DNA from: an uncultured Victivallales bacterium
Lineage (GTDB): Bacteria > Verrucomicrobiota > Kiritimatiellia > UBA8416 > SLMC01
Direction of reading: 5' to 3'
Length of the DNA stretch: 39,264 nt
NCBI GenBank assembly: GCA_964646045.1
Contig: CAZYAW010000162.1
Coordinates: 1 to 39,264, forward strand
The notes under the pieces are model-generated. The model saw only the letters and a list, made by a program, of their open reading frames with translations. It had not been told where the DNA came from and did no database searches. A program made the position numbers and the translations under genes. Of this stretch, positions 1-39,264 are shown piece after piece (positions within the stretch are counted from its first letter, which is position 1; each line of letters starts with the position of its first letter).

Positions 1-161
1 TAAGCGAGTTTTTCTGCTGCGAGCACGCCAACGCCAACGCCTGCGGCACTTGAGGCGTGGCGCGCATTTCACCCATATTTCAATATGCGAGAATCGCGCG
101 CCACGCCTCAAGCACCGCATCCACAGTCGTTTGCGCACTCTCGCGACGAAAACCTCGCTTA
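1..161. mobile_element. Long imperfect palindrome, MITE-like (may extend left of the window)
   Basis: Ends TAAGCGAGTTTTTC (1-14) and GAAAACCTCGCTTA (148-161) are inverted repeats with 1 mismatch. Perfect 17-bp inner stem CTTGAGGCGTGGCGCGC (49-65) / GCGCGCCACGCCTCAAG (96-112); apical CATATT-tc-AATATG. Confidence 0.65.
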
Positions 162-199
162 TTCTAGGACTAGGAAACAACGAAACGGAGGAACGGAAG

Positions 200-1186
200 A
201 TGGGCGACGATCCGGCGAGAGCGAGTGGAGAGACGGGGCGGAGTCTTTATTTGTTTCTTGACGGAGACTCCGGTAAAAACCCTTGCGGAACGGAAGTCTC
301 GTTCAATCAACACGGGCAAGATGCCCGTGCCACGTTCAGTAAACACGGGCAAGATGCCCGTGCCACGTTCAGTAAACACGGGCAAGATGCCCGTGCCACT
401 TTTGACCGGCATGGGTTTTGCAAGAGCCTCAACGGTCTGTGCGCGCTGGTCTTGAGTGTAGCGTTCAGCGGCTGCACTTTGGCGCCGGAACGGGCGCAGA
501 CGCCCCGGCCGGGTCGCGACTGGACCTCGCCCGCCACCGGCATGGAGTTCGTCTGGATCGAGGCGCTGCGGATGTGGGTGGGCAAATACGAGGTCACCAA
601 CGGCGAGTATCGTCGGAAGGAACCTGCCCACGATTCGAAAAACTTCCGCGGACACAGCACGAATGGCGACCGTCAGCCGGTCGTGTACGCCAATTTTCCG
701 AGAGGCAAAGCCTATGCGGAGTGGCTGACCGAGCAGGATCGGGACCGGCTGGGCGTTTTCCGTTATCGTATGCCCAGTGTGGAAGAATTTCAGGTGTATG
801 CGCAATGCGGCGACGGACGCGTCTATCCCTGGGGCGACGCCTGGCCGCCGGTCAGCGGGCAGGCCGGCAATTATCTTGATCAAAGCGCGCAGCGGACACT
901 GGGTTTCCAGGGTATGGAAGGCTATGACGACGGCTTTGCGGTCACGGCGCCGGTGGAGGAATCCTGGGTCAATCCCTGGGGTCTTTACGGGGTGAGCGGC
1001 AATGTCTGGGAAGCCTGCGCGGCCGACAGCAGCGGCGCCGAGTACGGGCAATGGCGCGGCGCGGCATGGGTCATTGTGGCGAAGGAACACCTGCGTTGCG
1101 ATTTCGGCTATTCGGACGCCGAGTACGGCAAAGCCGGCCACAAGCTCAATCGCAAACACGGCTTCCGGCTTGTCCTGGCGCCGTAG
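200..1186 (+). CDS. FGE-sulfatase (SUMF1 / formylglycine-generating enzyme fold) domain protein, probable lipoprotein
   Basis: Motifs GMEFVWI, GKYEVTN, QPVV, YRMPS..E, YPWG, TAPV, NPWGLYGVSGNVWE, GFRLV. Hydrophobic stretch ends in a lipobox-like FSGC. ATG200 follows GGAGG. Start uncertain. Confidence 0.8.
   Translation: MGDDPARASGETGRSLYLFLDGDSGKNPCGTEVSFNQHGQDARATFSKHGQDARATFSKHGQDARATFDRHGFCKSLNGLCALVLSVAFSGCTLAPERAQTPRPGRDWTSPATGMEFVWIEALRMWVGKYEVTNGEYRRKEPAHDSKNFRGHSTNGDRQPVVYANFPRGKAYAEWLTEQDRDRLGVFRYRMPSVEEFQVYAQCGDGRVYPWGDAWPPVSGQAGNYLDQSAQRTLGFQGMEGYDDGFAVTAPVEESWVNPWGLYGVSGNVWEACAADSSGAEYGQWRGAAWVIVAKEHLRCDFGYSDAEYGKAGHKLNRKHGFRLVLAP
264..430. mobile_element. MITE-like element family 1, copy A, containing three tandem REP-like palindromes
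   Basis: Imperfect terminal inverted repeats GAGACTCCGGTAAAAACCC (264-282) / GGGTTTTGCAAGAGCCTC (413-430); flanks gacg / aacg. Confidence 0.6.
311..399. repeat. Three CACGGGCAAGATGCCCGTGCCAC REP-like palindromes, 33-bp period
   Basis: Identical units at 311-333, 344-366 and 377-399; translated in-frame as HGQDARAT. Confidence 0.95.
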
Positions 1187-1218
1187 CGCCCCGAGCAGGC
1201 GCTTCAAAATAACTTCAG

Positions 1219-1323
1219 ACTTCCTGACCTCGCACTACGGCGGACAAGACGGCGGTACGCGTCCAGCTTGTGTATTGACAAAACAGGCGAAACGCCTGTT
1301 CCGAATACCGAATCCAACCGAAT
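1219..1323 (+). repeat. Intergenic repeat family 2, copy A
   Basis: Co-linear with the reverse complement of 18802-18945; contains hairpin AACAGGCG-aaa-CGCCTGTT; lies between convergent genes. Confidence 0.8.
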
Positions 1324-1398
1324 TTTACGGCCATAGAGAAAAAGGGGACAAGGAAAGATTAGGGCGAAAGATAAAGGTATTTCCCCAATCGCGCGGAT

Positions 1399-1935
1399 TT
1401 ACCAGTGCTCGATGCAGGCCGCCACGATGTTGCGGGCCAGGTCGAGCGAGGCGTCCGGAAAGGCGTTGCGGCGCGAGGCGGTCATATCCCCGACAAAATC
1501 GAAATCGGCGTGACCCTCCACCGTTCTCTCGGACAGTAGTCGTTCGCCGTCCGCCGTCCGCACCAAAGACAGGGTCGCACCGATGCGCAAGCGGTATTCC
1601 ACCGCCGAGTCCGCCTCGTCGCGCCGATAGCGCAGCGGCTCCTCCCGAATCGTTGCCAATGTGACCGTCAGCTCGGCGTCGGCATCCGTCGCCGTCGCAA
1701 TGCGCAAAGTCCCGTCCCGCTGAAATTCACGAATCACCGCTTCCGTGAATTCGCCTTCCAGTTGCGGTTCGCCGGTCAGATTGCGGAAGGCCGGCACATG
1801 GACGGTCCGAATGTCGGGCGGCAGCGAGGAGCCCAGCCGGTAGCCGAGCGAGCTGCAACCGGTCGCCAACAGCATGGCGCCGCACCAGACGGCGGCGGTC
1901 GCGCGCCACAGGGGAAAGGGTTTTTCGGATTTCAT
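1399..1935 (-). CDS. lptE: LPS assembly lipoprotein LptE family
   Basis: Lipobox LATGC followed by GYRLGS..P.DIRTVHVP.F.N.T; DADAELTVTL; size fits; overlaps the bamD stop (ATGA). Confidence 0.75.
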   Translation of the reverse strand: MKSEKPFPLWRATAAVWCGAMLLATGCSSLGYRLGSSLPPDIRTVHVPAFRNLTGEPQLEGEFTEAVIREFQRDGTLRIATATDADAELTVTLATIREEPLRYRRDEADSAVEYRLRIGATLSLVRTADGERLLSERTVEGHADFDFVGDMTASRRNAFPDASLDLARNIVAACIEHW

Positions 1936-2972
1936 GGTCTGTTGCCCTCTCCGCGTCCCTGCGTCTGCAGTTCACGGATGCGCGTTTTGACGAATTCGGC
2001 CCTGGCGGAGGCCGGGAACCGCTCCAGAAAACCGCTGTAGGCAATGACGGCGGCCTGGGCGGGGAAACGGTCCCGATCGTAAAAAGCGGCGCGCCGATAG
2101 TGTCGTTCTTCCAGTAGATCGGCGATTTCGCGCAATTGCGCGCGCGTTTCCACCAGAAATTCCGGGCCCGCCCCGCGCGAGCGGTCCAGAATCATGGCAT
2201 GCGCATCGTGGGCGATCCGCAGGCCGTTCTCGTCCCGCGGGTAGCGAGTCGCTTCCCGGTAGAGGCAATGGGCGCGGCGCGCCAGCGCTTCCTCGACCAG
2301 GGGACTGCTCCCGTAACGCATGATCATTTTCTCGTAGGCGTCGGCCGCTTCCAGCCACTCGCGGCTCTCTTCGTGGATCACCGCGATATGGAACGCCGCC
2401 TGATCCGCTTCTTCCGCCTGCGGCGCGTTCAGCAGAATGCGCCGGAAGAGCGGCAGTGCGGCCCTGGACGCGGGACTCTTTCCTTGCGAATCGGTTTTCG
2501 GCCGCATGATATGGTTGGCAATGCGCATTTGCGCTTCGTAGGCGGCGCGGAAAGGGGCACGGCCCGGAAAATGATCGATCAGATACTGGTATTCGCCAAA
2601 CGCAGCCGGATAGGATCCGTTCTGTTCGCGAATTTCGGCATAGGCCTGTTGCGCGCGGGGTGCGTAGGGGGAATCGTGCCATTCATGCACCAGCGCTCGA
2701 AAGGCTCGGGCGGCCCGGTTTCTGGAGCCCGCCTCGCGCAGCTCTCGGGCATGCTCCCATTGCTCTTCCGGCGTCTGACGGGATGGACGACCGAAAAAAC
2801 GGTTGGGGGTTTTGCGCCGCGGGGATTCGAAGATTTCGCGCCGGGTCGTTCCGAGATCGGCGGGATCGGAATCCGGCCCCTGCGCTCGGGCCGCATCCGG
2901 GACGGCCCATGCCAGCGTCAGCCCTACGACGCCCACGCGCACAGCCCCAAAAATACGTGAGTCGTTTTTCAT
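1932..2972 (-). CDS. bamD: Outer-membrane protein assembly factor BamD-like TPR protein
   Basis: Signal peptide; TPR repeats with SPYAPRAQ, YQYLIDHFP, SPLVEEAL; C-terminal A.FY...AAVIAY..FLERFPAS; adjacent to lptE. Confidence 0.7.
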   Translation of the reverse strand: MKNDSRIFGAVRVGVVGLTLAWAVPDAARAQGPDSDPADLGTTRREIFESPRRKTPNRFFGRPSRQTPEEQWEHARELREAGSRNRAARAFRALVHEWHDSPYAPRAQQAYAEIREQNGSYPAAFGEYQYLIDHFPGRAPFRAAYEAQMRIANHIMRPKTDSQGKSPASRAALPLFRRILLNAPQAEEADQAAFHIAVIHEESREWLEAADAYEKMIMRYGSSPLVEEALARRAHCLYREATRYPRDENGLRIAHDAHAMILDRSRGAGPEFLVETRAQLREIADLLEERHYRRAAFYDRDRFPAQAAVIAYSGFLERFPASARAEFVKTRIRELQTQGRGEGNRP

Positions 2973-2994
2973 AAATTTGCCATTCTATCCGCCA

Positions 2995-3083
2995 ATGAAC
3001 CCTTGGAACTGCGGACGTACCCCAATACACACGGGCAAGATGCCCGTACCACGTTCGACAGACAGGGTTTTTGCCAGAGCCTC
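2995..3083. repeat. MITE-like family 1, copy B (single REP, degenerate left end)
   Basis: 3030-3083 matches 377-430 at 46/54 positions without gaps; upstream AACCCTT also shared. Confidence 0.8.
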
Positions 3084-3096
3084 CTTGTAGCGAAAC

Positions 3097-3124
3097 AACC
3101 TAGCATGATCCGGCGCGAGTGCAA
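3097..3124 (-). promoter_or_regulatory. Putative sigma70 promoter for bamD-lptE
   Basis: TTGCAC-16 nt-TAGGTT with extended TGn and an A-rich upstream tract. Confidence 0.45.
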
Positions 3125-3165
3125 GTGTTTTTTCGGGTTGTACCGGCTTGGGCTGGGCCGGCGCC

Positions 3166-4038
3166 TCACACGACGTCCGTCGTCAGCAGAGAAAAAATCA
3201 GGGCGACAGCGTTGAACATGGCGTGTATGATGATCGGCGTCCACAGGGAGCGGGTCATGACATAGGCCAAACTCAACGTGACGGCCAGCGTGAAAAGCGG
3301 CAGCAACGCCGGCCCATGGAGATGCAGGAGGGCGAAGACCAGAGCCTGAACGACGATGGCCGGCCAGGGAGACGATATTTTGAGCAGGGCGCTGAAGATG
3401 ACGCCGCGGAACAACAGTTCCTCGAACAACGGCGCCAGAACCACCGCCGTCAGCGTCAGCCAGAAGCGATCGATCCAGGACGTGGCCGGACTGGTAAAGG
3501 CCAGTACCGTGTCCTGCGGCGCGGCCTCGACGCCCAGCGTGTAAAGCAAGCCGATGTTCAGCAAGCCGACCAAGGTCAAGGGCGGAACGATCGCCAGATA
3601 GAGCCAGGCGCCCGTGCGCAGGATCTGTTGCCAGGGTCGAACGAGGGGCGGCGGGCGGGCGGCGGGCGCCGTGACGCAAGACGGGCCGGGCTCCGCTGCG
3701 GGCGCCGCCGGCGGCCCGTCGACGTGGTGACGGGCCAGAATGGCGGCGCGGAAAAGCAACAGCAGCGCCAGCATCGTGGCGAAAGGAAGCGTCAGAGAGA
3801 AGAAGAAAGACGAGAAAGGCAGCCATACCCAGACGAACGGCAACGTCGGAACGACCAGAGCGATGAACCCGACATGCAGGAGGTTCCACGGTTGACGCCG
3901 CACCATGCCGATGCCGACCGGCAGAAAGGCGCGATGCGCCCGCCAGTTCCGGAACAGACGCACGTCCGCCGCGATGCCGAAGCCCAGAAGATTCAAAAAG
4001 AGCCATGCGCCAAGGGTCTGGAAAACATGCATGCGCAC
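3166..4038 (-). CDS. CPBP (CAAX/Abi) family intramembrane glutamic endopeptidase
   Basis: APLFEELLFRG, FALLH and IIIHAMFN motifs; multiple TM helices. Confidence 0.85.
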   Translation of the reverse strand: MRMHVFQTLGAWLFLNLLGFGIAADVRLFRNWRAHRAFLPVGIGMVRRQPWNLLHVGFIALVVPTLPFVWVWLPFSSFFFSLTLPFATMLALLLLFRAAILARHHVDGPPAAPAAEPGPSCVTAPAARPPPLVRPWQQILRTGAWLYLAIVPPLTLVGLLNIGLLYTLGVEAAPQDTVLAFTSPATSWIDRFWLTLTAVVLAPLFEELLFRGVIFSALLKISSPWPAIVVQALVFALLHLHGPALLPLFTLAVTLSLAYVMTRSLWTPIIIHAMFNAVALIFSLLTTDVV

Positions 4039-5013
4039 TCAGTCCTCGAAGCCGACGCGTTCCCGCACGGTATAGATGGGTTTGTCCTGCGATTCGTGGT
4101 AGGTGCGCGTTTGCAGTTCCGCCAGCAGGCCCATGCTGACAAACTGCAGGCAGAACAGAATCAGCATAAAGGGCGTGATCACCCAGAACGGACGTTTGAC
4201 GAGATCCGCCGCGAAGGCGGTGTCGAACAGCAGATACGAAAGATGTCCACACAGAACGGTCAGCATCATGAGCAGACCGGGCAGGCCGAAGAAAAATCCG
4301 ATTTTGCCGAAAATCTGGATGGGGCGCGTGCTGTAGCGCAACAGAAAGTTGACCGTGGCCAGATCGAGCGCCACCCGCAGCGTACGCGACAGTCCGTATT
4401 TGGAAACGCCGAAGCGACGCGGCCGATGGTTGACCTCCACTTCGCAGATCGTGCCGCCGACCCAGCGGACCAGGGCGGGAATGAAGCGATGCATTTCGCC
4501 GTACAACCGCACGTTTTTGACCACTTCCCGGCGATAGGCCTTGAGCGTGCAGCCGTAGTCGTGCAGCGCCACGCCCGTCGTGCGGCTGATCAGGGCGTTG
4601 GCGGCGATCGAGGGCAGGCGCCGACTGAAAAAACGGTCCTTGCGACTCTTGCGCCAGCCGCTGGCGACATCGAAGCCTTCTTCGATTTTGGCCAGCAGCC
4701 TGGGAATGTCGTCGGGATCGTTCTGGAGATCGGCGTCCAGCGTGACGATCACCCGTCCGACCGATTCCTGGAAGCCGGCTGTCATGGCGGCGGTCTGCCC
4801 GAAATTGCGGCGGAAACGGATCAGCCGAAAGCCCGGATACTGTTGCTGCGCCTCGCGCAGTTTTTCCCAGGATCCGTCCGTACTGCCGTCGTCCACCAGC
4901 ACCACCTCCCAGGCGAGCTTCAGGCGCGACAGGCTTTCATGCAGGGTTTGACAGAGCAGAGGCACATTCTCCACTTCGTTATAGACCGGGACAACGACCG
5001 AGAGTTCTTTCAT
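4039..5013 (-). CDS. Glycosyltransferase family 2, polyprenol-phosphate glycosyltransferase (ArnC/GtrB/DPM1-like)
   Basis: SVVVPVYNE, VDDGSTDGS, RRNFGQTAA, LDADLQNDP, YGEMHRFIP; two C-terminal TM helices. Confidence 0.9.
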   Translation of the reverse strand: MKELSVVVPVYNEVENVPLLCQTLHESLSRLKLAWEVVLVDDGSTDGSWEKLREAQQQYPGFRLIRFRRNFGQTAAMTAGFQESVGRVIVTLDADLQNDPDDIPRLLAKIEEGFDVASGWRKSRKDRFFSRRLPSIAANALISRTTGVALHDYGCTLKAYRREVVKNVRLYGEMHRFIPALVRWVGGTICEVEVNHRPRRFGVSKYGLSRTLRVALDLATVNFLLRYSTRPIQIFGKIGFFFGLPGLLMMLTVLCGHLSYLLFDTAFAADLVKRPFWVITPFMLILFCLQFVSMGLLAELQTRTYHESQDKPIYTVRERVGFED

Positions 5014-5122
5014 GGCAGGTTCCGTTTTAGAATTAAGTGCGCAACTCATACAAGCGCGATCAGATATAGCCGTTGCGGCGCTAAAGCGCCAGCATATTAT
5101 CGAAACGTTAAAGGCCCGTGGC

Positions 5123-5974
5123 TCAGGGGAAAAGAAGCTGTTGCAGGTGCGCGTAGCTTTCGGCGACCAGATCGGGCTGTACCGGAGCGGCGGCCAGATC
5201 GGAGCGGCGGCATACGCCGGTCAGCATCAGGGCGGTGGGGAGGCCCGCCGCCGCGCCGGCCGGGATGTCCGTTTGCAGATTGTCGCCGATCATCAGCGTG
5301 TGGCGCGGCGCGCAGCCTAGACGCGCGACGGCCATATCGACGATGGCGCGTTCCGGCTTGCCGATCATCTCGGGCGTTTGGCCGCACCCGGCGGCGACCG
5401 CCGCCACAATGGCGCCGGTGCCGGGGTAGAGTCCCTCGTGCGTTCGCAGACAGCCGTCGGGATTGGTCGCGACGAAACGCGCGCCCCGGTCGATCAGGCG
5501 ACAGGCGGTGACCAGCTTGGCATAGTCGAACGAGCGGTCGAAACTGACCAGTACCGTGTCGATGTGCGCGGCGCGATCCAGGTCGGGGCGGCACGCCATC
5601 AACGGTATGTGCGCGGCGTTGAGGGCCGCCAGCAGCGGTTCTTCGCCGATCACGTAGAGGCCGCGGACCGTCTGGAGGTAGGCGGCGGCGGCGCGGGCGG
5701 AGGTCAGGATGTCTTCCTCGGCGCAGGCAATGCCGTATCCCCGTAGATGTTGCGCCACGGTCGCTTCCGAGCGATTGGAGCGATTGGTCAGGAACAGCGG
5801 GCGAATCCCGCGGCGGGCGAGATCGGCGATAAAGCGCGCCGCGCCGGGCACCTCCTTCTCGCCCAGATACACGGTTCCGTCCAAATCGAAAATGGCCGCT
5901 TGCAGATCGCGTCCGAATCCGGCCGTATTCTTTGCAAGCGGGTCAACGGAAGGTTTGGGCGCGACGGGGCACAT
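5123..5974 (-). CDS. HAD-IIA family hydrolase (NagD-like sugar/nucleotide phosphatase)
   Basis: FDLDGTVY, FLTNRS, ATNPD, IGKP, MIGDNLQTDI, LMLTGV. Confidence 0.9.
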   Translation of the reverse strand: MCPVAPKPSVDPLAKNTAGFGRDLQAAIFDLDGTVYLGEKEVPGAARFIADLARRGIRPLFLTNRSNRSEATVAQHLRGYGIACAEEDILTSARAAAAYLQTVRGLYVIGEEPLLAALNAAHIPLMACRPDLDRAAHIDTVLVSFDRSFDYAKLVTACRLIDRGARFVATNPDGCLRTHEGLYPGTGAIVAAVAAGCGQTPEMIGKPERAIVDMAVARLGCAPRHTLMIGDNLQTDIPAGAAAGLPTALMLTGVCRRSDLAAAPVQPDLVAESYAHLQQLLFP

Positions 5975-5980
5975 AAACCG

Positions 5981-7666
5981 CTAGACCGACCGGGCTTTCA
6001 GGGATACAATGCGGTTGAAAACCGGTGCGGCGGGTCGCGAATCCTGCGGGTCGACGTAGAAATAGCCTTGTCGCTCGAACTGGACCCGTTGGCCGGGCCG
6101 GGCGTCGGCCCAGGCCGGTTCGACCTGGGCGGTGGTTTCGATCAGCGCGTTCGGATTCAGAGCGTCCTTCCAGTCGGCGCCCTCCGCGACTTCCTCGGGG
6201 CGCTCCGTCGTAAAGAGTCGGTCGTAGAGGCGGACCTTGGCCTCGGCCGCATGCCGGGCGGATACCCAGTGAATCGTGCCCTTGACTTTGCGGCCGTCCG
6301 GCGCGTGACCGCCGCGCGTGAGCGGGTCGTAGGTGCAGCGCAGCTCCACGACCGCACCGCTCTCCGCATCGCGTACGACCTCTCGACATACGATCAGGTA
6401 GCCGTAACGCAGTCGCACTTCGCGGCCAGGCGCCAGCCGGAAGAATTTTTTGGGCGGATCTTCCATGAAATCGCTCCGTTCGATATAGAGTTCGCGACAG
6501 AACGGAACCTTCCGCGTGCCGGCGTCGGGATCTTCCGGGTTGTTGACGGCTTCCAGTTCCTCCTCCCGGTCTTCCGGATAGTTTTCGACGACGACCCGCA
6601 GCGGATCGAGAACGGCCATGGCGCGCGGAGCGCAGGCGTTGAGTTCTTCGCGAATGCCGTGTTCGAGCAGGGCCGCGTCGGTGAAGCCGTCGAATTTAGT
6701 GACGCCGATTTTGCGGCAGAAGGCGCGGATGGCGGACGGCGTGTAGCCGCGTCGCCGCAGGCCGCACAGGGTCGGCAGACGCGGGTCGTTCCAGCCGCTC
6801 ACGTATCCGCCTTCCACGAGTTCCAGCAGCTTGCGCTTGCTCATGACGGTATAGGTCAAATTCAGGCGCGCGAACTCGATCTGCTGCGGACGGTGCAGAT
6901 CCAGCGCCTCGAGAATCCAGTCGTAGAGCGGGCGATGCACCTCGAATTCCAAGGTGCAGATCGAATGGGTTATGCCCTCGAAGGAATCGGAAAGACCATG
7001 TGCGAAATCGTACATGGGATAGAGAACCCACTGCGTTCCGGTGCGATGGTGCGCCACCTTGCGAATGCGATAGAGAACCGGGTCGCGCAAATGGAGATTG
7101 GGCGACGCCATGTCGATTTTGGCGCGCAGAACATAGCGGCCCTCGTCGAACTCCCCGGCGCGCATGCGCTCGAACAGGGCCAGATTCTCCGCGGGTGCGC
7201 GGTTGCGACTCGGACTTTCGCGACCCGGTCGCGTCGGCACGCCGCGATATTCGCGGAAGGCTTCGGTATCCAGGTCGCATACATAGGCCTTGTCCAGTCG
7301 GATCAGTTGGCAGGCGCATTCGTAGAGCCGCTCGAAATAGTCGGATGCGTAATAGAGGTGCGTACCCCAGTCCCAGCCCAGCCAGCGCACGTCTTCGACA
7401 ATGGCCTCGGTGTACTCCACGCTTTCGCGGGTCGGATTGGTGTCGTCGAAGCGCAGATGGCAGCGTCCGCCATACTGACGCGCCAGTCCGAAGTTGAGGC
7501 AAATCGACTTGGCATGCCCGATATGCAGGTAGCCGTTGGGCTCCGGCGGGAAGCGGGTCACTACGGCCCCGCCGTGCTTGCCGGCCTCGATATCGGCGTC
7601 GATGATTTCAGTGATAAAATTCGTAACGGCGTCGGCGCCGATTGCCTCTTTCGCTGCCTCTTGCAT
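5981..7666 (-). CDS. glnS: Glutamine--tRNA ligase
   Basis: [24 protein letters not shown] (HIGH motif), [34 protein letters not shown]. Confidence 0.97.
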
Positions 7667-7681
7667 AAATCGTATCCCGTA

Positions 7682-7775
7682 AGGCGGGCGGCGCCCGCAT
7701 CCCTAATTTCAAATGATGCGTCGCTTATGCGTCGCACCTCGCGTCGGAACACTCGCTTATTGAAGTTCTCAACGC
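7682..7775 (-). other. Three-hairpin structured element family 3, copy A (glnS leader)
   Basis: Homologous to 14284-14387 in the same orientation relative to the downstream gene; ends 15 nt before the glnS ATG. Confidence 0.7.
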
Positions 7776-7946
7776 GGCCTGTACGGTCCCGCCGAACGCA
7801 AACGGCGGCGCCTGGCCTGCGTAAAGAGCTATCAAACGGCTTTCGCACCTGTCAACAGGGTTTTCCGACTCCATCGGGTTTTCGTAGTCGTTCACGGTTA
7901 ACAGTTGCTCGAAGGCAAGATCCAATGGCGCCGCAAAAATTGCCGA

Positions 7947-7975
7947 TTGACCTGTCGAACGGATTTCAATAGGTT
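7947..7975 (+). promoter_or_regulatory. Putative sigma70 promoter for the antiporter gene
   Basis: TTGACC-17 nt-TAGGTT; predicted +1 falls at or near ATG 7982. Confidence 0.5.
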
Positions 7976-7981
7976 GCGGGA

Positions 7982-10522
7982 ATGAATGCGATCTCCATAG
8001 GTTATGGCGCTCTGAACCTGCCGCTGGCGGCCGCCGAAGCGCTGCACGGTTTTTCATGGAGCGACCCCATGACGGTTTTTTTCGTCGCGCTGCTGGTCGT
8101 GCTGGTGGCCCCCCCGCTGTGTGAACGCCTGCGTCTGCCCAGCGTGGTGGGTCTGATTCTGGCCGGAATCGCGCTCGGCCCCTACGCGATCGACATAATT
8201 CCCAAGGACAGTCTGGTGCAACCGCTGGGCGAGGCGGGCTTGCTCTATCTCATGTTTCTGGTCGGACTCGAGATCGACATGCAGCGCTTTCGGCGGGAAC
8301 GCATGGCGAGTCTGGTGTTCGGCATGTGGACCTTCTGTATCCCGCAGATACTGGGAACGCTCGGGGCGCGCTGGCTGCTGGATCTTTCCTGGCCGGCCGC
8401 CATTCTGATGGCCAGCATGTTCGCCTCGCATACGCTGGTCTCCTATCCGATCGTACAGCGACTGGGCCTGGTCAAGGAACGGGTCGTCACCACCACGGCC
8501 GGCGGCACCGTGTTTACGGACACCTTGGCGCTGCTGACGCTCGCCATCGTGGCGGAATCCACCCGCAGCGGCGGTTTGACCGCCCTCTTCTGGGTGCGAC
8601 AGATGCTGCTGCTCGCGATCTACGCCGGCACGATTCTCCGCCTGGCGCCCGGTATGACACGCTGGTTTTTCCGGCATATTGGCGGGGTGGAAAGCGTACA
8701 GGGATTTCTGTTCGTGCTGGTGTTCGCCTACGGCTGCGCCGTTGCGGCCCCGCTGGCCGGACTGGAACCCATCATCGGCATGTTTCTGGCGGGCCTGGCG
8801 CTCAATCTGCTGATTCCCGAACAGAGCCGGCTCATGATCCGCCTGCGCTTCTTCGGCGAAGCGCTGTTTATTCCTTTCTTCCTGATTTCCGTGGGACTGC
8901 GGGTCAATTTGGGCCTCGTTTTCGAATCGCGCAAGGCGTGGCTGGTGATGGGCTTCATGGTGGCGGCGGGCTATATCACCAAGTTTCTGGCCGCCGTGAT
9001 CAGCGGCAAGCAGTTGCGTTTCTCGCGCAACGAGATCGGCGTACTGTTCGGCTTGAGCGTCAATCAGGCGGCCGCCACCCTGGCGGCGGTGATGGTGGGC
9101 GTCAATCTGGGCATTTTCTCCGCGTCGGTGCTGAACGGGACCATTCTGATGATTCTGGCCACCTGCCTGCTGGGACCCTGGGTCACCGAACGCTACGGTC
9201 GGCGGCTGGCCCTGCAAGTCGAAGAACAGGCTATGGACAGTTCCGGCGCCCCGGAGCGGACCATGATTCCCGTCAGCGGCGAAGATCAAATCGAAGCCCT
9301 CATGACGCTGGCCATCATGACCCATCCCGCGCAATCGGGCGAAGCGCTGTATCCCGCCGTCATCGCGCCGCACGGCAACGATCCCGAACGGACCGTGGCC
9401 AATGCCGAGAAATTGCTGGCTCATGCGGTCGTACAGGCCGTCGAGGCCGAGATGCCCGTTCGGTCCGTGACCCGCCTGGCGGACAGCATGATCGACGGCA
9501 TACTGGGCGCGTCGCGCGATTTGCGCATTTCCACTCTGATTCTGGACAATCGGCTTTCCTCCGCCACCGAGTTCGAACACATTCCCACCCGCCTCGTCGA
9601 ACAGGGGCGGCATCTGGTGATGCGCTACATGACCCCGGCCCCGCTCAACACCTGCCGCCGCATGCGGGTCGCCATTCCGCCACTGATGGAACGGCAAACC
9701 GGGTTCGGCGCCGCCTGGGAAGTCGTACGCCGATTGACCCGTCAGGCGGGAGTAACCCTGCATGTGTTTGCGGAGGCCCCCACCCTGCAGTCCATGACGA
9801 AGCGCAAGTGGCTGAATGCGGCCGACCCCAATACGGAAAGCGTCCCGCTGCGGCAATGGCGCGAGATCGCCGCCGTTTTGCCACAGCATCAGCAAGCGCA
9901 CGACCTGACGGTACTGTTCATGCCGCGAACCCGGCGGCTCGCCTGGCGGCCGGCGTACGCCCGACTGCCCGATCTCCTTAAGAAAACGCTGGACCGCAAT
10001 CCGCTGCTGGTGGTTTATCCGCCGGAAATGAAATGGGAGAACGATCCCGCACCGCCCGAACAGTCGCCGGCCGGACAGTTCCAGTCCCTGTTCCCGCCCA
10101 ACCAGGTGTTTTTGAACATGCCCGAAACCCGCCTGGACGACGCGCTGCGAAAATTGGTGACCGCCTGCTACCCCGACCGGCCCGCCATTCAGCGCCGCCT
10201 GCTCAAAGATCTTTTCGTCATGGCACGCGAAGCCCCGCTGCGGATTGCGCCGGGATGCCTGCTCCTACATTCGCATCAGGCGGCGCCGCCCGCAGCGCCA
10301 CAGGTGATGCTGGCCACCTGCAAAAGCGGTTTCGCGGAAGAAGCCCCGGCCGACCCCGAACCGCCGCACGCGCTGGTTCTGTTGCTGGGCATTCCGGAAG
10401 AAAGCCCGGAGGAACACCTGCGCCGACTGGCCCGCATCGCATCCATGTTCCATGTCGATGGCTGGCTGGAGCGCGTTTGCGAGGCCGATTCCTATGAGAG
10501 CCTGATCCAGCGCCTGTCCTGA
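7982..10522 (+). CDS. Cation:proton antiporter (CPA2/Kef-like) with central USP-like region and C-terminal PTS EIIA type-2-like domain
   Basis: RLRLPSVVGLILAGIALGP, LMFLVGLEID, FASHTLVSYPIV, GLEPIIGMFLAGLALN, QAAATLAAV; C-terminus GCLLLHSH...EEHLRRLARIA. Confidence 0.85.
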   Translation: MNAISIGYGALNLPLAAAEALHGFSWSDPMTVFFVALLVVLVAPPLCERLRLPSVVGLILAGIALGPYAIDIIPKDSLVQPLGEAGLLYLMFLVGLEIDMQRFRRERMASLVFGMWTFCIPQILGTLGARWLLDLSWPAAILMASMFASHTLVSYPIVQRLGLVKERVVTTTAGGTVFTDTLALLTLAIVAESTRSGGLTALFWVRQMLLLAIYAGTILRLAPGMTRWFFRHIGGVESVQGFLFVLVFAYGCAVAAPLAGLEPIIGMFLAGLALNLLIPEQSRLMIRLRFFGEALFIPFFLISVGLRVNLGLVFESRKAWLVMGFMVAAGYITKFLAAVISGKQLRFSRNEIGVLFGLSVNQAAATLAAVMVGVNLGIFSASVLNGTILMILATCLLGPWVTERYGRRLALQVEEQAMDSSGAPERTMIPVSGEDQIEALMTLAIMTHPAQSGEALYPAVIAPHGNDPERTVANAEKLLAHAVVQAVEAEMPVRSVTRLADSMIDGILGASRDLRISTLILDNRLSSATEFEHIPTRLVEQGRHLVMRYMTPAPLNTCRRMRVAIPPLMERQTGFGAAWEVVRRLTRQAGVTLHVFAEAPTLQSMTKRKWLNAADPNTESVPLRQWREIAAVLPQHQQAHDLTVLFMPRTRRLAWRPAYARLPDLLKKTLDRNPLLVVYPPEMKWENDPAPPEQSPAGQFQSLFPPNQVFLNMPETRLDDALRKLVTACYPDRPAIQRRLLKDLFVMAREAPLRIAPGCLLLHSHQAAPPAAPQVMLATCKSGFAEEAPADPEPPHALVLLLGIPEESPEEHLRRLARIASMFHVDGWLERVCEADSYESLIQRLS

Positions 10523-10566
10523 CACGTATGGCGGACGCGTTTCCTGCGGCCAAACGGTTCGCCTGT

Positions 10567-10606
10567 CACGGACAGACACGGGCGAACACGGGCCGGCACG
10601 GCCGAT
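10567..10606. repeat. Four 10-bp-period CACGG units
   Basis: CACGGACAGA CACGGGCGAA CACGGGCCGG CACGGCCGAT. Confidence 0.6.
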
Positions 10607-10638
10607 AAGAAAGCAACGCGTCGGCGCGCCGGGCGAAG

Positions 10639-10676
10639 CTAACGTATTTCTAATAATTCGCTAACCCCTCTTGAAC
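10639..10676 (+). promoter_or_regulatory. Pho-box-like array (11-bp-period direct repeats)
   Basis: CTAAC (10639), CTAAT (10650), CTAAC (10661), TGAAC (10672) in an AT-rich patch just upstream of pstC. Confidence 0.6.
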
Positions 10677-10726
10677 GGCTCTGTCGGAAGGTGATTCCAG
10701 TTTGCATAAGCGGAAGGAAAACGATT

Positions 10727-11893
10727 GTGGCCACCACCCTTACCACGCGCTCCGAGGAAGAGCCACAGGGCCTGATTCTCAGCGATCGCGCCAGTTTTCG
10801 GCAGAAGATGACCGAACGCATGGGACGGAGCGCGCTTTTCTCCATTGCCGCGCTGGCCGCGCTGGCCGTTCTGTTCATCTTCTTCTACATCGCCCGCGAC
10901 GCAATGCCGTTCTTTCAGTTGCGCGGCTTTCGCGAGTTCTTTGTGACGCGCGAGTGGTATCCGTCGCGCGAACCGGCCTATTTCGGTGCACTCTCCATTT
11001 TCTTCGGCAGTGCGCTGGTAACGTTGGGCGCGGCGCTGGTGGCGGTGCCGCTGGGCATTGCGGCCGCCATCTGCCTGAGCGACGTGCTGCCGTTCGGCGT
11101 GCGCCAGGTGGCCAAGCCGGTCATTGAGATTCTGGCGGCCATTCCGTCCGTGGCCTACGGGTTCTTCGCTTTGGTCGTGCTCGCGCCTTTGCTGCAGAGA
11201 TCGGGCCATACGGTGTTGTCGGCAGGCTGGTGGCTGCTGGCTACGCCGGCGCTGGTTTTGCTGGCGGTGATACTGGGCGATGCGCTGACGGTGGCCGTCA
11301 AAAACCCGGTGACGGCGCGCCGTACGCAAATCGCACTGACCTTGCTGCTGGGCGCGGCGGCGCTGTGGGCGCTGTGGGCCGGTCACCAGGCGATTCAGTC
11401 CCTAACCATCGTCACCGGCGCCAATGCGCTGAACGTTGCGGTTATTCTCGGAATCATGGCCTTGCCTACCGTCGTCAGCGTTTCGGAAGACTCTTTACAG
11501 GCGGTCGGCCGCGAACTGCGCGAGGGCAGTTACGCGCTGGGCGCCACCCGCGCGGAAATGCTGTGCAAAACCGTGCTGCCCGCCGCCAGCAGCGGTCTGT
11601 TTGCGGCCTCCATGCTCGGCATCATGCGGGCGCTCGGCGAAACGATGGTCGTTTGGATGGCCTCGGGCAATGCGGCGCAAATTCCCTCCCCCTGGTACAA
11701 CTTCCTCATGCCGGTCCGCACCCTGACGGCCACCATCGCCGGCGAGATGGGCGAGGCCGACCATGTGACCGGGTCGGCACGCTATCATGTGCTGTTCGCC
11801 ATGGGACTGTGCCTGCTGCTGTTCTGTTTCGCCTGCAATTTGGCGGCCGAATGGGTCGTGGCGCGACAACGTCGTCGCCTGAGGGGGGAATAA
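10727..11893 (+). CDS. pstC: Phosphate ABC transporter permease PstC
   Basis: W.P.....FG....FFGS, KPVIEILAAIPSVAYGFF, LREGSYALGAT, RALGETMVV. GTG10727 after AGGAAA chosen as start. Confidence 0.93.
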   Translation: MATTLTTRSEEEPQGLILSDRASFRQKMTERMGRSALFSIAALAALAVLFIFFYIARDAMPFFQLRGFREFFVTREWYPSREPAYFGALSIFFGSALVTLGAALVAVPLGIAAAICLSDVLPFGVRQVAKPVIEILAAIPSVAYGFFALVVLAPLLQRSGHTVLSAGWWLLATPALVLLAVILGDALTVAVKNPVTARRTQIALTLLLGAAALWALWAGHQAIQSLTIVTGANALNVAVILGIMALPTVVSVSEDSLQAVGRELREGSYALGATRAEMLCKTVLPAASSGLFAASMLGIMRALGETMVVWMASGNAAQIPSPWYNFLMPVRTLTATIAGEMGEADHVTGSARYHVLFAMGLCLLLFCFACNLAAEWVVARQRRRLRGE

Positions 11894-11899
11894 ACCGCT

Positions 11900-13444
11900 A
11901 TGCGTCTATCCACCCGCAAATTACTGGACCGCTCCTTTTCGGCGCTGGGCGTGTTCGCCATTGTGCTGATGGCGATCGCGCTGGCCGTGATTCTGGCTCC
12001 AATTTTCTGGCGCGGCGCGGGCGCCTTTGTCTTTCGGGCCACCGTGGAACACCGCAAAATGGAGCGAACCCTTTTTCTGCGCGGCGACGAAGCGACGTTG
12101 AACCGGGAGATCGCCGAGGCCGAAAAAGCGCGTCAACCCGTGTACGAGTGTCTGGGCCAGTTCAGCCGAGAGCAGGACGAGACGTTGAACCGGGCCATCG
12201 AGGCCGTCGAGCGGCTGGGTCGGAACGAAAGCTCTCTGGGCCGCCGCATTGAGCGTGCCGGCCGCTCCCTGCGCGAACTGGGCGATCTGGAAAAACAGGT
12301 CGAACTGCTGACCCGTCTGGAATCCGTGGCCCGCCGCGAGGCCGACGAGGCGATGACGGCCGACCTGGATGTGATCGCCGGGGCTCTGGCCGATCTGGAC
12401 CGCAACGCGCAGGCCTACGGCGCCGTCGCGGGCATGCTGCGCGAACTGCTGGGTCCGCTGCCCGGCGATCCCGAGCGCGTCATGCCCCGCGAACAATTCG
12501 GCCAGACTCGCTGGGAACGGGCGCAGGTCAAGCGGGACCATTTGCTCTGGTTGGACCGCTGGGACTATTCCGACCGTTCCGTCATGGGCGTTGCCGTGCG
12601 CACGCCGCGGCGCGAGCAATACAAGGGCACGGCGCTGTATCCGATCTTCGATCACATCGAGAATCGTCTCGAGGCCATGCTGCTCCCGCGGCGCACGTTC
12701 TACTGGCGCTTTCTTACGGATGTCGCGCACGACGCCCACTTCTTCGGCGGCATCGGGCCGGAAGCGCTGGGCACGTTCTATCTGACCTTCGGCGCCATGC
12801 TCTTCGCCGTGCCGCTGGGCGTCATGGCAGCCATCTACTTCACCGAATATTCGCGGCCGGGCCGTCTGGTCAGCCTTCTGCGCACCTGCGTCAGCACGCT
12901 GGCGGGAGTGCCCAGCATTGTTTTCGGACTGTTCGGGCTGGCGTTCTTCATCTACACCTTGCGCGTATCGCCGTCCAAAAGCGTACTGGCCGGCGCGCTG
13001 ACCTTGGGTCTGCTGATTTTGCCGACCGTCATTCGCGCCGCGGAGGAGGCCATTCTGGCCGTGCCTCAAACCTACAAGGAAGCGGCCATGAGTCTGGGCG
13101 CCGGCCGCTGGCGCACGGTGGTCACCGTCATCCTGCCCGCCGCGCTGCCGGGCATTCTGACCGGAGTCGTCATCAGCATGGGACGCGCGGCGGGCGAGAC
13201 GGCTCCCATTATTTTCACGGCGGCCGTCAGTGTCGGGGCGGGTTTGTGGCCATGGGAAGTCTTCAATAATCCTACACCGGCCCTGTCCTGGAACATTTAC
13301 AATCTGGCTACCGAACACGAGGCGGTGGATCAGATTCGGCATGTGCAGTACGGCATGGTAACGGTTCTGGTGGGCATTGTGCTGCTGCTGAATCTGAGCG
13401 CCATCGCGCTGCGCGCCAAAATCTCGAAAAAGCTGAGAGGATAG
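11900..13444 (+). CDS. pstA: Phosphate ABC transporter permease PstA with large N-terminal extramembrane insertion
   Basis: [46 protein letters not shown]. Confidence 0.93.
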
Positions 13445-13448
13445 AACC

Positions 13449-14267
13449 ATGAGCGAAACGCAGTATCAGGATTCGCCCGCCCGGGCGCTGCCGCGCGACG
13501 GCCTCGCGGAGAGCGACCTGCACGTGACGGCCCGCGACTTCTCCGTGTTCTACGGCGCCTTCGAGGCGGTCGTAAAGATTTCCTGCGCCTTTCCCGCACG
13601 CGAGGTGGCCGCCCTGATCGGGCCGAGCGGGTGCGGCAAGAGCACGTTTCTGCGCTCCATCAACCGCATGAACGATTTGATCCCCACCTGCCGTGTCGGC
13701 GGGTCGCTGGTGTTCGACGGCCAGGAAGTGTACGGACCCAAGGTGGATATTACCGTACTGCGGCGCCGGATCGGCATGGTTTTCCAAAAACCCAATCCGT
13801 TCCCGAAAACCATCTACGACAACATCGCCTACGGTCCGCGCCTGACCGGCACGCGCCAGCGGGCCAAACTGGATGAAATTGTCGAAAGCAGTCTGATCAA
13901 GGCGGCGCTGTGGGACGAAGTGAAGGATCGGCTCGACCGCAACGCACTGGGTCTGTCCGGCGGCCAGCAGCAACGGCTGTGCATCGCGCGCGCCCTGGCG
14001 GTCGATCCCGAAATCCTGCTGATGGACGAACCGACCTCGGCTCTCGATCCCAAGGCCACCGCGCGCATCGAAGATCTCATCGGCGAGCTGCGCGGCAACT
14101 ATACGATTATTATCGTGACCCACAACATGCAGCAGGCCGCGCGCGTTTCCGATTATACGGCCTTTCTGTACGAAGGCGTGCTCGTCGAATACGGACTCAC
14201 CAAAACCCTCTTCTCCAAACCGGAAAAGCAGCATACGGAGGACTACATTACCGGCCGTTTCGGATAA
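13449..14267 (+). CDS. pstB: Phosphate ABC transporter ATP-binding protein PstB
   Basis: [46 protein letters not shown]. Confidence 0.97.
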
Positions 14268-14283
14268 TATTCGCCAACCGCCT

Positions 14284-14387
14284 TGCGTGGAACCGCTCCG
14301 CAGGGTAGATTGTTCCGCAGCAGAATGCGACGCGGATGCGGCGCATCGTTTGAAATCTGATATACGGGATGCGGGCGCGGCCCGCCT
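14284..14387 (+). other. Three-hairpin structured element family 3, copy B (pstB-phoU intergenic, phoU leader)
   Basis: Shares TGTTCCG, TGCGACGC-N4-GCGRCGCA-TCRTTTGAAAT and GGGATGCGGGCGCSGCCCGCCT with the glnS-leader copy; ends 12 nt before the phoU ATG. Confidence 0.7.
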
Positions 14388-14399
14388 GAGGATGCCGAC

Positions 14400-15071
14400 A
14401 TGATTAGACACCTGCAAAGAGAAATCGAAACCATCAAGCGCAAGCTGCTGGCCCTGTGCGCCGTCGTGGAAAAGAATGTGGCCATGGCCACGAAAGCCAT
14501 TGCCGAACAGGACGCGGAGATGGCCCGGACGGTCATAGAGGACGACAGGCATGTCGACCGTCTGGAGGTCGAGCTGGAGGAGGATTGTCTGAAAATCCTC
14601 GCCCTGTATCAGCCCGTGGCCGTCGATCTGCGCGCCATCGTCGCCGTGCTCAAGATCAACAACGATCTCGAGCGCATTGGCGATCTGGCGGTCAATGTGG
14701 CGGAGCGGGCCGGTTTTCTGGCCTCGCGACCGGCGGTGCCGGAACCGTTCGATTTCGATCTGATGGCCGACAAAGTGCGCGCCATGCTGCGCAACGCGGT
14801 GGACGCCTTCATTGAGAGCCGCAGTCAGGCGGCGCACGAGGTCTGCAAGGCCGACGACGAGGTGGACGCCATCAACAGCGCCATGTACAAAAGCGTCGAA
14901 TCCATGCTGCGGCGCGAGGATGCCGATGTCGGCACGCTCATTCACCTGCTGTCCGTTTCCCGCGATCTCGAACGCATTGCCGACCACGCCACCAACATCG
15001 CCGAAGACGTGATTTACATGATTTCCGGAGAGATCGTACGGCATCATGTCGAAGACTATACCAAGGAGTAG
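14400..15071 (+). CDS. phoU: Phosphate signalling complex protein PhoU
   Basis: QPVAVDLR, DLERIGDLAVN, DLERIADHATNIAEDVIY. Confidence 0.96.
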   Translation: MIRHLQREIETIKRKLLALCAVVEKNVAMATKAIAEQDAEMARTVIEDDRHVDRLEVELEEDCLKILALYQPVAVDLRAIVAVLKINNDLERIGDLAVNVAERAGFLASRPAVPEPFDFDLMADKVRAMLRNAVDAFIESRSQAAHEVCKADDEVDAINSAMYKSVESMLRREDADVGTLIHLLSVSRDLERIADHATNIAEDVIYMISGEIVRHHVEDYTKE

Positions 15072-15073
15072 TC

Positions 15074-15781
15074 ATGGCACGCGAAAAAATTCTAGTGGTC
15101 GAGGATGACGAAGACATTCTGGAGCTGATCGCCTACAACCTGGAAAAGGAGCAGTACGCCGTGCTCAAGAGCCATTCGGGAGAGAAGGCGCTGGAGCGTA
15201 TCGCCAAAAATAGGCCCGACCTGTTGCTGCTCGACCTGATGCTGCCCGGGATGGACGGACTGGAAATCTGCAAGCGCGTCAAGGGCGAGTCCGCCACGCG
15301 CGACATTCCCGTGCTCATGCTGACGGCCAAGGGCGAGGAGAGCGATGTGGTGGCCGGACTGGAGCTGGGCTCCGACGACTATATGACCAAGCCGTTCCGG
15401 CCCCGCGAGCTGATTGCCCGCGTGCGCACCATCTTGCGCCGCGCTTCCGCGCCGGCCATCAACCCCGCCACCATGGAGGAAATCACGCTGCACGGCATTT
15501 CCATCCATCCGGGTCGTCGCGAGGTGAAGGTCGGCAAGAAGACGGTCGATCTGACCTATACGGAGTTTCAGGTGCTCTACGCCCTGGCGCAGCGGCCGGG
15601 CTGGGTTTTCACCCGCTATCAGATTGTGGACGCCGTGCGCGGCGAGAACTATCCGGTCACGGATCGCTCGGTGGACGTGCAAATTGTCGGCCTGCGCAAA
15701 AAACTGGGCAAAGCCGGACAGGCCATCGAAACGGTGCGCGGCATGGGCTATCGCATGAGAGATCGGAGCCTGTCTTCGTGA
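15074..15781 (+). CDS. phoB: OmpR/PhoB-family response regulator
   Basis: Receiver domain (VEDD, LDLMLPGMDG, KPF) plus winged helix (DRSVDVQI, IETVRGMGY); operon context. Confidence 0.88.
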   Translation: MAREKILVVEDDEDILELIAYNLEKEQYAVLKSHSGEKALERIAKNRPDLLLLDLMLPGMDGLEICKRVKGESATRDIPVLMLTAKGEESDVVAGLELGSDDYMTKPFRPRELIARVRTILRRASAPAINPATMEEITLHGISIHPGRREVKVGKKTVDLTYTEFQVLYALAQRPGWVFTRYQIVDAVRGENYPVTDRSVDVQIVGLRKKLGKAGQAIETVRGMGYRMRDRSLSS

Positions 15782-17583
15782 AACGTCGTCGGCTCTTCAC
15801 GCAAATCTACGTTCCGCATGTGGCCGTGCTGCTGCTGGCCCTGCTGATGGCCGGCGGGTGGGCTTTGCGCGAGGCGCGGCGCGAACAGTACGAACAAACC
15901 CGTCGCAGCCTGCAGGCCGCCGCAGCCATGCTGGCGGACACGCTGGGGACGGCGTTCGCCGCGCAATCCGGCGACGCGACGCAGCGGCTCTGTCAACGCT
16001 TGGGCTCGGTGACCGGATACCGGTTCACGGTGATTCTCGACAACGGGCAAGTTTTGGGTGACAGTCTGGAAGATCCGCGCAAGATGGACAATCATGCGGC
16101 GCGCCCGGAAATCCTGCAACTGATCGCGCCCCGCAGTGAAGATTCGGGCTGGGCCGTACGGGTCAGCTCGACGGTGCGCCTGAACATGATGTACGTGGCC
16201 GTACCCTGGGAAGGGACCGACGGCCGCATCGGCTTCGTGCGCGCGGCACGCGCTTTGGACGATATCGACCGAGCGGTGGCGGGTCAGCGCGCACGCATCC
16301 TGGGCGCCGGGCTGTGGCTGGCCCTGCTGGGCGCCTTCGTCAGCGTACTGATCGCCCGGCGCGTCAGTCGCCCGCTCGTCGCCATGCGTCAACGGGTCGA
16401 GGCTTTTACCGTCGGCGAGGACGAGCTGCATTTGCCGTCGTCGTCGGTCCGGGAAATCGACGCCCTGACCGAGACCATGAACGTCATGGCCATCCATCTG
16501 AACGAGCGCATTCAGACCATCGTGCGCCAGCGCGACGAACAGAACGCGCTTTTCTCCTGCATGACCGAAGCGGTCGTGGCCGTGGACGACCAGGGCTGCA
16601 TTCTGTCCATGAACCGGGCCGCCATCCGGCTTTTCCGGCCCGGTCGCGACGAAGTGGTCGGACGCCCGATCCAGGAGGTTGTGCGGAATGCCGATTTGCA
16701 GCGGCTGTGGCGTCACACGTTGAAAAGCGCCGAACCGGTCGAGGAGGAAGTCGCCATTCCCGACACCGATCGCTGCCTCCAGGCCCACGGCGCCGTCCTG
16801 ACCGACGGGCACGGCCATCGAATCGGCGCCGTGCTGGTCATGAACGATATCACGCGGCTGCGTCGGCTGGAAACCATGCGCCGCGACTTTGTCGCCAATG
16901 TTTCGCACGAGCTGAAGACGCCGGTGACTTCCATCAAAGGATTCGCCGAAACTCTGCTGGACGGCGCCGCCGAACAGCCGGAGGACCGCATGCGTTTTCT
17001 GGCGATCATCGACAAGCAGGCCGACCGCCTGAAATCCATCCTGGAAGATCTGCTGGCCCTCTCCAGTCTGGAGCACGACGCTGAAAACGGGGCGGTTGTG
17101 TTTCACCGCGCGCGCATTGCGCCGTTGCTGGAGCATGCGGCCCAGGCCTGGGCCGCGGAGGCCGCCGCCAAGGAGATGACCTGCGAAACGTCCTGCGACG
17201 CCGAACTGAGAGCCGTGGTCAACGCCCCGCTGCTGGAACAGGCCCTGGTCAATCTGGTCGGCAACGCGGTCAAGTACGGACTGCCGCGTACCGTCGTCTC
17301 CGTCTCCGCTGCATCCGGCGACGGGGGCATCGTCCTGCGGGTGGCCGATCAGGGACCCGGCATTGCGCGCCATCATCTGCCGCGTCTCTTCGAGCGCTTC
17401 TATCGCGTCGATAAAGGACGCAGCCGCACGATGGGCGGCACCGGACTGGGGCTCGCCATCGTCAAGCGCGTGGCCATCGCCCACGGCGGTCGGGCGGAAG
17501 TGGAGAGTCAGATCGGCCAAGGCAGCGTGTTCCGTCTGCACCTGCCCGAAAAACCGGACACCCCGCCCGTCTCGGGCTGTTGA
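15778..17583 (+). CDS. phoR: Sensor histidine kinase PhoR
   Basis: TM, MDNHAARPEI extracellular motif, HAMP, PAS, RRDFVANVSHELKTP, FERFYRVDKGRSR, GGTGLGLAIVK. Confidence 0.92.
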   Translation: MKRRRLFTQIYVPHVAVLLLALLMAGGWALREARREQYEQTRRSLQAAAAMLADTLGTAFAAQSGDATQRLCQRLGSVTGYRFTVILDNGQVLGDSLEDPRKMDNHAARPEILQLIAPRSEDSGWAVRVSSTVRLNMMYVAVPWEGTDGRIGFVRAARALDDIDRAVAGQRARILGAGLWLALLGAFVSVLIARRVSRPLVAMRQRVEAFTVGEDELHLPSSSVREIDALTETMNVMAIHLNERIQTIVRQRDEQNALFSCMTEAVVAVDDQGCILSMNRAAIRLFRPGRDEVVGRPIQEVVRNADLQRLWRHTLKSAEPVEEEVAIPDTDRCLQAHGAVLTDGHGHRIGAVLVMNDITRLRRLETMRRDFVANVSHELKTPVTSIKGFAETLLDGAAEQPEDRMRFLAIIDKQADRLKSILEDLLALSSLEHDAENGAVVFHRARIAPLLEHAAQAWAAEAAAKEMTCETSCDAELRAVVNAPLLEQALVNLVGNAVKYGLPRTVVSVSAASGDGGIVLRVADQGPGIARHHLPRLFERFYRVDKGRSRTMGGTGLGLAIVKRVAIAHGGRAEVESQIGQGSVFRLHLPEKPDTPPVSGC

Positions 17584-17954
17584 CGGCCCGGGATAACACT
17601 GAAACGACGAATGTGCTCGATGCGAATGGCCACCTTGCCGAACGACGTCGCCAGATCGATTCTTTCCACGGCGATGGATCCGGTGATCCGGTCGCCGTTT
17701 TGCAGGCCCAGGGCGACGGTTGCGCGATCCTCGCCGATCTTGACGGTTCGGATCTGCGCCAGCGGGATCTCCATCCTGGCGTAGACGGTCCGTACCGCTA
17801 TCGAGGCAAGCGCGGCCGTGCCGACGACGCGCGAGCCGTCCACAAGGTCAAGGTCAAGACGGGTCGGCCCCGGAACCGCCGGCTCTTCCGCCCTCGAAGT
17901 TCCGGCAGACGTCAGGCAGGCCACTACGGCAAAACACACCATCTTTATTTTCAT
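17508..17954 (-). CDS. Secreted hypothetical protein with two tandem beta-rich repeats, possibly C-terminally truncated
   Basis: Signal peptide; repeats LVDGSRVVG...RTVYARMEIPLAQIRTV and LQNGDRITG...ATSFGKVAIRIEHIRRF; GGAGG RBS; last ~25 codons are antisense to phoR. Confidence 0.6.
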   Translation of the reverse strand: MKIKMVCFAVVACLTSAGTSRAEEPAVPGPTRLDLDLVDGSRVVGTAALASIAVRTVYARMEIPLAQIRTVKIGEDRATVALGLQNGDRITGSIAVERIDLATSFGKVAIRIEHIRRFSVIPGRQQPETGGVSGFSGRCRRNTLPWPI

Positions 17955-18661
17955 CTCACCCTCCTTGAACCTTTGGCCTGCAGCCGCAGGGCGCCAATGT
18001 GACCGTCCGGCAGAACGAAGCCGAAATCGGAAGCAACGGAACAGGAGCGCCCGTCCAGTTGCATGTCGAGATCCTGCCGGTTGTCGATGACCAGAGTCTT
18101 GACTGCGAGCGCCGTCGCCGTCCGTCGGTGCAGGCGCCGGATTCCAAGGTCGTCGACCGCCAGCGCGATCCTGACGATGGCGGGCGCCGAAGCGGAAACC
18201 TGTGTCTTGGCCAGATCGACATCCTCGAAAAGCACGCGTCGAATGGCGCCCGCGCCCTTGGAAAATCGCCAGTTGTTGATGGCGACCCCGGTACAGGCGA
18301 AAGGGTCGTGCTCCTGCCTGGGCGATCGGGCGGCGAGACAGACGCGGTTGGGGTCGCCGCCGCGCGGATTGCCGACATTGTTGGCGTCCCAGAGTCCGCC
18401 ACGCAGCGCAATATCGGCATTGCCGTTGCCGGGATTCGCGTTGGTGATCATGAAATTGCGACTGTGCCGGCCGACTCCGTCCGCAAGCCGGAAAACGGCG
18501 CCGGGTTCGGCGACGATCGACGTATTGGAGCAGACCTGGAGCGTGGCCCCCAGCCGATAGATTCCCGCCGGGATACGAACCTCGCCGGCTTGGTCCAGCG
18601 CCTGTTGCAGGAACGGCGCGGCATCCCGGCGGCCGTCGTTGATCTCCGTGAAATCACGCAT
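17951..18661 (-). pseudogene. Pectate-lyase-superfamily / GH28-related beta-helix protein, probably internally deleted
   Basis: N-terminus DAAPFLQQALD..GEVRIPAGIYRL...LQV.SNTSI..EPGAVFRL; GGAGG RBS; only 236 aa with most beta-helix rungs apparently missing. Confidence 0.5.
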
Positions 18662-18693
18662 TTCGAATGGTCCTCCCCTGAATATCCGTCGTC

Positions 18694-18722
18694 AATGTAG
18701 TCCAGCCGAGCCGGCGGCGCAA
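18694..18722 (-). promoter_or_regulatory. Putative sigma70 promoter for the beta-helix gene
   Basis: TTGCGC-17 nt-TACATT. Confidence 0.45.
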
Positions 18723-18801
18723 GTCGTATTTCCCGCTCTCTCGCGTTGTCGCTTTCCACGCTCATCGGACTTTCCGATCTCGGCGGGGGAGGAGGACTAT
18801 T

Positions 18802-18945
18802 ATTGGGTTGGAGTCGCAGGTCGGAACAGGCGGCCAGACCGACGAAGCGTTTTCGCGAAGTCGGGTTCCGCCTGTTTTGTTATCGCATAGGCAGGACACG
18901 TGTCGCCGTCTTGTCCACCGTAGCGCGTAGTGCGAAGGCGGAAGT
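18802..18945 (-). repeat. Intergenic repeat family 2, copy B, with nested hairpin
   Basis: Homologous to 1219-1323; extra hairpin CCGACGAAGCG-tttt-CGCGAAGTCGG (18839-18864) inside the AACAGGCGG/CCGCCTGTT stem. Confidence 0.8.
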
Positions 18946-19024
18946 TTCTTTACGAAAGATTCACTTCTTCCAGGATTAAAGGCGACAAGGCGGAGGCGAT
19001 CGGATAGTGTGCTTTCGATTGGGA

Positions 19025-19145
19025 GAGACTCTTGCAAAACCTGGCGGATCGGAACGCGCCCATAGCAGACGGGGCGTCCCGCCTCGTTAAAACGCGGCGA
19101 GACGTTGCGTCTACCATCAAGAATCGGGAGCATGGCAAGAGGTTC
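19025..19145. mobile_element. MITE-like family 1, copy C, carrying a different REP doublet
   Basis: Left end GAGACTCTTGCAAAACC; right end GCAAGAGGTTC (9/11 complementary to the left end); flanks ggga / gggt; internal inverted pair at 19065-19114. Confidence 0.55.
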
Positions 19146-19166
19146 GGGTCAAGAAAGGACGTTACG

Positions 19167-20408
19167 ATGAGCGCATCCCGTCGCCTGGTTTTCGGGCGTT
19201 ACGACTATGCCACCTTTTTAAGCTATTTTGTCTACGCCGCCGGCACGGTGGCGGTGCCGGTGACGCTGGTGGCGCTGTCGAAAGATCTCGGTTTCTCACT
19301 GGAGCACGGCGGCATGACGGCGGGCGGCGCACTGCATCTGATCCGCAGCATGGCCATCGTAGCGGCCATGCTGCTGTGCGGATTTGTCGCGGGCCGCACG
19401 GGCAAGCGTCTGGCCATGGGTCTGGCGGTTCTGCTGCTGGCGACGGGACTGGCCTTTTGCGCCATGGCGCCCTCCTATCCGGTATTGCTGCTGGCTCTGC
19501 TCCTGGCCGGGTTCGGGGAAGGCACGTTTGAAGGACTGGCCACGCCCTTCGTACACGACCTGCACCCGCAAGAATCCGGACGCTACATCAATTTCACGCA
19601 TTCGTTCTGGTCGGTAGGCGTTCTGGTGACGGTGCTGGCCGGCGGCTGGCTGCTGGCGGACAGCGGGTCGTGGCGTACGGCGATGGGCGCGGTATCCGCA
19701 CTGGCGTTCGTGGCCGCCCTATGGCTGCTGCTGCCGACGCGGACGCACGGTCACGCCCCGCCGGAAGACGAACCGGCGCCCTGGCGCAAGGTGGCCGGGC
19801 AAGCCAAGGCCATTATGCGCATGCCGCGTTTCTGGCTCTTTTTCGCGGCCATGTTCCTGGCCGGCGGCGGCGAATTCTGTCTGACGTACTGGAGCGCCAG
19901 CTATTTGCAGATCAACTTCGGGACCGGCGCCTTCGGCGGCGGCGCCGGCGTGGCCTGTTTTGCGGGCGGGATGATCCTGGGCCGCAGCGGATGGGGCTGC
20001 CTGATTCACCAGCAGCGCTTGAACCGGCTGGTGCTCTGTTCGGCGTTGGCGGGAACCGTCGTCACGTTCCTGCTGCCCTGGCAGACCCGTGCGGGCGGAC
20101 TGATGCTCCTGCTTTTTTTCGCGGGAATATGCACGGCCCCCTTCTGGCCCAGCATACAGAGCTATTCCGCCGACCGCCTGTCGGGAGCGGACAAGACGAT
20201 GCTGCTGATCATGCTCTCGTGCGCGGGGATCCCCGGTTGCGGATTCTTCACGTGGCTGATGGGCTTGATGGCCAACCGCTACGGCTTGCGACCGGCTTTT
20301 TTCCTGGTTCCCGGCTGCTATCTGGGCCTTGCCGCTCTCATGGCCGTCGATCGTCGTAGCCGTCAACGAATTCCACAAGGCGGGCTGTCGCCCGCAATTA
20401 CGGGTTGA
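19167..20408 (+). CDS. MFS transporter (FucP/TsgA-like sugar permease)
   Basis: About 12 TM helices; AGRTGKR loop motif; INFTHSFWSVG; AAAGGA RBS. Confidence 0.85.
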   Translation: MSASRRLVFGRYDYATFLSYFVYAAGTVAVPVTLVALSKDLGFSLEHGGMTAGGALHLIRSMAIVAAMLLCGFVAGRTGKRLAMGLAVLLLATGLAFCAMAPSYPVLLLALLLAGFGEGTFEGLATPFVHDLHPQESGRYINFTHSFWSVGVLVTVLAGGWLLADSGSWRTAMGAVSALAFVAALWLLLPTRTHGHAPPEDEPAPWRKVAGQAKAIMRMPRFWLFFAAMFLAGGGEFCLTYWSASYLQINFGTGAFGGGAGVACFAGGMILGRSGWGCLIHQQRLNRLVLCSALAGTVVTFLLPWQTRAGGLMLLLFFAGICTAPFWPSIQSYSADRLSGADKTMLLIMLSCAGIPGCGFFTWLMGLMANRYGLRPAFFLVPGCYLGLAALMAVDRRSRQRIPQGGLSPAITG

Positions 20409-20432
20409 CATAGCGGGAAATACGACTAGTAT
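20405..20432 (+). promoter_or_regulatory. Putative sigma70 promoter for the isomerase-kinase pair
   Basis: Perfect TTGACA, 16-nt spacer, TAGTAT. Confidence 0.45.
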
Positions 20433-20496
20433 GAATGGCTTTTGATCTCGGAACGATCCGAGTGCGTGCAACAACGAGTATGGCGACAAAACTGTT

Positions 20497-21930
20497 ATGA
20501 ACGCAATCCCATCCGCACCGACGCCCATTACGCCCGCTCAGATCGCCAGCCCGAAAAGCATGCCCCTGCCGAACATCAAGGCCGCTTTCGTAGGTTTTGG
20601 CGAAGTCAACACTCCGCGCGACATCGTGGAACGGCTCTGCGACGGAGCGCGCCAACGACTGGAACGTCAGAACATCGAACTGACCGCCAGCGCGCTGGTC
20701 AGCGACGACCCGGCCGGCCGCGAGGCGGCCCGGGCCTGCGCCGCGCTCGACGGCAAACCGTTCGACCTGCTGATCCTTTGTCTGGCCGGCTGGATTCCGT
20801 CCCATGCCGTCATGGCCGTGGCCGACCGCTATCGCCACAAACCCATGCTGCTCTGGGGTCTTTCCGGCTGGCAGGAAGGCGACCACTTCGTCACCGCCGC
20901 CGCCCAGGCCGGAACCACGGCGCTGCGCAAGCCGATGGCGGACATGGGCTATCGCTTCAAGTACGTGGTGGATCGCATGGGCGCAGAACCCGACGACACG
21001 AACCTGCTCGCGTTTGCGCGCGCCGCCCAGGCCGCCGCGCGTTTGCGCGGCGCCCGCATCGGCATGATGGGCTTTCGCGACATGAACCTCTACGGCACCC
21101 TGCACGACGGCGTCTCGCTGCGTTCGCGCATCGGACCCGAAGTGGAGACCTTCGAAATGCTCGAAGCCGTACAGATTATGGAACGGCTCGACCCGCAACA
21201 GGTGGCCGATCTTGTGGCGTCCGTCCGTCAGCGCTGGACGTTCGAGACGGAGGCGGCCGACGAAACGATCGCGCAGGCAGTACGGCTCTATCTGGCGGTA
21301 CACGCCAAAATCCGCGAAAGGGACTATGCCGCCGTCTCGCTGATCGATGTGGACGGCGTCAAGAAACTGCTCCACTTCCCGCCGGCCGCCGCCTTCATGC
21401 TGCTGCACGAGGAAGCCGATGTCTGCACCATTCCCGAGAACGACGCCATGGGCTCCGTCACACAACTGATGACGCGCTTCGTGACGGGCCAGGCGGCCGC
21501 CTACCTGGAATTCTACGAATTTTCCGATCGGACCCTGCTTATGGGCGTGCCGGACTATGTGCCGTCCGAAATCGTGGACGGACCGGTAATCGTGCGGCCG
21601 ACGGCCTTCGGCCGGCTTGGCGAGGGTCTGCTGAATCTCTCCAAGTTGCGCACGGGTCCGGTGACGCTGTGTCGCCTCTTCCATACGGGCAACCAATACG
21701 GCCTGCATCTGGTGCGAGGCGAAGCACGCCGTCCGCGGCGCTGGGAAGAAGCCGGCTGGCAGCCGCCGGCGCCGCTCCTGCCCAGCCTGGAAATCGAGCT
21801 GGCGGATACCACCGTGACTCAGTTCCAGCAGGGCGTGATGGGTCAACACTATATTCTCTCCTACGGCGACCATACTGCGGCACTGCGCGACCTCTGTGCG
21901 CTGCTGGGCGTCAGCGTGGTGACGCAATGA
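20497..21930 (+). CDS. L-fucose/L-arabinose isomerase family protein
   Basis: KPMLLWG, LRGARIGMMG, IPENDAMG (E/D metal ligands), GPVTLCRL, C-terminal GQHYILSYGD. Confidence 0.72.
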   Translation: MNAIPSAPTPITPAQIASPKSMPLPNIKAAFVGFGEVNTPRDIVERLCDGARQRLERQNIELTASALVSDDPAGREAARACAALDGKPFDLLILCLAGWIPSHAVMAVADRYRHKPMLLWGLSGWQEGDHFVTAAAQAGTTALRKPMADMGYRFKYVVDRMGAEPDDTNLLAFARAAQAAARLRGARIGMMGFRDMNLYGTLHDGVSLRSRIGPEVETFEMLEAVQIMERLDPQQVADLVASVRQRWTFETEAADETIAQAVRLYLAVHAKIRERDYAAVSLIDVDGVKKLLHFPPAAAFMLLHEEADVCTIPENDAMGSVTQLMTRFVTGQAAAYLEFYEFSDRTLLMGVPDYVPSEIVDGPVIVRPTAFGRLGEGLLNLSKLRTGPVTLCRLFHTGNQYGLHLVRGEARRPRRWEEAGWQPPAPLLPSLEIELADTTVTQFQQGVMGQHYILSYGDHTAALRDLCALLGVSVVTQ

Positions 21931-23060
21931 AATCCGGCCCCATGACAGATGCGACCGTGGCGGGATATCTTTGCATGGATCTACTGCCTCAAATGCGGAC
22001 GGGTGTCAACGTGTCGTCCTTTGCGGACCTGTTTCGGCCCGGCGCGCTTCTCGAAGTCGGTGAACTGGCTATGACGCTGGGCGGCGCGGTTCCCAATACC
22101 GGCCTGGCATTGCAGCGGTTCGGCAAGCGCGTCTTTCTGAACGGACTGGTCGGCCGCGACCGACTGGGCGACGTGGCGGCGGGGCTTCTGACCGCGCATG
22201 GCGCGCAAGCCGGACTGCGCCGCATGGACACGGCGGAAACCGCCTACGGCATTGTCATTGCGCCGCCCGGCCTGGACCGCATTTTTCTGGAATGCAGCGG
22301 ATGCAATCGTTTGTTTTCCTCGGCCGACATCGATTTCACGGCGGCGGGGAATAGTTGTATCTTTCATTTCGGGTACCCGCCCCTGATGGAGCGGATCTAT
22401 GCGGACGGCGGGGCGGATCTGGTACATATTCTGCAAACGGTACGGCAGCAGGGCGTGGCCACCTCGCTGGACATGACGCTGCCCGATCCCCATGCGCCGG
22501 CCGGCAAAGTGGACTGGGCCGCCTATCTGGCGCGCGTCTTGCCGCACACCGACATCTTCGTGCCCAGCGCGGAGGAACTGCTCTTTATGCTGGATCCGTT
22601 TCGCTATGTCCGCTGTCAAAGCGAGGCCGCCGCAGCCGGCTCGGATGTCGTCGTGTCTGAAACGCTCTGCGCGGAGCTGGCCCGCGCCTGTCTGCGGCTC
22701 GGTACGCGCATTGTCATGGTCAAAGACGGCGCGCGCGGCCTGCAGTTGGCCACCGGCGACTTGGCGCCTCTGCGCGGCAGCCGTTTGTCTTTGCCCGAAG
22801 ACGTCTGGAGCCACCGCGAGCTGCGCGTGGCGGCGGCGCCGGCCGACCCGCAACGGCTGGTCAACGCCTGCGGCGCCGGTGATGCGGCCATCGCCGGCTT
22901 CCTGGCCGCCCTGCTGGACGGCGCGACGCCGGAGCGCGCGGGAACCCTGGCCGCTCTGGCCGGTCGCGACAGTCTCTACGGCGGCAACACGCTCGACGGC
23001 CTGCGCGACTGGTCGGCTCTTTGCGCGGAAGCCGCCGTGCGGACCGCTCAGTCAGCTTAA
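21927..23060 (+). CDS. PfkB/ribokinase-family carbohydrate kinase
   Basis: GYLCMD, GGAVPNTG, GLVGRD, PSAEE, VKDGARG, NACGAGDAAIAGFL; ATGA overlap with the isomerase stop. Confidence 0.9.
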   Translation: MKSGPMTDATVAGYLCMDLLPQMRTGVNVSSFADLFRPGALLEVGELAMTLGGAVPNTGLALQRFGKRVFLNGLVGRDRLGDVAAGLLTAHGAQAGLRRMDTAETAYGIVIAPPGLDRIFLECSGCNRLFSSADIDFTAAGNSCIFHFGYPPLMERIYADGGADLVHILQTVRQQGVATSLDMTLPDPHAPAGKVDWAAYLARVLPHTDIFVPSAEELLFMLDPFRYVRCQSEAAAAGSDVVVSETLCAELARACLRLGTRIVMVKDGARGLQLATGDLAPLRGSRLSLPEDVWSHRELRVAAAPADPQRLVNACGAGDAAIAGFLAALLDGATPERAGTLAALAGRDSLYGGNTLDGLRDWSALCAEAAVRTAQSA

Positions 23061-23061
23061 A

Positions 23062-23106
23062 GCGGGCTACGCCCGCCTGTCTGTGTGCGGACACGCACAG
23101 GCAGGC
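23062..23106. terminator. Tandem GC-rich hairpins between convergent genes (terminator-like or REP-like)
   Basis: GCGGGC-tac-GCCCGC, then a 13-bp stem GCCTGTCTGTGTG / CGCACAGGCAGGC; no U-tract. Confidence 0.4.
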
Positions 23107-23123
23107 AAGCGATACGCCGGAGA

Positions 23124-23609
23124 TTAGGGCATCTTCCCCTGTCGCCGAATCTCGATGCGCCGCTCGTTCGGATCATCGAGCGGCGCCAGATGCACCCAGC
23201 AGGTGTTTTCCGGGAACAGGTCCGGAAAACGGTCGGCCCATTCGAACGCGGCCAGTCCTTCCGGATGCAGGCAGTCGTCAAGACCCAGCGTCTCGATATC
23301 GGCCCCGTTAGCGAGACGATAGAGATCGATATGCACGAGTGTACGCGGACCGTCGCCGTATTCGCGCACCAGCGCGAAGGTGGGGCTGGTAACCGGCTGT
23401 CGCAAGCCGAGCCCCGCAGCCAGACCTTGCGCAAAACAGGTCTTGCCGCTGCCCAGATTGCCGCACAGGGCCACGACCGCTCCGTTTTCAAGCTTCTGTG
23501 CCAGCGTACAAGCCACCGCCCGCGTCTCGCCCGGATCGCGCGCTACGCAAGACCAGGGGCGCCCGTCCGCCAAAAAGGCGGCCAACTCACTTGTTTTTGC
23601 GCTTGCCAT
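23124..23609 (-). CDS. tsaE: tRNA threonylcarbamoyladenosine biosynthesis ATPase TsaE
   Basis: GNLGSGKTCFAQG, VTSPTFALVREY, HIDLYRL, FEW. Confidence 0.93.
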   Translation of the reverse strand: MASAKTSELAAFLADGRPWSCVARDPGETRAVACTLAQKLENGAVVALCGNLGSGKTCFAQGLAAGLGLRQPVTSPTFALVREYGDGPRTLVHIDLYRLANGADIETLGLDDCLHPEGLAAFEWADRFPDLFPENTCWVHLAPLDDPNERRIEIRRQGKMP

Positions 23610-23874
23610 TCTTTTCGGGGATCCTCTCGTTTTCCTGCGCGACGTACCCGCCGCCGGAAGCGGGAAGCCGCAGAAAACCCGCGATGCCCGTCCAGAGCAG
23701 GCCAATCGTCAAAAGATTGAGGCCGAGCATGCGCGTGAAATCCCGGTATTCCGGCACACCCCGCTCCCAACGCCCGGCCGTCCAGGAGCCCATCCAGAGC
23801 AAGGCGCCCGTCAGAAACAAAGCGGTTCCGAACAGCATGCAGTTCTTGAGTTCCTTTTGTGAAAACCGCGACAT
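23587..23874 (-). CDS. Small hypothetical membrane protein (2 TM)
   Basis: AGGAG RBS; two hydrophobic segments; fills the gap within the operon. Confidence 0.5.
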   Translation of the reverse strand: MSRFSQKELKNCMLFGTALFLTGALLWMGSWTAGRWERGVPEYRDFTRMLGLNLLTIGLLWTGIAGFLRLPASGGGYVAQENERIPEKNGKRKNK

Positions 23875-23894
23875 TTCGTATTCTCCTTTGCGCC

Positions 23895-24581
23895 TCAGGG
23901 CATGGCGCCGCCCACGCGCAGAAAGCGCCGCTCGCCTTCGTACTCCAATTCCACTCCGTTTTTACGAATCGCGACGATTTTAACATCCTGCACCGTCTCG
24001 CCCACCGTGACGATCCTTCCGTTAATGAAACACGATCCGTTAGCGCCGATTCCGACAATGCCGTTGAGTTCCAACAAGGGCCAAATCGCTTTGCCGGCCC
24101 CGTCTTCGGCTACCAGCTCGACGGGAGCAGGCTCAACCGTCGAGCCGGGCTCGGCGGGCCGCACGGACGTCTTGTTCCCAGGCTCCGTTTCCGTTGGCGA
24201 CAAATCACCGGGCGGCGTGGACGGCGGAGACGACGGCATTGGCGACACTGGCGAAGGAGACGGTTGATCCTTTATTGTCGGTTTGAAACGATCCGGAAAC
24301 AACTCTTCGAGTGCGGGTCGCAAATGCCGAGAACCCACCCAGCCGATGCCGCCTAGCAGTAATAGCAGCAGAAAGACCTTGCCGGCTTTGCCGCCGCCTC
24401 CCGTCGCTTCCTTTTTCCGGGAACCCGCAGGATTCTTTTTTTGCGGCAGAGGCGGCGGGGGCGACTTAGGCGGCGCAGGCTCCGCCCGCGGTGCGGCCGT
24501 CGGAGTGGGCGCGCTGTCGACGACCGGCGCTTCACCGTTTTCCATTTGCTGACGCTTAAGCGCTTCCTGAATCAGACTCAT
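23895..24581 (-). CDS. GspB/ExeB-like protein
   Basis: MSLIQEALKR N-terminus, single TM, Pro-rich linkers, C-terminal LELNGI...CFING..V.VGE domain; ATGA-coupled to the ExeA-like gene. Confidence 0.7.
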   Translation of the reverse strand: MSLIQEALKRQQMENGEAPVVDSAPTPTAAPRAEPAPPKSPPPPLPQKKNPAGSRKKEATGGGGKAGKVFLLLLLLGGIGWVGSRHLRPALEELFPDRFKPTIKDQPSPSPVSPMPSSPPSTPPGDLSPTETEPGNKTSVRPAEPGSTVEPAPVELVAEDGAGKAIWPLLELNGIVGIGANGSCFINGRIVTVGETVQDVKIVAIRKNGVELEYEGERRFLRVGGAMP

Positions 24582-25390
24582 GATGCGTGCCCCTCCAATA
24601 GTTCGACCGCCCGCTTGACGTGACGGCCCTCCAGCGTGCGGGTTCCCGCGACATACCCGGCCATTAGCGCCCCGTCGCATACCGCGTTGATCAGACGGGG
24701 GCTGCCGCCGGCATAGCGATAAATCTCGCGCAGAGCCGACGACCTGAAATCAATCTCGCCGTCCGAACCCGCCACCGCCAAACGATGCCGCACATAGTCG
24801 TGCACATCCTCGCGCGTCAGCGGCGCCAAATGGTAGCGCACCGTTATGCGCTGACGCAACTGGCGCAGATCGGGACGATTCAGGCGCTGGTTCAGTTCCG
24901 GCTGGCCGCACAGGACAATCTGGATCAGCTTATGCTGATCCGTTTCCAGATTGGACAGCAAGCGAACCTGCTCCATCACTTCGGGCGAAAGATTCTGCGC
25001 CTCGTCGATCACCAGAGCTACATTGCTCCCTTCACTGTTTTTGCGCAACAGAAATTCGTTGAGAATTTCAATATAGGCCAGCCGGTCGCGCGCGGCGCTT
25101 TCCAGGCCGAAATCCTTGAGCATGGCGCGCAGAAGCTGCGTGCCGGAGAGAGAAGGATTGAGCAGCAGCGCCGTGGCGACCCGCTCGCCCAGTTGGGCCA
25201 ACACGGCCCGGCACAGCGTTGTTTTTCCGGAACCGACCTCGCCGGTGAACGCGACAAATCCTTTGCGGGCCTCGATCCCGTACAGCAAATGATCGAACGC
25301 GTCGCGATGCTGCGCCGTCCAGTGAATATAGCGCGGATCGGGCGTCAAATTGAACGGAAACTCTTGCAGGCCGTAGTGTTTCAGATACAT
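24578..25390 (-). CDS. exeA: ExeA/GspA-family AAA ATPase
   Basis: MYLKHYGL.E.PF.LTPDP, GEVGSGKTT, IDEAQNL, LSNLET, GQPEL, QLRQRI, PRLINAVCD. Confidence 0.85.
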   Translation of the reverse strand: MYLKHYGLQEFPFNLTPDPRYIHWTAQHRDAFDHLLYGIEARKGFVAFTGEVGSGKTTLCRAVLAQLGERVATALLLNPSLSGTQLLRAMLKDFGLESAARDRLAYIEILNEFLLRKNSEGSNVALVIDEAQNLSPEVMEQVRLLSNLETDQHKLIQIVLCGQPELNQRLNRPDLRQLRQRITVRYHLAPLTREDVHDYVRHRLAVAGSDGEIDFRSSALREIYRYAGGSPRLINAVCDGALMAGYVAGTRTLEGRHVKRAVELLEGHAS

Positions 25391-25396
25391 GCCGTT

Positions 25397-26326
25397 TCAA
25401 CCGCCGGGAAATTCATGTTCATTTTCGTGTCCATGTTCGTCTTCGTGCTCATGCTCGTGTCCGTGTTCATGTCCACAGGCGCTGCGTTCCCTGTCAAGAC
25501 CGCCGATCAAATGCCGCCAGGCGGCGGAGGCCGGCAACGGGGACGGCCGACCGCTCTCCAGTCCGACCAGCCGCGCGCGAACTTCCCGACGATCGGGATA
25601 CATCTCCAGAATGGCGCGCCAGAGACGAACCGCGTCGACCGTCTGTCCGGCATGTTCATGCAGCAGCGCTCGATAGGTCAGGATATACGCCTTGGTTTGC
25701 CGCGCTTCGGGCTGATCGGGGTCCCGACCGCCCGGCCACAGCGCCAGCGCGTTGTCCAGCGCGCGCTCGGCGGCGGTCAGACGGCCCTCGCGCAGAAAAA
25801 GCAGCGCCTGCTCCAGGCGCAGGCGATCGCTGCGCGGGTTGCGCGCGAAGCCTTCGCGCAAGACCTCGTGGGCCCGGGCGACATCGTTCATGCCGACGGG
25901 CGAAGCCAGCCAGTGCGCGGCGACCTCGTAGGCCTCGATATTGTGCGGATCGGCCCGCAACGCCAGCCAGAACATGGGCGTCATTTCGGCGGCGGCTTCG
26001 CCGTCGCGGTGGATATGCCCCTGCGGGCGCAGGCGCTTGCGCAACGAGCGGGCCCACGTGCGGCGCCAGTGCGTATCGTCGTGCCGCCCGCTGCCGCCCG
26101 CATGAAAGTACTGATCGCCCATTACGAGGAAACGGGAACCGAGCGCCACGCGGCCGGCGCCCAACATGCGCCCCGCGAGCGACCGGTCGCGCGACGGTTC
26201 GGCATTCCGCCGCAGCAGGGCGCTGTTCGCGTAGCTCGATAGAATAGCCGTCGCGCTGCCCAGCGCATAGAGCAGCAGCCAGGGTCCGGCCCGACGCAGA
26301 CCGGCGGACGGAGCGTATCGCTTCAT
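25397..26326 (-). CDS. Membrane-anchored TPR protein with His/Glu-rich C-terminal tail
   Basis: N-terminal TM; DQYFHAG; DPHNIEAYEVAAHWL; TPR-like helices; tail CGHEHGHEHEHEDEHGHENEHE. Confidence 0.7.
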   Translation of the reverse strand: MKRYAPSAGLRRAGPWLLLYALGSATAILSSYANSALLRRNAEPSRDRSLAGRMLGAGRVALGSRFLVMGDQYFHAGGSGRHDDTHWRRTWARSLRKRLRPQGHIHRDGEAAAEMTPMFWLALRADPHNIEAYEVAAHWLASPVGMNDVARAHEVLREGFARNPRSDRLRLEQALLFLREGRLTAAERALDNALALWPGGRDPDQPEARQTKAYILTYRALLHEHAGQTVDAVRLWRAILEMYPDRREVRARLVGLESGRPSPLPASAAWRHLIGGLDRERSACGHEHGHEHEHEDEHGHENEHEFPGG

Positions 26327-27120
26327 GCCACGTTCTCCCGTGAAAACCGTTTGCGCCGATAGGCCAGCCAGGCGGCCGTCAGCGCGAAGACCGTATAGAC
26401 AAAGCCGTACAGCCACGCCAGCGCCGCCGCTTCGCCTTCCGCCGGACCCCAGTCGTGCACGACGCGCTGACGCAAATCGAACAGCTCCAGATGCGGCAGC
26501 AGATGATACACCGCCGTCAACAGCACGCCCGCCCCGCCCTCGGTCTCGGCCATCAGGGCCGGCAGGCGCGGCAGCAGCAGGTAGGCTCCGAGTGTCAGCG
26601 CATAGGCCAGCGAGGCGGCGGCGTCCTGATGCAGGCGGGTCGAGAACAAGGTGCCGACGGCGCACAAAACGGCCAGGGCGGCGGTGTGCAGCAGGTAGGC
26701 CTGCCCAAGAGCGACGAACCCGATGGCGGTCGGTCCGCCGCGCGCCAGCGCCACGCCGGCGACCAGAGCGTAGAAAACGAGCGTGGCCCCGCACACCGCG
26801 ATCCAGGCGCCCAGCCATTTGCCGATCACCAGCTCGCCGCGCGTCACCGGTTTCGCCATCAGGGCGTACACGGTGCCCTGCCGCTCCTCCTGCGGCAGGC
26901 CGCGACACGAAACGTGTACGGCCAGAATCCAGCCGAAAATCCAGGCCAGCAAAAATCCGACATCCTTGACATACACCGTCAGCCCGCCCAGCCCGAAGAT
27001 ATTCAGTCCCGCCAGCGCCAACAGCAGCGCGCCCAGCAGAATCAGCAGCACATAGACGTCCTTGCGCCGCAGCATCTCCAGCCATGCGATGCGTGCCAGA
27101 CATAGAATGCGTGTGATCAT
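26323..27120 (-). CDS. ABC-2 type transporter permease (PilI/NosY-like)
   Basis: [30 protein letters not shown]; [11 protein letters not shown]; multiple TM helices. Confidence 0.85.
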
Positions 27121-27854
27121 GGGCGATCGACCTCGCTCACCGTTCGCATGAAAAAGCGTTCCAGACTCTCGCCGGTCGCGACCATATCGGCGATGCGGCC
27201 CTCCGCGACCAGTCGGCCGCGGGCCAGCATGGCGATACGGTCGCATACCAGTTCCACTTCCGACAGCTCGTGCGACGAGAAAAAAACGGTTTTGCCTTCG
27301 TCGCGCAGACGGGCGATCAATTTGCGCACCTCCAGACGGCCGAACGGATCCAGTCCGCCGGTCGGCTCGTCGAGAATGACCAGATCGGGATCGTTGATCA
27401 GCGCCTGCGCCAGGCAAATACGTTGCAGCATGCCTTTCGAGTAGGTCCCGATCTTACGGTCGGCGGCCGCCTCGATATCGACTTGTCGCAGGGTGGCGCC
27501 GACACGCGCGCGCAAGACGTCGCGCCGTATGCGGAAAAGCCGTCCGGTCAACGTCAACAGCTCGCGGCCGGTCAGAAAGCGATAGGTGTCGGGATGTTCG
27601 GGCAGGTATCCGATGCGGGCGCGGGCGGACGGACGGCGGGCGTCGCGCCCGAAAATGCGGGCATGTCCCGCCTGCGCTTCGACCAGGCCCAGCAGCACAT
27701 GCATGGCGGTAGTCTTGCCGGCGCCATTGGGACCGATGAAGCCCAGCGCCTCGCCGCGCCCCACGCGCAGGGTCAGGCCCTCCAGCGCCGTAACCCATTG
27801 ACCGCGGACCGGATAACGCACGGTCAGCTCGGAAATGTCGATCGCCCATTCCAT
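27117..27854 (-). CDS. ABC transporter ATP-binding protein (PilH/CcmA-like)
   Basis: [42 protein letters not shown]. Confidence 0.92.
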
Positions 27855-27863
27855 AGTGACCCT

Positions 27864-27892
27864 AACCTACGGCTGGTCCGCAAAGAAATCAA
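27864..27892 (-). promoter_or_regulatory. Putative sigma70 promoter for the ABC-TPR-exeAB-tsaE operon
   Basis: TTGATT-17 nt-TAGGTT, ending 9 nt before the ATG. Confidence 0.45.
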
Positions 27893-28178
27893 GCGCCAAA
27901 AAATCCCCGCAACCGGTGCGGCTTCCGGCCATTCTTCTTTTGGCCCGCCGGATTTGTCCGGCCTCCGTTTGTCGGTGTCCTATTCCAGGCGCTGATTGAC
28001 GCCTACCTCGGACGGGAACGCGCCCTGGTTCGAGATGCGCCGGTGCGGCGACCAGAGCATCTGGCTCTCGAACCGGAAGTGCATCCCCTGCGACACGCGC
28101 ACTGCGACTTGATCCTTGTCCTTCACACAGGCGGCCTGATCGTCCTTTCCGTCCCGCACCAGCGTTTGCTTATCGTCT

Positions 28179-28925
28179 TCATGACAGCAGCAGCCGTATG
28201 GCGGCCAGCACGGCGAGAAATTCGACGGCCCAGGTGAATTTGCGCTGCGGAATACGATGCAAGAACGCGATTCCCGCCAGCGCGCCCGCCACGACCAGCG
28301 GCAGGGCCAGCGCGTTTAGCATGAGCGATTCCCGATGGATCAGGCCGAGATTCGCGCTGAAAGGGAGTTTAAAAAGGTTGAGCAGAAAAAAATACCATGC
28401 GCCGGTGCCGACAAAGGACTCCTTGGGCAGGCGCATGGCGAGAAAATAGACGATCATGATCGGGCCGGCCGCATTGGCCATCATCGTGGTGATTCCGGCC
28501 ACCAGCCCGACGGCGCCCGCCAGCCACCAGGTGCGCGGCACTATGGCGTCCGGTCTTTCGACGCGCCGCCGCCAGTGATTGAGGCCGAGCATGAGCAGCA
28601 CGATGGCGCCGATGAGGGGCATCAGTTGCGCATCGCCGATGCGGCCCAGCCAGACAGACCCGATCACCACGCCCAGCGCCGCCCACGGGATCAGATGGAT
28701 CAGATGCGAAACATCCGCTTTGCGTCGATAATAGGATACCGCTACCAAATCGGCGCACACCAGCATGGGCAACACCAGTCCGGTAGAGGCTTTGGCGGAA
28801 AAACACTGAGCCAACAGGGGAATGGCGACGATGGTCGCGCCCGGCAGTCCCGTTTTGGAAAGTCCGATGGCCAGTGCGCTGCCGGCCAGCACAAACCATT
28901 GTGTCAGGGAAAGTTCGGGGATCAT
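28179..28925 (-). CDS. Sulfite exporter TauE/SafE (TSUP) family protein
   Basis: IGLSKTGLPG, STGLVLPML, TTMMANAAGPIM, FVGTGAWYF..NLFKLPF. Confidence 0.85.
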   Translation of the reverse strand: MIPELSLTQWFVLAGSALAIGLSKTGLPGATIVAIPLLAQCFSAKASTGLVLPMLVCADLVAVSYYRRKADVSHLIHLIPWAALGVVIGSVWLGRIGDAQLMPLIGAIVLLMLGLNHWRRRVERPDAIVPRTWWLAGAVGLVAGITTMMANAAGPIMIVYFLAMRLPKESFVGTGAWYFFLLNLFKLPFSANLGLIHRESLMLNALALPLVVAGALAGIAFLHRIPQRKFTWAVEFLAVLAAIRLLLS

Positions 28926-28944
28926 GGCGCCGGGGTCGTCCCGC

Positions 28945-29874
28945 TCACGGATTCCGGGATGGCAGCAGTTCGGCGAGACCGGCGCGAATGTCGGTGACAG
29001 GCTCGTAGCCCATGCGGGTGCGAGCCAGCGTGAGATCGGCCAGCGAATGCCGAATGTCGCCGGGCCGTTCCGGCTTGAAAACCGTCTCGAAAGAGCGGCC
29101 GGTCAAATCGCGCAGAACTTCCAGCAGATCGAGCAGTGAAACCGCGCGCGCCGTGCCGATGTTGACGACTTCGCCGTCGCCCAGAGCGGGCGCTTCCATC
29201 GCCAGCAAATTGGCGCGTACGACATCGCGCACGAACACGAAATCGCGGGTCTGGCCGCCGTCGCCGAAAACGCAGGGATTTTGCCCCTGCGCGACGGTAT
29301 CGACAAATTTGGAGATGACTCCCGAATACATCGAACTCGGATCCTGGCGCGGACCGTACACGTTGAAATAGCGCAGCGCCACCGTGGACAGTCCGTACAG
29401 ACGCGCGAAGACGCGCAGGTAATACTCGCCCGTCACCTTGGCCAGGCCGTAGGGAGATTCCGGTTCGGGCCGCATGGATTCGGTTTTGGGCAATTGCGGA
29501 TTGTTGCCGTAGGCCGCCGCGCTGGCGGCCATGACGAGGCGTTCGACGCCGCATTGGCGCGCGGCCATCAGGACGTTGAGAGTGCCGGTCACATTGATTT
29601 CGTGATTGTCCAGCGGGCGTTCCACCGAATCGAACACCGAAACCAGCGCCGCCTCGTGAAAGACGCGCCCGACGCCCCGCATGGCTTCCGTCAGCGCCGC
29701 GCCGTCGCGAATGTCGCCGCGGATGAACTGGACGTGCCGGCGGAAGGACGCGATATTGCGTTCGTAGCCGGAGGAAAGATTGTCGAACACGACCACCTCG
29801 GCGCCCTGCTCGACCAGGGCCTCGGCGATATGCGAACCGATGAAGCCGCATCCGCCTGTCACGAGAGTTTTCAT
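28945..29874 (-). CDS. NAD-dependent epimerase/dehydratase (UDP-Glc/GlcNAc 4-epimerase-like extended SDR)
   Basis: TGGCGFIGSH, HEAALVSV, SPYGLAK (YxxxK), RYFNVYGPRQDP, GDGGQTRDF. Confidence 0.9.
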   Translation of the reverse strand: MKTLVTGGCGFIGSHIAEALVEQGAEVVVFDNLSSGYERNIASFRRHVQFIRGDIRDGAALTEAMRGVGRVFHEAALVSVFDSVERPLDNHEINVTGTLNVLMAARQCGVERLVMAASAAAYGNNPQLPKTESMRPEPESPYGLAKVTGEYYLRVFARLYGLSTVALRYFNVYGPRQDPSSMYSGVISKFVDTVAQGQNPCVFGDGGQTRDFVFVRDVVRANLLAMEAPALGDGEVVNIGTARAVSLLDLLEVLRDLTGRSFETVFKPERPGDIRHSLADLTLARTRMGYEPVTDIRAGLAELLPSRNP

Positions 29875-29886
29875 GCGGAATCCTTT

Positions 29887-31602
29887 TCAGGTGTATTTGA
29901 TGACTTCCTCGACGGTGGTATGGCCGTCGAGCAGGTTGCGGATGCCGTCTTCGCGCAATGTGCGCATGCCCAGCTCTATGGCGCGGTTGCGAATGGACAG
30001 CGTGGGCTGACGATCGTTGACCAGCATGCGGACGGGTTCGCTCATGGCCAGATACTCGTAGATGCCGCGGCGCCCGAAATAGCCGTTCGAGCTGCAACGC
30101 GGGCAGCCGGCTCCGTAGTGGAACATGCGGTCGCCGACATCTTCTTCCGTCAAGTTGAGCTGTTGCAGGATTTCCTCGTCGGGCTTGTAGGCCTGCTTGC
30201 ACTGGTCGCAGATCACGCGCACCAGACGCTGGGCCAGGATGGCCTCGACGGTCGAGGAAATCAGGTAGGGCTCCACGCCCATGTCGATCAGTCGTGTAAT
30301 GCCGCCGGCGGCGTCGTTGGTGTGCAGCGTACTGAAGACGAGATGGCCGGTCAACGCGGCCTGTACGGCGGTTTGCGCGGTTTCCAGATCGCGGATTTCG
30401 CCGACCATCATGACATCCGGATCCTGCCGCAGGAACGCCCGCAGCACCTTGGCGAAGGTGTTGCCCGTGGCGTGTACAATGGGTACCTGTACAATACCTT
30501 CTATTTCGTATTCCACGGGATCTTCGGCGGTGAGCACCTTGCGTTCCGTCTTGTTGAGGCGGCGCAACCCGGAATAGAGCGTCGTGGTCTTGCCGGATCC
30601 GGTCGGACCGGTTACGATGACAATGCCGTTCGGCTTGGTGATGTCGCGCAGATAGCTTTCGCGCACGTCGTCGGGCATGCCGAGGTTCTCGATGTCGAGC
30701 GAAACGACGCTTTTGTCGAGAACGCGCAGCACTACGCTTTCGCCGAACTGGGTGGGCAGGGTGGAGACGCGCATATCGATGAGGCGTCCGCCGATGGAGA
30801 GCTGGATCCGTCCGTCCTGAGGCAGGCGCCGTTCGGCAATGTTGAGGTTGGCCAGAACCTTGATGCGCGAAATAATCGGCAGCGCCAGTCTTTTGGGGGG
30901 CGGCATCATCTCGTAGAGGGCGCCGTCCACGCGATAGCGAATCTTGAACTCCTTCTCGAAGGGCTCGAAATGAATGTCCGACGCCCGGTCGTTGACCGCC
31001 TGATAGAGCACCAGATGGACGAAGCGGATGACCGGCGTGGATCCGGCGGCCTCTTCCAGCGACTTGACGTTCTCCTCCTCGTCCGCCAGCGCCGGCATGG
31101 CTCCGCTGTCGAATTCCGATTCCATGGCCAAAAGCATCTCCTTGACCGTTTCGCTGTCGTCGCCGTAGAACTGGTTGATATAGGTCGTGACATCCTCTTC
31201 CCTGGCCAGTACGAACGACACGTCGCGCGAAAGCACGAAGGCCAGTTCGTCCATGATCTGGGGGCTGATCCAATCGTACACGGCCAGCTCCACGCTGTTG
31301 GTCGTCGCCGCGACCGGCACGGCGTTGTACATGCGCGCCACGCTGGCCGGTACGGCGCGGACCACGTCGGTCGGAATGTCCGTGGCCGGCAAGTTGACCA
31401 CGCGAGATCCCAGATGCTCCGCGATGACGCCGAGCAGATCGGCTTCCGGCGTCAGCCCCATGTCGAGCAGGATATTGCGCACCGGTTTGCCGGTATCCTG
31501 TCGCTCTTTCTCGATTTCCGCAGCCTGTTCGGGCGAAACCAGATCCTTCTCCGCCACAAGCTGGAGGAGCCCGTCGCTGTAGTGTGTCTCTTCGTTCGCC
31601 AT
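29887..31602 (-). CDS. pilB: GspE/PilB family secretion/pilus extension ATPase (copy 2)
   Basis: [48 protein letters not shown], CxxC...CxxC. Confidence 0.85.
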   Translation of the reverse strand: MANEETHYSDGLLQLVAEKDLVSPEQAAEIEKERQDTGKPVRNILLDMGLTPEADLLGVIAEHLGSRVVNLPATDIPTDVVRAVPASVARMYNAVPVAATTNSVELAVYDWISPQIMDELAFVLSRDVSFVLAREEDVTTYINQFYGDDSETVKEMLLAMESEFDSGAMPALADEEENVKSLEEAAGSTPVIRFVHLVLYQAVNDRASDIHFEPFEKEFKIRYRVDGALYEMMPPPKRLALPIISRIKVLANLNIAERRLPQDGRIQLSIGGRLIDMRVSTLPTQFGESVVLRVLDKSVVSLDIENLGMPDDVRESYLRDITKPNGIVIVTGPTGSGKTTTLYSGLRRLNKTERKVLTAEDPVEYEIEGIVQVPIVHATGNTFAKVLRAFLRQDPDVMMVGEIRDLETAQTAVQAALTGHLVFSTLHTNDAAGGITRLIDMGVEPYLISSTVEAILAQRLVRVICDQCKQAYKPDEEILQQLNLTEEDVGDRMFHYGAGCPRCSSNGYFGRRGIYEYLAMSEPVRMLVNDRQPTLSIRNRAIELGMRTLREDGIRNLLDGHTTVEEVIKYT

Positions 31603-31617
31603 AGGTCTGCCCCCGCT

Positions 31618-32715
31618 TTAGCGTTTTTTGGTCGCGGCCTGTTCCTGCAGTTTTTGCACGATCGCGCCGGGATCCTGAGCTTTGGTGATCAGATCCTCGT
31701 AGTGAATTTCACCTTCCTGATACAGCGCCATCAGGTGGGCGTCGAGGGTGATCATGCCATGTTTGGCGCCGGTCTGAATGTCGGAAGTGATGCGAAAGGT
31801 CTTGTTGTCGCGGATGAGCGACTGAATGGCCGGCGTACTGATCATGATCTCGAAGGCCGCCACCCGGCCCTTGCGACTGGCTCGCACCAGCAGCAACTGC
31901 GAAATCACCGCCACAATGCCGACGGAGAGCTGGGTGCGGATCTGACTCTGCTGACTGGTGGGAAAGGAATCCACGATGCGGTCGACGGTGCGGGCGGCGC
32001 CGGTGGTGTGCAGGGTCGCGAACACCAGATGGCCGGTTTCGGCCGCCGTAATGGCCGCTTCCATGGTTTCCAGATCGCGCATTTCACCCACCAGAATGAC
32101 ATCCGGATCCTGTCGCAGAGCGCGCTTGAGCGCCTCCTTGAACGAGGGCACGTCCACGCCGACCTCGCGCTGGGTGATAATGGATTTGTTGTGGGAGTGG
32201 TAGTATTCGATGGGATCTTCGACCGTGATGATATGGCAGTCGCGCTCCTGGTTGATGACGTTGATCATGCTGGCCAGCGTGGTGGACTTGCCGCTGCCGG
32301 TCGGACCGGTCAGCAGGATCAGACCGCGCGGACGAAACAGCAGTTCCTTGATCTGGGGCGGCAGCCCGATTTCTTCGAGCGTCATCAGGTCGTTGGGGAT
32401 CTGTCGCAAAACCAGACCCACGTCGCCCTTTTGCCGGAAGGCGCTGACGCGAAAGCGAGCCTGCTTACCGAAGCCGAAGCCGAAATCGGTGCCGCCCTGT
32501 TCGCGAATGCGCTGCTGGTGATCGGGCGAAGTGATGCTTTTCATCAGGCGCTCGGTGTCCTCCCCGGTGAGGGGCGGCGCGTCAATGGGCGACAGGCCGC
32601 CGTGAATGCGCAACATGGGCGGATCGCCCACGGCCAGATGGAGATCCGACGCGCCTTCATCCACGCACAACTGCAGCAGCTCGTTCATCTCGACCTTAAT
32701 ATCTGCTTCGGTCAT
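31618..32715 (-). CDS. pilT: Type IV pilus retraction ATPase PilT
   Basis: [61 protein letters not shown] (AIRNLIRE-like). Confidence 0.93.
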
Positions 32716-34421
32716 CAGTTCTGATCTCCCATGGTTACACGCAACACTTCTTCCACGGTGGTAATGCCGGCCATCACTTTGCGCAAACCGTCTTCGCGCA
32801 GCGTTCGCATACCCATTTCGCGAGCGCGTTCGCGCAAAACACTGGTGGGCACCTTGTCGAAGATCATTTTCTGAATTTCGTCGGTCACCTGGAAGATCTC
32901 GAAAATGCCCTTCCGTTTCGAGTACCCGGTCAGCGAACACTGGGTGCAGCCCCGTCCGGAAAACAATTGCGTGCCGGCAAACTGCCCGGCCATGCTGCCC
33001 AGCAAGGTCAATTCGGTCTCCGTAGGTTCACGCGGCTCTTTGCAGCTCTCGCAGATGCAGCGCACCAGTCGTTGCGACATGGAAGCGCGCAGCGACGAGG
33101 AAACCAAAAACGGCTTGACCCCGATATCCAGGAGACGGGTAACCGCGCTGGGCGCGTCGTTGGTATGCAGGGTGCTGAACACCAGATGTCCGGTCAGAGC
33201 GGTTTCAATGGCGATTTGCGCCGTTTCCAGATCGCGAATTTCTCCGATCATCACCACGTTGGGAGCCTGGCGCAGGATCGCGCGCAAGGCGGCCCCGAAA
33301 GTCAGTCCGATATCTTCGCGCACCTGCACCTGATTGACGCCGGAAAGCTGGTATTCCACGGGGTTTTCCACGGTAATGATCTTGACGTCGGGCCGGTTGA
33401 TCTGTTGCAGGCAGGCGTAGAGCGTAGTGGTTTTGCCGGATCCGGTCGGGCCGGTGACCAGCAGAATCTTGTCGGACGAGCCGATCAGCCGCTCGAAGGT
33501 TTGCTGGTCGTCGGCGAAAAAGCCGAGCGCCGGCAGACCCAGGGCCAGACTTTGCTTGTCCAGGATACGCATGACCACCGACTCGCCCCGACTGGAAGGC
33601 ACGGTGCTGACGCGCAAATCCAGTTCCCGTCCCTGAAAATTGACCTGAATGCGGCCGTCCTGCGGGATACGCTTTTCCGAGATTTTCATGTTGGCCATGA
33701 TTTTGAGGCGGCTGATGATGGCGGCCTGCAGGCGCTTGGGCGGACTGTCCACCTCGTGCAGAACGCCGTCGATGCGGTAGCGTATGCGGAAACGCGTCTC
33801 CAGCGGTTCGAGATGGATGTCGGAAGCATGATGGCGATAGGCCTGCAGGATGATCATGGTTACAAGCTTGATGATGGTTCCGTCGGTATCGTTGGAATCC
33901 TCTTGCAGGAGCGATTCCGCCCCGCTCATGGCGACATCGATATCCCGGTCGTCCACCTCTTCCAGCATGTCTTCCATGCTGGCTTCGCTGGCGTAGTAGG
34001 TGTCGAGCGCCACTTTGATTTCGTCGCGGGGCGCAATGACGCATTCGACATGGCACTTCAAGAGATGGCGCAGAGCGTCCACCGTGTCGAAATCCAGCGG
34101 ATCGCTGACCGCCACGGTCAGAGAATCCTCGTTGCGAATGACCGGGACGACTTTGTAGCGCCGTGCAATCTCCACCGGAATGCTGTCGCGCAGTTCGGGC
34201 TCGATTTTAAAGTCCTTGAGACTGATCGTGTTGAGACCGAGCTGTTCGGCCAGAACGCCCAGCACGTCGTTTTCTTCCAGCACGCCTTCGCGCACGAGCC
34301 AGTCCACGGCGCTCGCGCCGCTCTGGCCGCCCACCTGCTTGCTTGCGTGATCGGCCTGATGCGGGTCGACCACGCCTTGCTCCAGCAGCAATTCAAGAAC
34401 ATACTGATCGTTGGATGTCAC
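32715..34421 (-). CDS. pilB: GspE/PilB family secretion/pilus extension ATPase (copy 1)
   Basis: [43 protein letters not shown], tetra-Cys; GTG start overlaps the gatB stop. Confidence 0.85.
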
Positions 34422-35877
34422 GGATTCCTCCGTTCTTCTTGCGTTTCGTTATCCAGAAGGGCGCGCAGGGCGGCAGCGGCGCTGCGCGGATTGGCTCGTC
34501 CCCGACTGATGCGCATGATCTGGCCGACAAGGTGCTGCAAGGCCGCCTGCTTCCCGGCGCGGTAGTCGGCGGCGGATTTTTCGTTGTCGGCGACGGCGCG
34601 CCGCGCCATCTCTTCCATTTCGGAGTCGCCGCTAAGCTGTCCCCATCCGCGTTCGCGCACAAGCGTCGCCGGGTCGCCGCCGTTCTCGAACAGCTCCCCG
34701 AACAGCGCTTTGGCGGTGGGCATGTTGATCGCGCCCTCGTCCACCAGGCGCACGAGAGCCGCCAAGGCGGTCGGTTCCAGAGGAATGGCGGCGATGGCAC
34801 GGCCGCCCTCGGCCAGTTTGGCCAGCATTTCGGTCATCATCCAGTTCGAGACCGCCTTGGCATTGGAGGAGGCGCCCGCGGCCTGTTCAAAGTAGTCGGC
34901 CACGTCCTTTTCGGCGCAGAGCACGCCGCTGTCGTAGGCCGGCAGGCCGTACTCGGCCTCAAAGCGCCGGCGGCGGGCGCGCGGCGCCTCGGGAACCTGT
35001 TGTTGCCAGGCGTCAAGCTGCTCGCGCGCGATGACGACCGGCATGAGGTCGGGTTCCGGGAAATAGCGGTAGTCGTGAGCCTCTTCCTTGCTGCGCATGG
35101 CGGAGGTCGTGCCCGCATCCGGATCCCAGCGCCGCGTTTCCATGGCCACCCGTTCGCCGCCGTCCAGCGCCGCCGTCTGGCGCCGAATCTCGTAACGCAG
35201 GGCGGCCACCACGCCCTTGACGGTGTTCAGGTTCTTGAGTTCCGCCTTGGCCCCCAGTTGCGTTCGACCGCGCGGACGCAGGCTGCAGTTGACGTCGCAG
35301 CGAATGTTGCCGCACTCCATGTTGCCCTCGCTGACGCCCGCGTAGCGCACGATTTGCCGCAAGGTTTGCAGGAACGCTTCGGCCTCCTCGGGCGAGCGGA
35401 TGACCGGTTCGGTGACGATTTCCATGAGCGGCACGCCCGCGCGATTGAAATCCACGCCGCTCGTTTCGGCAAAATGCATGCTTTTGCCGACATCCTCTTC
35501 CAGATGAATACGCGTCAGCGCAATGCTCTTTTCGCCGCCCTGCCAATCGATGACGACGGCGCCGCCGACGCAGAAGGGCTGATCGTACTGGGAAATCTGG
35601 TAGTTCTTGGGCATGTCCGGGTAAAAGTAGCTTTTGCGGTCGAACTTGCTGCGGGACGGCACGGTCGAGCCGAGCATCAGTCCGGTGCGTACGGTCCATT
35701 CGATCGCCTGGCGGTTCATCACGGGCATGGCGCCCGGATAGCCCAGGCAGACCGGGCACACATGCGTGTTGGGCGGATCGCCGAATTCGGCGCTGCAGGC
35801 GCAAAACATCTTGCTGCGCGTCTTGAGCTGCACATGCACTTCCAGTCCGATACAAGCTTCGTATTCCATAGCGGCTT

Positions 35878-35881
<4 letters not shown>
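34418..35881 (-). CDS. gatB: Asp-tRNA(Asn)/Glu-tRNA(Gln) amidotransferase subunit B
   Basis: IGLEVHVQLKT, FDRKSYFYPD, RIHLEEDVGK, DFNRAGVPLMEIV, DYRYFPEPDL. Confidence 0.96.
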
Positions 35882-37365
<1,484 letters not shown>

Positions 37366-37371
37366 AAGGGG

Positions 37372-37680
37372 TCACTCCACGATGCGGGGAACCGAAAATT
37401 GACCATTAACCGCCTGCGGCGCGTTGGCCAGCGCGCTCTCGCGGTCGAGTCCCTTTTGCGGGACGTCCTCCCGCAGAACATTCTCCAGCGGATGCGAATG
37501 GGACGTCGGCTCGATACCGGTCAGGTCCAGCTCGCCGATTTTTCGCACGAAGCCGACAATTTCGGCCATCTGTTCGCGAAACACATCCGCTTCGTCGTCG
37601 GTCAGAGCCAGTCGCGCCAGGTGCGCCGTATGGCGCACATCCATGGATTCCGCCGCCTTGTCTTTGCCTGTGTCATGCAT
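37372..37680 (-). CDS. gatC: Amidotransferase subunit C
   Basis: VRHTAHLARL, EPTSH, NVLRED, LANAP, FSVPRIVE. Confidence 0.92.
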   Translation of the reverse strand: MHDTGKDKAAESMDVRHTAHLARLALTDDEADVFREQMAEIVGFVRKIGELDLTGIEPTSHSHPLENVLREDVPQKGLDRESALANAPQAVNGQFSVPRIVE

Positions 37681-37694
37681 AAACAGATACCGGT

Positions 37695-38399
37695 TTAGAA
37701 GGTCGCGAACACGCCCGACGTGTGCAGATGGATCAAGAAAAGCACAATCAGAGCAAAAATCAAGGGTAAACCGAAGGCCAATCCGGCTTTGAACCAAAAC
37801 CCGAACCCACGCGGCCATGGCTGACCGGCGCTCGGCTCCGCATCCGGGTCGGCGACGCCGCGCCCGTTGCCGCCGCGGTGCCAGCGCGTGGCCTCGAGGC
37901 GGGCGAGTCCCTTGCGGTAAACCGTTTGCGCGGCGGCCACCGCGACGGCCGCGGCGTCCAGCTCCTCCTTGAAGCGGTCGCCCTCCCAGGCGTCCTCGCG
38001 AATCCGGCCCAGTTCCGTCAAATGTTCGGCGAACCGTTCGTGCGTTTCACCCAGCAGTTCCACCATGCGCAACGCCTGCGCTTTTTCCTTTTCCAGAAGC
38101 TGCAGGCGACCCGACAATTTTTCGACGATGTCGCGCTTGTCGCGCTCGTAGGCCTCCTGTTTGCGGGCCAACTCCTGCAAATCCTGCTTCTCGCGCTCCA
38201 GCTCGGCCTGCCGCATGCGCAGCCGCTCGATTTCCCCGGAGGCGCCCCCGACCTGACCGGAGACCTCGGCGCGCTGACGCTGCAGGCGCTCCCGGGCGTC
38301 GGCGGAAAGCGCGGCGGGCGGCACGGCGCGCGGCCGGGCCTCCTCGTTTTCGAACAGAGCGTCATCGTGATGGCTTGCGTCTCTTGCGTCGCTGTCCAT
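37695..38399 (-). CDS. Hypothetical coiled-coil protein with C-terminal TM anchor
   Basis: AGGAGG RBS; E/R/K/Q-rich helical body; C-terminal FGFWFKAGLAFGLPLIFALIVLFL. Confidence 0.7.
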   Translation of the reverse strand: MDSDARDASHHDDALFENEEARPRAVPPAALSADARERLQRQRAEVSGQVGGASGEIERLRMRQAELEREKQDLQELARKQEAYERDKRDIVEKLSGRLQLLEKEKAQALRMVELLGETHERFAEHLTELGRIREDAWEGDRFKEELDAAAVAVAAAQTVYRKGLARLEATRWHRGGNGRGVADPDAEPSAGQPWPRGFGFWFKAGLAFGLPLIFALIVLFLIHLHTSGVFATF

Positions 38400-38421
38400 G
38401 GGTTCCTCCTTGACGGCCGCG

Positions 38422-39090
38422 CTATTCGGGGGGGATTTCGAGCGTCTGCCCCGCGTAAATGGCGTTGGCGTCCTTCAGTTTGTTCCGGCGCACCAGATCG
38501 GCCACGCCGACGTTGTGGCGCTGGGCGATTTGCGTCAGGGTCTCGCCGGGCCGCACTCGATGCCGCCGCGGCGGCGGAGGCGGCCGCGGGCGCTCCGCCG
38601 CCTTTTCTTTCAGGGCGGCCAGTTCCGTTTCCAGTTGCCGGATGCGGTCGCGCATCTCGGCATTGTTGATCCGCAGCCGCTCGGCCTCGCGCATCGTCGC
38701 CCGGTCGCCGCTGGGCGGCAGATTGGCGGCGGCAAACGCCTGCCGTGCCAGACGCATGCGGTTTTCGATCAGGTCGCGTTTTTCCGTATTCGGCCGCAAG
38801 TCCAGGTAGCGCCCGTAATGATAGAGCGCCGGAATGTAGTCGGCCTTGGCGTCGTGCAGCAGCAAGGCCAGATCCAAACTGGCCCGTGCCGAACGGGGAT
38901 CGAGTTCCAGAACCTTGCGATACAGATCCATCGCATAGTCCGTGTCGCCCTCCGCCTGCTTGGCCGCCGCCCGCCGCATCAGCGGATCGCGCTCCTCTCG
39001 CGCGTCGAGACGCCGCACGGAGTCGCGACAGCCCGCGCCGCTCCCGAGCAGAACGCCGCCCGCCAGAATTATGGCCATGCCGTCTCTCAT
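38422..39090 (-). CDS. Lipoprotein with TPR, coiled coil and C-terminal LysM domain
   Basis: Lipobox GAGC; TPR YRKVLELDP; LysM HRVRPGETLTQIAQRHNV...N...IYAGQTLEIP. Confidence 0.85.
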   Translation of the reverse strand: MRDGMAIILAGGVLLGSGAGCRDSVRRLDAREERDPLMRRAAAKQAEGDTDYAMDLYRKVLELDPRSARASLDLALLLHDAKADYIPALYHYGRYLDLRPNTEKRDLIENRMRLARQAFAAANLPPSGDRATMREAERLRINNAEMRDRIRQLETELAALKEKAAERPRPPPPPRRHRVRPGETLTQIAQRHNVGVADLVRRNKLKDANAIYAGQTLEIPPE

Positions 39091-39092
39091 TG

Positions 39093-39264
39093 TCAATTGT
39101 ACGCCGTCAAGGTTAGCCTGGCCTGTCCATTGGGTTCTCCCGCCGCGAGAACTCGTTCGCGGCGCAAGTGCATTTCTCCCTGTCGGCGCCGCTTGCGCAC
39201 TTCGTACAGGGTTTCCGGCGCCACGAGCGGTACGACCGCCTGTGTCGTCTTCCCCGGGGCGGCC
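39093..39264 (-). CDS. Possible 3' end of a gene entering from the right edge (unidentified)
   Basis: Open frame AAPGKTTQAVVPLVAPETLYEVRKRRRQGEMHLRRERVL...YN* ends just before the LysM gene start. Confidence 0.3.
   Translation of the reverse strand, partial: AAPGKTTQAVVPLVAPETLYEVRKRRRQGEMHLRRERVLAAGEPNGQARLTLTAYN

Follow-up and report, generated by a model that had tools for sequence, protein, structure and literature searches.

The window, a 39,264-nucleotide stretch of the genome of an uncultured Victivallales bacterium, contains two related non-coding sequences, one in the leader of a glnS-type gene and one in the spacer between pstB-like and phoU genes. The glnS-type class Ic aminoacyl-tRNA synthetase gene lies at 5981..7666 (-) (PF00749, E 5e-102; PF03950; PF20974), downstream of the first copy. 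The second copy is preceded by a pstB-like ABC ATPase gene at 13449..14267 (+) (PF00005) and followed by phoU at 14400..15071 (+) (PF01895, E 9e-46). The Pfam matches place a class-Ic Gln/Glu-tRNA synthetase and PhoU downstream of the respective copies.

The glnS copy (7679..7753, (-)) is composed of a left module that begins with GTTCCGACGC, the P2 palindrome (7715-7738), the linker CATCRTTTGAAAT with one heptamer-type unit (7706-7718), the right-module hairpin P3 (7684-7698), and the tail TTAC (7679-7682). Its left module scores 25.1 bits in nhmmer, its right module has an E-value of 4.7e-5, and the covariance model gives 75.4 bits. The phoU copy (14309..14390, (+); left module 15.4 bits, right module E 4e-4, covariance model 81.9 bits) follows directly after a TAG at 14306-14308. 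It comprises the left module (14309-14323), P2 (14324-14347), a linker (14344-14365, with CATCRTTTGAAAT at 14344-14356), P3 (14371-14385), and the tail TGAG (14387-14390). P2 of both copies has a purine-purine mismatch at the same stem position, and the 22-mer shared by the copies stops 15 nt short of the ATG at glnS and 12 nt short of it at phoU. Consensus scans detected no promoter or intrinsic terminator inside either copy. The original prediction described a ~100-nt element of three hairpins upstream of both genes. P2, the linker, P3 and the spacing to the start codons are confirmed as common to the two copies, but P1 is not part of the element, and the homologous unit is shorter, ~75-82 nt.

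The 5' arms of P1 are flanking DNA beyond the repeat boundary. In the glnS copy, the arm at 7765..7775 (-) pairs with 7741-7750 in a duplex of -16.7 kcal/mol (p = 0.027 against shuffled flank); in the phoU copy, the arm at 14284..14293 (+) can pair with 14312-14322 (p = 0.033 against shuffled flank). The proposed stem can form in both window copies, but it is absent from the minimum free energy fold of the phoU spacer, and the 28 further left modules tested all lack pairing of this type. A chance origin of a pairing present in both window copies and missing from the other 28 is unlikely. The element-free glnS leader of a sister-genus genome (G003) carries a GCGGTTGAAAAC stretch resembling the 5' arm of the glnS P1.

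The glnS and phoU sequences resemble each other far more than expected by chance, since their modules are repeated dozens of times across the genome (G000; 3.0 Mb, 311 contigs, 62% G+C). It contains ~30 left modules with the P2 palindrome (30 oriented matches including the left end, E <= 0.05) and 65 right modules formed by the P3 hairpin and a TTAG-like tail (matches with a recognisable core, E <= 1). A loose regular expression for whole units returned mostly noise and served only for the coordinates of clear copies. The window copies are among the weakest left-module matches, with 25 and 15 bits versus 59. Right modules are intergenic in 63 of 65 cases and are found in both orientations and on both strands. 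In 37 cases the right module is followed by a gene start and in 23 by an opposite-strand stop, and the contexts include stop/start (19), start/stop (12), divergent (12) and convergent (7) arrangements. The lone P3-like hairpin previously placed at 23062-23078 is a solitary, reverse-oriented right-module hairpin at 23061..23074 (-), at distance 0 from the stop codon of the open reading frame 21927-23060 (+). An antisense right-module hairpin with a variant 4-nt loop (20379..20393, (-)) overlaps the last 30 nt of the open reading frame 19032-20408 (+).

A typical unit starts directly after TTAG or TAG with a left module carrying the 10-bp palindrome P2, continues through a variable middle part of tandem ~7-9-nt units, sometimes with an additional hairpin, and ends with a right module, common to several repeat types, in which the 6-bp G+C hairpin P3 is followed by C-TTAG/TTGG/TTAA-G. 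The distance from the left end to P2 is 15 nt, and a single nucleotide separates P3 from the right TTAG. The linker, originally regarded as conserved and unpaired, is a run of ~7-nt units (TGAAATN) that vary in number, with one or two in the window copies, three or four in most G003 copies, and ~11 in one G003 copy. A TAG stands before 11 of the 30 left modules, extended to TTAG in seven, mostly the best-scoring ones; a second left-module type likewise begins at TTAG. The 65 right tails read TTAG (14), TTGG (12), TTAA (8) or other tetranucleotides (31), with GTAG in only two. At L103 and at C75 7914-7935, a right end abuts the next left end with TTAA or TAAG in common. The two junctions both carry TTAG-like tetranucleotides, which are compatible with either a 3-4-bp duplication or a target joined to the tip of the element. 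Terminal inverted repeats were not found in 14 left-plus-right units, in which the left end (ATTGTTCCGTCG...) bears no relation to the right end read as its reverse complement. In some G003 copies, right modules at both ends are arranged as mirror images on either side of the P2 palindrome. The modular mosaics resemble BIMEs.

P3 is nearly invariant, and P2 decays through mismatches. The covariation anticipated for a conserved RNA is missing: 16 pairs in 14 copies score 0.068, below the shuffle mean of 0.079, and 409 of 500 shuffles reach or exceed this value; both sides changed in one of the 16 pairs. Rare compensated stem variants are present at C272 and C139.

The repeat is confined to its own genus and the sister genus, with essentially none in the rest of the order. 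The pattern GCGGGCGNNGCCCGCCTTRGG, with at most one mismatch, occurs 30 times in G000, 33 and 73 times in the sister-genus genomes G001 and G003, not at all in G002, the third other genome of the family, and 0-5 times in each of the remaining 60 genomes of the order. As a control, the pattern was reversed; this version is absent from every genome except one with a single match. A covariance-model search (model R1) returned 27, 23 and 40 copies in G000, G001 and G003, one in G002, and single marginal matches (E 0.004-0.008) in 5 of 37 other genomes.

None of the three other genomes of the family has the element at the orthologous glnS or phoU leaders. The pstB-phoU spacers of G001 and G003 are 63-70 nt long and element-free, as are the glnS leaders of G003 and G002. 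The empty phoU site of G001 has a single TAG followed by the same GATGCCGACATG, where the window reads TAG-element-TGAG. G000 lacks the element at all eight occupied G003 sites whose flanks are syntenic; at one of them (L007), the stop codon lies within the left TTAA, and G000 has TAG-GC-ATG there. Nor does the element occur at 80 metagenomic phoU loci or at 80 glnS loci from other species, the latter with one marginal right-module match (E 0.44) that is not in a leader. PhoU orthologues from G003 and G001 are 83-86% identical, and the best PhoU match in metagenome contigs is only 62% identical, so no fine-scale presence/absence series could be assembled. The closest named GlnRS matches are from a Victivallales MAG (73%) and a Kiritimatiellia MAG (67%).

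The glnS and phoU sequences very probably belong, as old and diverged copies, to a dispersed repeat of the REP/BIME/MITE kind that is modular, non-coding and specific to this lineage, an option that the original prediction had offered as its alternative and that is favoured by copy number, orientation and the empty orthologous sites. We hypothesize that the units were dispersed by insertion at the DNA level, with TTAG as a sequence either targeted or regenerated. The mechanism may be a single-strand, hairpin-recognising one of the HUH type or related, which we favour because the ends are asymmetric with subterminal hairpins and are not inverted repeats. In a genome with 62% G+C, TTAG would be located mostly at stop codons and beside Shine-Dalgarno sequences, so that surviving copies would have their P3 end before a Shine-Dalgarno sequence and ATG or after an opposite-strand stop, the TAA of which the element may regenerate. 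The ends coincide with TTAG or TAG, in many cases a stop codon or the base that precedes the Shine-Dalgarno sequence, which probably explains the matching positions of the glnS and phoU copies. Any effect on glnS or phoU expression would be a by-product, mediated possibly by a stable hairpin abutting the Shine-Dalgarno sequence or by a lengthened leader or intercistronic spacer, and not the action of a dedicated phosphate or glutamine sensor. The TTAG-linked junctions, stop regeneration and Shine-Dalgarno retention suggest how a selfish repeat can occupy gene edges harmlessly.

No transposase partner was identified for the repeat. The possibility that the right module is a guide-RNA scaffold of a TnpB/omega-RNA system was dropped, as G000 has no match to the TnpB-type domain PF07282. 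Y1_Tnp has five matches in G000 and seven in G001 and G003, none flanked on both sides by modules in these fragmented, 79-91% complete genomes, and a RAYT/REPtron link was rejected since the Y1 genes of the three genomes are not bounded by modules. Right modules lie ~0.6 kb and 0.2-0.3 kb from two G003 Y1 genes, an association that is not convincing. Y2_Tnp matched just one C-terminal fragment, on C171, without modules in its vicinity, and an IS91-like rolling-circle origin was therefore rejected. A left module-ORF-right module arrangement or an autonomous partner with the same ends was not found in the incomplete assembly. An integron attC origin, considered for its TTAG-type core sites, was discarded by inspection, as the TTAGG tail has no pairing partner in the sequence 5' of P3. 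Since no mobilising gene was identified, we infer mobility from presence and absence between genera that are ~80% identical in protein.

Members of the IS200/IS605 family have subterminal hairpins and insert on the 3' side of a fixed sequence of four or five nucleotides (TTAC in IS608, for example). The repeat has hairpins near both ends and a fixed tetranucleotide beside the insertion, at the left junction and the right tip, as do the non-autonomous derivatives of this family, and also shares with them asymmetric ends devoid of terminal inverted repeats and head-to-tail abutment with the tetranucleotide in common. It differs from them in that no TnpA or TnpB partner bearing its ends was found, that several different left modules are combined with one right module, and that some G003 copies are mirror forms. 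Other comparable systems are MITEs such as the Correia elements of Neisseria and mosaic repeats such as pneumococcal BOX. Like Correia and BOX, the units are ~100-150-nt non-coding repeats beside genes, co-transcribed, modular and able to form RNA hairpins; unlike in MITEs, the typical left-plus-right units lack terminal inverted repeats, and target duplication is indistinguishable here from target plus element tip. Structured leaders (riboswitches, T-boxes, ribosomal-protein leaders) have a similar position beside the Shine-Dalgarno sequence in the 5' UTR and several hairpins, but the repeat has no Rfam match, no covariation and no conservation at orthologous loci.

As in REPs, the palindromes are short, extragenic, imperfect and present in many copies in both orientations. 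GTAG follows P3 in only 2 of 65 copies, and CGTC does not adjoin the stem: in the consensus of the left module, 4 nt separate it from the 10-bp stem of P2. In their survey of GTAG- and CGTC-tagged palindromic repeats, Di Nocera et al. (2013, PMC3733652) delimited 28 families and reported tagged REPs from the PVC group. As characterised in that survey, the REP/BIME of Enterobacteria and the tagged repeats share with ours a short G+C-rich extragenic palindrome in tens of copies, an unpaired conserved tetranucleotide at one stem end, both orientations, frequent location just 3' of coding regions, transcription with neighbours, mosaic formation and lineage specificity. Our repeat differs in its tag, TTAG/TTRG 3' of the hairpin (GTAG in 2/65), and in its composite unit of 75-150 nt (left module, variable tandem units, right hairpin) instead of a 20-40-bp palindrome. 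The repeat may belong to one of the 28 families of the survey. Unlike in a REPtron, no RAYT gene is flanked by the repeat here. The repeat is a lineage-specific member of ordinary selfish or REP-like DNA, not a dedicated regulatory RNA, and documents such a family in a poorly studied, uncultured lineage of the PVC group.

It is very unlikely that the two copies constitute a dedicated cis-regulatory RNA (a riboswitch, leader or protein-binding 5' UTR) co-regulating glnS and phoU, the reading preferred in the original prediction. It could account for the sense orientation of both copies, with ends 15 and 12 nt before the ATG at the Shine-Dalgarno sequence, for their transcription with their genes in RNA libraries, for the additional P1 flank pairing, and for the fold of the glnS leader, which is better than shuffles (z = -3.1). 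However, the phoU spacer folds no better than shuffles (z = +0.34), the linker varies in length, and dozens of copies stand beside unrelated genes in both orientations, seven of them between convergent genes. The orthologous leaders in G001-G003 and the 80 + 80 more distant loci are without the element, and the stems do not covary. Copies in both orientations, convergent gene pairs included, and missing covariation are among the results that the original prediction had itself named as refuting. Rfam gave no match at the gathering score in the whole window and none even at E <= 1 in both regions, in agreement with the original impression that no known riboswitch or T-box is present. A false lead is thereby removed, as there is no shared glnS/phoU riboregulator here. 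Binding of gyrase, IHF or a nucleoid protein has been proposed for REP/BIME of E. coli. An array of such protein-binding sites, or a recombination site, with neither RNA role nor mobility would suit G+C palindromes strongly conserved in sequence rather than pairing and arranged in BIME-like mosaics; we consider it extremely unlikely here, since orthologous presence and absence with sharp TTAG-type junctions points to insertion.

The elements are co-transcribed with neighbouring genes in metatranscriptome contigs. Three RNA-library contigs, from three runs of one study, span pstB, the element and phoU (13881-14440, 13765-14409 and 13817-14399), and one spans 7481-7792 at the glnS copy. Right ends are located at most 41 nt from a start or at most 7 nt from a stop in 42 of 60 cases (70%), where starts come from a purpose-written simple caller that may put them too near the element; unoccupied non-coding TTAG sites lie at the same distances in 177 of 718 cases (25%). 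The preference is repeated in fetched loci of relatives (19/27). A simple TTAG-target null accounts for only part of this bias, and the approximately threefold excess at gene edges is a residual oddity. SD-like sequences accompany 15 of 25 starts behind right ends, compared with 1176 of 2256 genome-wide.

The gene-edge excess would be expected if copies of a selfishly spread repeat were kept since their RNA hairpins work as mRNA boundary elements, an exaptation that we regard as unlikely. Cleavage within the A/U-rich heptamer linker would leave P3, directly 5' of the Shine-Dalgarno sequence, as a hairpin that protects or insulates the 5' end. Behind stop codons, P2 or a reverse-oriented P3 would stabilise 3' ends, and neighbouring genes such as pstB and phoU would be uncoupled in their expression. 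The A/U-rich single-stranded linker between two G+C hairpins, the rare compensated stem variants and the co-transcription are consistent with this function. Two of the three RNA contigs stop at 14399-14409, but contig ends and uncovered parts are not readable as RNA ends. Furthermore, P2 decays without compensation, and none of the ten compared insertion sites is common to both genera, so no copy shows long-term retention. The boundary bias, with distances from right end to start of 0-41 nt in 25 cases, 56-84 nt in 3 and at least 165 nt in 9, can also stem from purifying selection against promoter hits. There is a slim but appreciable chance that the units represent an undescribed class of TTAG-tagged, hairpin-ended non-autonomous elements without a recognisable transposase, the right module of which, a G+C hairpin with TTAGG, was co-opted as a portable gene-edge cassette. 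If so, the sense orientation would deliver a hairpin-plus-Shine-Dalgarno junction before start codons and the antisense orientation a stop codon with a 3' hairpin, shaping mRNA ends and uncoupling cistrons such as pstB and phoU across two uncultured PVC genera.

As a dispersed repeat, the family also breaks assemblies and can mislead gene callers and motif hunters. Modules lie at most 300 nt from contig ends in 6 of the 30 left and 9 of the 65 right cases, compared with 6% expected.

The sequences upstream of glnS and phoU are copies of an apparently new, lineage-specific dispersed repeat of the REP/BIME/MITE kind. The copies span positions 7679-7753 (-) in the glnS leader and 14309-14390 (+) in the pstB-phoU spacer. 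Reading and alignment of the two stretches bear out the original prediction that both copies contain the P2 palindrome (7715-7738 (-) and 14324-14347 (+)), in which a purine-purine mismatch falls at the same place in the stem, a common CATCRTTTGAAAT stretch, and a near-identical GGGATGCGGGCGCSGCCCGCCT block. The core of the block is P3, a 6-bp G+C hairpin located at 7684-7698 (-) in the glnS copy and 14371-14385 (+) in the phoU copy. The block ends, as predicted, 15 nt from the ATG of a gene encoding a class-Ic Gln/Glu-tRNA synthetase and 12 nt from that of phoU, both products being assigned by Pfam. The phoU neighborhood is formed by two ABC-transporter permease genes, a pstB-like ATPase gene, phoU, and a phoB/phoR-like pair, also according to Pfam. 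The original prediction recognized no known riboswitch or T-box in the element, and Rfam has no matches in the whole window at gathering score or in the two copy regions at E <= 1. Divergent from glnS lies a gene (7982-10522 (+)) for an 846-aa protein composed of a Na+/H+ exchanger membrane domain and a C-terminal region that matches PTS EIIA-2 below threshold (22 bits against a cut-off of 27).

The window is contig C162 of the host genome assembly, G000 (3.02 Mb, 311 contigs, 62.5% G+C), in which BLAST and motif scans detect parts of the element on dozens of other contigs. The repeat is composed of a left module containing P2 and a right module formed by P3 and a TTAG-like tail. The left-module profile, whose consensus reads TTAG-ATTGTTCCGTCGTAA and continues with the perfect 10-bp palindrome GATGCGACGC-NNNN-GCGTCGCATC, identifies 30 oriented copies in G000 in which the left end is present (E <= 0.05). 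At 25 and 15 bits, versus 59 for the best copy, those of the window rank among the most diverged, and their P2 mismatch is simply an A-T pair of the canonical palindrome that has mutated. In some copies one P2 arm is gone and GATGCG-N-CGCATC remains, which is the behavior of a DNA palindrome and not of selected RNA helices. The right-module profile identifies 65 G000 copies with a recognizable core (E <= 1), 63 of which are intergenic by our own gene calls. Additional right-module hairpins in the window are located at 20379-20393 (-), antisense within the final 30 nt of the ORF 19032-20408 (+), and at 23061-23074 (-), directly 3' of the stop codon of the ORF 21927-23060 (+).

One right module is common to several repeat types with differing interiors. 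The window type contains TGAAATN heptamers, another has tandem ATTCGCG-type units and, in some copies, an extra hairpin, and a further one has a long TCTGAC-rich hairpin. The stretch between P2 and P3 is common to both window copies, but it is a variable-number tandem repeat rather than the conserved single-stranded linker that had been proposed. There are 1-2 heptamer units in the window copies, 3-4 in most copies of the sister-genus genome G003, and ~11 in one G003 copy. The linker of this last copy (locus L116, about 1995-2062, on G003 contig C6) is built of ATGAAAT, GTGAAAT, and GTGAGAT units, and its expansion is a microsatellite-like length variation within the repeat. A second repeat type with the same right module, found in G000 at contigs C75 21680-21775, C26 about 13808-13960, and C272 about 8431-8600, has TTAG-YGCCTTAATCAACCTGTCC as its left end, and its long hairpin consists of tandem units of the AGAGGTCAG / CTGACCTCT type. 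In mirror-image chimeras of G003 (loci L102 about 2050-2205, L116 about 1940-2095, and L114 about 1990-2115), two arms of differing repeat type meet at the P2 palindrome, which suggests recombination or inversion at that point. The L102 chimera has a right-module hairpin at either end and in this resembles a MITE whose ends are inverted. A dispersed hairpin repeat unrelated to the family, GGGCGGGACGCCCATGCCAC / CGGGCAAGATGCCCGTGCCAC, often adjoins it in G000 (C19 about 3470-3550, C152 1-90, C172 about 10960, C179 about 8290, C286 about 1-110, and C119 about 2700).

BLAST with the glnS copy as query gives matches in 4 of 41 genomes: G000, the sister-genus genomes G001 and G003, and one genome matching in the flank only. 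The P3-plus-tail pattern has 30 matches in G000, 33 in G001, and 73 in G003. It is missing from G002, which represents the third genus of the family, and has 0-5 matches in each of the order's 60 remaining genomes; reversed as a control, it has 0 matches, except for a single match in one genome. A covariance model built from 14 copies finds 27, 23, 40, and 1 matches in G000, G001, G003, and G002, and one marginal match each in 5 of 37 other genomes. G026, from another family of the order, has five near-identical hairpins with a different tail, GCGGGCGTGGCCCGCCTTGGT, in which the right module may have a distant relative beyond its own family.

The original prediction preferred a cis-regulatory RNA common to glnS and phoU to a dispersed REP-like repeat. 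The pstB-phoU spacers of G001 and G003 (63-70 nt) and the glnS leaders of G003 and G002 lack the element; the G001 contig begins within glnS, which leaves its leader out of the comparison. The sole match in a profile scan of all six loci is a right module 1.3 kb downstream of G003 glnS. Modules are found in 0 of 80 metagenomic phoU loci (52-63% identity), and 80 glnS loci of other species contain only one marginal right-module match (E 0.44), outside the leader. Eight filled G003 sites have both flanks on a single G000 contig, and in G000 all eight are empty; no insertion is common to both genera among 10 sites compared. Orientation and covariation are the tests that the prediction had named beforehand. 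The 3' side of the right module faces the start of a co-oriented gene in 37 copies, and in 23 it faces an opposite-strand gene at its end. By context, 19 copies are stop/start, 12 start/stop, 12 divergent, and 7 convergent. When 14 copies of the window's repeat type, drawn from three genomes, are aligned, P3 is almost invariant, P2 is 78% paired, and one pair only is changed on both sides. The covariation score of these copies, 0.068, is below the shuffle mean of 0.079 and is reached by 409 of 500 shuffles. By the criteria that the prediction had set, the many copies in mixed orientation and the lack of covariation refute the shared regulatory RNA, the empty orthologous leaders also speak against it, and the dispersed repeat named as the alternative is correct.

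P1, the pairing of the left module with its upstream flank, is present in the two window copies only, and its 5' arms lie beyond the repeat boundary. The pairing beats shuffled flanks in the window copies (p = 0.027 and 0.033) and is not above shuffled flanks in the 28 other copies (median p over all 30 = 0.44). P1 is absent from the minimum free energy fold of the phoU spacer, and this spacer folds no better in energy than shuffles do, whereas shuffles are less stable than the glnS leader (z = -3.1). The 5' arms show short resemblances to leaders of G003 and G001 that have no element, which suggests that the arms are pre-existing flank, in spacers too diverged for certainty. The flank pairing in both window copies remains a small coincidence that the dispersed repeat does not explain.

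The empty phoU site of G001 reads TAG-GATGCCGAC-ATG, and in the window an 82-nt unit ending in GCCCGCC-TGAG stands between TAG and GATGCCGAC-ATG. The unit therefore lies exactly between TAG and the SD-like GAGGA/AGGA. The left module is preceded by TAG in 11 of 30 copies and by TTAG in 7, mostly the best-scoring, and a second left module, unrelated to the first, also starts at TTAG. Of the 65 right modules, 34 have the tail TTAG, TTGG, or TTAA. At G003 loci L007 and L107, the stop codon of the upstream gene falls within the left TTAA, and at L011 the right TTAG coincides with the stop codon of an opposite-strand gene; the G000 counterparts of these three sites have no unit. At two places, a right end abuts a left end with the tetranucleotide in common. 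TTAG/CTAA is rare in G000 (1,789 sites), and 45% of the sites are in the non-coding 12% of the genome. We propose that the element inserts at TTAG-like sites and that its tip regenerates the tetranucleotide. This would explain why the tail TTA serves as the stop codon in 11 of 23 opposite-strand genes and why sense copies end just before the SD. In its asymmetric ends, subterminal hairpins, and fixed tetranucleotide, the studied repeat resembles IS200/IS605-type or REP-type single-strand elements. We infer this likeness from general properties of those families and from a tagged-REP survey (PMC3733652).

In G000, 42 of 60 right ends are located <=41 nt from a start or <=7 nt from a stop, as are 19 of 27 right ends in the loci fetched from relatives. 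Of 718 non-coding TTAG sites without an element, no more than 177 lie so close; the start calls are our own and possibly biased toward the element. Distances to starts are bimodal, with 25 right ends at 0-41 nt, 3 at 56-84 nt, and 9 at >=165 nt. This distribution fits selection against insertions into promoters; a narrower target would fit as well, and so would a useful function of the hairpin at the edges of genes. The rate of SD-like sequences at starts next to the element, 15 of 25, is not below the 1176 of 2256 of the genome. The repeat thus combines TTAG-linked junctions with an unexplained preference for gene edges. The tagged-REP survey lists REP families in PVC bacteria (PMC3733652). 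Our literature search found only general tagged-REP and HUH surveys and no description of this repeat family, which may yet coincide with one of those in PMC3733652.

The assemblies searched for mobilizing genes are 79-91% complete and broken at these repeats, so that such a gene may have been missed. The incomplete G000 assembly contains no TnpB-type match and no left module-ORF-right module arrangement; one left/right pair is 5.4 kb apart, with six genes between. None of the five Y1_Tnp matches in G000, among which are genes on contigs C3 and C199, or the seven in G001 and G003 is flanked by modules. The sole Y2_Tnp match is a fragment, an isolated C-terminal part of an IS91-type transposase near a contig end (G000 C171 2883-2993 (+)). 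The gene at G000 C119 2952-3794 (-) encodes a 280-aa protein that matches Y1_Tnp (HUH). It has its own repeat (CGTCSGCCTCCACCGGCRCAAGGCCGGCGG) on both sides, distinct from the studied family, and may form a REPtron-like unit separate from it.

Four metatranscriptome runs of one study contain parts of the window, and three of them were compared, plus one DNA run. Contigs of three RNA runs cover the 3' end of pstB, the entire element, and the start of phoU (13881-14440, 13765-14409, and 13817-14399), and one RNA contig covers the 5' coding part of glnS and the entire element, up to 7792. Each differs from the window at 0-1 positions. Two of the three contigs across the pstB-phoU element stop at 14399-14409, <=10 nt from the phoU start codon; neither RNA ends nor the absence of DNA carry-over can be read from contigs. 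Both window elements lie within transcribed stretches, and the glnS copy is not the promoter source of the RNA contig that ends at 7792.
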